This document shows positions 1 through 64,000 of a DNA stretch of 64,000 nt, one piece after another; positions within the stretch are counted from its first letter, which is position 1; the number at the start of each line of letters is the position of its first letter. The translations under genes were made by a program, and so were the position numbers. This DNA comes from Mytilus edulis. Lineage: Eukaryota. The stretch covers positions 16,182,001-16,246,000 of the forward strand of contig NC_092348.1 of assembly GCF_963676685.1 (NCBI RefSeq), written 5' to 3'. Below the pieces are notes generated by a model. That model ran no database searches. It was not told where the DNA came from and worked only from the letters and a program-made list of their open reading frames with translations.

Positions 1-134
1 TGTGACTTGGCATTGCAAAAGGTCATGTTTTTCTCTGGCTGTTTATGACGTCTTTATTAAAATCCATTGGATGTTGAATGTGTACCTATTGATAGTTTAG
101 TCGTTGATGCATGATTTTTTTTTATTAGTTGTTA

Positions 135-417
135 GGGAGCTACCATTTGATTTTTATGGGGGGGGGCTAGGATGAAATTTGAAAAAAATAGGCAGGACAG
201 GAGTTTTGAGTAAAAAAAAAAGGCAGGATGAGACACTTTGCAAAAAAAAAAGGCAGGATGACAATTTAGGTAAAAAAAGTCAGGATAAACTAATAAAAAA
301 AAGGCAGGACCCAATAGAGTGAAAAATAAAAAGGCAGGACAGAGATTACAACTAAAAAAAAATGCAGGACAAAATTTTTCATCCTAGCCCCCCCATAAAA
401 ATCAAATGGTAGCTCCC
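135..417. mobile_element. PIF/Harbinger-like MITE nested in an older interspersed repeat
   Basis: TIRs of about 30 bp (GGGAGCTACCATTTGATTTTTATGGGGGG...CCCCCCATAAAAATCAAATGGTAGCTCCC); TTA duplicated at 132-134 and 418-420; internal AAAAAGGCAGGA repeats. Confidence 0.8.
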
Positions 418-595
418 TTAGTGGCTTTGAACTAGCTGTCAGATAACTGCGAGTACTCTCAGATGTGTTCCTAGTGTCTTTTTGTTGTCGGGATGTATAA
501 GTTCCCGGCCACGTCAACTTGTATTTTGTCCATCTGATGAGTAATGCCTTTTTCAACTGATTTTTATAGTTCGTTCTTATATTGTACTGTTATAC

Positions 596-945
596 CAATG
601 TCCCAGGTTAGGGGAAGGTTTGGTATCCTCCTTGTTTAACCCCGCCACATTATTTTAGTATATGCCTGTCCCAAGTCAGAATAACCTGTAATTCAGTGGT
701 TGTCGTTTGTTTATGTGTTGCATATTTGTTTTTCGTTCTTTTTTTTATATAAATAAGGCCGTTAGTTTTCTCGTTTGAATTGTTTTACATTGTCTTATCG
801 GGGCCTTTTATTGCTGACTATGCGGTATGGGCTTTGCTCATTGTTGAAGGCCGTACGGTGACCTATAGTTGTTATTGTCTGTGTCATTTTGGTCCTTTGT
901 GGACAGTTGTCTCACTGGCAATCATACCACATCTTCTTTTTTTAT
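596..945 (+). repeat. Abundant interspersed repeat ending ...TTGTCTCATTGGCAATCATACCACATCTTC
   Basis: The same 3' end recurs near 3267, 12232, 27062, 54693 and 63457. Confidence 0.7.
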
Positions 946-1421
946 ATATACAAAAGATTTTATGAAATAAAAGTATGTAATGAACTGGTTCACACAATAT
1001 TATCCGATTATTGGTTTCATCAGTTTAAAAAAGTGAAGTCATAAGTTTTCGGTGCGTGGATACACAAGACTGCACAGTATTGTTATTCTCAACACAGTGG
1101 GTTTTTTTTAATTTAAATTTTCTTAGAAACCACGATTTCATTCATGTTTATCGAATAGATATATATTACAGCGAAATTTCCATCGAGTATTAATATATTA
1201 CAGTGACATCACTGTAGTGCTTTCGTAAAATACGAAAGTAGTATCGTCAACATCTTCAATCATAGGGAAAAAACCAACAGAGCCAATTAAATACAAGTTT
1301 ATGCATATTATATACCTTCAGGGTTTAACTCATAATTGTACTAAAACGAACAAGGAAATAAGTCTGGTCCTCGGGTAGAAAACCGGTTTATAGATTTTCT
1401 ATTTTGATTTTTTTTATCCAG

Positions 1422-4400
1422 TTTTGATTCTGGTGGATACAGCAACGCTGATGTTTGGATTGGTTATTATTTTAAAGACGTGTCAACAAAGGAATATGCT
1501 TGGATAAACGGTGAAAAATCTAGCTATGAAAACTGGAACCCTGATGACCCAGATTATAAAGAAGATTCTTGTGTTCGCTTAAAACAACGAGCTCAATATA
1601 AATTTGCTGATTGGGATTGTTTAGGAGAGTATTTTTACCTGTGTACAAGTAAGTATCAAAGACAATTCCGACCATTCGATCAAAAATGTAAATTACTTCC
1701 GCATTAGTGCATACTCTCAGATAACAATACAATCTTTTTGTTTCTTTCTTTTTTTTTTTTCATTATCAATGTTGAATTACCATGATAATTATTTGCTTCA
1801 GATGAATTATATTATCTTTATAGTCTTTATATATGAGCTCGAACAACAAAGTATACGATTACAAAATTGCTATTGCATGATGAGTTGACAGATAACAAAA
1901 TTGAGAATGGAAATGGAGAATGTTTCAAAAAGACAACAACTCGACCATAGAGTAGACAACAGCCGATGCATGTATTTGTTTTTTTTATACATTTAGGTGG
2001 CTCACCACCGGTAGTCGAAGATACAACAAACACAATAGTCACTACCTTAGGATCATCTGTATCGTTTGACTGTAGTTATACGTCGCTATGGGATGCAGTA
2101 GTACAATGGGTTCATATCACACCAAACCGAATAAGCATCATTAATGACACATTAGAACCGGTATTGTACAGTCAGTCACCACATTCCGTCGGAACAGTAA
2201 CCAAGAGTACATTACATATTACGAGTTTTAATTCATCTGATGTCGGTTCGTATCAATGTCAAGTGACCAATCAGTTTGGCACAGGGATGAGTAAGAACAA
2301 CACTCTGAAGAAACACAAAAGTGAGTTCATTTTCATTCTTACTTTGTATTGTATATTTTCAGAAGAGCTGACATATTTGGTTTTTTTTTTCTATGTTGTG
2401 GTTGGTATGCTGTTTATCTTTTGTTCTTTTATCTTTCATTTTGTCACGGATTTGTTAGTTACAGGGAGATAACTCTGTAAAGTCAGCTAAACGTTTTAAT
2501 TACGTTGTGTTGTAAAAGGAATATTAAGCTTCTCAATGATCACAATTGGTGTTTGTAAAACTGCTATTTAACCAGTGTAATTTTTCTGACAAAACGGTTC
2601 GTTCAAATTTTTTATATTTTTTTTTATTTTTATTTAAGGGTCAAAGTAAGTACTTTGACAAACTTTTATGAAAATTAAACGAGCCAAATTAATTTTAGTG
2701 CAAGTGTTGGGTACCACCTTAATATGAACATTAAATATTAATGCTTTAATCATCGCCAAAAAAGTTTTTTAAATGTTTTTTTCAGAAATCTCGTGTTGAA
2801 CCATTATCCTGTACATTAATAATGAATTATAGTTTAATAAACCTATTTTCCTCATTAGAAGATCTTAGAAGCAAAATCTATATCCATCAACGATATTTGC
2901 AGATTTTCTCTTTAGAGATGGAGATTACACTTGGCTTGAAGCTAAAGCTGGCTGCCAAACATTGAACATGGAGCTAGCTGTTTTGTCAACAACGATTGAT
3001 CACAACGATGCAGTCAACTATTTGTACAGGTAAATACACCTTGTTGGTTTTTTTTTAGGTATTTTGTACATGAATCTATTTTCGTTTTATACAAATGTGT
3101 TACTATCCCAATCTCTACAATAGTAAAACAAACTTGCTATTTTTCTGCGACTGACTTCTTTACTTCAGCACTCCAATATATTGACAACAATGTGTGAACA
3201 GAACACATAAAACAAAATATGACCTATAGTTGATAATTTATGAGTCACTTGGTCTCTGGTGGGGAGTTGTCTCATTGGCAATCATACCACATCTTCATGT
3301 TCATGGGTACAATAGTCAACTTTATGTTATAATCTTAATCAGTATAAAACAAATAACTATCCAAACAAGGAGAAAAAAGGCATATATACACTCTATAGTG
3401 AAACAAATCAGGTGAAATTTCCATTATACATTTCACTGTCCGCTTTTCAATCAAATTGACCATCTAATTACATATGTAGCAACTATTCGACATTTTTTAA
3501 AAAGGTTCTAGGTATTTCTACGGTTAGTTTATCCTGGCTCAAAATAACTGTTAATTATTGCAATCTTTGGTACAAATACTAGGATAATGGGTCGGAATAT
3601 CAAAATATGTGTTAAAATGTATGGCATACGTCTATCAGTCCTAAATGCTTTCAATGTGCTAGTTCACACGATTGATGTCCACACTTTTTTTCCGGGAATA
3701 TTAGTCTGATTCCGAATAGAACCTTCTTTGCTCTACATCATATATATTTTGCATGCTAGGAAGCTAATCAACACGTTCCAACTTCCATTGCTATGGTATT
3801 ACCCGACTATGAATCAAAGTGACTAACTCCCGCAAGCGAGTCGAGCACGCTAAAAGAATTACCGATGCGGTTTCTGAAAAGTACAAGTAACTAGAAATGT
3901 TTATGATTTTTTTTTTTGGAACTTATATTTGCAGTAACAATTTAAACCCTAATGGAATATGGATTGGACTATATAGCGATTTAGATAACAATGCAAGTCA
4001 GTTTATTTGGATAAATGGAGTTCGGGTAATGTCTCTAGATTTGGCTGTCAATGAACCTGACAATGAACAGATCAGAAATCAATCCACATGTGTTCGCATG
4101 AAACCTAGCTCCCAATACGCACTTGACGATGTTAAATGTACAGACACATCACCTTATTTGTGTACGGGTGAGTTCAATTTTTGTGAGAGTATTCTATGTT
4201 TATTTTTTTAACAAAAGTAAGTTCAATGCATTTAAAGGAAATAAACATTAGTCGCAACAGATTAGTTGTGAAATAAAAATATCAAGGAGGATGTTCACGT
4301 CTGATTGCAATCTACATACTGTGCAGTCGTTTCGCTTACAAATATTTTACAATGAGACATTATATTCTGTCGTATTTGAATTACATTCGGGATCCTATGG

Positions 4401-7400
4401 CTTTGTCGCTATGATGTGCACCTTCCAAAAATAAAAATTTGACATTTCGTTGACTGATGATGAACAAAAAGTTGAATAGAATGTTTTCGGATGCTAGAAA
4501 GCCGTCTAGTTAATACTTCCACTTATATAACAGTGGCTATATTTTTTTTTTATTAGAGCTTCACTGATGAGTCTTATGTAGACGTAACGCGCGTCTGGCG
4601 TATATACAAAATTTAGTCCTGGTATCTATGATGAGTTTATTATAGTTCCACTGTGATGACAAAATTAATTGAGCAACCCAAACAAACATAGTTGGTTATT
4701 GTGACACTCATTGGGATCCAGCTGCAAAAAGAGCATCGCTGAATTAAAAATTCAAAACAGATATACAAATATAGAAAAAGAAAAAAGTAATTGTAGATAT
4801 AAGAACATACAATATAACAAATATATCTTGATAGTGATAAACCTGAGTGTTCATCTATTATTTATGTATTTACTTTCAAATATGAATGCAATAATTTGAT
4901 TATTCTGATTTTTAGAGGGTTCTGCTCCTTCAGTATACACTACTCAATCGTCTATATCATTGCCAATAAGGACAGTCATTTTGTTGGAATGTCCATATTT
5001 TTCCTTATGGAACATCACAAACGTACAATGGCAACGAAAGACTTCTCAAGAGACCGTTATCTTAGACCATTGGAAAGATTCTAGCATGTATGGTGGTGGA
5101 ACAATCAATAATTCGTCATTAGTAATCACTAGTTTGGATGTTAATAATGATGGTCTTTACAGATGTTTTGTTGAAAATAAATTTGGGCTTGGGAGAGGAG
5201 AAGATATTACAGTCACAACTAATCCAGGTTGGAAACATTTGTGAAAAATATTTTTAGGTCGAACAATTTTAAAGTGGATCTACTATTGATAGACGTTAGA
5301 TTGATTTCTAATCTTTTACAATAAAAAAAAATGATATTATGTTAGGGTTCAGAAAAAAATATTTAGGTATTTATTACTTTTTCTACTGAATTTATACATA
5401 TTTAAAATGATACTATACTTTCAAACTCAAGTATCTTTCTAGATATTTTTCCACAATTCTTCAGTCATAGCAACAAATTTATTTTCGGAATTGTAATACT
5501 CAAATCATGAACACTATTTGTCTAATCTGATATATATGAGGTCTCTTTATAACATGACTGTGTTTTATAGGTATACCAATGATAGTTCCGACCACAGTAA
5601 TTTATAGAGTTAATGAATCTGCAAATATAACTTTAACATGCGAATCATTCGGGTATCCAAATATTACAACTCAAAAGTGGACAAGGAGCCTGCATGGATT
5701 CACAGTAACTCTTAAGACATCAAGCATGTATCTAGACATAACCAACGCCTCTGTAAGCGATATTGGTAATTACACCTGTTATGTGGAGAATGCTGAGGGG
5801 TCAACAAAGCTTGTATACAGTATATATGTGAAAGAAGGTGAATATAGTGTTATTCATAATGTTCAAATGTTATCGTCTTTTGCTTTAGGCCTTAGTTCAT
5901 AATTTCAAATAAAAAAAAATTGTATTTCAGTAATTTATGCAAACTTATTTTGTTTTTTAAGAGAGAAGAAAATAAAAATTTAAGCTGTACAAACATTTCA
6001 TTGTCATGCATTTGTAACCATCCATACAAGGAGGTAGTACTTTTGGTACCATCGGTCTATGTAGCCAGTAAAATATATAGCATACGAGATAGTAGCCAGT
6101 ACATTTGGGTACCATTCGTTAGTTAGCAAGTTTTTGTGTACCATTTGTCAAAAATGATGCCAAGCTTTCGTGTTGCAATTGTGAAATTATATAGTTTTAG
6201 TTCATGAATGAAGTATAGTAATCCTACAATCAAAAGCGCATCATCGATTATTAGATGACTTTTGATATTGTGTGCTTACAACTATTTGTTTTGCATTGAA
6301 AGCTTTTTAGTCTCTCAATAAGTACTTGATAGAAAAATATTGACCGGCAATACCGACATACTTAGATAATACAATAATTACACAATGCTATATTGATATT
6401 CTTGTTATTGTTATAATTAAACTCTTCAAAGATACCAGGAAACATCAAATAACTTAACTACAAACCTTAACTCGATTTATATCCAAATTTTAGAAATATT
6501 CATTTGACGTCACTTTTTTGTGGCGTTGATTCATTCGTGTGACGCATAGTTCGGTATTCTATTATGCTGTTTTGTGTGCTGTCCTAGATTATTTTAGATA
6601 TTCGTTATTCTGTGGTTGACATGTCAAAATGTACTTTGCTATTATATATACATATGTATTTCTCTGTCCTTGATGTTATTGCCTTTGTTTGTGCTGTGTT
6701 CCTATTATGTAGAGTTGTCATTTGACGGTATATTTAACATTGTCATAAAGAGAAATGTTTGGTTAGCAACAAGGCCATCTTTCTTAAAATGTCCTGTACC
6801 AAGTCAGGAACATGGTAATTGTTATCTAATAGTTCGTATCTATGTATGCTGCGCTGCAGTGGGTTTTTTTCTTGCACTTCGGTGTTTCTGTTGTTTCGTT
6901 GTTTTCCTCTTGTAGTTAAAACTGCTTCCCTCAGTTTTCGTTTGTGACCCGGATTTGTTTTCTCGTTGTGAATTTTGAACAGCGGTATACTCTTGTTGCC
7001 TTTTTGACAAATGATGCCGCTTAAAATGCTTATTTTCTGTAGAAAATCTGTTCAAACAATTTAACAAAGAGGTTGTGATAAATCTAAGCATTTCATCAGT
7101 CTTTACTCCAAAGAATTTGACTTTGAATCGATTTGGTTCCTGGTTTTTTACTGAGACCATATAGACAGAATTGATTAGGAAAAAGCATGATGCATAAATC
7201 TTTTAGAATGTATTTCAAGGTTTTCATTTTGATAAAAAAAAAAAAAGAGAAATAAAATGAAATAGACAGAGGGATATTCAAATTCGTAACTTGATAACGA
7301 ATAGACAACGCCATGGCAAAAAAGAATGAAAAACAAAGAAAAACAAAGTAAAACAACAGTTTGCCAAACTTTCCATAGAAAGATAATGACGGAATAACAC

Positions 7401-10400
7401 GTACATATTGTACCCGACCAAAAACCGGGGGTGATCTAAAGTTCTATGGAAGGGTAGGCAGATCATGATCCACGTGTGGTATTTGTCAGAATTCAGGTAG
7501 TCCGAATCAAACATCTAAATTTGTATTAGTCTAAATTCACTTCCACACCTTAATTGGATATAAAACAAACAATTTAGGGATTAAAAGAAAAGTTTATAAA
7601 TTTCGTTCGTCTAATTCACTAAAGTCATATAGTGAAACACTTGACGGACCATTCTATACACCTTTGGTTTAATTTGACTTGTTCAGTTTAACAGGTCAGG
7701 AACTCTACCATATATGAAAATGCATGAATTAGCATACTTATGTCCCCGCACATGTAACTGTTTATTTACGTGTGACGCAATTATGTTTACCTGGGTTTTT
7801 GACCAATCCATTAAATGAATAACAATGCATGATGGACTACTTCGTGTTTACAATCAACGAAGAACACGTGTTATTTTCTGAAATGCAACATTTTTTCGTT
7901 CAATGCGGGATAAACATTTTCGCTAAGTTTTTTATTTTATTTATCCACATTTAGAGTTTGTGATATAAAGTATTCGTTCCATGCTCAGATTAACGAAGAG
8001 TTGTTTCTATGCGAAGAAACAAATGTTTGAATTATCCGATATATAGCCATTAATATGTTTGATGTTTGACACGGCGATTTCAGTTGTTCGTCCACCAGAC
8101 AGCAACGAAACAGCAATGAAAAACACAATTACCCATAAAACTAACTTACTAGAGTTAGCCGTCGATAACAGCCGGTGCTAATATTCATGAGGGCAGCAAC
8201 TTTCGTATAGATAGTAAAAGAAAAATGTGTGATCCTTGAGGCAGAAATGATTATTTTTTGGAATGACATTATACAGGTTTAAAAGAGCTCAAAAATTGTT
8301 CATGCTAGACAGTGGTCAATTCATCTGACATTTCACTATTTCACGCCGTGAAATGATTACACAGGTACAATGCATAACAATGGAAAAAAAAACTGTTCAA
8401 CTACTTTTGAGCCCGTAAACAATATTTTTTTAATTTGAGCATGCAAATTGAAGATTATGTTATATATTTTACAATTAACATATTCGCAGAACAAAAACAA
8501 TTACTTTGAGAGTCCCAGACACTATATTAGTTGACAGTTTTCCCACTAATTCCACGTGTTTTCAAGTAGTATTAAACTCGTAGTTGCCCACAATACATTG
8601 TAGTTCATTGAGTCGATTGGTCAGCTTTTCAAGGCCGTATTGGCCTTGTGTTTGGGAAATTACTATGCAAATATATTCTGACGTCAGGAACTCTAGAGTT
8701 CTCGACCTGTTTAATGTATAATGTATTAAATTGGTAAATTTCAGAAGGGGCAGCACCTTTAGTATACATTACGCAATCCAAAGTTTTATTGCCAGTGAGG
8801 ACGAAAATTGTGTTGGAATGTCCGTACTATTCCTTGGGGAACATCACAGACGTACATTGGCAAAGAAAGACTAGTAACGAGACAGTTATTTTAGACCATT
8901 CAAAGGACACCAACTTGTATAATGGTGGCACAATTTGTAACACGTCACTAATCATCAATAGTTTAGATTTAAATAATGAGGGCATATACAGATGCTTTGT
9001 GGGGAATGAATTTGGGTTAGGCAGAGGAGAAGATATTACTGTCACAGCTAACCAAGGTTGAACACATTTATTATCAATTTAGTATTTTGGTAGAGAATAA
9101 GTGCTATACAATTGAAAAATATAGATTATTTATAGTCAAATATCGAGTATTCTTGGTTATAATATTTTTAAACAAGAAGTTAACTATAGGACAGCTGAAA
9201 TCGTTACATTTGTCTACATAATAATCCATTTCGGGAATGTAATTAGTTCTTGTTTCTTTTTTTTTTTATCATAATGAATATCAACCAAGCTATTACAGGA
9301 AATGTAACACTCGCATCATTAACTCTTATTGATTGAGGGTAATTCAATCTCAACTAATTTATAAGTATAAATAACTAGAACTGTTTTAATTTCAAGGTAT
9401 ACCTATAATTGTTCCTACCACAACATTTTACGACGTCAATGTTTCTGCCACTATAACTTTGACGTGTGACGCATATGGATACCCGAGCATTTCCAATCAA
9501 TATTGGACAAGGAGTCTTGGAGGATCTACAGTAATTCTTAAGACCTCAAGCATGTATCTAAACATAACCAACGCCTCTGTAAGCGATAGTAGTAATTACA
9601 CTTGCTATGTGGAGAATGCCGTGGGGTCAAGAAAGCTTGTATACAGTGTTTATGTGAACGAAGGTAAATCTTGTGTAATTCGTCCATTTTCTTTGACACA
9701 TTCCCCGTTTCTATCTGTTTTTATAACTTCAAAGAAAACCTATTGCTATCAACATGTTACAGCTCAAACCGGTGCTAGAAGCTGACTTTACCCTGCATTG
9801 AGAGAGGTTTTTTTCTTGCATCACTGTGACTTTGAAATGAACACTAAAACACTGTTCCTTTTGCTCTATGTGTGTAAGTTTGGTTTTTGTCGTGATTGTA
9901 CTTATTTTGTGTCATGGATGGATACTCCATATCCTTCAAATAAGTTTCATTTATTAATATATTGGATTTTAATGCTCAATAATGTGATGCAATGTTTTTA
10001 CGAATAAAAGGTCATGTGTGGTTAAAGTCGATGAGTCAACATCCGGATTCTATTTAATATATTAAAACGGGCAAAATACATATAGAAAAAGGTATTTAGT
10101 AAAGAGGTAGTTAATTTAATTTAAACAAAGTGAAATGACATCCGGCATCAAAACTATATCTGTACAGTATAATTGTTCTTATTCCTTTCGAATTATGGAG
10201 CAGTAGCAGTTTAGTTTTCTATTTTATGTATTTGAAGATTAAAAAAATGTCATAAGAAGTGAACTAAAATCAAAATATCAGAATCTTTAATTTGATTTAA
10301 AAACAAAAAGTTGCAAGAATCATATGTAACTTCTACAACTAGTAAAATTCAACCCTTATTTTTCAGAATTTACATTTATAGAATACAATAGTTTAAGGAT

Positions 10401-11074
10401 TAACTACGAGGTCAGCGTTTTATTTTATTTCAATGATGATTTATTGCAAATGATAATGATAATGATTAGCTCGAAATTACTGGTGTAATAGACATGCCAT
10501 TTTTCACCAAAAACTGCGTAGACACATTTTACTTTCAGAGAGTATATTGCTGCAAAATTGTGATTGAATAATTTGAAAGACGAAAATATATAATGGAAGA
10601 TTTTTCCCGATATATAAAAATTTGATACACAGTTTGACTGCATCATATTTTTCGACCTGCGTTTATAGAACAAAAAAACAAAATGCATATATCTTGATCG
10701 CTAAAACATCATTGTATGTAACCATTTATGCATTGTCCTATACATGTTACGATACAATTCTGTTATCTTCGTTTATTTCAGCTGAGAGTTTGTGTCCATG
10801 TGTTTGTGATAGTATAGCCAATCAGAACTTGAGTCATTATTCTTTTGACGAATTAAAGATAATACTCGCACCAGTAACAGATAAACTTCGACAAACATTA
10901 TCTGTCGATACATCAACTTTATCCTCCACAATATACAAACGTACTTGTATGCAAGATGACAGGCCATCTTCCAAACGGATTGGTTATTGTGGAATTGGAT
11001 TTTTATGTTCAGTGTTCTCCACATTACTTCTAATTGATATTACATCGTTCAAATGTTTTGGAACTTTTAAATAG
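1422..11074 (+). CDS. Membrane protein CTL-Ig-CTL-Ig-Ig-Ig-Ig-stalk-TM, 5' end not found in the window. Exons 1422-1648, 1997-2320, 2903-3029, 3935-4167, 4916-5227, 5571-5837, 8745-9056, 9397-9663, 10782-11074
   Basis: All AG/GT sites are phase-compatible. CTL motifs: WIG, W-x-E-A-x3-C, NEPDN, C-V-R, D-x2-C...Y-L-C. Ig motifs: C...W...D-x-G-x-Y-x-C-x-V-x-N-x2-G. The last exon has CPCVC and a hydrophobic segment IGYCGIGFLCSVFSTLLLI before the stop. Confidence 0.85.
4556..4642 (+). ncRNA. Degenerate minimal hammerhead ribozyme in a short Penelope/retrozyme-type repeat
   Basis: CTGATGA (4564) - GTCT/AGAC stem II - GTAA (in place of GAAA) - CGC/GCG stem III - TA. Confidence 0.6.
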
Positions 11075-11380
11075 ATACAAACTGTTTGTACAATTTAGTG
11101 ATTTCGTTTTGCTATCTGGTTTCCCTAGGTGTAGCTTTCTTCACTGTTGGACAAAATACATTTTATTTTAATGTTTTAACATATGAATGATTTGCTGTGA
11201 TAAAAACGTCAGTTAGAAAATCCATTCACGAAAAGTAAAAAGATAAAAAGTACTTAGCCTGAAAAAATTAGAAATAAGTCATTTAAACCGTATTTACAAT
11301 TTAAATTGTATATATTTACTCTATTGATTTTATAAAATTTAATCTTTGTTTATTAAAGGTTATGATCCTACGATACTTAA

Positions 11381-11853
11381 GGGGGCTCCTGGGTATAAAT
11401 CATTTTTTTTCTAATATAGGATTTAGCTAAATGAATTTTATCATATACTTAAAAGAAAAATGAAATAAAAAAATGTGGTCACCGTTCATTTAACTCTCAA
11501 TCTGCCTCCGGAAAAAGCATACATTTTTTTTAATGTTCAGAAATCGCTTAAATTTTACAATTATTTAGTTTATGTTACAGCTTATTTGAAAACAATAATA
11601 AAAAAATATAGGTCACCGATGAGTTAAAAAAGATATTTCAAATTTAATGCATTTTTGCACCAAAGGGAGATAATTTGGAGCTTTTTCAATGATATAAACA
11701 TTTTAAAAGTCATCTGGGGCCAAACCGAATGAGTTTTTTGGGTTGATTTTTGTACCATATCATAAAGTAATAACTTATAGTGTAATAAATAAAATTTGTA
11801 ACGAAAAAATAAAGATTTAATTTTTTGCTGAATTTTTGTACCCACGAGCCACC
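11381..11853. mobile_element. Non-autonomous TIR element with TTAA target (Kolobok-like)
   Basis: TTAA|GGGGGCTCCTGGGTA...TACCCACGAGCCACC|TTAA; an inverted related copy lies at 46796-47349. Confidence 0.7.
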
Positions 11854-12916
11854 TTAAGACATTTTAATATAATAATTATTCATTTTCGGCGGCATCTTGT
11901 ATTTCGGCCTCCTTTTTACCTTTGAAATACACTTGCTGTACATTTTTTCGGCTTATGTCACTACCACCGCTCCTGATTATTTATAACAAATAAAAAAAGT
12001 TGGAATCTATTTTTGAGGCTGAGTTGATGAAAAAAGTGTTTAAACAGCACTTACCTAGGAAAAGTGTTTAAAGCGCACTTACCTAGGAAAATGCATATTT
12101 GACAATATCATATTAAATGTCGGTATCATTGAATTTTCAACCTACATTGGGTTTTGTATCGACGTGCGTTAACCAATCAAAATCCTATAAATATACTAAT
12201 GTCTGTGTCATTTTGGTCTCTTGTGGACAGTTGTCTCATTGGCAATCATATCACATCTTCTTTTTTATAAGCCGGGGATAACCATCTTTCACGTTTTGTG
12301 GATTCGACCAATTTTAGTTTGTATATAATTTTTCACATGTTCATTTATTCAACAATTATTTTGGTGTCCCGTAACTGTCTGCAAGTTTCTATTGTTTCCT
12401 AATGTCATCAAGAGATTGTAAGGCAAAATTCTATTATTTTTATTTTGCTGTTTTGACTGTGATTGTTTTTTATATTACCTTTAGTCTTAGTTCTTTAGTA
12501 AGCACTTGTAGCGTGTTATGCTTTAGGCAAAGAAAAACATTTTAACGGTCAGTTCTTAGTGCCTTTTGAAATTTGAAATTTCATTACAACATGTTGTGTC
12601 ATTAAATGATATACCATAATCTTTCTTTTCGAATACCAATTCCAATAAAACATTTTAATATTTTCACCTCTTTTTTTCTGACGTTATACCAGAATTATTA
12701 ACATTTTTGGTGCAAAAGTATCACGCACTTTTATATTTGTATACTACAACGAGGATTGATGCATAATCAATAATGGAAAATTTACAAATATTGTATATTT
12801 TTAGATATATGGAAATCTTATAAAAGTTATCAATGCATGCAATCTGCGTTTGTACTTTGTATATCCTGGTTCAATGTGAGTGATTTTTAATAAATTGATA
12901 CATAGAAGGTAAACTA

Positions 12917-15900
12917 ATGTCGCACAACGAAGATATTGAATATACAGAAAATCTCTCAGTTCATAGAAATCAACCGCATCATGAAAACCAGGAACATTAT
13001 GATGATAGTGATACAACTCACGTCCCCTTTATCGCTGATGATAGGCTCCACAGGTCCGTACAGAAAGAAGATGTCACTGATAAGGGATATGCTTGGTTTA
13101 TATTGATAAGTATGTCTTAAGTTATTCCTATAGTTAGATTACTTTCTTTTTTATGAAGATAAAGGTACTTTTAAATTGTGTAACAGTGTAAACACTTTTT
13201 AAATTTATTATGTACAATAACATGCATTTACATACGTTATCATGGACTAGTTAAATGCATCTTAAATTTCTTAAATCTTCTTTTATTATAAAAGTGCGTA
13301 AACATGTAATTTGCCTGTGTGAATTATAATTTGCAGTACGTATTTGATCTCAAAAGAGATATACGTACATTTCACTATGACTAAAACTATTTTAGAATTA
13401 GTTTTCACCTTTTAATTGGCTAAGGTCGACTTTAGTTTGAATATTGTTAATCTTGGTTTTCCATGGCATATACTGTTCGTTTTTGACTTATTAAATTGAC
13501 TATCCATTTGTTATCTTCAGCTTCTCTTTCACAAATCATCAGCCGAAGGTCGATGGTTCTCACTGGGTAATTCGATTTCCTTTATGAATAAAAAATTACC
13601 GCGGCAAAATAGCAAAATAGTGATAAAAGTGGCGTTAAACAATAACCAATCAATCAATTCAAACTTTAACAAACTAAAGAACATGCATAGGATCATTATA
13701 AAGGACATAAAACCCGTGCGCATTATTTTTTGTGTGATGGTAACGATGTCACGGAGGACATGTCTGCCGATGTATCATTAGTTCGTTCCAGACATAGCAC
13801 AACAGGTAGAAGTAGTTTTTACCTACTATTTCAACTTATTAATCTGAAATCGATGAAATATATTTTTAAATTCTGAAATTGATACATTTATAATCAACAA
13901 ATTTGGAAATAAGTATATAGTGATACACAAGTATATGTTAAATAAAACCAATTTGTTATCACATAAGCAACACGCCGGGTGCCACATGTAGAGCAGGATC
14001 TGCTTACCCTTCCGGAGCACCTGAGATCAGTCCTAGTTTTTGGTGGGGTTCGTGTTGTTTATTCTTTAGTTTTTTATGTAGTGTCATGTGTACTATTGTT
14101 TGTCTGTTTGTCTTTTTCATTTTTAGCCATGGCGTTGTCAGTTTGTTTTAGATTTATGAGTTTGACTGTCCCTTTGGTATTTTTCGTCCCTCTTTTAAAT
14201 AAAAGGTTTATTTACATTCATATAAACGTATGATTCAATAAACTATAGTTTATAAAATAGAAATTTATAGAAATCTGAGTTTATACCCTAAGTACAAATA
14301 TTATGTTATTGAAATGCTAATTTTGAGGGGTTTCCTGTCGTATAACACAGGAGAACAGAAGACCTCAAAATATATCTTACTTATTTAACGATCAAACTAA
14401 ATTGAGATATTCTATTCTGATGCGTTCAGGTTTTAATATGCACTAATAAATCTAGATACAAACTTTTCATTATCAAGTTACAATAAAAATTATCACTGTA
14501 ACTGCATGAATCAAGACACATATAAATGTAATAGTGTATTAAAAATATAAGTAACTTGATAAGTTATTGTATTAACTTTGTTTATGAAAAGGGTATGAAC
14601 TTTTTTGCGGAAAAGCTGACTCTTTTTCAACGAACTATTCAAATAAAATGTTTTCTTTCCTTTGTCTTGCAATACAATTCTTTTTTAAACTGAGAATCTG
14701 GATTAAAATTATAATGGTAACCCTCCCCACTCCACTATAAGGAACCTGCCTGATATTCTATATAAAATAATAGTATTCGTTCATTTGATTATTTGATAAA
14801 GTAAAAAGTATATATCGATGTAAAAAGTTTAAGAACTGGCACCAAGAGAGCACGAAATCGTGTTACATCTGGATGTGCACGAAAATAACTATCCTTAGGT
14901 GAGAGCATGCTTTCTAATAGCGTTTCGATCAATAATATTTTCAAAATCATACACACGAATGTGCTAAATATAGCTTAGAGTAATGAACACATTTTAGTTA
15001 TTAAGGTAGCACAATACAAAGATTTTTTCACTCCCAATCAGACAACTTTAAACTGATATTTATATTTTATAAATGAGGTACCAAAAGAAAGAAGAAAGAT
15101 TAATCTTTCAAATTGTGATAATTTCATTATGATATAATTATTACAAAATTTATTATTATGTAATTAGTTGCTATATTGTGATGTCAACACTTGAATGAAT
15201 TTAGCGTCTGTATTCTTTCTTGCATCTCAAAATATTTTATAGATTCTTGTACAACACAACTTGAGTGATACCTTAAATTCATATCCCATTATGTTCCTTT
15301 AGCGTAGCGAAAAATGATCAAAACTTCACATTAATTGTTTTGAAAGTTACTACTTACTTTGTGACTGAATACAATTGGGTTTATTACTAAAACAGGATAC
15401 GTATCTCTAAAAAAAAGATTATTATTAAACAAGAATTTACATTGAATATTCAGACTGTAGAGATTTTATAAAAATCAGAATGCCAGTTTCATATTAAAAT
15501 GGATTTGCTGATAAGTGACTACATGTACTATCTTGTTAATTAATTTTTTAAAAGTTTAAAAAAGAACATCAGTCTAAGAAATTTGAAAGTTGGTTCTTAT
15601 GTATATGGATAGAAAAAAAGAATAAAAAATGTCATTAGGTTTATATGAAATGTTCTAATACAATAAATATATATTCATTGTATTTGCATAATTTTAGTTA
15701 GTTGTATCGTCTACATTATTGTTCCTGGTAGTGTAAAATCTTTTGGTGTGCTATACACAGAACTGCTAGACTACTATGATGGCGGAGCTGGGAATACGGC
15801 AGGGATTCCGGGAGTACTTTTATTTCTCTATTTTGGACTTGGTAAGATGTATGGAAAACTGTGTCACTTTTGTTTCCTTCTATGGAAAATTCATCTCATT

Positions 15901-18703
15901 CGTAATTTCTTTTTAGATATACTCATCATATATACCAGGATTGAAATTAAACAAGATTAGACGTAGTTGTTTCTTAGTTAATTAATCAAGATAAATTAAA
16001 GACATTATATGGGATATGTATTCATCTTCTCAATTATAATCTTTCTCAATTTGTTATCAAATATCTTGTCCTCGAGGTCCTTAACTTTAATGCGTATTTG
16101 GTGCAGTAGCATTGGTACTGTTGATGTTATAACATTTATTATTGGTATATTATTTTTTTTTCTATATAAGCAAACTTACTATACTTCATCATATTCAAAT
16201 TTATTAACTAATTTCATTATTTCATTATTATTATATTTCTAGCTCCTGTATCCAACTATCTTGGTGAAAAATATACATATAGAGTGGTGATAGGGATAGG
16301 AAGCTGTTTAGTACTGATAGGTCAGACTGCAAGTGCGTTTGTGCCTAAATTAGAATTCCTTTACATCACCTACGGAATAATAACAGGTAAATTATATTTC
16401 TTTTCTTTGTTTCCAAATTTTAAATTAGGATTTGAAGGCAAAACTATAAAATCACACTTTATTATTATATGTGCATGCCATTAAGATAGGGTTGTATAGG
16501 TCTAACAGCATAAATATACATACATAAAGCCCCGCATTTTTAAATTGTTGAAATTGTTATCATTTTCTTAGGAGGTAGCATTTAAACATATGTGACATCT
16601 TAGTAAATCTGCTTCCACTTTGTCCAGCCACATAGCCCCATTACTTTAATAGTTTACAATTGCCTTATATGTTTTCCGTAGAGTTAATCTAATTATACAT
16701 TTTTTACACAATTTATGGTTTCTCTAGGAGTGCCAATTTGCATTAAACAAAACTTGGTTAACTTTGTAATTTCATTATCTATTTTATAGGAATGGGATAT
16801 GGATTAATCTTTGGTCCGTGCTCTACTATACTGAGTTTTTATTTTGACAAAAAGCGGGGTTTAGCAACAGGAATAATGGCATCGTGTAGTGGTATAGGCA
16901 ATATGTGCTTTCCGTATATGTACAAGTATTTGATAGAAAATTACGGTCTGCCAGGAACTATTTTAATAGCTGGAGCAGTTTATTTCCATGTTTGTCCTGT
17001 TAGCATGTTTCTTAGACAACCAATATATGTGACAAGGCAAATAGTAGAAAGGCAAGCACGACAAAAGGAGACGCAAAAATGTGGAGCGTTAAAACGAATA
17101 TTTAGATTCGATCTTTTCAAAAATTCGAAATTTAGTGTCTATATAACGGCAATATGCTTACAAGCTACAAATACTACATCAAATAAAGTTATTTTACCAG
17201 GCTATATTCGAGGTCTGGGTTTTGGTATTGAAACCATAACACTAGCAGTTTCTTTATATGGTGCTTCGGAACTTGTAGGGAGAATATTATTGGGATGGTT
17301 TGCAGATAAAAATGTTGTATCTAGAATAACCATATTTATGATATGCTCTTTTATATGTGATATCACAGCGTTTTGCATGCCTCACTTACCATACAAGCCG
17401 GCTGTAATAGCTTATGCCGTTGTTATAGGAGCTTTTTCTGGATCAATTTGGGGTTTAAACCAAGTAATCATAATTGACTGTGTTGGGCTAAAACATTTGT
17501 CTCCAGCATTTGGTTTGTTGTCGATGAGTATCGGTATAATTATATGTATAAGCAAACCAATAGCCGGTAAGTTAATATAAGTATAACTGTCCTGGTCCTG
17601 CATTTGTCTACGTTTTTTTTGTAATGTTTATTTACAGAATTCAGTATCATTGGTGAATAATAGTGATTCAACTTAACTATTTATTCAAACCATTTGTAAT
17701 TTTACGAAGACAACTTCATGCTTGGCAAAGTCTTCTATTACAAATGTTTTGCGATTCATAATGCCTGGCAATCTTACTGGAATATCAGGAATAGAGGAAG
17801 AGTCGATGTATGCACAAGACAAATTAGTAGCTTCCATCAAAAGCTATCGACTAGACGGTGCAGTATACAAACCCAAAACGTTATGATAATGTTTGGTTCA
17901 GGCAGAAGTCACTTTCTATTCAATCTATAACCAGTTAACTTTTAAGAAGAAGAGTTAAATAACATGCAAATACAATGCATGTTTGTTGGTTTGAATGTAC
18001 AAGTTGAAATATCATCATTTACCAATACTACATTTTTTACTTAAATTTCCAAATAGATATATGAAAAAAGTACAATTAAACACCCTATTCAAAAACACAA
18101 GCAACAGTAAAAACAATGTTTTACAGAACATTAAAGATTGAGTAACACTAAACAAATCAAAACCAGGATAAAGTCATGATTCCCGGAAGCGATGCAGTTC
18201 CGTCACAACAATAAACACATATCGCCTTGTTCATGGCAATTAAATACTCCGAGATATGTCGAAAATATCACAACCTAGAAAAAGGGAATGTTGATCATAT
18301 CCTTGAGTATATGTGACACAGACATTCCATCGCGCATAACAAAATTACGATGTCGAAATGCTTTCATTTAATAGTCTTATATTTTATCTTATATTGTCGA
18401 CTGATTTGAATATTTTTAAATTGTTTTTCTGGTCTCATTTATGTTTTTCAAAATAATATTGTTTCAGTTGATGAAAGGTTTTGTTTACTTTACATAGGTT
18501 TGCTGGAAGATGCAACTGGGTCTTGGACTTCATCATTTTATTTCGTTGGTATTCTTAGTGCACTTGCTGTTGTATTATGCTTACTGGAACGTCCGATTTC
18601 ACATATCTGGTGCTGTCATCGAATAGTAGCAGACGACATCATTGATGTTTCCCGCGATATTGTCGATAAGTCCATTCCTGTGGCTTATAAATTTAACGGA
18701 TAG
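12917..18703 (+). CDS. SLC16/monocarboxylate transporter family MFS protein, 487 aa. Exons 12917-13109, 15698-15841, 16243-16386, 16790-17566, 18498-18703
   Basis: TM1 motif DKGYAW, SVKSFG, SLC16 signature YFDKKRGLATGI, TM8 ELVGR, GLLEDATGSW; all introns are phase-1 GT-AG and the total is 1464 nt in frame. Confidence 0.9.
13960..14196 (+). repeat. Short interspersed repeat (intronic)
   Basis: Reverse-complement relatives near 7260-7480 and 25070-25210 share the GACAACGCCATGGC motif. Confidence 0.55.
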
Positions 18704-21292
18704 CAAGAGAAATGAGAGAAAAGGAGGGACATCATTTGATAGTAATCCTGATGGCCTAAAATAAAAATCGCAAAATAAATATCTTCCGTTAGACGAAATT
18801 GAAAAAGAAAGTTCTGTTCTCAAAACAAAGAATGCAGAGATTTAAATGCAGTGTTAAGGACCAAAAGACCAAAAAATCAGTCTGAATAATTATGTAATAC
18901 TGACTGATAATCAGATATTACCTTCTACGATAATGAAACATTTGTCTCCTTTATATGATATACAATGCACTGTTCTGTTTCGTGTGACTGTATATCATGT
19001 TCTGGTTTTATTTGCATGTGTCTTACGTATTCGACCTTTGAGCTCTGATAATTCCTGTTGTATCTTCTTACTTTTGTTAAACAGTAACATGATATTTTCA
19101 CACACTTGTCCTAAGGGATATCGTTCAACCTTGATGTGTTTAATGTAATAAAAAGATACTTGATTGGGCAAATTATGACGCTCATTAGTAGGCATAGTAA
19201 TCATTTTATAACAAAATTAAAGATATTTTACACAATTTATTTTTTCGATTAACAACGATAAGCGATTAGTTGGAATGAAAAAATGAATAACGACAAAAGA
19301 ACCAAAATATAAATAACAAGGATGCTAGTATACAATGTCAAAGCAACATATGTATTTGCTATTTCACTCACATTGGTTTGAACATTGGCAATCACAATCT
19401 ATGGTTTAATTCAAAGACGCTCATATCAAAATAGTCATAAAGTCAAACAAGTACAAAGTTGAAGAGCATTGAGGATCCAGAATTCAAAAAAGTGCCAATT
19501 AACCTTTTTCTTTTCTCTTTTGCTAGATTATACATTTTGAAACATACAAATTATAACAACAATTTGACAACTTTATCAAGTAGACATGTTATTCTTGGTA
19601 TGCATGTTTGTTCTGTAGCTGTAGGTTGCATTTCTGTAAATATTGACAATGCAATTTCCCTTAGGAACTCCTTTTACGGCTAAAACTGTACCACTTTTAC
19701 TATGAAGTTTTGAATAAAATCTTATCCTAGAATTGAAAATTCATATGCACTACTTTTTATCATTTTTCAGAGGTCAAAACATAGGGCTGTGCGTCATATT
19801 TTCAACGTTGATATGCCCTGAACTTCTCGCAGTTTAAACTAACACTAATTTTCTTAACTACCCCTACCTCGAATAAAAGGTTACCACAGATTTCAATATA
19901 AACAAATTGCACATGTATATTTACTGGTAATATTCCCAAGTTATGTCTCTATGAGATGGAACACAGAGATCATAGCTGGGAACTAGTATGTAAACAAAAT
20001 TCTAAATCTCCCCAAAAGAGGCGTGGTTTGAGAAACAGCTGTATTTACAAAGTGCAGCCTGTACATGAATTCTGCTTTAAGCACAGAATATACATCTAAA
20101 GCTTTATTTTTTTTTCCGTTCAGACCTATAATTTGCCCTGTATCTACAAAACATTATAATTGTAATCAAATAATTAATTTCATAGTAATACTCATCATTT
20201 ATTTTATAATGCAACACTTAATTCTTTAGTGTTAAAACATTATTATTAATTGCAGTTTTTCTAGTTTTTTTCCCCTTTTTTTTTTTTACATATATTATAC
20301 AAAATTGACACAATGATAAAAAGAAGAGCTTGTATTTTTTTAATGAATTGTCAATTCAAAATATTTTCAATTTTCAATTGGGGGTAGAAAATTTTAAATA
20401 TTTGTTCCAAAAAACTTTTCAAAAATAATAAATATTTTAAGTATTGACTGCTTCCCTTTTCAATCCATAATTGTGATTATTTGCAACAATAAATGAGACA
20501 ATAATGAGATACCTGATATGTATAGAACCACTGATTCAGGCCCGGTCGGAAAGAACATACAAGAAAGTAGTACATATTTTAAACAAAGTAGTTCCTACGC
20601 ATAGCTGTATCTTTGTCAATTGCGGGCATATTTGGTTAATTGTGGTATCAAATGAAAGCTTGGGGACTTGGGATCACTGTACAAAACTTGTTGAAAGATT
20701 TATTTATTGAATAATAAAGAAAAATATTAAATTTTGATAGAAGGGCACATTTGACCGGTTGTTCACATCAGACATTCCTGTTTTTGTACTATCAAACTTC
20801 AGGGAACCAGTACGCTCTAATATGCAATTAAAGGTATGTTGATTTTTGCAGCACAAGTCAGGATAAGGTACAGTTTTGTTACATGAAATAACTGCCCCTT
20901 TATTTGAACTTAAGACAAAGTAGCCTTCTTGAAATTTCAGAATTTAACATAGAAAGCAATGGGGCTATGAATTAGTGGTTTTATACCATATGGGGGGGGG
21001 ATAAGGAGGGGTCCTGATCCCGAAATCCCGGGCTTAAAAACATGAAATCCCGACATTCCGAAATTCTAAAAAAGAATTCCCAAATTCGGAAAGGGTCAAT
21101 CCCGGAATCCCGAGCTAAAAAAAAACCGGTTCTGGAGTCCCGATAAGGTCCTATCCCCTGGCTCTCATTTGAATTTAGTGCAGAACTCTACATGTCATAA
21201 ACACACACTTATAGTCAGTATTCCTATTCATTTGACTCTAATGATTTGATTATGAAAACATTATGTCATAGAAGTAAAATGAAACACAAAAC

Positions 21293-21618
21293 TCTGAGTC
21301 ACATAGGCGCACGCTATTAAATTTTAAGAGACAATGGCCAAAAATCGGTATTTTTCCTTCTTTTTGCGTTTTTGATGCCATTTTACCCCCCCCCCCCCTA
21401 TTTTCTGATTTTCTAAATTTTGCTTTGGAAAGCTACTTATCACGTTAAAATATTCCCTTAGGTTTGAAGTTTGTTTGAATGAACTTCAAAACCATTAATT
21501 TCAGAAAATGGGTGAGGTTAGGGGGTAAAAGGGCATCAAAAACGCAAAAAGAAGGAAAAATACCGATTTTTGGCCATTGTCTCTTAAAATTTAATAGCGT
21601 GCCCCTATGTGACTCAGA
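21293..21618. repeat. Near-perfect inverted repeat, arms about 100 bp
   Basis: TCTGAGTCACATAGG...TTTTACCCC (21293-21395) mirrors GGGGTAAAA...CCTATGTGACTCAGA (about 21520-21618). Confidence 0.85.
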
Positions 21619-21714
21619 AAAAAATATGGCGATTTAGACAGCAAAAACAGTTCTCATGACATTGGAATAAAAAAATTCCTGGGTCACGTTGGCGCAGGCA
21701 CTAAAAATATAACA

Positions 21715-22250
21715 AAAAGTAAAATCACAAAAATACTGAACTTAGAGGAAGATCAATTGGGAAAGTCCATAATCACATGGCAAAATCAAATAACAAAACG
21801 CATCAAAAACGAATGGACAAAAACTGTCATATTCCTGACTTGGTACAGGCATTTTCAAATGTAGAAAATGGTGGATTAAACCTGGTTCTATAGCGCTAAC
21901 CCTCTCACTTTAATGACAGTCTCATCAATTTCCGATATTTTTACATTGATGCGTTAAATAAACAGACACAATAAATATAATAGTCAAAATATGGGTACAT
22001 CAGTCATCATCGTTTAACAATTCTAAAAGGAACAATTTAACAGAACACAAAAACATCTACTATCTACGAACACATTTATTGAGTGTCTGACGTCAGAAAA
22101 TTTTATACGTCACATAAATTTGTCGTTCAATGTGCGTACAAACAATTTTAAAATTTGCATGGGAATGTTAGCATACAGGGCTAAAAAATCAAAAGTATGT
22201 AAGAATAAATTTAAGAAATAGACCGAGATTTAAACTACATGTAGTCCAAA
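21715..22250. repeat. Abundant interspersed repeat starting AAAAGTAAAATCACAAAAATACTGAAC
   Basis: Copies near 25455, 45058 and 61771, and a partial copy near 42880. Confidence 0.7.
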
Positions 22251-25200
22251 AATTATATTTGTTGTAAAATCACCTGCAAAATCAATAATAATTACAATAT
22301 TTGAATAATAACAGAAAGTTAACCCCCTCACATGACTCAGTTGCGAAAATTAGTGGTTTTGAAGTTCATCATAACAAACTTCAAACATCAGGGAATGTTT
22401 TAACATAATAGATAGCTTTCTAAAACAGAAGAATACGAAACTGGGGGGGGGGGGGGGGAACAGGCCTTATCGTACCTTGTCTTTTATACAAAGAGTAAAA
22501 AGACATTTTATATCCCAGAAATATGAACTAAAAGTAACAAGTGGTTTTAATGTTTGCAAATCAAGAAACGTGTAATACCGACTTATTCATAAAGAAGATC
22601 ATCAGGAAAGGAATATTGAATTGACCTAGTTGTCAATCTATCTATCTGTACGCTTGCTATGCCCGACACTTCGATAAAGACCTCCACCAAAATGCATTAA
22701 CACCGGTAGTGTTAAGCTCGATTGGAAATAAGATACAGTAATTCTTATGCATATCTATAGATACTTGAACTGGATTGGTCAGTTAGAAAATATTTCCTTG
22801 GTTTACACTTCGATAAACCATGTTTCCGAATCTTCTTTCGTAACCTTCACTGGGATCTATTTATACTCGATACACATACATGCAGTCATTCCGGGATTTC
22901 AGGAAATTGAGATTGAAAAACAAATACATTTACACAACAGTTGTTACTATTATAAGGCATATATATAACAAAAAAGAAAAAATGCATTTAAGTTTCGAAA
23001 ATGTATAAAATTAATCTGTTGAATTTATCGAACATTTATGGATTCTAGAAAGTCAATATGGCGGCTAACTCCATAGTTACAACCTTATGGTAATTATAAT
23101 AGTCAATACTAAAAAAATGTTAATAAAAATTCGCAAATACTTGGCTTAAGAAAGATAAGGATTAAACACATTTTTTTCTAAAGGTTGTTGGTGTGTTATT
23201 GCCCTTATTCACAAACTCAACTTACAAGCTCTTCTGACTTTAATTGGAGTGTGTGAGTTAATCGCCCCGGTTTACATATCAATAACCTCTAGAAAATGTG
23301 TGTTTAATGCTATAAAGTTTTGATTTCAACTCGTAACTATTTATACCATATTGGGTATTGAAAACTAGTTTGAAAAAGTGTATATACATATCGAAAAGAC
23401 ATTATATTTCCCTTCCAACGAAGTAGCCTCTTTCAAACATTTAAAACTTTATAAATGTCTAAGATAACGTGTTTACAAAGTTAGATTTAAATGGTACAGT
23501 GCATACATACAAAACATTATAAAACACTAAATTATCAGGGTCATCGGGGTTGTCAGTATACAATACAAAGAAATTAAATTTAGAGTTTAAACATATCGTT
23601 CGTATGCATACTGTGAATTTTTGGTCGGTTGTTGAACGCCATTTTGTTCTCACTAGAATAGGATCATTCAATATGGATCACATTAAGATTTTGGACTAAG
23701 CATTGATTAAATCGGTACATCAAGCTTTTATCTTCTGGAAACTGTAAGTGCATTTACTGTATTAACCCACATAAATCAATCATCATATGCAAAACATCCA
23801 AATATATACGAGTTAATGATATGAACCATATGTGAACGCACATTTGTTGCATACATAAATAGTTAGTATAATTCCTTATTTAAAGATGATTGAAAATCTA
23901 TTTTTTTCACTTTCACTATACTATTTCAAAGTGAAAATGATTTAAGTATCAAAATAGTAAGGACCAAAAGTTCAAACAAAAGTGCCAAATACGGCTAAGG
24001 TAATCTATGCCTGGGATAAGAAAATCCTTAATTGTCGAAAAATTAAAAGTTTTGTAAACAGGAAATTTATATAAAAAAAAATGACCGCATAATTGATATT
24101 CATGTCAACACCGAAGTGCTGACTACTGAGCTGGTAAAACCCTCGGAGACGAAACGTCCACCAGCAGTGGCATCGATCCAGAGGTGTAAATAGTTATCAA
24201 AGGTACCAGGATTTAGTACGTCAGAGGCGCCATATAACAGACAGAATAATGCTAAAAAAAGACTTATTTTTATATGTTCTGCTGTATATTCGAATCCCAA
24301 GGAGGGAAGAACAAAAAATTTGCGAAAGCAAATTTACAGATCTAACATTGTTGGGTTGATGTTTAGACGAGTTGTATATACATAATGTACACAGCCATGT
24401 ATCACCATCATTGCTGGTGATCCGATGGATAAATCTGTTGTAGAATTGTCACTGGCTCAGACGTACTTATAAATATAACTATTTTCTGTGACTGTGTCTT
24501 ACATTAATTTGTAGGATCCTTTACTATAGATAATTTGGCTGATCTGTAAAAAATAACATCTCCATGCCTTATATATCATGTACTGTAGTACGACGCTAGA
24601 GTAAACCTGACGTGGAAAGGTAACTATTTGGTGTCACGATATTTCAGTAGCATGGGTTCGAATCCCGGCGAGGGAAGAACAAAAAATTTACTTTCGCAAA
24701 TTTACACATCTAACATTATTGGATTGATGTTTAGACGAGTTGTATATATATATATATATATAAACGAGTCTAAATTGAAAACTACGTTCAAACCTATGAT
24801 TTCGTTGGATAAAAACCGCAATTTTTATACGTGTGCATGTAAAACAAATTTCGTTGTAGAAGGGTCTAAAAACAGCACAAACAACATTTTCCAAAAGACC
24901 AAAAAAGTGAAAAAGTATATTTTTATTGAATACCATAGGACTTGATATTGGTTCTAATCACTTGGGTTTGATGCTTATTTTACTTTTTACTAGAAAAGAG
25001 ACTACTATTAGATATTACAAAAATACCTGCGTATCAAATATTTATCAATTAATAAGATGTGCAAACAGAAAGACGAAGGATACTAAAGAGACATCCAAAA
25101 TCATAAATCGAAAATAAACTGACAACGCCTTGGTTAAAAATGAAAAAGACCAAAAGACAAACAACATTTCACAGCACACAACATAAAAAAATTATAAACC

Positions 25201-26794
25201 AAGCAAAACGAACAGTTATTTTTTTTAGTCAGTATTTTTTTGACATTGGATTGCGTCTGACAATATATATCCCTTGAGGTGAATTTAGTGATAATTCAAA
25301 TACAACTAATCAGGGTTTTTTATTGTCCAAAGCAACTACTTCATTTTAGGGTCGAGCTACCCATTTAGTTTTTTGTTGCTAGTTTTGTAAACTTGTATCT
25401 TGTATCACCCCATGGCATCTCTTTGTTTTGATTTTATCCGGTTGTATCAGAAAATAGTAAAATCACAAAAATACTGAATCAAATGACAAAATCAAAAGTT
25501 CAAACACATCAAAGTAGGGATAACAACTGTCTTATTCCTGATTTGGTACAGGCATTTCTTATGTAGAAAATAAAAATGGCAGATTAAACCTGGTTGTATA
25601 AATTACAGAGAACATTTTTGAGATGGCCGATGATACCGGACTCATACCTATACAGCAATCAATTCCATCCGACCTACAAGACAAAGTTACTGCAATATCC
25701 GATATATGTTCAAAAACTGCAGGTAAATTATATATTTCTTTTCAATTAAAATGTTCAAGTTAATACTGTTTCAATCATGTTAGATCATGTAAAAATTTGA
25801 AAACTAAACTTATATAATTAGCCCACAGTATTACTCCTACTTTAAAACAGTGTCAAATTATTTCTCACACGGAATTTCAAATACTGAAACTGAATCAAGT
25901 GTGCTATGGGTAATATTTTCAAAGTGTACATGGTTGGCTAATAATGCCTTTCAAATTGGAAAAAGGAACTAAATAATGATATGACGTTATTTTCAAATTT
26001 GGATACACGAGCAGCGAAATTACCTAGGCATTAAGATTCTGAAGTAGCCAGTTATAAATAATATAACCTCTTGTCAATTATTTTATTGTGGTCATATTTC
26101 TGACAAAAAGTATGATATCAAATACTTATATGCAGTATTTTTAATCGAGTGTATTTTTTATATCTACCAGGTCTTCCAGATGCCTTGGATGACAATAAGA
26201 AAAGATGGCTTGTTGTTGGTATATGTCTCCACTCAGTGATCTCACCTACACTGCGAACGTTTATTACTCCGGTTCTTGACACCTTATATAACTCACTTGT
26301 AGTTTCAGATAACATTGATAAGCAAACATATAGTACTCATTTGAAGAAATATATACCAACTAAAACTAATTTGAATTATGAGGCTATTAACACCAACAGT
26401 ACTAAGCTTGTAAGAAACGTTAAGCAGTACATGCAGTATGACTACAGAGTCTACAATGCTGTTGATTTATCCAAACTATTTGTACAGACGTTTATGGCTC
26501 ATTACACAGCGATCGACGATTCTTGTGATTCATCAGCTTTGCTAGGAATCATCATAAATATTTTACCAAGTCTACAATCTACTGCTAAAAAGGCAAGTAT
26601 AAAATAAGCCTATATTTTGATAAGCATATTTTCGTACAAACTTTAGAAGATAATTTTTGAAATGACCCCAATGAAATATAGTTTCAATTGTTAAAACACC
26701 AAATGTGCAATAAAATTGATTAATAAAAAAAGAAATTGTCACAAACTATATTCTCCTTTTTGATACTTTGCAAAAGTGTAGCTTATATCAGGCT

Positions 26795-27100
26795 TTAATC
26801 CCGCTGCAAATGTTTGCACCTGTCCTAAGTCAGGAATCTGATGTACAGTAGTTGTCGTTTGTTTATGTAATATATACGTGTTTCTCGTTTCTCGTTTTGT
26901 TTATATAGATTAGACCGTTGGTTTTCCCGTTTGAATGGTTTTACACTAGTAATTTTGGGGCCCTTTATAGCTTGTTGTTCGGTGTGAGCTAAGGCTCCGT
27001 GTTGAAGGCCGTACTTTAACCTATAATGGTTTACTTTTTAAATTGTTATTTGTATGGAGAGTTGTCTCATTGGCACTCACACCACATCTTCCTATATCTA
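26795..27100 (+). repeat. Short interspersed repeat, also at 54540-54727
   Basis: Shared CGTTGGTTTTCCCGTTTGAATGG...TGTCTCATTGGCACTCAC...CATCTTCCTATATCT. Confidence 0.7.
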
Positions 27101-27677
27101 TTTAAAAAATATATCACTAAAAATTATTGGTCATCAAGCTTGATAAGAATTAATTAAATTTTGTTAAAAAGATATGGGAAAACACTTTTGTTTGAATAGA
27201 CAGGAAACTTAATTTTAAGATGAATTATGAGGAGATGGCTGTTAACATGTTAGCTCACAGTACTGATTTTCTTGCTTCAAAACAAAAATTAAAATAATAC
27301 ACGAGTTTATAAATCAAATTATTATTTAATTATTGCCCTTTTTAAACAATTTTTTTTCTTCGAAATGGAACCAAACAAAAAAAGTATGTATTTGTAAAAG
27401 CAGTTGATTATATATCAAATTATTAGTTTCTTTTAATGTCAGATAGTTCAACCATATGAATTGCGGCAGTACTTCCATTTTGCGCCAATTTGCATTTCAT
27501 TTGCCCAAAAAAATCTTTCATTGCACTGCAATTATATTTCATTTGCGCCTTGTATATAAAAATAAAGATCATTTGCGCCAATATTAAAGATTCTAAAGGT
27601 TAATCCTATTAAGAATAGATTTATTCAAAAGATACTTTTAATAATAACTTTTTACCCAAGTTTTGTTCATACCGCAC

Positions 27678-40437: not shown

Positions 40438-43400
40438 TAATAATGGATTTACTCCACTGCATTTCGCTTCTCTTGGAAATTCCGATGATATAGTTAGGCT
40501 ATTACTGAAAAGAGGTGTTGATGTTAACCATCAAACAGCTGTACAAGGTAATACATCTTTGCACCTTGCATGCACATGGAGAGATGTGGTATTTCAAAGA
40601 AACACAAATGTCACAATTTCATTATGTGACAATAATGGGAAATCGTTTGAAGTTGGTGTTTCCAAATTTAGTTCACCTTTTCCAACACATGTCTGTTATG
40701 ACACTCATGGTATTCATCAATCTATCGTGCGGTTGTTATTAGAATACCAGGCTGATGTTTCATTATGTAACTATAAAGGACAAACGCCGTTACATATTGC
40801 TTGCGAAAGTGGTGATTACTATGTTGTCAAAGTGTTGGTAGAAATTAATGCAGACATAACCGTGTGCGACAACGACGGAAATACTCCACTTGATCTTGCA
40901 TGTCAACGAGAACACACAGATGTCGTGACATTGTTACTCTACAGTATAACAAATATATCACAGTTAGATAATGATGGAAAGACTGCATTTCATTCAGCAT
41001 GTAAGGGTTATGGAAACAGGAAAAAAGATGTTGGATGGTTCTTTGGCAATCCTTGGCAGCGTCCAACCGATAATGATATTGAAGCACACAAATCTGTCAT
41101 CGAGATTTTGCGCCATAAAAAAGCAGACGTAAATAAACGTAATAAACATGGAGAAACACCTTTACATACAGCTTGTGAATATGGTCCTATTGATATTGTA
41201 AAGATTCTTCTAAATGAAGGTGCAGATATATCACTATGTGACATGAAAGGTCAGTCTATCGTGTATAAGACATGTGCTGGAGGAAATAGTAGAATATTAA
41301 ATATTTTGCTTCAAAGAAATGCCAACTTTTTAAAATGCGACAATGATGGAAACTCGGCACTGCATGTAACGTGCAAAAACAGAGGTAAAGTGCAAAAGAA
41401 ATGGCCCCCGGGTAATCTGAAGCGTAAATTACCATGCAAATTATCTTCGACCTCAAAGTTTGAATTTGAAGAACTTTCGATATACATAGCAGATGAGTTT
41501 GAATGTGTTTTAAAAATACTTGTCGATCAAAACGTAGACCTGAACATAAGAAATAACTGTCAACAAACACCACTCCATATTGCAACTGAAGGTGGTCATT
41601 TACCTCTGGTTAACATGCTTGTTGAACGAAATGTTGATGTTAATATGTGTGACAACAACGGAAAATCACCATTATATTTGGCATGTGAAATGAGACATAT
41701 AGATATTGTTAAAATTTTATTGTTACATAATGCCAACATGCATTTAGTAGATAACAACAAACGGTCTCCGTTTCATGCTGTTTGCAACGGGTTGAGTCTT
41801 CCACCAACTGAAATAGAAATTCAAAGTGTACGAGATTTAGTTTCACTTCTAATAGACTATAAAGGAGATCTTTCTCACCCTGACAATGACGGTAAAATAC
41901 CATTACACTTTGCTTGTAAAGTCGGTTGTCTTGCTATTGTCGAATCGTTGGCAGTAAAGAAAGCACACTTTACTGTATGTGATTCAAATGGCCAGACGCC
42001 ATTAGATGAAGCCAAAAAAGCAGGACATTGGGACACTGTGCGTTTTCTTGAAAACTTTGAAGATGACACGAGTAAAAATTACAATCCGTTTTATTTTCTG
42101 TGGTGAAAATCTGAATCTATTTGCGACATTTTTTTAGTTGTCAATCGCGTTTTTTTTTCTGATATACTAGTACCTGGGGATTTCGAAGTAAAGTTTTGTA
42201 CTGCATTATTCAAACAAGACTTGTGATCTTATCTTGTTAACATACATTTGAGATAATGAAAAGTCCCAAAATAAACACTGTCAATTACTATTCTATACTT
42301 ATTAAAGTTTTATAAATCCTGGTGAAACAAGATTACTTTTTTTCCTTCGCCAATATGAAAACAGAAATATGTTTAAATAATGTGTAAGAATTTTTTTTCC
42401 AATTTCAACGCCTTATCTAATATAAATTTAATTTTCTATCAAAACTGGAGTCAGTACGGCGATAACTGAAACTCCCCGTAATCAAAGATCAAAAAGGTGA
42501 TAAAGAAAAAGAACTAAGGTGTTAACAGCTCGGAGCATTGACTGCTCAATTTCCCAATGTAAAATATATAACTTGCATATCATAGATAACCGTACGAAAA
42601 TAAGATTTTATGAAAACCGAAACTTTGTGATTACGAAAAAGGTATTAATAAACATTCCGAATTCCAAAGTAAAGTTAATCCATGCAGATATTTGAAAGCC
42701 AGGGGTTCTTAAAACCCGAAAGAATTTAATAGCTTTATGATTAAAAGGGACTGTTAAATAGTAGTCAAATTCATCAAAGGTGTGTGAGGGAGTTGAAACC
42801 TTAGCTTATTGATAATCTATAAAATCTGACAAAAACCAAATGCTCGTCTTAATCAACCTACAAAACAGTTGGAAAACAGAAGTGATATTCCTGACTTGGT
42901 ACAGGCATTTTCAAGGGAATGGTAGACTAAACATGGTTGTATTGCTAGATAACCTTCCGTTGGTTATAGTTTTGACATGTAAAAACAATTGTGGTATTAC
43001 CCAAACAGACATTAAAGGGTAATGTGACAATAGTTTGGATCCAACAGATATTCAAAACACATCACATGTGATAATTTTCATTCGTCCGAAACGTTTTTCT
43101 GGATTTACTTTTATCAGGAACGATCAAAGCTAAGTATGTAAAAGAACCGAAGCAATTGAAGAGCTGTTTAATAAAATTAAAAAAAAAAAAGGACCGAATC
43201 GCGGCTAATTCCATCTAAGGATAATATTTGCTGATTGAGTTTAAACCTTAAATTTAATTAAAAATGAATCAATAGACAACTTCAGAAAGGTTTGTTATAA
43301 ATCAAGTCTTTTTTCGAATTACTGACTTCTAAGCTGGTGATACTCTCGTGGACTGAAGTCGGCCAGCCGAAGTATTGACCCTGAAAACACAAATTGGTAA

Positions 43401-44289
43401 CAGCACGTTATAAATTGTTTGCATTCAAGTCGCTTTTCTTGATTTACCACTATCAGGAACTCATAAAGCCGAGTCTTTGAAAGCCAATGATGTATTTATA
43501 GACCCTATGATTGAAATGACTACAGAGGTCAAATGCATATGCCTAAAAATTATGTCTATTTAAGAAGGATATATGAATGTGAGCACATAAAAAAAATGAT
43601 TGTTAATAGAGAAACTATCATAAACATTTAAGGAATGACTGTAATAGTTTTTATGTCTATGAAGAAAGAAGTTAACATAAAAAAACTTGGTGCACACTGA
43701 TTAACGCGCGCAGCGGTTTATTAAACAGTATGCACCATATTTTTTGTTATTTCGAATAGACAGAAAAAATATTACAGTAATTTCTAATAATTAAATTCTA
43801 AATTCAATTTTTAACCGTAGAAAGCAATGAAAAAACGTTGGTGACGTCACGGTCACATGACTAAATTATGTATATGGGCTCATAACAAAATAACGTCATC
43901 CAATCAGACGACGCGTTACATCCAAAATTAAATTATATTATTATGTGACATTAAAATATTTAGCTTCTTTGTGTTCTACAAGTGTCTAAATGTAATAATT
44001 ATAGATTATCGTTGATCATCTCAACGAGATTGATGTTCTCGCTTGAGCTGGTACAGCGAAAGTGAGAAAAGCAATCGAGTTGAGATGAACAATGATAATC
44101 TGTTTATCGCTATTTTACCTATGACGACGTTGTCAATTTCATGTCAATTTCGTTAGCAACGCCACGTGGCCTCCTTAGTTTCTAGTGATAATTTTTCCAT
44201 CTCAAGCGAGAAGCATGATGTGAAAATTATCACAAAAAAAGATCAAAAGAAAAATGCACAAAATAGCGATAATATATAAAATCATTTCA

Positions 44290-44400
44290 AAAATGTCGGT
44301 AATGAGAGACGCGATGTTGATTCCCATAGCAATGCCGATGACTTGCTGAAGATGCCTTAATTGTCCAGCAGAAAACTCCAGGATACTGATCACTTGGTCA
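44290..44400 (-). mobile_element. Highly decayed Penelope-like RT fragment
   Basis: QQVIGIAMGINIASLITDIF resembles the RT motif Q-x2-GIPMG-x-N-x-APLxADLF. Confidence 0.5.
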
Positions 44401-46795
44401 ACTGTGTAGCAGGTTATATTATATTTGGGATGTCCATGTTTTTAACAAAAAATGCCAAATTGAAAACAAACACAATCAATTTCTAACATTCTGTACTCTG
44501 TTTATGTTGATATGTATTGTGGATTATCTATTATTAGATACTATTGGTCCTTAAAGGTATTTGCATATCAATGATTATTTATTCTGCAGCTGCATTGTTT
44601 ATATAATAGAGGTATTAGAATGTACACGAGTTTACCTTTGATTACATAGAAAATAATAAGAAATGATATGACCATGATTGACCGTTTATACCCTTACGTC
44701 AAGCTTTTAAATCATTTACTCGACACGAAAAGATTTGCGAATATGCATGGTAATTACCATATCAAGCATTATAAGAGTCTCAATTACGACACAATCTTTT
44801 TATGTTTATATAATATTTTTTTCATGTTATGCCTTTTCCGACTGCTTAAAACTTCGTTCAAGAGGTTAAATGGATTATGTTTTAGTTGAAATTGGTTTTT
44901 ATATGGTCATTGTAAGAAAGGGTCTATATTGCATTCCCCTGTCATTTCGTTTATCTTTTTGATTTATCAGATACCTTCTTGTTGGCAGCCTATACAATAT
45001 GTTGAATGAACTTATAAGTGTTGTCACACTATTTTTCAATAACAGAATTAAATCTAAAAAGTAGGATCTCAAAAATACTGAACTCCGAGGAAAATTCAAA
45101 AAGGAAAGTTCCTAATCAAATGGCAAAATCCAAAGCTCAAATACATCAAACGAATGGATGACAACTGTCATATTCCTAACTTGGTACAGGCATTTTCTTA
45201 TGTATAAAATGGTTGATTGAACCTGGTTTTATAGCAAGCTAAACCTCTCACTTGTATGACAGTCGCATCCAATTCCATTATATTGACAACGATGCGGAAC
45301 AAAAAAAAAAACAGACACAATAGGTAAACATGTCAAACAAAGGGGTACAGCAGTCATATTGTGTTATAATCTTAATCATTATAAAAACAAACAAATATAT
45401 CAAAGAACACAAAAAGGCATACATCAAATTAAACGACCTCATTTACTGTTTTTTTATATTACTTTACATCAAAAGGTGAATGGTAATTGGAGAACCCTTT
45501 TTTAATCTGTTCAGCACATGTCTACCTCCTGTTTGTTAATACTTTTAATTTTTAAATCTGTTGAATGCAGTGTAATCTTTTCAAACGCTTTGACATCATG
45601 ATTTTATATTTTAATCAGCAGATGTAGGCGAGATGAGTTGTATATCAACTTCCTGTTTTACGATACTCGTAATTTGGGACATGGGTATGCTCTGCACGAC
45701 AAAGTGTAATTTTCATTTCTTTCGCTGTGGCTTCATGTCCCTAAATGAATTATCAATCTTTGAGAGCTTTAAAAATTGTGACAAGAAACAGGAAATGTGT
45801 CACAGACACAACAACTCCACCAAAGAGCATAAAAAAACCTGTTTGTTCTTGTGGTGTTGAATGTACCAGGTTATAGTCGTTTGAGTGCTTCTATGTTGAT
45901 GTTGTTATAAAATCTGTACGCTTATACATTGTATACATGATTAACCGCTTCACATTCTTTATGTGTCTGCAAGTCAGGAGTCTGTAGTTCAGTGATTGTC
46001 ATTAGTTGTTGTCTGTCGTATTTGATTTTTTAGTTCATTGTTTAACGTATATCAGGCCGTTTATAGTCTCTTTTTAAAGACGAACAACTTTTTTATCTTG
46101 AAATAGGGTGTACACAGATTTATACTGCACTCGTTCTATTTGAGCAGTAAAAATGCGTTGACTGTATATTTCTATGTCATATACAGTCACTATCCTGATA
46201 TCACTTTTCCTCATGAATATTTAAATAGAAATTACCGAACTTGTAATTAATTATTCATGTGACCTATTCAACCTGTTGTTTCCAATGTATACAACGACTC
46301 AAACTTATGTCTTTTACAATTTTTAGAAAATAAATATTTCACTTTAATCATTATGTTTTATGCTTATTGTTGATATTTTAGTTCATTCTCAGTCAAACAA
46401 TTCCTTTACCATCGATTTTCGGGTTTCATCAGGAAATGTACATTTCATTGTGTTGTATATTTCTCCGCCTGCATGATATAAGACCTTTTTATAAAAGGGG
46501 AGTTTCCCAATATTTAAATCAAATAGTAAAGTTAACAAATTATACAACAATTGAAAATGTTTTTTTTTAGATTGCAGTATAAACAAGTTAAGACAATAAT
46601 AGTACATTGACTTGACATATCAACGATAATTATCAATTTAAAAATAGAAATACACCTTTCAATAATTAAAAGATTAGAACCTCTCAACTCATAATTGTGT
46701 TGTCTTTTTCTTTGCCGTTCGCCGCCTTTCTTCTATGAGCCCGGCTCGTAATTTTACTAGTTTAAATTCTCTATCATAAATTCGTCCGAATTTAA

Positions 46796-47349
46796 GGAGG
46801 CTCGAGAGTATAAAAATTTCAGAAAAAAATTAAACATTTGTTTTTCATTACAAATTTTATTTATTACTTTTTGTAGTTGTTACTATATCATATGGTACAA
46901 AAAACATTCAAAACAATTAATTCGTGTTGGCCCCAGATGACTTTTAAAATGTAAACATCATTGAAAAAGATCCAAATTATCTCCCTTTGATGAAAAAATG
47001 CCATTTTTGGGCTTTAAAATTGAAATATCTCTTTTTACTCATCGGTGACCTATATTTTTTAATATAATTTCGATATATGCTGTACTTAAACTAAATTATT
47101 GTAAAATTTGAGCGATTTCTGTAATAAATTTCTTTTTTTATTTCGATATTACCTTTTTTTTCTCCTATTAGTTCAACAGAAAAAAATCACTTTTACAAAG
47201 ATGTATGCTTCTTTCGAAGGCAGATTGAGAGCGCAAATGAACGGTGACCCCATTTTTTTATTTCATTTTTCTATTAACTATAAGATAAAGTTCATTTATA
47301 GAAAAATATAGAAAAATCCTATATAAATGATTTAGACCCGCGAACCCCC
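46796..47349. mobile_element. Second copy of the TTAA-target TIR element, inverted relative to 11381-11853
   Basis: TTAA|GGAGGCTCGAGAGTA...GACCCGCGAACCCCC|TTAA with shared internal sequence. Confidence 0.7.
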
Positions 47350-48182
47350 TTAAAACATTTCTAATCTATCTGGCTAAATATGGCAAGTCAAAGTGAAGAC
47401 TTAATTTGCTCACTTAACTAGCATTACGGTTGTTGGGTAAAAAAAGGAACATCCAGAATCAACACAATAAAAACTTTCCAATGAATAAATATATCTTTAA
47501 AGGTTATGGATATTCAACTTTGTTAAAATAAATTATTTGATCACTGCAATATCGATTCAAGCACTATTCTTTGTCTCTATATGTGAACAACGTTTTTCAT
47601 TTATCAATGCACACCTTGGTGTAATAATCTATTATAGTGTGTGATAACATTGTGTGAGGGAATTCGACGTTTGTTGTACCACTGTCCACTCCAGTGCAAT
47701 TTATGACAATACTACTGCATCAATCAGAATGAATTTTTTTGCAGTGTTTTGAGAAATGATTTTACTTGTTGTCGCGTATTATTCGTGAAAATTTCAATGT
47801 TTTAAAAAGGCAAATTTTCTGTATAAAGTCGATGATTATAGTGACTTTTGAAGGCCAAACTTTCCACAGCCTTAAATACACAAATAAAAGATCCAAAAAC
47901 TATACCAATATATAACGGCATGTTTATAAAATTATAGCAAATCTATTGGCAAACAATTTTTTATTCGTACATGCAAAACAATGAACTTAAAATATCTGAC
48001 ATTTTCTCCCTACCCAGTTTTTCCCTATACATTTTTATGATGTGGACTGGTCATTGTTATTAAATCGTATGCAATTTGATTGGATTAAGTTGTTATTAGT
48101 TTACCTTCAAACTTGTTTTGGCATTTCATACATCACTATTGATTAATAGAACGTGCATGAATGTGTACGGTATATGACCGGA

Positions 48183-49472
48183 CAGGGGCGTAGCTAGAAA
48201 GAAACGATGTGGAAGCAACTACCAAGAAAAAATTTTGGGAGCCTATTCAGAAATTTTTATTTTTTTTTTTTCGGTTTTCGGTCATAGGACGGTTAAAAGA
48301 GGGGCTATATGTAGATAAAAATGTATGAATGTAAAACTATGAATAAATCTTCTGAATATAGTAATACATAAACAACACATATTTGTGATACAGAATTTAC
48401 TCAAAATTGTCCAAAATCTGCTCTTCGGGTCTGGGCAGAAACAAACTTCTCTATTACTTTGTCAACATTCACACTGAAATCCCGATGAATATGCAGTAAT
48501 TCTATCTAACTTTCGTTGTTCATTGTTGATCGTACATTTGTTTTCAATTACATACGTAGTACCGTGACTGATAGTTCTCAGGGCCATCATGGTATGGTAG
48601 CACTCGCGAGATGTTATAAACCAGCGTACATGTTCGGCATCAAGCGACCTCCCAATTGAATTCGTCAAAATTACATGCTAGGTCAGTTTCGTATGTTTCA
48701 GACAATATTGAGATTTGTTCGTTTGTGATATTTCCTACAACACGATGAAGCAGATACAGCACAAAGAAGCGATTTTCTGATAAGTTGACGCGACTCCACT
48801 CTCCAGTTGCCTTATCATATGGTCTATAAACGCAAAAAATAATGAGACTTTCCAATACTGTTTTGGCGTGGTTGCAGGGTGATTGGCTCTGGTAGTCTGT
48901 CAACCACATCGCCTCGGCATATTTTCAATGATATCGAAGGGATCTGATAATTCTAATGCTGATTGGTACATCTCAATCCAAACTGATGAACTGTACACTG
49001 TAAAATGTGCTCCAAAACTACATATCTAAGACTGAGTATTACAAAGTCAAAAGTAAAAATCTTGTAAAAGATATAAGTAACCTTCCGATTTTGACATAAT
49101 CTCCAAAAAAAAAATTATTTTGAAACCAAATGTCGTTATTTAATGATATTTCATTTATTAAAAAAAAGTGACAACATAGGTGTTTCCTTAAACATTCAAT
49201 TTATAAATTTTTATTTTGCCATTTCTTTTTTTGCATGGGGAATCAATGTGCACGCAACTTCGGAGCTACGATCTTTTTCTGAATGAACAGCTTCATCAAC
49301 ACTTGTAACTAGGTTGTCAAACTAATATCCGGGATAGACGGAAAAGACACCAACAGTCTCCGATTCCGATTGACCAACTAATCTCTCTCTCTTCTGCTTT
49401 TTTTTTTTTTTTTTTTTCGTGAAAATGACGTGGATGCACGTGCTGTCGTGCCTCCGGGTAGCTACGCCCCTG
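48183..49472. mobile_element. Non-autonomous DNA transposon with 5-bp TSD (hAT5-like) in the 5' LTR
   Basis: TIR CAGGGGCGTAGCTA..TAGCTACGCCCCTG; CCGGA duplicated at 48178-48182 and 49473-49477; the empty site is visible in the 3' LTR. Confidence 0.85.
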
Positions 49473-50171
49473 CCGGACTATTTGGACAGTGCAATGAAAT
49501 TAGTTTTTAAACAATATTTTAGTAATTCAATGTATATTTAGGTTTTGTATTTATTTAATATTCTAGACTTTGTCGTAAATTTAGGCATAAGCGTTTTACA
49601 CGGATTATATGTCATAATCTTGGACAAAGGTCTTAAATGCATTTACTCTATTTATTTCATTATGTATTCTCTGTGACAGTTTGGACTACAATTTACAAAT
49701 TCGTGTCGGACACTAATTACTCTTGTAATCTATTGTTATTTCTAATTTGTCATCTGTTAATCTGCTTAATCCTTTAATTGATTGTGCTTATATATATTGT
49801 TATTGTTTGTATGTTACATTACATTTAGTTTGGAGTTTGTTGTTCGGTCTTGCCGGACTGCTGAAATAAAAGTTTAAAGGAGCGAAATATTCCTTCTTGA
49901 TTTATATATAGTCGAATAGCCATTTCACCCGGCTATAGGTAACTAAAATGACCTTCAAACTAGACACTGGACGAGTCAATACTATGTTTTATCAATGAAA
50001 GTTAAGGTATGAAAGGTAAAAATTGCCTTCTTCTATTTTCACAAAATTTTCGGAATATACAGTTTAAAGATTATTCTTTAAAAGCCTATTGTGGAGATAA
50101 AAGAGAAAATTCCATTTATACTGTGTCACAAATTCCTCCAAGATCAATATAGTTATTTCTTATTATATTAT

Positions 50172-50287
50172 GGGGCCGGATCGACTTGGGGCCGGATCGA
50201 CGTGGGCCGGATCGACTTGGGCCGGATCGACTTTGGGCCGGATTGACTTGGGGCCGGATCGGTTTGGGGCCGGAACGACCGGATACC
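50172..50287. repeat. About 16-bp tandem array (GGGCCGGATCGACTT)x7 ending GGATACC, probably an orphan transposon end
   Basis: Direct reading; GC-rich array with no partner end in the window. Confidence 0.7.
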
Positions 50288-52582
50288 ATTTACATTTAGT
50301 CGAATAGCCATTTCACCCGGCTATATCTGGTGTTAGGACGTACGGGCAACGCATCTTTCGGATACCTTGTTCTACCTGTGAAGCTGATCCCCCAGCAAAC
50401 AGAAAAATGGATACGCAGAGAACCAGAAATTTTGGCCGAAACTGGGGATACCAGATGTCTGATAATGGAGCTACCTTTCAGACCAGAAATTCAACACAAC
50501 ATATGGACAACTGCCTATGTAAGTTTTGTGGAAAGACTGTGAACAATCAATTTCATTTTAGATAATGTATAGCAAAAACGTCATTTTGTTATAAGTGCAG
50601 AAATTTTGGACATTACGCCAGAATGTGTAACTTTCATAGACGACCGGACGTGAAAGTTGTCAAAGTTAAATCGAAATCGAAATTACGTCGCGACGCAGAA
50701 AGGATGAGGATATTCAAAGAAAACAAAGCTATGTCAATTTTTCCTTGTGCGGAACTTACTACTATTGAACTGATGGATTTCTTTCCCGCCTTTAATTATG
50801 ATAGAGAATTCATTGATAGCGTTACATTCAGGCACGACCGAGTGCATTCAGAGAGAGTGAAGTTTGAAATCAAAAGTGTTCATTACGAAAAGAAATTCAA
50901 AGAGCTCAAACAAGAGCATAACAGTGTAATTCGCAATTTAAAAAAAAATCAAAAACAAGGTGCAGATGATAAAAAAGAAATAGAAAAATTACAGGAACGC
51001 AATACGGATCTTAAAGCAGTTCATTCTCGGATATACGATCAAAGATGTAAAGCCATCGACCAGCAATATCAATTACAGCGCGACAAAGAACGTATGTTGA
51101 ATCGAATCGCCACACTAGAAGACGAACTTGACAATATTCGGAAAAATACAAGAGCAGATAATCATCCAAACCAAAACTATCGTTATAGTCTAGTCAAAAT
51201 AGATGAAAAATGTGGCCAACCTCAAAAAAATTGCAACAGAATTTGTTTTGGTATTTTTCAAATCTAAAAGGCTTTCTTTGTAACATACTAAAAGTCTACC
51301 AAGATATCTGAGTGGGAAAATGGATTTTGTGGGTGAAAAATAGCAAAATTTGACAAAAATAGTGAAAAACTGGGAAAAGCTTGTTAAACATTCATTTTTG
51401 ATGATAATAATTTCAAATCAAAAGTTTTACAACAGGTTATACAGTGTTTATGAAATATTATAATAAAAAAATAGTTTTTGTTTTATAAACATGAAATTTT
51501 AGGTGAAAACATCCGATTTTTGTTGGAATTTGAGATCTTCAAAGCATGAATTGATTACCAACAGGACTGGAAAAATATGAATATTGGTAATAGAGGTTCA
51601 TTTGATAGTTCACAAAAGACAAAAACCTTTATTCTAATCATTCCAAAACTTAACAGCAATTTTTAATAGGGTAAATGGTGATTTTGGGTAAAATATAGCA
51701 AAATCATCATAAAATCGTTAAAAACTGGAAAAACACCAATTTGGAATTTTAACTGTTTTTAAATCACTCCAAAAATTTAAAAAAATGCAAATCGTAATAG
51801 AATTAATCAGATCAAACAAAATTCATTGTAAAACAAATTTGTAAATAACGGATTTTGTGTTAAAAAAAAAAAAGAAGCAAAATTTGGCCCAAAATTGACA
51901 AAAACTAGAAAAAAATGACAAAATTCATAATTTTTCAGAAATCAATTAAGATCTCAGATAAGATTAATTTATATTCTTTATATGAAAAAGAGCAATGCTT
52001 AGATTCATACTCATTTAACCAACAAGAGATGTTAAGCGAACATCATAGATTTGTTGACCATGCATAATGAGAGGTAAAAAAGTATCATTGACCAAAACGG
52101 ATGATTTAAAAGTAAATGACAAGATACGTGGAAACATTTTTTTTTAAGATTATTCCATAATTTTTTGTATACAACAAATACCTTTTCATCAGTAAAGTCA
52201 GATTCAGCAATGGGAACAGTATTAGAAAAACTCAAACCACAACATTCACCGCATCCTACCGACCATTTTGTCTACAGACACATCATTTGCATCTTAGAAT
52301 GTTAAAACATTTATCAATTGCCGGAGGAAGTTCAATCAAAATTGGACGAAGTTTTCCACGTGAAGTTTACTAACCATTGTCTGCATGGTCTGTCGGATCT
52401 ATGTCAACTCCTTCTTACATCCATTTTTTGGCACAGATAATACATTCGAAGACTATGAAATTGCCCTGAATCAGATACTTCTTTTCCTGTTTTGATGATA
52501 TCTGCTTTAATAAAGCATTATTCATTAAAACTTGACATGCGTTTTCAGATATCCTTGGTTAAGTGTTTTTAAAACATGTCTT

Positions 52583-54113
52583 TACTTACTTAGTCCTTGC
52601 TATGCCTTATGGCACATAGGGCAAGGACAATCATTAGAGTTTTTGCGTATAACATGACAAAGCCACCTCCAGCTTTTTTATATCGGCAAAGTCTCCATGT
52701 CCTTGGTGCTGGTCATCTCATGTAGGTCTTTGTTGGATATTTTGTTTGGCCAGAATATTTTCATTATTTTCCTCAGACATCTGTTATAGTAGCTGGAGAG
52801 CCTGTTGATATCTTTCTCAGTCATTCTCCGGCTCTCTGAGCCATATAGGGGTACAGAAAGAATACAGCTGTTATAGAGCCTGATATTGATCTTCTTTGAA
52901 AAGGCTGTTGTTTTCCAGATGTTGCCTAGTCTAATGAATGCGGATCTAGCTTTTCCTATTCTGATCTTTATATCTCTTTCAGCACCACTTTCTGTTATTA
53001 TACAACTGCCTAGATAAATAAATGAATCTACTGTTTCCAGCTGTTTTCCTTCTATAAATATGATAGGATGTCTTTCTGTATTGAGGAACACTAGCTTTGT
53101 CTTTTTGGCATTGATCTTAAGTCCAATCATTTTAGCTGTTTCTTCTAGCTTTTTGGTCTTCTCTTTCATATGGTCATTGGTATGGGATAAAAGTGCTAAA
53201 TCATCAGCATAGTCTGTGTCCTGTGGTACAAAGTGTCCATCTCAATCCATTGTTACCTTCTGCTGGGGTTGTTCTCATTACCCAATCAATAGCAATTATG
53301 AACAGCACAGATGACATAAGACATCCTTGTCTTACTCCTGATTTTACAAGGAAACTAGTGTCAGCTTCATAGTTGATGGTTCTTGAGAAATTTGTATAGA
53401 ACTGCTTGATGAGATGCACTATCTTACCTGGTATTCCATAGTTTCTCAGAACTACCCGAAAGACTTTCCCGGTGTAAGCTGTCAAACGCTTTCTCGAAGT
53501 CCACAAAATTTACTAGTAGATTTCTCTGCAACTCATGACACTGTTCTCAGTTGTTACATAGGACCAATATGTGGTCTATGCAGCCTCTACCTTTTCTGAA
53601 ACGCGCTTGTTCTTGTCATAATTTCTTATCAACAGCCTCTATAATTCTTGATATTAAAATTATGCAGAAGACCTTACTTGGAATGGATAGTAAGGTGATT
53701 CCTCTCCAAATATTGCAGTATGTTAAGTCTCCTGATTTTGGTATTGTTATGATGTTGCCTTCAGACCAACTGTTAGGAATAACAGCTTGCTCCCATATTT
53801 TCTTGAATACTGGGTGTACAGTATCTGCTGCTAGCACTGTATCTATCTTAAAAAGTTCTGCATTTAGTTGGTCTATGCCAGGTGACTTTTTGTTTTTCAA
53901 GCTTTTAATGGCTGCCTGTATTTCTTGTTTTGAAGGTGGATCTGTGTCTATTTCAAGGTCTAAGGGTGCCTCAGGGAAAATTGCTAGATTATCTGGTTCT
54001 TTTCTATTAAGATCATCTTGAAAATGTTCCTTCCATCTCAAATATTGATCTCGCTCTGTTGTTAGCATATCGTTGTTTTTGTATTGGCATATCAATTTTA
54101 GCTTTTTTATCAT
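52583..54113 (-). mobile_element. 5'-truncated, frameshifted RTE-clade LINE
   Basis: KSPGIDQL, WRGITLLS, GVRQGC, YADDLALLSH (about 53185-53212), F-x-YLGS, RIGKARSAF; (TAAG)n 3' tail at 52583-52593. Confidence 0.85.
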
Positions 54114-54539
54114 TTAGTTGTTTAGTTACTGTGGATTCATTTATTTTCGTGAATTGCTGAAAACTTGCATTTTGTGAATATTTGATTTCATGGTTCTGCC
54201 GGTCTCTGTATACAAAGCCCATTGGTATTGTGCTATTCTTTGAATATTTGAATTCGTGGTGCATATGTATCCACGAAACCCACAAAATTAGTTTCCAACG
54301 AATAATAATGAATCCACAGTACTTGATAAATCTGTCCCATTCTCTGATTCACCCATTCCTCTGCCCCTGGTTAGACCTCCACAAGATTTGACTCTTTTCA
54401 TCAATATTTGTTCTACAGTCGAATCTGTAGAAAGACTACTGCAAAAACGGTCTGTTGTATGTAGTATTGATGAAGAAAAAAATCTATTATCCATTACTAA
54501 AGAGGAACTTTTCATGTCAAACAGTCAAAACAAACAAGC

Positions 54540-54727
54540 TCGTTGGTTTTCCCGTTTGAATGGTTTTACACTAATAATTTTGGGGCCCTTTATAGCTTGT
54601 TGTTTGGTGTGAGCCAAGTCTCCGTGTTGAAGGCCGTACATTGACCTATAATGGTTTACTTTTATAAATTGTTATTTGGATGGAGAGTAATGTCTCATTG
54701 GCACTCACGTCACATCTTCCTATATCT
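54540..54727 (+). repeat. Short interspersed repeat at the centre of the Academ-like element
   Basis: Matches about 26915-27100. Confidence 0.7.
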
Positions 54728-57700
54728 TATGAACGTGCTTTGGGACAAGCTAAAAGATAATAACATTAGATGTCAGAATGCAACTGGTGATGCAGATTGT
54801 GAAAACAGCTTTGGATTGTGCTTTGTCTTGAGTAGTCATAGTAAATGGTAAAGATACGGATCTATTAGTGTTACTTATTCATCATGTTAATCAGCAGTGC
54901 AAACGGGTTATTTTTAAATCTGAATAAATGACAATCAACCAAAAAAATTAAAATATGGAACATAAAACGGTCTAAAGAATTTCTTGGGGATGATGTTTGT
55001 AATTTGTTGCTCTTTTTGAATTCTATAACAGGTTGTGACTCATCATCTAGGCTTTTTGGAATAAGCAAAGGACTTCCATTAAGATCAAGTATTCATGAAT
55101 AAGGCTTCATTAAAGCAAATATCATCAAAGCAGGAGAAGAAGTGCTTACATGTTTATATGGAGGACTTCCTCCAGAAGGACTTGACATTCTTCTCTGGAG
55201 AAAATTCAAATCTATAGTAATTACTGGAAACACATTGGTTCAGGTGAAAAGTTTACCACCAACATCAGATTCAGTGCAATTTCATAGCCTTCAAGTGTAT
55301 TATCAGAAGAAGTTGACATAGATCCTACAGACCATGCAGACTATGGTTGGGAAATCAAACATGGAAGACTTTGTACAATTTTATGGAACTTCCACCTACT
55401 CCTGATAAGCTTCTTAACATTTAAATATAAGATGCAACTGTAAACAAACTGTGACACCAAATGATGTGTCTGTTGAAAAAATGGTTTCTGAAAAATATAA
55501 ATTGTATTTTTTTCCACTTTTTGACGATTTTTTGACAAATTTAGCTTTTTTCACCAAAAACAGTTATTTTACTATTGTTTTACAATGAATTTTGTTTGAT
55601 CTGATTATAACTATATTAAGATTTCCGTTTTTTCTATTTTGGAGTGATTCAAAAACAGTTAAAACTCCAAATTGGTGTTTTTCCAGTTTTTAACGATTTT
55701 TGATTGATTTTACTATATTTTACTCAAAATCATCATTTACCCAAGAAGGAATTGCTGTAAAGTTTACGAATGATTAAAATAAAGGTTTCGGTCTTTTTTA
55801 AAGAATAAAATGAACTTCTATTACCATTTTTTATATTTTCCTGTCTGTTTTGGTAATCAATTCACACTACGTGAATCTCAAATTCCAACAAAATTTGGAT
55901 GTTTTCACCTAAAATTTCATGTTTATAAAAAAAAAAACTATTTTTTTGTTATTTTATTTCATAAACACTGTATAAACTGTTCTAAAACTTTTGATTTGAA
56001 ATAATTATCATCAAAAATGAATGTTAACCAAGCTTTTCCCAGTTTTTCGCTATTTTTGACAAATTTTGCTATTTTCACCCAAAAAAATACATGTTTCCAC
56101 TCAGATATCTTGGTAGACTTTTGGTATGTTACAAAGAAAGCCATTTTGAATCGAAAAATACCAAAACAAATTCTGTTGCAATTTTTTTGAGGTCAAATGC
56201 TATTTTGACTAGACTATTACAGAGGACGCTACAATCACAGAAGAAACTTTAGGAACAATTTCAGTTGAATATAATATTAAGACCCGGGACGTGTCTTCCG
56301 AGGCCGCGGGAATATATGACCGGACTATTTGGACAGTGCAATGAAATTAGTTTTTAAACAATATTTTAGTAATTCAATGTATATTTAGGTTTTGTATTTA
56401 TTTAATATTCTAGACTTTGTCGTAAATTTAGGCATAAGTGTTTTACACGGATTATATGTCATAATCTTGGACAAAAGTCTTAAATGCATTTACTCTATTT
56501 ATTTCATTATGTATTCTCTGTGACAGTTTGGACTACAATTTACAAATTCGTGTCGGACACTAATTACTCTTGTAATCTATTGTTATTTCTAATTTGTCAT
56601 CTGTTAATCTGCTCAAGTTAATCCTTTAATTGATTGTGCTTATATATATTGTTATTGTTTGTATGTTACATTACATTTAGTTTGGAGTTTGTTGTTCGGT
56701 CTTGCCGGACTGCTGAAATAAAAGTTTAAGGAGCGAATCTTCCTTCTTGATTTATATATAGTCGAATAGCCATTTCACCCGGCTATAGGTAACTAAAATG
56801 ACCTTCAAACTAGACACTGGACGAGTCAATACTATGTTTTATCAATGAAAGTTAAGGTATGAAAGGTAAAAATTGCCACTTCTTCTATTTTCACAAAATT
56901 TTCGGAATATACAGTTTAAAGATTATTCTTTAAAAGCCTATTGTGGAGATAAAAGAGAAAGTTTACAAATAAGACGTTTTGTTCCTTTAAACAAGTCAGT
57001 TTCTTAACAGAAATGCCGAAATATATTTTACGCACGACTACGGCAGGTAAAATCATTATTTATCATAACCAAAAAACGCATTTTTCCGTCTCATTGGAAT
57101 ATGATGATAACAATTAATCCCAATCTTAAGAAGTAAGTAAATAAAGTCTAACTTTGTCCGATCTGCCTATTTATGCACATCAAAAGTCAATACGATCGTT
57201 TTAAAGTCAATTTCGTCTACCTCACACAATCTTGTTAGTCACTATAACATAGACAATCTTTTAATTGAAACCCAATTATGTTATTACCACGCTCTCTGTC
57301 CGTTTAAGAACCATTGCTACAACTTTTTGGTGTCCGTAGTTGACCAGTTGCATCGCTAACTTTTCGCCGTCCTTAGTCCAGGTTTGCTTATACTTTGCAG
57401 GACTTGCCTATTATGTTATGGTTAATGTGAATGTTCTCGCCCTAAACATGCTTGAAATATTCGCCGTTGGACGTTTGGATAACAGAAAATATCAAACAAT
57501 TCAATCATGATTCCCTCCGAAGAGTAAATAAAAAGTTATCTATAACATGGTTCTCTCGGTATGAATCGTAACACAGAGAGGCGAAACGCAGAAAGATACT
57601 AGAGTCAAACCCATAGATCGAAAAAAAAATATGACAAAGATAATTTAGGCAGTAAACTATTTTGTCCACAGGTGTTTATTCCAAAATGTTTGAGAATATT

Positions 57701-58095
57701 TAGAAAGCGTTGGCAATTTAAAAGGGGATATTCCAAACCTTTCCTTTGCGTTGCTTTTCAAAAAAAAATCGAAAAACATGTACATTATACGCAAATTAGA
57801 TAGTGACCCAACGAGACAAAAAGCCAAACGACATTTATTTTACAGACCAGCATCATTTTAATAAACAAAAGCTTGTTCAATGTATATTTTAATGCATACG
57901 CAAACTTGTGCTTATAGTTTACCATTCCATATGAAAATGTACCTCGCATGTCCCGAATGACATTATTAAACTAATGGTATAAGTTAGCGAATAATATAAT
58001 GTATAGTTGTTGTTATTTACAAATCATTAATATGCAAGGATTTTTTTTTAATTTAATGTCTCATAAACACAAACAATGCCAATCAAACACGTACA

Positions 58096-59559
58096 TCACT
58101 TTAGAGTTTGGTAGTCATAAATTCTTAAACATTTAGAATCAGCAATCCATAATTGACCCTCTCTATATGCAATGGCTGCTGGTGAACTAAGACCATCCTT
58201 TTTATCAATGAGAATTTTTCGAAACTGTAACTTTCCATCCAATTGATATATTGCATTAAACTGCATATCGCTTGCTAATATGTTGCCGTCGTTATCGTAG
58301 CAAAGTCCTTTGCAGACGTATTGTAAGTACGGGCTTTGGCCAGATTTACCAGAGAAGGTATATGCATTTTTTGGTTCGAGGCTATAGGAATAAACATAGT
58401 TCCGTATTCCAGTGGTTTGTTCTACGTCATATATTATGCTAAAATTGTTACTCGAGTGCACCGACATGCAAGAACTCTCACTTTTACTATTTGCCAGCGT
58501 GAATGATTTCTTTTTTATTCCGTTGGACTCAAAGACTGTCATTTGTCTTGAATCCTTATTACTCATCCATATGAAAACAGAGTTGTCTGACTTCGCGTAA
58601 TCCATACATAACGGCATGTACGGATCTGTACTTGTGAAAGGCGTCACATTACCTCTTGCGTCAATTTGATTAATAAAGCTTTTTGTTCTATTAAGGACTA
58701 ACAAATCTCCATTATTCAGAACAGCAATGTCGTCCGCTTCTTCAGAATAAACTGCCATCTGTATTCCAGAGAAGTCAAGACGGAATAATTTCCTATCTGA
58801 AATAAGCCATGCGTCAGATCTGTTAACTGGGATAATTTTCGTGACCGGAACTACCAGATCTGCAAGAGGAATCAATGTCACGAGACCTTTCTTATCTACT
58901 TCCGCCATAGTGTTGTCGTCTGATAAAAGCTCATGAATATTGTATGTTTGTGTAGATATATCATACGTCTTTCTCGTACCACAATCTTCTCCAATACAAC
59001 CTAATAATCTGTCACCAGACGGCGCATTCAGCTGTATTAATAATGGTGCGTCCTTGTTATATTTTGACTTTAAACATTCTTTGTTAATAGAACATTTTTT
59101 CAAGCTACAGTATAACCTTATAAGTGAATCCTCTGATGCAGGATTTTCCATTTCATTTTCACAAAACTTAACCTCATCCACAAGGCTATGAATCTGATTC
59201 CTGCTTACCTCAAATACTTCCTTTGAAGTCTTCAATAGATCCTTAGCTTCTATCTCAATCTTGTTCTTCCACCGCATTTCACATCTGTGGATATCATGTT
59301 CTACTTTTGCCTCGTCTTGAACATTTTTTTCATTCGCTTCTTCTAACTGCTTTTTAGTTTCTGCAAGATCATGTTGAGTTGCTAATTTATTATCTGAGCA
59401 CCAATAATTCACCTTGTTCCTAATAATGTCTTGTGATTCAAATAATCCTTTGACCTTATGCTGTTGATGATTCTCTAACAAACACTGAACACATATGATA
59501 TCTTCACATTCTTTACAAAAGAGGCGCAATTGTTCATCTTGGTGTTGTGAGCAGTTCAT
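58096..59559 (-). CDS. RING-less TRIM-like protein: B-box2, coiled coil, NHL-type beta-propeller, 487 aa, single coding exon
   Basis: CSQH...LFCKECEDIICVQC...HQQH; heptad region; propeller motifs GLCYDNDGNILASD and DGLSSPAAIA. AAAATG start with an upstream in-frame TAA; 5'UTR acceptor at 59617-59618. Confidence 0.9.
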   Translation of the reverse strand: MNCSQHQDEQLRLFCKECEDIICVQCLLENHQQHKVKGLFESQDIIRNKVNYWCSDNKLATQHDLAETKKQLEEANEKNVQDEAKVEHDIHRCEMRWKNKIEIEAKDLLKTSKEVFEVSRNQIHSLVDEVKFCENEMENPASEDSLIRLYCSLKKCSINKECLKSKYNKDAPLLIQLNAPSGDRLLGCIGEDCGTRKTYDISTQTYNIHELLSDDNTMAEVDKKGLVTLIPLADLVVPVTKIIPVNRSDAWLISDRKLFRLDFSGIQMAVYSEEADDIAVLNNGDLLVLNRTKSFINQIDARGNVTPFTSTDPYMPLCMDYAKSDNSVFIWMSNKDSRQMTVFESNGIKKKSFTLANSKSESSCMSVHSSNNFSIIYDVEQTTGIRNYVYSYSLEPKNAYTFSGKSGQSPYLQYVCKGLCYDNDGNILASDMQFNAIYQLDGKLQFRKILIDKKDGLSSPAAIAYREGQLWIADSKCLRIYDYQTLK

Positions 59560-60239
59560 TTTTATTTAAATGAATAACTTCTTTATGCAGGCATTGTTTT
59601 TTTCAATATCTTGAATCTTAAAATAGAAAAACAATTACCTATATACATAAAATATCAGAAAAAAATCAAAGCAAAACTCTTGAAATGCAAAAAAAAATGT
59701 AAATTTATTTTTTAATAATTTTTGCCTAAAAACTTATTAAGTTAAATGTGTTACGATTGTAAGAAAAAGTTGTGCTAAAACTTCGAGTAAATGTAAAAGA
59801 ACTTTTTAAAACAGAACTAAGTTTAATCGATTGTAATGTTGAAAGATTTGAAATGTTTACTATTTCTGAGACAAATTAATATACAGGTAGTGATAAAAAT
59901 GAATCAATAAGAAGTATAATACCACTGCAATCTAAAAATTCCACACCTGAGAAATATGAAGATAACAGCGTATTTGTTCCTGCTTTATAGAATTTGTGAT
60001 ATTCGGCGAATTACATTTGCACGCATCACTATTACATGTAAAGCACGTAGCAACATAACTTTTGCGTGCTGCCTTTGATTACATTCGAGTGCATTTATTT
60101 TGCAGGTAAAAACAGATAAATCATACTAATATATTTTCAAATGAAACAAATTCGAATTTTAAAGGTTCACATTTTACATCGGTACGTGCTAAATATTTGA
60201 AACTGAATTCTGTAAATGTTAACTGATTTTCTCTTCTTT

Positions 60240-60630
60240 TTTTTTTTTGCGGAATTGTTCTATCAGATACTTTGCTTTCTCTTTTTTTTTTGCAGAATTG
60301 TTCTATCAGATACTTTGCTTTCTCTTTTTTTTGCAGAATTGTTCTATCAGATACTTTGCTTTCTATTTTTTTGCGCGGAATATTTCTATCAGATACTTTG
60401 CTTTCTTTTTTTTCTTTTTTTTGCGGAATTGTTCTATCAGATACTTTGCTTTCTCTTTTTTTGCGCGGAATATTTCTATCGGATATTTTGTTTTCTTTTT
60501 CTTTTTTGCGGAATTGTTCTATCAGATACTTTGCTTTCTTTTTTTTTTTGCGGAATTGTTCTATCAGATACTTTGCTTTCTCTTTTTTTTTGGCGGAATT
60601 GTTTTATCAGATACGTTGATTTCTCTTTTT
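60240..60630. repeat. Minisatellite, about 9 units of about 42 bp (GCGGAATTGTTCTATCAGATACTTTGCTTTCTC-Tn)
   Basis: Direct reading; it explains the three overlapping spurious ORFs here. Confidence 0.9.
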
Positions 60631-60749
60631 TCGTTTCTATTTGCATCTGCTCTTACGAATGATATTCACTCTGCAATATTCACAATTAAGTTACATGAAT
60701 GCCTTACACGATTATTGTATTTCTCAGGAGCACTGAATATATATATATA

Positions 60750-60985
60750 AAAACAAATTTAAATTGAAAACTACGTTCAAACCTATGATTGCGTTGGATA
60801 AAAACCGCATTTTTTATACGCGTGCATGTAAAACAAATTTCGTTGTAGAAGGGTCTAAATACAGCACAAACAACAAAAAAGTGAAAAAGTATATTTAAAC
60901 AAAACGCATTTGACTCACAGGTAGAACAACTGATGTTCTTTAACCCTGCTGACTGTCATTGGCGATTGTCAAATAATTATATATA
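60750..60985. repeat. Interspersed repeat following a (TA)n run, also at 24760-24925
   Basis: Shared AAATTGAAAACTACGTTCAAACCTATGAT...GGGTCTAAA. Confidence 0.7.
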
Positions 60986-63900
60986 TAATATTTGAAAAAA
61001 AAATATATAAAAAAAATTATAATTTAAAATGATAATATCATATGTTCAAAATTAATATCTATCGACATATTTACTATCAATTATCTTTATACTTTCATCC
61101 CCGTGTTAATTGTTAAATGAATGATCGCAAATGAAATAAAAATTATTGATATCAAAACTTTTAAATGTACTACGGGTAAGATTTGATTAATTTACGTGAT
61201 TTGAAAAAAAAAACTTAGAGATAACATAATACGTATAGATCGATACATTTGCCCTTTCTGTGAGGTCTTCGTCGTCAATGAGATTTTGTGTCCTTTACAA
61301 GGGAAATAACTTGTTCAGATGAAATAATAATTGTATGAACTATTACAGAATGTTTATATAGGCTGTAAATACGTGTGAACACGAAAATGAATGGCAAAAT
61401 GCATAAAAATTCTTAACTTACTTAAGGGTTCCGTGGAACCCAGTGTCTCGCCTACTTTTGCTGTTAATCGCAAACTCAACATAAAGGAGGAAAAAAGGCA
61501 ATATAAATATTCCTCTCGATACCGTATCTTTTAATTGTAAGAATCTCCTGTCCAAGTTTGGTAAAATTCCGGAATAGTTTATGAATCTAATAAATGTTCT
61601 AAAAACTTTAGGAACTGCAGATTGTATGTAATGTTAAATGAAAAAAACTCTGTCCATTTATATTATAAGTAAAATATGGATAAACAGGTACAAAATATAG
61701 TGATCAGTAGTTGTCACACTACACCAGCAACATTCGTGGCAAATGGAAAATACCGCCAATAAATTTCAGTCAAAAGTAAAATCACAAAAATACTGAACTT
61801 AGAGGAAAATCAATTCGGAAAGTCCATAATCGCATGGCAAAATCAAATAACAAAACGCATCAAAAACGAATGGACAAGACCTGTCATATTCCTGACTTGG
61901 TACAGGCATTTTCAAATGTAGAAAATGGTGGATTTAACCGAGTTTTATAGCGCTAGCCCTCTCACTTTGATGACAGTCTCATCAAATTCCGTTATATGAA
62001 CATGGATGCGTTAACTAAACAGACACAATAAATAAAATAATATGATCAAAATACAAGAAGCAGAACAAAATGTTTTTAATATACCGTGTGGCTTTTCAAT
62101 TTGTAAACAAAATGGAGAAGGCGTGGGAGGGGCCATTTGTACAAAACATTAGTGGATCGTTTTCGATTTATTTTATATGTATATATTTTTTTTTTAATTT
62201 ACTTCTGGGTACTATCTTATGATCAGAAACAAGCTTCTGTCCAAGTTTAGTAAAAATCCAGGAAAATTTAAGAAAGTTATTAGAATTTCAAAAACTTTAA
62301 CCATAAAGTGAATATTTATGGAAGCCGCAGACAACGACAACGACGCCGATGACGGAATGTACGCTCGATATGTATCGCTTTAAGTCGAAGGCTGGACAAA
62401 AATCAGAAATCGCTAACAAACTCCTGCGAAATAAACGAAGACTTAATTTTAAATTATTGTTATCATTTTAACGCAGCTGTTAAAGTTATGTTAAATTTAA
62501 TACGGATGTCATTTAAAAAAAGTATTAAAGAGGGCTTACCAAGAATGGCTGGACAGGGGGAGGGGGCATCAAAATGAGGAGCGGAAAGCGAAAGGCAAAG
62601 GGGAAGAAAGCGAGAGTCAGGGTGCGGGACACCAGGGGAAGTGAGGGATACAAATAGGAATATTCATGGAAAAAGAATTGAACGATTTTCGTATGAGTTT
62701 AAGGGGAAGAAAAGTGGAAGTAGGGGACTATGGATTAAAGGGTTTTGTGAATGGTTTTCTACATGTTATTGTGTTATATTCCTTGTTTAAATCGTGCAAA
62801 AAGATTTCTATGAAATCCGATGTCAATTTTAAAACTTCATACTGAAAACAGTAAGGTACGTGTATAATATATTTAAAAGAATTGTGCTTTAAAGCATAGT
62901 ATTTATGAAACAATTATTAGTTATCACTAGAAAGGCTTACAATTCAAGTGAATTTTTGGGGCAGGGAAGGGTTAGGAATGAAAAGTGAAAAGTAAAAAGC
63001 AAGACTAAAAAAAGAAATTTCATTTTCAGATACGTTATATTTTAAACAAACAAGTATTTATCAATTGCACTATATGGTCTACAGGTTAATCTTTCAAACG
63101 TATAAAGGGCTCATTTAAAAGTGGTATAAGTCAATGCAGTTGGTGATCTCAAGTGTTGAATTTTTTTTTTTGTAATAGATTCTAGCCCGCCGCGAAACAA
63201 TTTTTTTTTCTTTTTCTTTTTAATTATGTATTATAAAACGTTTCATCATGATGGTGCTTTTTTTGAAATGGCTCGATCGGCGCTGATCACCATTAAAGAA
63301 ATTATAACACAATATAAAGAGGAATTGTGTGGGTCAATTTACATTTCGGGGCCTTTTATCATGTTTATAGCTCACTATGCGGTATCATTGTTGAAGGCTG
63401 TACGTACGGCGACTTATAGTTGTTAATTTCTTCGTCATTTGGTCACTTATGGAGAGTTGTCTAATTGGCAATCATACCACATCTTCTTTTTTATATGTAC
63501 ATAACACTATATTGGTAGAAACGAAGGCGTGCTTTCCAAATACGGTAGATTAACACTCAACACCCCTCCCCCTTTTTTTAAGCAGCTTGTTGACAATGAT
63601 TTTATCTGTCAAACACTGTTGACACTTTTTACCTATATATACATGAATCAATAGAGCAAATAAAAAGTCTGTTAAAGTAGTTTATATAATTTTACATGTG
63701 TACTTACGTGGACGCGTGGCAGTTTATGACGAATTACCTTATTTCGATTTTTCCTTACATGTCGTAAATGACGGTTCAAGGTTAAATCGATGTTTTCCGG
63801 AAATCTTCAACATGTTATCTTTTATCAATCAGTTACAAAAGTGATTAAATATTTTACAATGTTATGATTTGTTATGGATGACAAAATGTAAATGTAAGAT

Positions 63901-64000
63901 AAATCTGTTGTAAAATGGGACTCATTGTTCAACGTAAAAATTCTAAAATTAGTAGCTAGCTGTCCTAGCTTATCACTTTTTCGTTTTCTCATGTTAATAT

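Follow-up and report, generated by a model that had tools for sequence, protein, structure and literature searches.

Does this Mytilus edulis locus encode one receptor of about 1705 aa that could work as a sensor-activated RNase, as a sequence-only reading of the window (the whole 64,000-nucleotide stretch analyzed) had proposed, or does the assembled haplotype encode something else? Our results moderately favor an account in which the locus is a transposon-split M. edulis allele of a lineage-expanded, NLR-like HEPN-nSTAND3-ankyrin gene, combined with an RNase mechanism that we infer for the intact protein. The locus is a new member of an already described kind of gene, and it is broken here. 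HEPN domains fused to NACHT/STAND, ankyrin, Death and other domains have been reported in animals (Anantharaman 2013, PMC3710099; Tassia 2021, PMC8662601; Takeuchi 2022, PMC9646362), the hypothesis of an NLR-like RNase is already present in the same papers, and bivalve HEPN-STAND-repeat proteins have been described in silico. The architecture was thus already known, and our literature search, in line with the sequence-only reading, found no functional study of this protein type.

Gene model

All open reading frame pieces lie on the + strand (Table 1). The coding pieces number six rather than the five counted from sequence, because the short first exon at 25623-25722 counts too. Five exons spanning 25623-38140 match RefSeq XP_071172953.1 (1162 aa; P0001) at 100%, and splice sites are consistent at all four introns between them (GT-AG at three, GC-AG at the other; phases 1, 0, 1 and 1). 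The spliced frame proposed earlier agrees with this public model for exons 1-5, but the last two pieces that it joined are split by a transposon. The distal piece, 40441-42106, is 97% identical to residues 1150-1704 of the Mytilus trossulus orthologue XP_063442668.1 (P0308), which is 1704 aa long and collinear with all six pieces at 89-97% identity. The public models XP_071172953.1 and XP_063442668.1 served throughout as the spliced protein sequences. The frame is intact across the insertion site, reading LTDNNGFTPLH, both in XP_063442668.1 and in P0002, which comes from another M. edulis assembly. The earlier estimate of about 1705 aa is explained by the length of this uninterrupted allele. 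A BLAST value of only 66% identity for the distal ankyrins of P0002 was rejected as the product of repeat misalignment; in a global alignment they are 95-100% identical apart from a stretch of about 140 residues that is skipped.

Table 1. Coordinates of exons, motifs and transposon features, numbered from the first nucleotide of the window
Feature	Position	Strand	Details
Exon 1	25623..25722	+	ATG, 33 codons and 1 base, phase 1; donor G/GTAAAT; 100% to XP_071172953.1 residues 1-34
Exon 2	26171..26592	+	First part of HEPN-like domain; XP_071172953.1 residues 34-174; GC donor AAG/GCAAGT
Exon 3	29207..29375	+	End of putative HEPN helix 3 with R-N-P-W-A-H, helix 4, further helix; XP_071172953.1 residues 175-231
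VRSFIRNPWAHC	29207-29242	+	Holds R-N-P-W-A-H at 29222-29239 (R180 to H185)
Exon 4	34518..34835	+	Predicted 83-residue single-helix linker, coiled-coil candidate; XP_071172953.1 residues 231-336
Exon 5, 5' part	35698..38140	+	nSTAND3 NTPase, helical and winged-helix region, ankyrin repeats 1-11 from ~37101
Walker A GSSGSGKS	35814-35837	+	After predicted strand 371-376
Walker B VFVIDD	35958-35975	+	Within predicted strand 423-427
SCRL (presumed sensor-1)	36123-36143	+	Arg within predicted strand 475-482
FPLLC	36309-36332	+	Expected helical-arm position
YHD	36654-36674	+	Expected winged-helix position
Target-site duplication TAA, left copy	38138..38140	+	3 bp
TIR DNA transposon, non-autonomous	38141..40437	+	2297 bp; termini TAGTGGAGTGACAA...TTGTCACCGTACTA
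ATG exon within the transposon	39375..39422	+	Donor AAG/GTATGT; first coding exon of RefSeq model XP_071176234.1
Target-site duplication TAA, right copy	40438..40440	+	3 bp
Exon 5, 3' part	40441..42106	+	554 open codons followed by TGA; ankyrins 12 to ~24, several of which carry long insert loops

A transposon splits the ankyrin exon

The interval 38141-40437 is a transposon inserted in one ancestral ankyrin exon and not an intron. Its inverted repeat (38182-38208/40379-40405) is 96% complementary, and a first look at this genome returned 4378 candidates; copies of 85-99% identity are present. Six copies have the same termini, each flanked by its own 3-bp duplication, and the longest copy holds no ORF above 96 aa. 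An 11-bp target duplication (ATAATAGTGGA / ATAATAATGGA) was considered and rejected: other copies place TAGTGGA inside the element, so the duplication is 3 bp. This length is compatible with PIF/Harbinger, Zator, Academ or CACTA-like elements. The closest copy is 98-99% identical, which indicates a recent insertion.

An ordinary intron of 2.3 kb, removed to give the full 1705-aa protein, would explain why both halves are open, why a full codon is immediately followed by the GT that starts the element and why the two halves are continuous in P0002 and P0004. However, the interval has terminal repeats, a target duplication and many genomic copies, and there is no AG at its 3' edge; the first in-frame AG (40749-40750) lies about 300 nt farther on, behind a poor pyrimidine tract. 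Moreover, the DNNG of P0002 is encoded only by an empty site, whereas the left junction here reads DNSG, and RefSeq annotates two separate coding genes on this assembly, one per half. The intron reading is largely refuted, and we consider it very improbable.

Because the transposon cuts the gene, this haplotype does not encode the 1705-aa protein. The reading frame enters the element for 11 codons, using its first 34 bases, and then stops at the TAA at 38175-38177; XP_071172953.1 takes its last 11 codons from these 34 bases. With the insertion, the protein ends after 1162 aa and 11 ankyrins, and the 554 codons of the distal part are cut off from it. RefSeq models this downstream half as a second gene, the ankyrin-only XP_071176234.1 (P0307; 546 aa), whose first 15 residues come from the exon within the transposon and whose remainder matches 40511-42103 at 100%.

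The allele might be a non-functional remnant that has no biology of its own, left behind when a transposon recently struck a dispensable gene in a redundant family. Such an origin fits the truncated frame and the young age of the insertion, and the family is indeed large: this genome has at least 47 copies, nearly all with an open frame, and 268 cluster representatives match exon 2 at E<=0.001. Against it, the 5' gene retains the HEPN region together with an intact NTPase and 11 ankyrins; no stop interrupts the 554 codons of the 3' part, and both halves are coding in RefSeq. We regard a remnant as a real possibility, somewhat short of an even chance. In the split-gene account that we prefer, the allele lacks half of its presumed sensor and would therefore be an altered receptor at best and a null at worst.

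STAND switch and ankyrin array

The proposed layout of effector, coiled coil, STAND NTPase and ankyrins is supported by our analysis. In XP_071172953.1, Pfam nSTAND3 (PF20720) scores well above threshold (E 8.4e-15; 55.2 bits against a gathering score of 27.2), and both Walker motifs named in the sequence-only reading were found (Table 1). Together with SCRL, FPLLC and YHD, they fall in the expected strands or helices of the AF2 model and are invariant in the paralogue alignment A3. We take SCRL to supply the sensor-1 Arg, FPLLC to be the GxP-like motif of the helical arm and YHD to hold the MHD-like His of the winged helix. The linker encoded by exon 4 is conserved in paralogues and forms a helix in the AF2 model (H242-324), modeled with low pLDDT.

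The claim of more than 20 ankyrins was borne out. The repeat map counts about 11 upstream of 38140 and about 12-13 downstream of 40441, for a total of some 23-24 tandem 33-residue repeats, and Pfam Ank_2 reaches E 1e-59 to 8e-58 in the upstream ORF and E 8e-74 in the downstream ORF. Judged by its sequence, the protein would not be an NLR in the strict sense of NACHT plus LRRs, since the NACHT profile stays under threshold (E 0.03) and Pfam detects no LRRs in this protein, the repeats being ankyrins. The intact form of about 1705 aa is predicted to comprise an HEPN-type domain, a helical, coiled-coil-like linker, an nSTAND3 module with helical and winged-helix arms, and about 23 ankyrins.

Identity of the N-terminal domain

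The N terminus had been assigned to HEPN from an Rx4H motif, which was recovered in exon 3. Rx4H is kept in 71 of the 75 relatives that cover the region, answering the earlier call for a conservation check; an Asn follows the Arg, and the family signature is RNxWAHC. Exon 2 is predicted to contribute a long helix 1, a variable insert and helix 2. In the AF2 model of XP_071172953.1, the helix at residues 166-184 ends with the motif at A184, and the loop that follows opens with His185; a further helix (H193-209) and a variable region (81-153) complete the domain, with pLDDT mostly 85-96. The same placement, at a helix end and the following loop, is given for HEPN by Anantharaman 2013 (PMC3710099), such that the predicted model has both the motif with a polar residue after Arg and its helix position.

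Profile searches gave a mixed picture. The Pfam search suggested earlier returned nSTAND3 but no HEPN family (HEPN_DZIP3, Swt1 or DUF4559) on this protein: there was no match to Pfam HEPN families even at E<=1, nor on the separate exons even at E<=10, and HEPN_DZIP3 (PF18738) had no match at E<=1 on XP_071172953.1, P0004 or XP_063442668.1. Some paralogues in the same genome carry HEPN_DZIP3 on a STAND-ankyrin body of 40-47% identity, and paralogue P0007 matches this family at 6e-39; hhalign against DZIP3-type HEPN paralogues aligned 54 columns, the motif helix only (E 0.0047, probability 7%). Among 55 family members, 10 match HEPN_Swt1 (PF18731) and 9 match DUF4559/CXorf38 (PF15112), always over the motif region. 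In these relatives, E falls to 1e-5 for HEPN_Swt1 and 1e-6 for DUF4559, just short of threshold, and one paralogue, P0203, exceeds the HEPN_Swt1 threshold (31.8 vs 27.5 bits). The nearest ESM-Atlas clusters carry HEPN_DZIP3 or DUF4559. The family profile found no match among PDB sequences. Foldseek with the full-length model returned ankyrin proteins only and is therefore uninformative on the STAND or HEPN parts, and a two-copy complex prediction for XP_071172953.1 residues 30-240 (score 0.01) makes no call either way.

Alternatively, the N-terminal domain could lack nuclease activity and serve instead as a helical adaptor or an RNA-binding module, with the protein signaling by oligomerization and partner recruitment like the Death-fold NLRs. 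Consistent with such a role, this protein has no direct HEPN family match, a fold search with a 56%-identical homologue gave only noise-range matches, a range in which bromodomains, Mob1 and acyl-CoA dehydrogenase bundles also appear, and the HEPN of yeast Swt1, the best HEPN match, is inactive according to Anantharaman 2013 (PMC3710099). Nonetheless, even very diverged relatives nearly always retain the R, N and H, which occupy the canonical position; catalytic residues would be expected to show such conservation, whereas a scaffold would not need it. We consider an adaptor rather unlikely. Motif conservation, near-threshold Pfam matches in relatives, the predicted fold and the language-model neighbors give modest support, with no direct family match here, to the reading that the N terminus is probably an HEPN domain of the Swt1/CXorf38 branch.

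Comparison with known systems and proposed mechanism

The closest described proteins are the bivalve and cnidarian HEPN-NLRs, which combine a DZIP3/hRUL138-like HEPN with NACHT and repeats. They share with our protein an N-terminal HEPN with RNxxxH, a STAND module and C-terminal repeats, and in bivalves also large lineage-specific expansions with haplotype variation and the same proposed role as NLR-like RNases. In contrast to them, this protein has nSTAND3 rather than NACHT, its repeats are ankyrins, and its probable HEPN is nearer to Swt1/CXorf38 than to HEPN_DZIP3. HEPN domains of the CXorf38 (DUF4559) and Swt1-like types are the best sequence-profile and, among noise-range matches, fold neighbors of the N-terminal domain; for the CXorf38 type, rated active, fusions with NACHT, ankyrin, CARD and Death domains have been listed (Anantharaman 2013, PMC3710099). 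Unlike proteins of these types, ours shows no Zn ribbon insert or dsRBD, and like most members of its family it lies under the Pfam thresholds.

In RNase L, an animal antiviral effector, ankyrins sense the ligand and the KEN RNase is activated by dimerization. PMC3710099 counts KEN among the HEPN domains, and both proteins would pair an ankyrin sensor with an RNase of the HEPN superfamily. However, RNase L has N-terminal ankyrins, a pseudokinase instead of STAND and a C-terminal RNase, the reverse of the domain order here, and Pfam detects no kinase-like domain in this protein. Bacterial proteins with N-terminal HEPN and STAND are also known (PMC3710099), and these, like prokaryotic Avs/AVAST proteins, follow the same logic of effector, STAND and repeat sensor. 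Our locus differs in having eukaryotic introns and shows no sign of recent transfer; PADLOC Avs models gave no match, only the generic P-loop and ankyrin models did. As described in PMC10246899, human SAMD9/SAMD9L, a STAND-like NTPase protein, contains its own tRNA nuclease, which is activated by viruses. It would be the closest experimentally demonstrated parallel to the logic proposed here, although its nuclease is not HEPN, its domain set differs and no homology to it was detected here.

The intact protein may be a sensor-activated RNase. The ankyrin array would keep the NTPase off and bind a ligand, nucleotide exchange would then lead to oligomerization of the NTPase, and oligomerization would pair the HEPN domains, whose paired Rx4H motifs could form an active RNase that cleaves viral or host RNA. 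A bolder extension, which we consider quite doubtful, is that the RNxWAHC domain is a distinct, active HEPN RNase family with a STAND switch, and that the split halves modeled by RefSeq form an altered, de-repressed or decoy-regulated allele. If so, the polymorphic insertion would be a natural experiment that sets an effector-switch half with 11 ankyrins against a separately transcribed, transposon-initiated, ankyrin-only half.

Nuclease-armed bacterial STAND defense proteins and RNase L may have their invertebrate counterpart in HEPN-STAND-repeat proteins. This copy brings no new principle. Its practical yield is a clean allele/orthologue pair, intact at 1704-1705 aa vs transposon-truncated at 1162 aa, and the exact predicted catalytic and switch residues to mutate. 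Because the HEPN of this subfamily falls below Pfam thresholds, gene counts that rely solely on PF18738 are underestimates. The locus also exemplifies the remodeling of mussel immune-type gene families by recently active DNA transposons.

A transposon-split gene

The 801-aa ORF at 35772-38177 has protein matches exclusively in Mytilus, the best being P0001 (XP_071172953.1, 1162 aa; database title 'uncharacterized protein [Mytilus edulis]') at 100% identity. The exons of P0001 were located on the window by tblastn and exact exon-by-exon matching (see table). Its introns have phases 1, 0, 1 and 1, with three GT-AG pairs and one GC-AG pair; the GC donor in the public model is that of intron 2 (AAG/GCAAGT, 26593-26598), and the end of exon 2 is common to paralogues. 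Exon order is identical in the paralogues and orthologues P0004, P0005, P0057, P0064 and P0080. Window exons were searched singly and, where a joined protein was required, the public models P0001 and P0308 (XP_063442668.1, 1704 aa, the M. trossulus orthologue) were used. Intron 3 also holds a 181-aa ORF (32125-32670, +) that found no match in a Pfam search and comes from an extremely abundant repeat. This repeat has 42,426 first-look candidates in the M. edulis genome; many copies are 95% identical and have an open frame of 480 aa, and some follow one another in tandem every 4031 bp.

P0001 ends at a TAA (38175-38177), and a 560-aa ankyrin ORF (40424-42106) lies outside it. A 27-nt inverted repeat occurs on both sides of the intervening sequence (38182-38208 and 40379-40405, 96% complementary). 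First-look candidates for this interval number in the thousands genome-wide, and the scored copies are 85-99% identical. Six copies share a common start, TAGTGGAGTGACAA, and a common end, TTGTCACCGTACTA, and each has its own 3-bp duplication (TAA, TTA, TCA, CTA, TAA and TTA). The last 11 residues of the P0001 C-terminus are encoded by the element. Most scored copies are longer, at 3.3-4.4 kb, and the window copy is therefore an internal-deletion derivative. The closest copy, L007 (G000:C1:73516300-73520900; 98-99% identical, 4383 bp), has no ORF longer than 96 aa, so the active element family seems to be non-autonomous; no transposase source was found for the family.

When the element and one TAA are taken out, the site reads L-T-D-N-N-G-F-T-P-L-H, a perfect ankyrin turn that is present exactly at the insertion point in both P0002 (CAG2191428.1, a protein of a different M. 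edulis assembly) and P0308. P0002 matches both halves at 95-100% identity, skipped segments aside, and in P0308 all six pieces have collinear counterparts of 89-97% identity. The frame without the insertion has 1151 + 554 = 1705 codons, the length at which the sequence-only reading had arrived by splicing, but its last two pieces are parted by a transposon rather than an intron. Although the element begins with GT, its 3' edge lacks an AG acceptor, and an AG in frame is first reached about 300 nt inside the downstream ankyrin ORF, so splicing is unable to restore the frame. The gene at this locus is of a known kind, in an allele split by a transposon.

In RefSeq, the downstream half is a second gene, XP_071176234.1 (546 aa, 'ANKRD50-like'), whose residues 1-15 map to an ATG exon within the element (39375-39422) with a strong donor (AAG/GTATGT) that the model splices to the detached ankyrin ORF (40509-42106). 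Judged from this gene model, XP_071176234.1 may represent a transposon-initiated chimeric transcript, or else a prediction artefact.

Features of the split gene and motifs of its NTPase (nucleotides in the window; residues in P0001)
Feature	Position	Strand	Basis or setting
Exon 1	25623-25722	+	P0001 (tblastn, exact match)
Exon 2	26171-26592	+	P0001 (tblastn, exact match)
Exon 3	29207-29375	+	P0001 (tblastn, exact match)
Exon 4	34518-34835	+	P0001 (tblastn, exact match)
Exon 5	from 35698	+	P0001 (tblastn, exact match)
TAA target duplication, left	38138-38140		flanks element
Inserted TIR element	38141-40437, 2297 bp		termini and duplications of 6 copies
TAA target duplication, right	40438-40440		flanks element
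Walker A GSSGSGKS	residues 376-383		behind strand 371-376 (AF2)
Walker B VFVIDD	residues 424-429		within strand 423-427 (AF2)
Presumed sensor 1, Arg of SCRL	residue 482		end of strand 475-482 (AF2)
FPLLC	residues 542-546		arm helix (AF2)
YHD	residues 657-659		behind beta-hairpin, like winged-helix MHD motifs (AF2)

The N-terminal domain

Pfam HEPN families matched neither the exons nor P0001, P0004 or P0308, so the evidence for a HEPN domain is indirect, although several lines converge. For exon 2, 268 cluster representatives reach E<=0.001, and the M. edulis genome contains at least 47 copies, mostly open; the family extends to clams, oysters, a hemichordate and a coral. An exon-3-like segment is present in 75 of 148 representatives, and 71 of these 75 keep Rx4H (consensus R-N-x-W-A-H-C). 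This is the unbiased conservation figure; motif invariance in alignment A2 (23 sequences) is not counted because its members were selected by motif. HEPN_Swt1 is matched by 10 of 55 family members and DUF4559 (the CXorf38 family) by 9 of 55 in Pfam, down to E 1e-5 to 1e-6 and always over the motif region or the entire domain, and the paralogue P0203 exceeds the HEPN_Swt1 threshold. By ESM-Atlas features, the neighbours of P0001 residues 30-240 are clusters of mollusc proteins, and 11-38% of the proteins in them have HEPN_DZIP3 or DUF4559. The AF2 models of P0001 and the homologue P0082 (56% identical, pLDDT 89.7) agree in their helices, with a variable region separating the early helices from helix 3. 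In helix 166-184, R180 lies at the end, and H185 begins the loop toward helix 193-209, exactly the placement that is a HEPN hallmark (Anantharaman 2013, PMC3710099). Taken together, these lines make it very probable that the N-terminus is a HEPN domain, from the Swt1/CXorf38 side of the superfamily rather than DZIP3 proper.

The STAND NTPase and ankyrin repeats

The Pfam check on the protein, which drew a blank for HEPN on P0001 itself, did return nSTAND3 (55 bits, where the cut-off is 27.2), with NACHT far under threshold. Motifs were placed on the AF2 model of P0001 (mean pLDDT 81.6), and the residues of Walker A, Walker B, the SCRL Arg, FPLLC and YHD do not vary among nine aligned paralogues; we take the last three to be the sensor-1, GxP and MHD equivalents of STAND proteins. 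Exon 4 is modelled, at low confidence, as one 83-residue helix, which would fit a coiled coil that requires a partner. A repeat profile made from the ORFs maps about 11 ankyrins upstream of the insertion and 12-13 downstream, in agreement with the earlier estimate of more than 20; within 40441-42106, four repeats, about every third, have 21-58-residue inserts between their helices. PADLOC matched no Avs model.

The claimed effector-STAND-repeat architecture holds, and the sequence-only reading was largely right in its observation. Domain order, intact predicted catalytic and switch motifs, family expansion and a disrupted allele are established. In the proposed mechanism, the ankyrins would serve as sensor and autoinhibitor, ATP would drive oligomerisation, and HEPN domains paired by proximity would become an RNase.

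The architecture itself is not new. DZIP3-type HEPN domains are fused to ankyrin, CARD, NACHT, Death and LRR and are expanded in Nematostella and oyster, and CXorf38-type domains, rated active, are fused to NACHT, ankyrin, CARD and Death (Anantharaman 2013 Table 1, PMC3710099). HEPN-NLRs are reported in nine invertebrate taxa (Tassia 2021, PMC8662601), and pearl oyster has more than 50 HEPN-NACHT genes, with copy number varying by haplotype and an identical RNase hypothesis (Takeuchi 2022, PMC9646362). Our literature search found no experimental study of such proteins, in keeping with the sequence-only reading, to which no functional description was known.

Other genes in the window

Upstream of the HEPN-STAND-ankyrin gene are an immunoglobulin I-set exon (1966-2472, +; E 5e-8) and an MFS transporter exon (16792-17580, +; E 1e-22). 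A 487-aa ORF on the minus strand (58096-59559) combines a B-box zinc finger with an NHL repeat and is therefore a TRIM-NHL-like gene, from another bivalve-expanded family.

What the first reader, a model, noticed from the sequence alone, without database searches (positions are those of the whole stretch)
40441..42106. Ankyrin super-repeat: every third repeat carries a long variable loop
In the C-terminal array, repeats starting LHLAC, FHSAC, LHVTC and FHAVC each have an insertion between the two helices. The inserts are TWRDVV..HGI, KGYGNRKKDVGWFFGNPWQRPTDNDIEA, KNRGKVQKKWPPG..ADE and NGLSLPPTEIEIQS, and each such repeat is separated from the next by exactly two canonical 33-aa repeats. A shorter insert (SNIETKDD) sits just before the transposon. 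The loops differ in length and sequence, so they could act as specificity-determining loops on a fixed scaffold.
Basis: partly seen in the sequence, partly recalled or inferred. Interest (0 to 1): 0.7.

Follow-up and report, generated by a model that had tools for sequence, protein, structure and literature searches.

The report
Mussel immune receptor with variable loops
This mussel gene, broken in this copy by a jumping DNA element, carries four long extra loops spaced every third unit along its ankyrin-repeat tail; close relatives carry such loops at the same spot with very different sequences, so the loops likely help decide what each of these probable immune sensors recognises, though that is untested.

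Summary
Confirmed: four inserts (+44, +25, +38, +11 aa) lie between the two helices of repeats 2, 5, 8 and 11; the short fifth insert is out of phase. They are coding, not introns. The array ends a Mytilus gene (RNxxxH domain, coiled region, nSTAND3 NTPase, 23 ankyrin repeats), split here by a 2,297-bp transposon that other individuals lack. The loops mark a subfamily: 12 of 19 closest paralogues carry an aromatic-rich insert at this site, mostly in the penultimate repeat, versus 0 of 21 more distant ones. Loops diverge twice as fast as scaffold between two coexisting gene types (55% vs 27%), carry most replacement polymorphism (10N:1S vs 4N:8S) and appear swapped between paralogues. Against: dN/dS above 1 is not significant, loops are as conserved as scaffold within type B, helix-helix inserts and super-repeats are known for ankyrins, and no ligand is known. 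Best reading: specificity loops of NLR-like receptors (0.5); rival: tolerated, relaxed insertions (0.3). This scan noted the receptor family before on other DNA of this genome; the notes I saw did not mention the loops.

The parts
25623..25723 (+). Exon 1 (start codon; ends approximate)
   Evidence: tblastn of P0241 residues 1-34, 97% identical
26170..26592 (+). Exon 2: N-terminal helical domain, first part (ends approximate; donor reads GC)
   Evidence: tblastn of P0241 34-177, 80%; junction letters; no Pfam HEPN hit
29207..29377 (+). Exon 3 with the RNPWAH (Rx4H, HEPN-like) motif at 29222-29239
34519..34835 (+). Exon 4: charged, probably coiled-coil linker (ends approximate)
   Evidence: tblastn of P0241 231-339; coiled-coil is inferred from the sequence
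35698..38140 (+). Exon 5, 5' part: nSTAND3 NTPase (Walker A at 35814-35837) and 10 ankyrin repeats
   Evidence: PF20720 E 8e-15; repeat parse; contigs of X10 and X17 start matching at the acceptor, 35696
38061..38081 (+). Short (+5 aa) helix1-helix2 insert, shared in position with L014, L015, P0130
38141..40437 (.). 2,297-bp DNA transposon with TAG...CTA ends, imperfect terminal inverted repeats and a TAA target duplication; breaks the reading frame of this allele
   Evidence: 27-nt inverted repeat; at least 40 copies starting at the same boundary; empty site in 3 of 4 runs and in P0001/P0241
40441..42106 (+). Exon 5, 3' part: 13 ankyrin repeats in a period-3 pattern, stop at 42104-42106
40577..40714 (+). 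Loop in repeat 2 (+44 aa); contains an ankyrin-finger-like remnant; predicted beta-hairpin at low confidence; largely conserved within each type
41006..41086 (+). Loop in repeat 5 (+25 aa); flanking helices predicted extended; replaced by unalignable sequence in type B
41378..41497 (+). Loop in repeat 8 (+38 aa); fastest-changing loop (10/40 vs P0241, 26/38 vs P0002)
41789..41827 (+). Loop in repeat 11 (+11 aa); predicted to extend helix 2

Best explanation
The array is the C-terminal ankyrin domain of a mussel gene with an nSTAND3 NTPase that is likely an NLR-like intracellular immune receptor, and its four long helix1-helix2 inserts likely act as ligand-specificity loops on a repeated three-repeat unit. 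Shown: gene structure, coding inserts, period 3, subfamily-wide inserts of different length and sequence, faster change in loops than in scaffold, and a transposon-broken allele here. Predicted: each insert extends one or both flanking helices into a hairpin with a flexible tip at the rim of the ankyrin groove, and the two plain repeats between loops would give each loop room and a groove floor. Inferred: ligand binding would release the NTPase, which would oligomerise and switch on the N-terminal HEPN-like domain. Most paralogues carry one loop in the penultimate repeat; this lineage multiplied the loop-bearing unit to four. New loops would arise by rapid change and module exchange after duplication and then be held by selection.
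For: Trait tied to a clade: 12 of 19 closest own-genome paralogues (11 of the 18 in the tree clade, SH-aLRT 99, plus L020) have a long insert at this site, against 0 of 21 more distant loci by my reading of the parse. Eighteen inserts are 13-46 aa, 14.3% aromatic vs 5.8% in scaffold and 9.7% in the NTPase, unlike ordinary linkers (own knowledge). Window vs type B: loops 55% vs scaffold 27% different, p=4e-8. Allelic differences from 8 runs: loops 10N:1S, scaffold 4N:8S, p=0.009; without window-private sites 7N:0S vs 2N:6S, p=0.007. L013 vs L022: loop dN 0.37, dS 0.24; scaffold dN 0.09, dS 0.19. Loop more divergent than scaffold in 11 of 12 hand-picked pairs, e.g. L013/P0254 (NTPase 95% identical, loop 16/38 different) and L022/P0251 (90%, 18/38 vs 15/156). 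Signs of module exchange: L013/L022 NTPase 62% but terminal scaffold 87% identical; L011/P0258 NTPase 67% but loop 19/20 identical. Loops are conserved among type-B orthologues, which pure drift does not explain. Period 3 recurs in nSTAND3-ankyrin proteins outside the clade (P0026, P0027, P0057). The inter-helix region is enriched in binding residues in solved ankyrin complexes (PMC4687027, passages).
Against: No test shows dN/dS above 1: allelic loop pN 0.034 vs overall pS 0.024, p=0.49; L013/L022 p=0.06-0.09. Loops are no more variable than scaffold among type-B orthologues, and less variable between P0241 and P0121 (5/113 vs 36/364). Helix-helix inserts are a known tolerated site (PMC4687027, PMC7314423) and occurred in 64 of 155 non-redundant ankyrin proteins in my sample, where spacing 3 was not enriched (5 of 36 gaps vs 3.0 expected, p=0.17). 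The three long loop cores have pLDDT under 50, as does the paralogue loop, so their position is not modelled. A classifier trained on paralogue insert-bearing repeats did not recognise window repeats 2 and 5, so common descent of all loops is not shown. The N-terminal domain has no Pfam HEPN hit. No ligand or immune function is tested.
Confidence: 0.5

Rival explanations
1. Tolerated passengers: an insertion arose at a permissive turn, was copied when a three-repeat block duplicated, and has since drifted under relaxed constraint. Specificity would sit in the ordinary ankyrin groove.
For: The site is a known insertion hot spot and multi-repeat duplication units are known (PMC4687027, PMC7314423). 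Same-phase repeats resemble each other. Loop cores are predicted at low confidence. Loop pN is indistinguishable from pS. Loop 2 includes an ankyrin-like remnant.
Against: Loops are as conserved as scaffold among type-B orthologues of californianus, coruscus and a Logan protein. Loop lengths are fixed within a type. Loops are aromatic-rich. The insert is kept in 12 of 19 paralogues at one position, and period 3 recurs in separate lineages.
Confidence: 0.3
2. Structural or regulatory role in cis: the inserts form extended helical hairpins that kink the solenoid or contact the NTPase or other subunits (autoinhibition, oligomer contacts), like the extended central helices of tankyrase ankyrin clusters.
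For: The models extend the helices flanking the inserts (H188-206, H216-231, H463-478; H142-158). The conserved Ala of TPLHxA is replaced in 10 of 14 insert-bearing repeats vs 9 of 145 plain ones. Tankyrase precedent (PMC4687027 passage). Conservation within type B.
Against: A cis contact would be expected to follow the NTPase lineage, yet near-identical NTPases carry loops 42-47% different and different NTPases share a loop.
Confidence: 0.15
3. Artefact: the inserts are short in-frame introns, or decay products of a pseudogene.
For: This allele is broken by a transposon and has 8 differences not seen in the other runs.
Against: Contigs that start at the exon-5 acceptor and skip the transposon run through all four inserts with no joint there (X17 record 8, X10 records 2 and 7; RNA status is the tool's guess). 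Intact proteins of M. galloprovincialis and M. californianus have all four inserts.
Confidence: 0.03

Closest known systems
Bivalve HEPN/STAND/repeat NLR-like proteins (pearl oyster DZIP3-HEPN + NACHT + LRR/TPR/WD40, PMC9646362 passages; oyster TRADD-N proteins with STAND, HEPN and ankyrin domains, PMC8195603 passages)
   Same: Effector-NTPase-repeat layout, Rx4H motif, large expanded family, copy differences between haplotypes
   Different: nSTAND3 instead of NACHT; ankyrin sensor; the N-terminal domain misses the Pfam DZIP3-HEPN model; long variable inter-helix loops were not mentioned in the passages read
Ankyrin repeat insertions and super-repeats in general (PMC4687027, PMC7314423; passages)
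   Same: Insert site between the two helices; periodic multi-repeat units
   Different: Those papers find inserts over 5 aa rare and spread evenly along arrays; here they are 11-44 aa, periodic, clade-specific and fast-evolving
Fungal NLRs with ANK/WD40/TPR sensors (PMC13449251, passages)
   Same: STAND NTPase plus repeat sensor, repeat exchange between paralogues
   Different: Fungal diversity sits in a few hypervariable positions of near-identical repeats; here repeats are divergent and diversity is concentrated in long inserts
Lamprey VLR LRRCT variable region (PMC11878203, passage) - analogy only
   Same: A highly variable segment near the C-terminal cap of a solenoid that is implicated in binding
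   Different: LRR not ankyrin, extracellular, somatically assembled; no homology and no somatic diversification shown here
Tankyrase ankyrin repeat clusters (PMC4687027 passage; 5jhq)
   Same: Periodic repeats with helices extended by insertions
   Different: Tankyrase units are conserved and about five repeats long (recalled); no SAM or PARP domain here; the database label 'tankyrase' on P0241 is not supported

Membership tests
Ankyrin repeat proteins | 33-aa helix-turn-helix repeats stacking into a solenoid | tested here: met
   Pfam Ank_2 E 8e-74; model and PDB matches to ankyrin solenoids
NLR-like STAND receptors | Central STAND NTPase with Walker A and B | tested here: met
   PF20720 nSTAND3 E 8e-15; GSSGSGKS and VFVIDD motifs
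NLR-like STAND receptors | C-terminal repeat sensor | tested here: met
   23 ankyrin repeats in this allele, 10 + 13
NLR-like STAND receptors | N-terminal effector domain | tested here: inconclusive
   RNPWAH-type motif in 10 of 15 clade proteins; no Pfam family for the domain
NLR-like STAND receptors | Ligand-triggered oligomerisation and immune output | not testable with these tools
   needs experiments
NLR in the strict sense (NACHT + LRR) | NACHT domain and LRR sensor | tested here: not met
   NACHT only E 0.04, below cut-off; no LRR family hit
DZIP3/hRUL138-like HEPN (PF18738) | Match to the family profile | tested here: not met
   No hit for P0241 or exons 2 and 3 at E up to 1, while paralogue P0256 hits at 1e-29; profile-profile probability 1.9%, motif region only
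HEPN superfamily | Rx4-6H motif | tested here: met
   RNPWAH at 29222-29239; a motif alone does not prove fold or RNase activity
Specificity (CDR/LRRCT-like) loops | Faster amino-acid change than the scaffold | tested here: met
   not met within type B
Specificity (CDR/LRRCT-like) loops | dN/dS significantly above 1 | tested here: inconclusive
   1.5 for L013/L022 (p 0.06-0.09); 1.4 for alleles (p 0.49)
Specificity (CDR/LRRCT-like) loops | Direct contact with ligand | not testable with these tools
   no ligand known
Tankyrase | ARC clusters plus SAM and PARP domains | tested here: not met
   no SAM or PARP among the 22 Pfam families listed for P0241
Academ-type DNA transposon (name and features recalled, from no call) | TAG...CTA ends with a 3-4 bp target duplication | tested here: met
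   ends and TAA duplication; no ORF of 150 aa or more inside; superfamily not confirmed by any database

The most novel reading that the evidence does not exclude
Mussels have an intracellular receptor repertoire in which nSTAND3-ankyrin proteins carry antibody-CDR3-like or VLR-LRRCT-like loops grafted into the ankyrin helix turn. The loops are exchanged between paralogues as modules and multiplied in three-repeat units into multivalent sensors. The two types of this gene (A and B) may be ancient alleles or dispensable copies with different specificities: a natural, selected 'loop-ankyrin' binder library.
Probability: 0.35. Interest if true: 0.75.

Novelty: new variant of a known kind. Interest (0 to 1): 0.5.

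Why it matters
Bivalves have hundreds of NLR-like genes with unknown ligands. A discrete, swappable, fast-changing loop tells experimenters where specificity probably lies and makes the question testable by loop swaps between close paralogues such as L013 and L022. It would also be a natural precedent for long loops at the ankyrin helix turn, of use to designers of ankyrin-based binders. If the loops are passengers, this is an ordinary member of a known expanded family.

Tried and rejected
Introns: rejected. Close DNA paralogues in the own genome: none, only 3 short ankyrin matches. Type B is not in this assembly by a 69-aa protein search (2 matches: the window and L014; 150 of 1,557 candidates scored). 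A general rule that ankyrin inserts are spaced by three: not supported in 155 non-redundant proteins. Common descent of all inserted repeats: classifier inconclusive. Homologues of loop 2: 6 hits among 1.84 billion representatives, one the M. edulis protein; two others checked (P0362, P0364) are weak matches to unrelated repeats, probably chance; three not checked. ESM Atlas with P0002 residues 940-1030 gave generic ankyrin clusters only. PDB fold search gave generic ankyrin solenoids. DZIP3-HEPN membership: not met. Hidden frameshifted loop modules close behind the 7 clade ORFs without an insert: none found in the fetched DNA, though a module-like match with a stop lies just beyond the stretch fetched for L012. 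dN/dS for most paralogue pairs is meaningless because loops do not align (17 pairs printed, one clearly alignable). One Fisher table had a mistyped count and was redone. No DNA of other species' orthologues was available, so no cross-species codon test. Literature searches found no description of these loops; the library lacks most subscription journals and no supplements were read. Look-ups of earlier scan findings by words and by sequence returned nothing.

Full report
Setting. The window is G000:C5:16182001-16246000 of a 1.37-Gb genome. The array is 97% identical to a Mytilus edulis protein, P0001. tblastn with the full-length M. galloprovincialis protein P0241 shows a five-exon gene from 25623 to 42106: an N-terminal helical domain with RNPWAH, a charged linker, an nSTAND3 NTPase and 23 ankyrin repeats. 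The last exon is split by a 2,297-bp element (38141-40437) with TAG...CTA ends, a TAA duplication and inner inverted repeats. It has at least 40 copies in the genome. Contigs of 3 of 4 runs skip exactly 2,300 nt there; the fourth does not cover the site. So this allele is broken and intact alleles exist.

Observation. A two-block parser puts +44, +25, +38 and +11 residues between helix 1 and helix 2 of repeats 2, 5, 8 and 11 of 13, and +5 in the last repeat before the transposon. The long inserts are three repeats apart (chance 0.006); the short one is two before the first. Same-phase scaffolds are more alike (p=0.0004), which fits duplication of a three-repeat unit but may partly reflect closeness to consensus. 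Contigs whose match begins at the exon-5 acceptor run through all inserts without a joint (RNA status is the tool's guess), and intact proteins from two other species have all four. They are coding. AlphaFold (8 sequences, mean pLDDT 72) keeps one solenoid, extends the helices beside the inserts and leaves the three long loop cores under pLDDT 50. A paralogue's terminal module gives the same picture. I had no coordinates, so the position of the loops at the groove rim rests on my knowledge of the fold, as does the point that DARPin variable positions lie just before this turn; PMC5593856 (passages) confirms six randomised positions but not where they are.

Orthologues and alleles. Seven relatives fall into type A (P0001, P0241, P0244, P0121; 86-97%) and type B (P0002, P0017, P0122; 63-66%). 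Loops keep their positions in both. Window vs P0002: 55% of loop residues differ vs 27% of scaffold (p=4e-8); vs P0241 17% vs 10% (p=0.04). Within type B, loops are not more variable than scaffold (three pairs, p 0.23-0.84), and between P0241 and P0121 they are less variable. A B-like contig, about 82-85% identical on the scaffold with loop 5 replaced by 101 unalignable letters, occurs beside type A in 3 of 4 runs but was not found in this assembly. It is a dispensable paralogue or a deep allele; I could not tell which. Among type-A contigs of 8 runs, 23 variable sites split into loops 10N:1S and scaffold 4N:8S (p=0.009); loop pN 0.034, scaffold pN 0.004, overall pS 0.024. The tables were cut: by the per-contig counts about two type-A sites are missing, and I left out differences on the divergent contigs. 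Removing the 8 sites private to this broken allele leaves 7N:0S vs 2N:6S (p=0.007). Loops thus change at about the neutral rate or a little above; positive selection is not shown.

Family. A search with the post-NTPase region scored 150 of 406 candidates; 19 paralogues stand above a score gap. I fetched these and 21 more distant loci, chosen from the next ranks. Long inter-helix inserts occur in 12 of 19 and 0 of 21; four long gaps among the distant loci were read by me as hidden repeats. A quick tree of the NTPase region (61 rows; L020 and P0021 dropped; SH-aLRT only) places the window's gene with L014, L015 and P0130 (99), which share the short insert and mostly period-3 inserts, inside a 34-row clade (99) where most others have one insert in the penultimate repeat. 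This is one or a few origins, not 12 independent events. Other Mytilus species add many more terminal loops. The 18 own-genome inserts measured are 13-46 aa, 14% aromatic and 16% basic. In 11 of 12 hand-picked pairs the loop differs more than the neighbouring scaffold (6 at p under 0.05; the reverse pair also at p 0.03), and two pairs show NTPase and terminal module with different histories, which suggests exchange (gene-model chimeras are not excluded). The one well-alignable DNA pair gives loop dN/dS 1.5 vs scaffold 0.46, not significant.

How special is it? Inserts at this turn are known (PMC4687027, PMC7314423; passages). In my sample 100 of 4,162 repeats in 64 of 155 non-redundant proteins had one, with no general excess of spacing 3. 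Within nSTAND3-ankyrin proteins, however, 8 of 9 gaps in five proteins equal 3, and 4 of 5 in three proteins outside the window's clade (p=8e-5). These were picked after looking, with P0021, P0069, P0258, L007, L014 and redundant proteins left out, so the p-value is optimistic. L014 has a gap of 4.

Mechanism. I commit to specificity loops at 0.5. The architecture matches effector-STAND-repeat receptors described in oysters and fungi (PMC9646362, PMC8195603, PMC13449251; passages). The loops combine conservation within a type with near-complete turnover between types and paralogues, an aromatic-rich make-up and apparent module exchange, which is what binding determinants under episodic selection would show. 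Steps from ligand binding to NTPase oligomerisation to a HEPN-like RNase output are inferred; the N-terminal domain has only the motif. Relaxed, tolerated insertions (0.3) and a cis-structural role (0.15) remain open.

Novelty. The receptor type is known, and this scan has noted the family on other DNA of this genome. Seven literature searches showed no account of the loops. PMC11878203 was read as passages for the VLR analogy; PMC8260672 was seen only as a listing. No supplements were read. Verdict: real, new variant of a known kind, interest 0.5.

Noticed in passing
window 40711-41454 (read laying): A second, B-type version of the gene occurs beside type A in runs X7, X8 and X11 (about equal depth in X8) but was not found in this assembly. 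Its contigs end at 41454 and downstream variants are much closer to type A, which suggests conversion or recombination between types.
   Followed up: partly
window 26590-26598: The exon 2 donor reads AAG|GCAAGT (GC-AG type or mutated), and exon 2 lacks three codons present in P0241.
   Followed up: no
window 38960-39190 and 39640-39705: Inside the transposon lie two short, very high-copy repeats (contig depth in the hundreds to thousands), probably nested elements.
   Followed up: no
window 36207-38136 vs 40441-42106: The window allele differs from the three well-covered runs at 1 shared site before the transposon but at 12 after it, which hints at a recombinant haplotype.
   Followed up: partly
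L007 (G000:C14:63119000-63127400): The terminal loop module is duplicated, with two related but diverged loops in one ORF: a possible intermediate on the way to multi-loop arrays.
   Followed up: partly
L013 and L022 (G000:C14, about 70.36-70.53 Mb): Paralogues in this clade can carry different N-terminal domains (P0256 has Pfam DZIP3-HEPN; P0250 has the RNPWAH type) yet share a related 38-aa Trp/Pro/Cys-rich loop.
   Followed up: partly
proteins P0271, P0096: Ankyrin proteins from metagenomes (P0271 with PF07525) also carry 7 inter-helix inserts each, several three or four repeats apart.
   Followed up: no
proteins P0057, P0085, P0091: Distant nSTAND3-ankyrin proteins have two inserts three repeats apart, with flanks resembling the window's repeat 5 and variable loop cores.
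   Followed up: partly
L020, L014: L020 is frameshifted and L014 has a stop inside the post-NTPase region; several clade ORFs (L010, L012, L019) end without a cap. Turnover in the family looks high.
   Followed up: partly
window 58096-59565 (-), 16762-17580 (+), 1951-2472 (+), 52678-54113 (-): Other coding stretches: B-box/NHL (TRIM-like) ORF, MFS transporter exon, Ig I-set exon, and what look like non-LTR retrotransposon reverse-transcriptase fragments (read by eye).
   Followed up: no
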